Shown: positions 1 through 18,661, numbered from the stretch's first letter. The stretch is 18,661 bases of DNA from a virus (IMGVR_UViG_2541047899_000006:1-18661); one strand, 5' to 3'. Notes: generated by a model from the sequence alone, not told the origin. Numbers and translations are program-made.

Positions 1-8304: not shown

Positions 8305-9696
8305 ATGGATTTTCCCTCCTTACCTTCTTTGTCCTCTTTGTTTTCTTCATCTTCCGGAACGACCTGGCGCGATAATCTTTACGACGCTTCATTTCGTGGT
8401 GTTCCGTTTTCGGTGGAAAGCGATGAGGGTACGTTCGGACGCCGCGTTCAGGTCCATGAATATCCAAACCGTGACAAACCGTACACGGAAGATCTCGGGC
8501 GTGCCACGCGACGGCTGACGATTAATGCGTATCTCGTTGGTGATGATTACGCAGAGCAGCGCGATCGGCTGATTACCGCGATTGAAACCGCCGGGCCGGG
8601 GACACTGATCCATCCGCAGTTCGGTGAAATGCAGGGCTGTATTGACGGACAGGTGACCGTTTCTCACTCCAGCACTGAAGGCCGTATGTGCCGGGTTTCA
8701 TTTCAGTTTGTTGAGAGCGGGGAACTGTCATTTCCGGTCGCCGGAGCCGCAACCGCCAGAAAACTGGAGGAGTCGTCCGGATTCCTGGATGAGCTGATTG
8801 AAGACATGTTCGGCGATTTTGATCTTGCGGGAATATCGGACTTTATTCAGAACGATGTTATTGCCCGGGCAACCGATATGCTGGGAACCGTTCAGACGGC
8901 TTTCAGAATGGTTAATTCTGCTGTTTCTGCCGGAATGAGGCTGATGCAGGGCGATTTATCCGTCATTCTGATGCCGCCATCGGTTGCCAGTGATTTTGTG
9001 CATACGTTGCAGGATACCTGGCGGGCAGGAACCAGACTGGTGGATAACACACAGGATCTGGTGCAGTCCATAACAACAATGTCAGGCATTACGCTGGATC
9101 CAGGACTGGCACCGCGTGCGGTGTGGCCCACAGATTCCGCATCAGTTGTCAGGCAAAAACAGCAGACAAATCTGGTGGCTGCAGTCATCCGGACGACGGC
9201 AATCAGCGAGGCTGCAAGGGCGGTCACTTCACTGCCGCAACCCGGAAGTCTGGTGAAAAATCAGCAGGCGGTTGCGGCTGTTGGTGGTTCCACTGAACGT
9301 CAGTCCGATATTATTCATGTTTCTCATCCGGCACTTGACAGCGTGGCAGCCAGCACAGAACAGGATGAGACAGCGCAACCACCCACGCGGGAAAATCTCA
9401 CCATCATACGCGAATCACTGAACGCGGCGATTGAACAGGAGCTCAGACGAACGACGGATGACAGGCTGTTTTTTCAGCTGACGTCATTACGTACAGAACT
9501 GAACCGGGATATTCAGGCCCGTCTGGTTCAGACGGAGGAAACCGCAGAGCGAACGCCAGCGGAAGTTCTGCCTGCGCTTGTTCTGGCTGCATCATGGTAC
9601 GACGATGCGTCCCGTGAAACTGATATCCTGGATCGAAATGCCATCTCCCATCCGGGCTTTGTTCCGGTCAGAGCATTAAGGGTACCCGTCAGATGA
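8305..9696 (+). CDS. DNA circularization protein N-like tail/baseplate protein (Mu gpN-like)
   Basis: 463 aa. The N-terminal region WRDNLYDASFRGVPFSVESDEGTFGRRVQVHEYPNRDKPYTEDLGR...INAYL matches the DNA-circularisation N-terminal domain pattern of Mu N-like proteins. It follows the tape measure gene, as in Mu-like tails. Confidence 0.75.
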   Translation: MDFPSLPSLSSLFSSSSGTTWRDNLYDASFRGVPFSVESDEGTFGRRVQVHEYPNRDKPYTEDLGRATRRLTINAYLVGDDYAEQRDRLITAIETAGPGTLIHPQFGEMQGCIDGQVTVSHSSTEGRMCRVSFQFVESGELSFPVAGAATARKLEESSGFLDELIEDMFGDFDLAGISDFIQNDVIARATDMLGTVQTAFRMVNSAVSAGMRLMQGDLSVILMPPSVASDFVHTLQDTWRAGTRLVDNTQDLVQSITTMSGITLDPGLAPRAVWPTDSASVVRQKQQTNLVAAVIRTTAISEAARAVTSLPQPGSLVKNQQAVAAVGGSTERQSDIIHVSHPALDSVAASTEQDETAQPPTRENLTIIRESLNAAIEQELRRTTDDRLFFQLTSLRTELNRDIQARLVQTEETAERTPAEVLPALVLAASWYDDASRETDILDRNAISHPGFVPVRALRVPVR

Positions 9697-10748
9697 ATAA
9701 TACCGTTTTACTTCGGGTTTCCGGTCGCGAATGGGGCGGCTGGACATCCGTCCGTATCAGTGCGGGCATTAACCGTATTGCCCGGGATTTTAATGTTGCC
9801 ATCACCACCCGCTGGCCCGGAAGCCGGGATTATCAACCCCGGATAAAAAATGGTGAGCTGGTTGAAGTGCTTATCGGGGATGAGCCCGTGCTTACCGGAT
9901 ATGTGGAGGCACTACCGCTTCGTTATGACGCCAGCAGCGTCAGCATGGGAATTGTCGGGCGAAGCAAAACAGCCGATCTGGTTGACTGCTCTGCTTTGCC
10001 ACTCCAGCAGAGCGGAAAAAACCTGCTCAGAATAGTCAGTGAACTGGCTGCGCCATTTGGCATCACCGTTGTTGATGCTGGCGTGCCACAGACAGCGGTG
10101 ATTGATGCCCAGCCGGAACACGGCGAAACCGTTGCCGATTGTCTTAACCGGTTGCTGGGGCAGGTTCAGACGCTGGCTTATGACGATGAATGCGGGCGAC
10201 TGGTTCTGGGAAAACCCGGAACAGGCAAAGCGGCGACAGCACTGGTGCTGGGAGAGAATATTCTTTCCTGTGACACGGAAAGAAGCATCAGAGAGCGGTT
10301 TTCTGAATATCAGGTCAGTGGGCAGCGCCCGGGCAACGACGATGATTTTGGTGAGGCCACCATTGCCGCAATACGTCAGGCCATTCAGGACAGTGGCGTG
10401 ACCCGTTATCGCCCTTTGTTGATTCAGCAGTCAGGTACAGCAACGACAGCAACCTGTAAGGCCCGTTGTGAATTTGAAGCGCGCCAACGGGCTGCGCTTA
10501 CCCGTGAGACAACATATACGGTTCAGGGCTGGCGGCAGGGCAGTGGCGCGTTATGGCGTCCGGGGTTATCTGTCATCGTTTTCGACCCGCTGAATAATTT
10601 TGATAATGATGAACTGGTGATCGCAGAAGTTACCTATAACCATGACGACCGGGGCACAACGACCGAATTACGGGTTGGCCCGGCAGATGCTTATCTCCCT
10701 GAGCCTGTCACCGCCAGGAAGAAAAAAAATGTTGAGGAGGATTTCTGA
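9693..10748 (+). CDS. Mu gpP-like tail protein (baseplate hub-like)
   Basis: 351 aa; ATGA overlap with the upstream gene. It occupies the gpP position between the N-like and V-like genes of a Mu-like baseplate cluster. Confidence 0.65.
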   Translation: MNNTVLLRVSGREWGGWTSVRISAGINRIARDFNVAITTRWPGSRDYQPRIKNGELVEVLIGDEPVLTGYVEALPLRYDASSVSMGIVGRSKTADLVDCSALPLQQSGKNLLRIVSELAAPFGITVVDAGVPQTAVIDAQPEHGETVADCLNRLLGQVQTLAYDDECGRLVLGKPGTGKAATALVLGENILSCDTERSIRERFSEYQVSGQRPGNDDDFGEATIAAIRQAIQDSGVTRYRPLLIQQSGTATTATCKARCEFEARQRAALTRETTYTVQGWRQGSGALWRPGLSVIVFDPLNNFDNDELVIAEVTYNHDDRGTTTELRVGPADAYLPEPVTARKKKNVEEDF

Positions 10749-11281
10749 TGAACGGGTTTTCTCTTCGCAATCTGATTTCCCGGGCTGTCATCACGGCGGT
10801 GGATTCTGCCAGAAAGTGTCAGTCTGTAGGGTTGAAAATGATAGCCGGAGATCAGAAACAACACGTTGAGCACCTTGAACCTTATGGTTTTACATCTGCT
10901 GCACAGAACGGTGCTGAGGGCGTTGCTTTATTCCCGGCGGGCGATCGTTCTCATGGTGTGGTTGTGGTCGTGTCTGACAGACGTTACCGGCTGAAAGGAC
11001 TGAAACGTGGGGAAGTGGCGCTTTATGACGATCAGGGGCAGTCAGTTGTCCTGACCCGTTCCGGTATTGTGGTGAACGGGGCCGGTAAGCCCATTATTTT
11101 TAAAAACGCGCCTAAAGCGCGCTTTGAAATGCCTGTCGAATCCACCGCTGATATTACTGACAATTGCGACAGTGGCGGACTCAGCATGCAGCAAATGCGG
11201 CAGACCTACAATGCCCACAAACACACCGAAAATGGTGATGGTGGCGGAATCACTGACACGCCGGATCAACCGATGGGCTGA
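10748..11281 (+). CDS. Baseplate assembly protein V / central spike (Mu gp45-like)
   Basis: 177 aa; start overlaps the upstream stop. The N-terminus LRNLISRAVITAVD...YGFTS...GVALFPAGDRSHGVVVVVSDRRYR is typical of gpV/gp45-family spike proteins. Confidence 0.75.
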   Translation: MNGFSLRNLISRAVITAVDSARKCQSVGLKMIAGDQKQHVEHLEPYGFTSAAQNGAEGVALFPAGDRSHGVVVVVSDRRYRLKGLKRGEVALYDDQGQSVVLTRSGIVVNGAGKPIIFKNAPKARFEMPVESTADITDNCDSGGLSMQQMRQTYNAHKHTENGDGGGITDTPDQPMG

Positions 11282-11286
11282 AAATC

Positions 11287-11700
11287 ATGATGATTAATGT
11301 TAACGGGCGACCCGTGTCGACCGGGGCTTCGAACGACCTTCTGACGCGTGCTGTGATTATTTCGCTTTTTACCTGGCGGCGTGCCGGGCGGGATGATGAT
11401 GCACCGCAGATATTTGGATGGTGGGGGGATACCTGGCCTGCGGTTCAGAATGATCGCACGGGGTCGCGTCTGTATCTGTTGCGACGCAGCAAGCTGACAA
11501 ATAAAACCCCGCAGCTTGCCAGAGATTATGCCCGTGAGGCGCTGGCGTGGATGGTGGAGGATGGTGTTGCTTCCCGTCTTGATATTAACGCTGTCCGGAC
11601 CGGGACAGACTCGCTGGCACTTGCCATTACCATTTACCAGCGTGACGGCAATATTCACAACATTATTTTTGATGATATCTGGAGTGAACTGAATGGCTGA
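11287..11700 (+). CDS. Baseplate protein, Mu gp46-like (GP46 family)
   Basis: 137 aa, located between the V-like and J-like genes. It contains the GWWGD motif I associate with GP46-family proteins. Confidence 0.65.
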   Translation: MMINVNGRPVSTGASNDLLTRAVIISLFTWRRAGRDDDAPQIFGWWGDTWPAVQNDRTGSRLYLLRRSKLTNKTPQLARDYAREALAWMVEDGVASRLDINAVRTGTDSLALAITIYQRDGNIHNIIFDDIWSELNG

Positions 11701-12775
11701 CAGTCAGTTTTATCGCCCCGGCCTCCCGCAACTTATTTCTATGATCCGGAGCGATTTATTAACCCGCTTTGAGCAGGATACGCTGCTTCGTCGTATGGAT
11801 GCGGAAGTGTATGCCCGTGTACAGGCTGCAGCCGTACACACGTTGTACGGGTATATCGATTATCTTGCCAGAAATCTGTTACCGGACATGTGTGATGAAG
11901 ACTGGCTGTACCGGCACGCCAGAATCAAACGCTGCCCGCGAAAAGATGCGGTGGCAGCCCGGGGATTTGTGCGCTGGGATGGCGTAGAGGGGACGCCGGT
12001 ATTGCCAGCGGGAACGCAGATCCAGCGTGATGATCAGGTGACCTTCACCACGACGGCGACGGTGACCGCAGCCGATGGTCTTCTCCGGGTGCCTGTTGTG
12101 GCAGACGAACCGGGATCGGCGGGGAATACGGATGATGGTATTGCCATGCAACTGGGAACACCCGTCAGTGGTCTGCCGTCCACAGGGTACGCAGACACCA
12201 TTACAGACGGTGAAGATATTGAAAATCTGGAAATATGGCGTGCCCGCGTTATGGAACGTTATTACTACATTCCACAGGGGGGCGCAGATCCTGATTATGT
12301 TATCTGGGCGAAAGAAGTTCAGGGTATTAACCGTGCATGGACTTTCAGACACTGGAAAGGCATTGGAACGGTTGGCGTGATGGTGGCGACAAACGATCCG
12401 GAACACCCGGCCCCGGATGAAAGCGTGATTAACGCAGTCAGGGACCACATCCTTCCTCTGGCACCTGTTGCCGGAAGCGGATTGTATGTATTCGGTGCCA
12501 CAGAAAAAGTCATCCCGATGACGATTGCGTTATCGAAAGACACACCGCAGATCAGGGCGGCAATAAAATCAGAACTGAATGCGCTGATGTTCCGGGATGG
12601 TGTGCCGGAAGGGCGCATGTATCTGTCCAGAATCAGCGAGGCTATCAGTTTATCTGCAGGTGAGGTGGCCCATCGACTCATCGACCCTTCATCGGATATT
12701 GACCTGGGGGAAACTGAGCTTCCGGTACTCGGGGAGATCACATGGCAGGCTTATGACCCGGTAAGGAGTAAATAA
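11693..12775 (+). CDS. Baseplate J-like protein (Mu gp47-like)
   Basis: 360 aa; overlaps the upstream gene by 8 nt. Size and position match baseplate J family proteins in Mu-like and P2-like clusters. Confidence 0.75.
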   Translation: MADSQFYRPGLPQLISMIRSDLLTRFEQDTLLRRMDAEVYARVQAAAVHTLYGYIDYLARNLLPDMCDEDWLYRHARIKRCPRKDAVAARGFVRWDGVEGTPVLPAGTQIQRDDQVTFTTTATVTAADGLLRVPVVADEPGSAGNTDDGIAMQLGTPVSGLPSTGYADTITDGEDIENLEIWRARVMERYYYIPQGGADPDYVIWAKEVQGINRAWTFRHWKGIGTVGVMVATNDPEHPAPDESVINAVRDHILPLAPVAGSGLYVFGATEKVIPMTIALSKDTPQIRAAIKSELNALMFRDGVPEGRMYLSRISEAISLSAGEVAHRLIDPSSDIDLGETELPVLGEITWQAYDPVRSK

Positions 12776-13365
12776 TGGATACGTTACAGGATGATTATAC
12801 AAAATTGTTGTATGGCCTGATGCCGCCGGGACCTGCATGGTCAGATACCGACGGTGTACTTGACGGTCTGGCACCATCGCTTGTGCGTGTTCACCAGCGG
12901 GCTGATGAACTGGTGATTGAAATCGATCCCGGTCAGTCCACAGAGCTGATTGAACGTTATGAAGAATTGTATGGTTTACCTGATTCCTGTTCCCCTGTCG
13001 GAACCCAGACATTACGCCAGCGTCAGCAACGTCTTGAAGCAAAAGCCAATGTGGCTGGTGGCATAAATGAGCAGTTCTTCCTGGATCAGCTTGAGGCGCT
13101 GGGATATACCGGCGTGACGATCGAACAGTTCCAGAATCTGGATGCAAGCCCCGATCCGGAATGGGGTGATCGCTGGCGTTATTTCTGGCGTGTAACGTTG
13201 CCGGTGGATGCCGGTGCTCAGTGGCAGACATGTACGGATGCCTGCAACACACCGATCCGGACGTGGGGGGATACGGTTGCGGAGTGCGTGATTAATAAAT
13301 TATGTCCGTCGCATACCGTTGTTTTATTTTCCTATCCAGATGAGGATGAAGATGCACAGGATTGA
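12775..13365 (+). CDS. Baseplate / tail-fiber attachment protein (Mu gp48-like, P2 gpI-like)
   Basis: 196 aa; TAATG overlap with the J-like gene. Position is between baseplate J and the tail fiber. The acidic C-terminus (DEDEDAQD) overlaps the fiber gene start. Confidence 0.65.
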   Translation: MDTLQDDYTKLLYGLMPPGPAWSDTDGVLDGLAPSLVRVHQRADELVIEIDPGQSTELIERYEELYGLPDSCSPVGTQTLRQRQQRLEAKANVAGGINEQFFLDQLEALGYTGVTIEQFQNLDASPDPEWGDRWRYFWRVTLPVDAGAQWQTCTDACNTPIRTWGDTVAECVINKLCPSHTVVLFSYPDEDEDAQD

Positions 13366-14362
13366 TACGCTGACAGCGGTAAAAGATAAGTTTGGCCCGG
13401 GCAAGAACGGATTTACTGACGGAAATCTTCGCACAGGACGTCTTGCCACCTGGCTGAACAGTGCCATGTGGGATGCCATTCAGGAGGAAATCTGTGGTGT
13501 CATTGAGAAAGCCGGGATAGAACTGAATAAAGAAGAACACGACCAGCTATATAAAGCCATATTATTACTGGTGGGCGGTGCAATTAACGAAGAGGCATTG
13601 CTGATAAAAAATAATCTTTCGGATGTGGAAGATAAGGATGAGGCTGTTGAAAACCTCGGATTAAAACCCACGGTGGACAAGGCAAAAAATGCCGTTCAGC
13701 GTGATGGCGACACCATGACAGGAAAGCTGACGCTGCCCCAGACCTCCGGATTTGGTGTTAACACTGACAATACCCTGGGAGGTAACTCAATTGCTTTCGG
13801 GGATAACGATACAGGTATAAAACAAAACGGCGACGGCATTCTGGATGTTTATGCGAATGGACAGCATGTATTTCGTTTCCAGAATGGTGTGGCGATAGCG
13901 TTAAAAAATATTCAGGCCGGAAATGCTAAAAAATTCACGTTATCCAGCGCCAACAACTCCACGAAAAACGCAACGTTTAATTTATGGGGTAATTCATCCC
14001 GACCTGTAGTTGCAGAGCTTGGTGATGATTCCGGCTGGCATTTTTACAGCCAGAGAAATACCGATGGCAGTATCACATTCGCTGTAAACGGACAGATGAC
14101 CCCATCAAACTATGGAAATTTCGATGCCCGTTATCAGCAGCGAAATGGCGGCGTGCAGGATGTGCGTTATGGTTCCGAAATGTATTACAACCCGGGAGGT
14201 AACCAGGTATCCTGGACATTTCGCTCACCTTCAGGCCACGGGTTATCCGGTATTAATGTGCAGGAAACCGGAAGTAATTCGGCAGATAACATCGGCGGCG
14301 TGTATTACCGTCCGCTTCAGAAACTGATTAATGGCACCTGGTATAACGTGGCGAGTGTTTAA
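13352..14362 (+). CDS. Tail fiber protein with P2 gpH-like C-terminal receptor-binding region
   Basis: RBS GAGGA at 13342-13346, ATG at 13352; in-frame ATGs at 13340 and 13346 are alternatives. N-terminus MHRIDTLTAVKDKFGPGKNGFTDGN. The C-terminal region (GGNSIAFGDNDTGIKQNGDGILDVYANGQHVFRFQNGVAIALKNIQAG...INGTWYNVASV) closely resembles, from memory, the C-terminal domain of P2 gpH-type fibers. Confidence 0.8.
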   Translation: MHRIDTLTAVKDKFGPGKNGFTDGNLRTGRLATWLNSAMWDAIQEEICGVIEKAGIELNKEEHDQLYKAILLLVGGAINEEALLIKNNLSDVEDKDEAVENLGLKPTVDKAKNAVQRDGDTMTGKLTLPQTSGFGVNTDNTLGGNSIAFGDNDTGIKQNGDGILDVYANGQHVFRFQNGVAIALKNIQAGNAKKFTLSSANNSTKNATFNLWGNSSRPVVAELGDDSGWHFYSQRNTDGSITFAVNGQMTPSNYGNFDARYQQRNGGVQDVRYGSEMYYNPGGNQVSWTFRSPSGHGLSGINVQETGSNSADNIGGVYYRPLQKLINGTWYNVASV

Positions 14363-14364
14363 CA

Positions 14365-14910
14365 ATGTTACATTTAAAAAATATTACTGCGGGTAATCCG
14401 AAAACCGCGGAACAATATCAGCTGACAAAACAATATGGTGTCACCTGGCTTTTTTCGGAAGACGGCAAAAACTGGTATGAAGAACAGAAGAACTTTGCCA
14501 GTGACACCATAAAAATGGTTTACACCGGAGACGGGCGCGTGGTGTGGGTCGGTAAGGATGTGACAGGTATTGAACCCCGTAACGCCAGTGTTATTGAAGT
14601 TCCTGATATTACCGCTAACCGCCGCATTACCGCACCGGGTTACTGGTTCTACCGCAATGATGAATTTGTTTTTGACTACAAACTTAAAGCGGAAGATGAG
14701 CGTGATGCCCTGTTAAAACAGGTCAGCATCATGACCAGCGAATGGGAAAAAGACCTGCTGCTGGGATTAATCAGTGACGAAGACAGGGAGAAGCTGAAAG
14801 CGTACCGCATTTACGCGAAATCGCTGCAGGCGATGGATTTCAGCACCATCACTAATAAAACCTCATATAACGCTATTGAATGGCCCGCCTCTCCGGAAAC
14901 CTCTTCCTGA
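14365..14910 (+). CDS. Tail fiber assembly protein (Tfa / P2 gpG-like chaperone)
   Basis: 181 aa, immediately downstream of the fiber gene. The C-terminal end ...YNAIEWPASPETSS matches the conserved IEWP motif at the end of lambda Tfa-type fiber assembly proteins. Confidence 0.8.
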   Translation: MLHLKNITAGNPKTAEQYQLTKQYGVTWLFSEDGKNWYEEQKNFASDTIKMVYTGDGRVVWVGKDVTGIEPRNASVIEVPDITANRRITAPGYWFYRNDEFVFDYKLKAEDERDALLKQVSIMTSEWEKDLLLGLISDEDREKLKAYRIYAKSLQAMDFSTITNKTSYNAIEWPASPETSS

Positions 14911-14933
14911 TTTAATTTATTGCGAGAAAAACT

Positions 14934-17900
14934 ATGTCTGTAGTGATATCAGGTGCGCTGATTGATGGCGCAGGCATCCCCATGTCCGGATGCCACATAA
15001 TTCTGAAATCCCGGGTAAACACCTCAGAGGTGGTGATGCGCACAGTTGCCGACGTGGTGACAGGAAACTGTGGCGAGTACTGTTTTAAGGCGCAGACCGG
15101 AAAATATTGCGTATATCTGAAACAGGACTGGCGCGACGAGTACTGTGTTGGCGATATTGCTGTATACGATGACTCAAAGCCTGGCACGTTGAACGATTTT
15201 CTGACCGCTCTCGATGAAGGCGACCTCAAGCCGGATGTTGTTAAACGTTTTGAGGAACTGGTGGCGCAGGCGCAGCAGAGCGCGGAAGCGGCAGCGGAAA
15301 GCGAACGACAGGCCGGGCAACATGTCGCTGATGCGCAACAAATCAAGAGCGACTGCGAGACGCTGGCGGATAACGTACAGCAGAATGCAGAAGCCGTTGC
15401 CGAAGATAAAAAGCAGGTGGCACAGCTGGCATCATCTGCCACACAGGATGCCGCCCGCGCAGAGCAGGCTGTCAAGGATGCTGACGCGATAGTCCAGAAA
15501 GCGGTCGATAAACTTGCTGATGCCGCAACGCTGACCGGCGAGGCAAAAGCCAGCGCCGAAGCGGCAGCAAAAAGCGAGCAGAATGCGAAACAGCACAGGG
15601 ACGAGGCGCAACGGATAGTTGATGACCTGAAGGGAGGCAATGCTTCCACGACAGAAAAAGGCCTGGTGCAACTCTGTAGTGATACAGACAACGACAGCGA
15701 AGAACTGGCAGCCACGCCAAAAGCCGTCAAAACCGTCATGGACGAGACGAAAACAAAAGCGCCACTGGACAGCCCGGCGTTCACAGGTACGCCAACCACA
15801 CCAACCCCGCCGGACGATGCGACCGGGCTGGAAACAGCGAACGCGGCATTTGTCCGCAAACTGCTCGCTGCACTGGTTGACTCGTCACCGGAAGCCCTGG
15901 ACACACTGAACGAGCTGGCAGCGGCGCTGGGCAATGACCCGGAGTTTGCGACAACAATCATGAACGCGCTGGCGGGTAAACAACCACTCAGCGACGTGTT
16001 AACCGCTATCAGTAATCTGGAAGAGCGAGCCGATAACCTTCTGTGCTTTAATCAGGACGGGAATGCTTCACTGTCTCCGCTGTCAGAAAAAGCCCGTTTA
16101 TTTCTGTCGCAAAATACGGAAGAAGATATGCGTGCAGAGCTTGGGCTTAAATCTGCAGCTGCAGTTGACGTTCAAAGGACTCTTTATGATGCAGGTGAAG
16201 GATGTGTTGCTTTACCCGGGGCATTTGGTTATGGGATGACGAATGCCGGAAGTACAGTACTTGTCGCCAGCAATATGGGGACAATAGCCAGAACTGCACA
16301 CAACGTACATCCAGGGCGTTATTATACTTTCTCTACGCAAACAGAAGAAACGACCGGAGTAACAGAAATTATCTGGCTGGATAACAACTGGGGCGACAAA
16401 ACCAGCCAGACAGCAACAAAGCTGGTTCTGTTTTTTGGAAAAGACGGACGGATTCTTATGACCGTTCGTGGCGATAATATCTCCGCCCCGGTCACCTGGA
16501 CGAATCTGACGCCACAACTTGGCAATGCAGCACAGAAGGATGCGCAGGAGAATATTTACGACCGCACCGAAGGTCGTCTGGCGATTCCCGGCATGTTCGG
16601 GTTTGGGAAAGCGTTTTCCAGCATCGACAGGACCGAGTTTAAAACAGGAGCTGATTTTCTCCGCTGGGTAAAAATGGCAAAACCCGGACGCTATGCCGTT
16701 TATGCGGATACAAAAGCAGTAATACAGGGCGTGTTGTTCAGTGGTGTTGTTGAAATTATCTGGCCAACACCCAATGACTACCCGACCGATGATAAGGCCT
16801 ATAAGGTCATTATTTTCTACGGTATTAACGGTCATATTTATTACAACCGTTACACCGGAAGTGGTTATCTGGTTGGGTGGGAGAACCTGAAGGTTGATGA
16901 GGCTTCACTCAGGGCGCTGATTGAAACCCGCGCACCACTGAAAAGCCCGGCGCTGACCGGAACGCCGACAACACCAACCCCGCCGGATGACGCAGCAGGC
17001 ACTGAGATAGCCAATGCGGCGTTTGTCCGCAAACTGCTCGCCGCGCTGGTTGACTCGTCCCCGGAAACACTGGACACACTGAACGAGCTGGCAGCGGCGC
17101 TGGGCAACGACCCTAATTTTGCGACGACTGTCACTAAGGCGCTGGCGGGTAAACAGCCGCTTAATGACGTGTTAACGGCGGTCAGCCAGATAACACCGGA
17201 AGAAAACACGCTGCCTTATTTCAGTGCAGAGGGCCGGATTTTACTGGCGCAGCTGTCAGAAAAAGCCCGCGCATTACTGGCACTGGACACGCCTGAAGCC
17301 ATGCGCACGGAGCTTGAACTGAAAGCGGCTGCGACGATGGAGCCCCAGAGCGATATCCGCGACCGCACACCAGGCAGACTGGCACTGTCCGGCATGTACG
17401 GATTCGGTCAGGCATTTGCCAGCACCGACGCTCTGGCGTTTGACGGACAGGCCGATTTTGCTGAATGGCTGAAAGAGGCCACCCCGGGGCGTTATGCGGT
17501 CAGTATTGCGGACTCTTCCACACTACTGGCAGGCACCACAAAATTTAACGGCATCATTGATGTGATGTGGTCGCCTTTTGATAACGATGAATCGGACACA
17601 ACGCGTAAATTCAAAATGCTGCTGTGTTTTAACCAGTATTACGAAGGTGAGCACAGTATTCATCGTCTGACTTACCGCTGGAGTGGAAACAACTGGAATG
17701 CAACAGTAAGCCCTGTCATTTACGACGGCGATTCGCTGGCGTTCTTACTGTCCCGGACAGCAGGCTCAGGCTCATATTTCAAATACCCGGCAGTGGGTGT
17801 TCCGGTGCTTGCTGTTTATCGCGGAACAACTTCCGGGGATAAAGAAATCAAAATTGGCCTGGGTGATGTGGTGCCAGGGTCACAACTGGGCGGAGTTAAT

Positions 17901-18661: not shown

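Follow-up and report, generated by a model that had tools for sequence, protein, structure and literature searches.

The 18,661-nt stretch of DNA that we analyzed (here called the window) belongs to a myovirus prophage, of which it forms the late structural region, and encodes a prohead protease, a major capsid protein, sheath and tape measure proteins, a Mu-type baseplate (gpP and Gp45-48-like proteins), and Baseplate_J. The element is a phiP27-like myovirus prophage. The same sequence, identical throughout, was also found in assembly GCA_000460735.1 and in one metagenome scaffold, where the prophage end adjoins hyaA after a DUF4376 gene. Two fiber sets are encoded in the window (Table 1). 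The first pairs a short fiber gene with a Caudo_TAP tail fiber assembly gene, the latter being part of a cassette common to other prophage backbones. The second consists of a large Stf-like side tail fiber gene and the DUF4376 gene. The closest named protein to the 1042-aa fiber is an E. marmotae "prophage tail fiber N-terminal domain-containing protein" (99% identity). In every related locus with the same or a related tip, a DUF4376 gene lay 3' of the fiber gene; its domain and gene order suggest that its product acts as the fiber chaperone.

TABLE 1 Features of the fiber region (nucleotide positions count from the first letter of the window)
Feature	Position (nt)	Strand	Residues	Evidence or comment
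First fiber	13319-14362		336-347 aa in length	Upstream of Stf-like gene
Caudo_TAP tail fiber assembly gene	14365-14910	+		PF02413, E = 8e-24; belongs to first fiber
Stf-like side tail fiber gene	14934-18062	+	1042 aa in length	ORF; PF08400, E = 3e-61; PF03406, E = 3e-15
N-terminal anchor	14934-15335	+	1-134	PF08400, E = 3.3e-61, full profile length; PDB 9e7m "Tail fiber protein," E = 1.4e-16
Ala/Gln/Glu-rich segment	15336-15644	+	135-237	Composition
Phage tail fiber repeat	15645-15749	+	238-272	PF03406 (aa 238-277), E = 2.6e-15
Collar copy 1	15750-16013	+	273-360	DNA repeat core 15759-16012
Switch points of 651-aa variants	15849-15957	+		Interval inside collar 1
Linker 1	16014-16151	+	361-406	46-51% identity to linker 2; C-terminal end ELGLKS
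M1 module	16152-16517	+	407-528	
M2 module	16518-16913	+	529-660	
Collar copy 2	16914-17183	+	661-750	DNA repeat core 16932-17185
Linker 2	17184-17327	+	751-798	
M3 module	17328-17708	+	799-925	
C-terminal tip	17709-18059	+	926-1042	phrog_2636 positions 452-568, E = 2e-40
DUF4376 gene, presumed fiber chaperone	18077-18661	+		Directly after fiber; PF14301, E = 2e-17; phrog_1141, E = 7e-91

From the N to the C terminus, the fiber comprises an anchor, a putative coiled coil, a fiber repeat, collar 1, a linker, the modules M1 and M2, collar 2, a second linker, M3, and a tip. Judged by its sequence, the N-terminal part places the gene as a lambda-Stf-type fiber. The Ala/Gln/Glu-rich segment, which differs in length among relatives, would form the coiled-coil shaft, and the protein is presumably a trimeric fiber. 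The fiber repeat matched Mu fiber S (PDB 5yvq/8ju3), and residues 695 to 753 of collar 2 matched PDB 9d93 ("Tail collar fibers gp4"; E = 1e-10). Sequence matches in the PDB were limited to the N-terminal region and the coiled coil, fiber repeat, and collar helix; in the same search, M1 gave a marginal sortase match (E = 0.77). The M modules and the tip matched no Pfam or NCBIfam model, and the tip was the most variable part across full-length relatives (57 to 96% identity). The best-covering PHROG profile, phrog_2636, contains a single collar, a single M module, and a single tip; relative to this arrangement, the window gene is thus expanded.

The original prediction held that about 400 bp encoding the collar motif and the following linker occur twice within this gene, and the repeat is indeed real. 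The two DNA cores listed in Table 1 were 82% identical over 254 nt in a repeat search (self-blastn, E = 1.4e-69), and a second in-register block (16067-16159 versus 17240-17332; 70% identity, E = 1e-6) brought the span of homology to ~400 nt, with high DNA identity confined to the 254-nt collar core. The copies had been placed exactly 1176 nt, or 392 codons, apart; they are in frame as claimed, but the actual spacing is 1173 nt, or 391 codons, the second coordinate having been 3 nt off. Across 15757-16170, in-register identity was 72% at an offset of 1173 nt and 30% at 1176 nt. The long identical runs that had been described proved to be of moderate length, the longest being 38 nt (15897-15934) and the others 20, 18, 17, 17, and 14 nt. 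At the protein level, residues 273 to 503 and 664 to 901 were 50% identical (E = 2e-58), with 84% identity over the first ~88 residues, which form the collar.

The module that follows the collars had been reported as present three times in divergent form, and the three copies are homologous at 29 to 43% identity: 31% between M1 and M2 (E = 9e-15), 43% between M2 and M3 (E = 2e-26), and 29% between M1 and M3 (E = 2e-11). Common to all three are the motifs G(R)xAxxGxxG(F/Y)G and PGRY and the tryptophan of I(I/V)W. In AF2 models, which were of monomers only, the modules looked alike, each having a leader of ~34 residues with the GRLAxPGxFGFG motif and then a strand-helix-four-strand core. Confidence in the leader was low in M1 and M2 (pLDDT < 50) and about 62 to 66 in M3, while the block-mean pLDDT of the cores was roughly 60 to 90 and the model of M3 together with the tip had a pLDDT of 77. 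No ligand-binding fold was identified for the M modules.

In an exhaustive search of 1.84 billion representative clusters with profiles of the three M modules, only 95 contained the module; with M2 by itself as the query, a word-indexed protein search yielded nothing but 11 fragments, an uninformative result. The locus defines an uncharacterized fiber module of ~125 aa that is without a Pfam model. Architectures with one collar or none were N-M-tip, N-collar-M-tip, N-M-M-tip, and N-M-collar-M-tip; those with two collars were N-collar-M-collar-M, N-M-collar-M-collar-M, and the N-collar-M-M-collar-M-tip of the window. One protein with apparently six M copies (P0201) was discarded as a spurious match to an unrelated repeat protein. 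Proteins of ~260 aa with an M-tip layout were considered as alternative tip cassettes of invertible segments, but the one that we checked (P0146) was a contig-end fragment, which leaves this reading unsupported.

Wherever a tip was detected among the 95 clusters, it was single and, except in one fragment, C-terminal. This distribution bears on the idea that M1 and M2 are extra, independent receptor-binding domains, such that the long fiber is multivalent and loss of the interval alters host range. The tip followed the last M module in the majority of the clusters, about a third of which (many of them fragments) showed no tip, and M modules also occurred upstream of collars, far from the fiber end, in three proteins (P0188, P0191, and P0192). 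Together with the failure of the M modules to yield a recognizable ligand-binding fold, this placement makes such a role for M1 and M2 unlikely.

To consider the age of the two-collar layout, we compared the collar copies codon by codon: 47 codons were identical, 26 differed synonymously, and 12 differed nonsynonymously (dN, 0.09; dS, 0.67; dN/dS, about 0.13), with third codon positions holding 34 of the 46 mismatches. The best 120 protein clusters (79 to 99% identity), which came from E. coli, E. marmotae, E. albertii, and Salmonella, all had two collars 391 to 396 aa apart, which puts the number of clusters with this layout at 120 or more. Collars occupying equivalent positions were 97% and 94% identical across genes, whereas collar 1 and collar 2 were 85.3% identical within a gene and 85.4% identical between genes. 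Given that within-gene identity equals between-gene identity, concerted evolution between the collars is rejected, and the layout is old and stably inherited without homogenization by gene conversion. The substitution pattern indicates that collar similarity is kept by purifying selection rather than reflecting a recent duplication.

A tree of the M modules led to a similar picture. M1, M2, and M3 fell into separate deep clades, each of which also contained modules from other architectures, and this placement implies that the gene is a mosaic of different lineages and not the product of a recent triplication. M1-type modules were always the first of a pair, and M2-type modules directly preceded the tip in two other fibers (P0150 and P0152). 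The first block of the window gene (collar 1, linker 1, M1, and M2) resembles the distal shaft of other fibers but has no tip, so that the gene did not arise by fusing two distal ends that were each complete; the second block (collar 2, linker 2, M3, and tip) is a complete distal end. The suggestion of a head-to-tail fusion or internal duplication was therefore right insofar as the gene is an old mosaic; a recent triplication is discounted by the separate M lineages and the collar dS. We propose instead that an old join, made by homologous recombination within the collar, would have fused an N-collar-linker-M1-M2 shaft to a collar-linker-M3-tip distal end.

The same data weigh on a more dynamic model, in which the gene underwent a recent tandem duplication or triplication, was homogenized by gene conversion, and now serves as a high-frequency, contingency-type switch. 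The 82% DNA identity of the collars and their 38-nt perfect run are in keeping with it, as are the short alleles described below. So is a fiber with three M modules (P0136) in which two collar-linker-M units are 76% identical; this younger duplication implies that unit duplication recurs among M-module fibers. However, the synonymous divergence of the collars, their equal identity within and between genes, the assignment of M1 to M3 (only 29 to 43% identical) to deep clades shared with the modules of other architectures, and the conservation of the layout in 120 or more clusters with identities as low as 79% all oppose this model. On these sequence comparisons, we regard it as largely refuted and very improbable.

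To search for natural recombinants, we assembled the sequence that a collar-collar crossover within the window gene would hypothetically yield (651 aa) and used it as a query. Four natural proteins (P0229 to P0232) were exactly 651 aa long, i.e., 1042 minus 391, and were 98 to 99% identical to the deletion product with 100% coverage. Relative to the window, their DNA identity was 95 to 98.7% for the 5' side and 97.6 to 99.5% for the 3' side. Alignments of the window to these loci ended at 16012 and restarted at 16932. In three loci (L019, L020, and L021), the sequence changed from copy-1 type to copy-2 type at 15849-15869, which is the 20-nt identical run, and in the fourth (L018), it changed at about 15942-15957, beside the 38-nt run. 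A 109-nt interval of the collar core thus contains these switch points. A comparable 654-aa allele with the layout N-collar-linker2-M3-tip was found in E. coli SC418, which comes from a complete-genome collection, and its single collar likewise begins as copy-1 type and becomes copy-2 type within the conserved core. Related prophages that lack the interval therefore exist, as had been anticipated, and the proposal that the repeats are substrates for in-frame loss is borne out by these variants. Of the two outcomes originally envisaged, only loss of the interval (391 codons) was seen; no three-collar duplication product occurred among the top protein matches.

The 651-aa alleles could in principle be assembly artifacts produced by repeat collapse. 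The sources of three of the four proteins are indeed draft genomes or metagenome scaffolds, and draft assemblies do break inside this gene. Nevertheless, the copies are too divergent to collapse (82% identity and no perfect run longer than 38 nt), the contigs carrying the short alleles are 246 to 709 kb long, the alleles come from different samples and prophage backbones, and the SC418 chromosome carries its own version. An artifactual origin is thus extremely improbable.

It could also be argued that a ubiquitous collar motif simply occurs twice through convergence or constraint and that the short alleles are independent fibers sharing parts by chance. High DNA identity is restricted to the 254-nt core, 153 phage records contain this conserved core, and gene S of P1 has two adjacent collars, all of which such an account would accommodate. 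It does not readily accommodate homology that continues past the collar, via the linker, into the M modules, nor does it explain short alleles that match the window at 95 to 99.5% nucleotide identity on both sides of a clean switch inside the collar and have exactly the length expected for loss of 391 codons. We consider this account quite improbable.

The short alleles sit in backbones other than that of the window, namely, a Rac-SA53-like backbone near uspF and a P2-like backbone near trp. Homology between the window and these loci runs from the end of the first fiber gene, through the Caudo_TAP gene, to the DUF4376 gene, and its extension across the cassette in different backbones implies that the cassette moves between prophages. 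The events may accordingly have been exchanges between prophages rather than deletions within one gene. More broadly, the similarity of relatives to the window gene broke at gene nucleotides 1079, 1302, 1658, 1953, 2423, and 2957, which are module boundaries. Other layouts among the relatives included that of vB_Apl-pPE4, with a single collar and a different tip, and that of A36b (N-M2'-collar-M3-tip).

Taken together, these observations make it quite probable that the gene is a mosaic with an old collar join and that collar-collar recombination adds or removes the 391-codon block. As they are in frame and conserved at the DNA level, the collars would act as recombination linkers. A crossover between collar 1 and collar 2, either within one gene or between the fiber genes of co-resident prophages, would remove or add the linker1-M1-M2-collar block and leave a fiber of 651 aa or 1042 aa, the anchor and tip being the same in both. 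We can only infer the direction of such events and the recombinase involved. Recombination of this kind has precedents. Phage Rad52-like recombinases act efficiently on 78%-identical 800-bp repeats, about 100-fold above the RecA pathway, and stf sequences carried by resident prophages are picked up by lambda through relaxed homologous recombination (PMC3945230). Shuffling of domains in receptor-binding proteins is pervasive and ongoing (PMC10684548).

The original prediction offered variation in fiber length or in receptor specificity as the consequence of recombination. The former is evident in the 651- and 1042-aa alleles, while the latter found no backing, as the short form keeps both tip and chaperone. 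Anchor, tip, and chaperone gene were retained in long and short forms alike; with the tip kept in the short alleles, the change shown is one of shaft length. The functional effect is thus likely to be on shaft length or reach and not on tip specificity.

A bolder version of this scheme would make the paired collars a built-in length switch, with a phage single-strand-annealing recombinase deleting the 1173 nt at appreciable frequency upon induction. If so, each burst would mix long and short fibers with the same tip, a form of bet-hedging for receptors that lie beneath O-antigen or capsule layers of different thickness; the purpose would be analogous to that of the invertible G and C segments, but the means would be deletion. 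We rate such a switch as a quite improbable extension of the model. Since 120 or more clusters keep the layout stably, with no gene conversion, collar-collar recombination is better described as a process on an evolutionary timescale than as a demonstrated switch.

What the locus offers is a clean, sequence-resolved case in which in-frame collars let fibers gain or lose shaft blocks while anchor and tip stay untouched. It also has value for annotation: genes of this type are poorly described, frequently carry the name "shikimate transporter," and are often the site of breaks in draft assemblies. For the engineering of chimeric fibers, the collar marks a natural, tolerated splice point.

Like lambda Stf and its homologues in lambdoid and cryptic E. 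coli prophages, the window fiber has a PF08400 anchor, a PF03406 repeat, and a small downstream assembly or chaperone gene. It differs from lambda Stf/Tfa in that the downstream gene is of the DUF4376 family (PF14301) and not of the Tfa family (PF02413). It differs further in being encoded by a contractile-tail prophage with a Mu-type baseplate, after a first fiber and Caudo_TAP pair, and in having distal M modules and a tip for which Pfam and NCBIfam hold no model. A DUF4376 protein encoded after the fiber gene is annotated as a tail fiber chaperone in Alteromonas phages V22/A5 (PMC10579305), whose fibers are unrelated in sequence to the window fiber. The bead-like shaft domains of T4 gp34/gp37 gave no significant sequence or fold match, so membership in that group is unsupported. 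The collar copies were also considered as a DGR target and rejected as such, their mismatches lacking an adenine bias and lying mostly at third codon positions; no reverse transcriptase was present among the genes scanned and the precomputed Pfam calls for the locus.

The closest parallels to the internal repeat itself are the S genes of P1, P7, and D6; the window collar and "repeated element b" of the P1 constant part, Sc, are homologous. Repeated collars within a fiber gene are thus already on record. In P1 gene S (GenBank accession no. M81956), the annotated elements b1 and b2 are adjacent, measure 74 aa each, and share 63% nucleotide identity; a tblastn comparison gave 45% identity with the window from b2 to the start of Sv, and a collar HMM found two matches in P1 S. 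The 153 phage records with the collar include P1, P7, D6, Goslar, and Klebsiella and Yersinia phages. Whereas the P1 collars are adjacent, those of the window are split by a linker and two M modules. The linker-to-M boundary of the window lines up with the Sc/Sv junction of P1, which is encoded by cixR (VIQYLGLRE), and the three M starts (ELGLKS, ELELKA, and PQLGNA) are degenerate at the cix-homologous position. A functional cix-like inversion site was considered and rejected, as only a degenerate relic in direct orientation is present and neither the window nor the prophage end encodes an invertase. The repeat search also detected no long inverted repeat in the window. On these features, the window fiber lies outside the invertase-switched S-type group (P1 Cin, Mu Gin, and p15B Min): P1 varies by inversion, whereas the window fiber would vary by homologous recombination giving insertions and deletions.

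Among fibers of the same kind, those of Escherichia phage Rac-SA53 ("tail3"; KU052037) and of the E. coli W, P13-6, and A36 prophages share the N-collar-M1-M2-collar arrangement at 87 to 89% nucleotide identity. Rac-SA53 departs from the window at the start of the third M module and has a different tip and chaperone from there onward. These fibers are annotated only as "tail fiber protein," and we found no description of the internal repeat of Rac-SA53-type fibers in the literature that we searched. The collar is common to different fiber genes and similarity breaks at module boundaries, as in other mosaic fibers. The window gene is thus a well-documented example of a known phenomenon, the modular recombination of tail fibers at conserved linkers, and not of a new mechanism.

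The fiber cassette of this prophage, from the 3' end of the first fiber gene through the DUF4376 gene, is common to prophages that differ in both backbone and integration site, with which it shares 87 to 97% nucleotide identity. In other prophages, the Stf-DUF4376 pair occurs without the rest of the cassette, either after a P2-type gpD or before the Mu com/mom genes. In every backbone listed in the table, the cassette or pair comes last in the tail module. The loci compared are L018 to L020, which carry natural short fiber alleles, as well as L003 and L007 to L012. Since the prophage carries two consecutive fiber-plus-chaperone sets, its virion is suggested to be a dual-fiber one.

Features of the fiber region and prophage backbones that carry its genes
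Feature	Position	Content
Fiber set 1	window 13319-14910	short fiber and Caudo_TAP gene
Fiber set 2	window 14934-18661	Stf-like fiber and DUF4376 gene
Shared cassette	window 13775-18646	3' end of fiber 1, Caudo_TAP, Stf, DUF4376
Antisense ORF	window 14912-15961 (- strand)	349 aa
26-nt direct repeat	window 15279-15304 and 15552-15577	SAEAAAESE and SAEAAAKSE
LG(L/N)-type motif, M1	window about 16137-16151	
LG(L/N)-type motif, M2	window about 16515-16526	
LG(L/N)-type motif, M3	window about 17313-17327	
Rac-SA53-like backbone	near uspF	cassette or Stf-DUF4376 pair
P2-like backbone	after gpD or near trp	cassette or Stf-DUF4376 pair
Mu-like backbone	before com/mom	cassette or Stf-DUF4376 pair

Many database entries for the Stf-like fiber are contig-end fragments, and short-read assemblies frequently break inside its gene (L016, L017 [P0146], and fragments P0121 to P0131), the likely cause being that several prophages in a single genome contain copies of the collar and linker sequences. 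In many NCBI records, including P0004, P0010, and P0012, this tail fiber is named "shikimate transporter," which appears to be a propagated misannotation.

Relatives differ in the length of the coiled-coil shaft segment: C311 and CEA224S carry about 105 additional residues there, and the Escherichia albertii protein P0036 has a shorter version. The shaft also contains a direct repeat whose copies are 88% identical. The antisense ORF that overlaps its Ala-rich coding region is probably not a gene but a by-product of a coding strand rich in GCN.

The related fiber P0136 (846 aa) has the layout N-M-collar-M-collar-M, and its collar-linker-M units are 76% identical to each other. P0136 carries a tandem duplication of the whole unit, one that is younger than the duplication in the window gene.

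A short LG(L/N)-type motif (ELGLKS, PQLGNA, and ELELKA) marks the start of each M module. These motifs (window sites in the table; L015, 2375-2400) are positionally homologous to the Sc/Sv junction of phage P1, which is encoded by the cixR inversion site. Neither an invertase nor an intact inversion site is present here.
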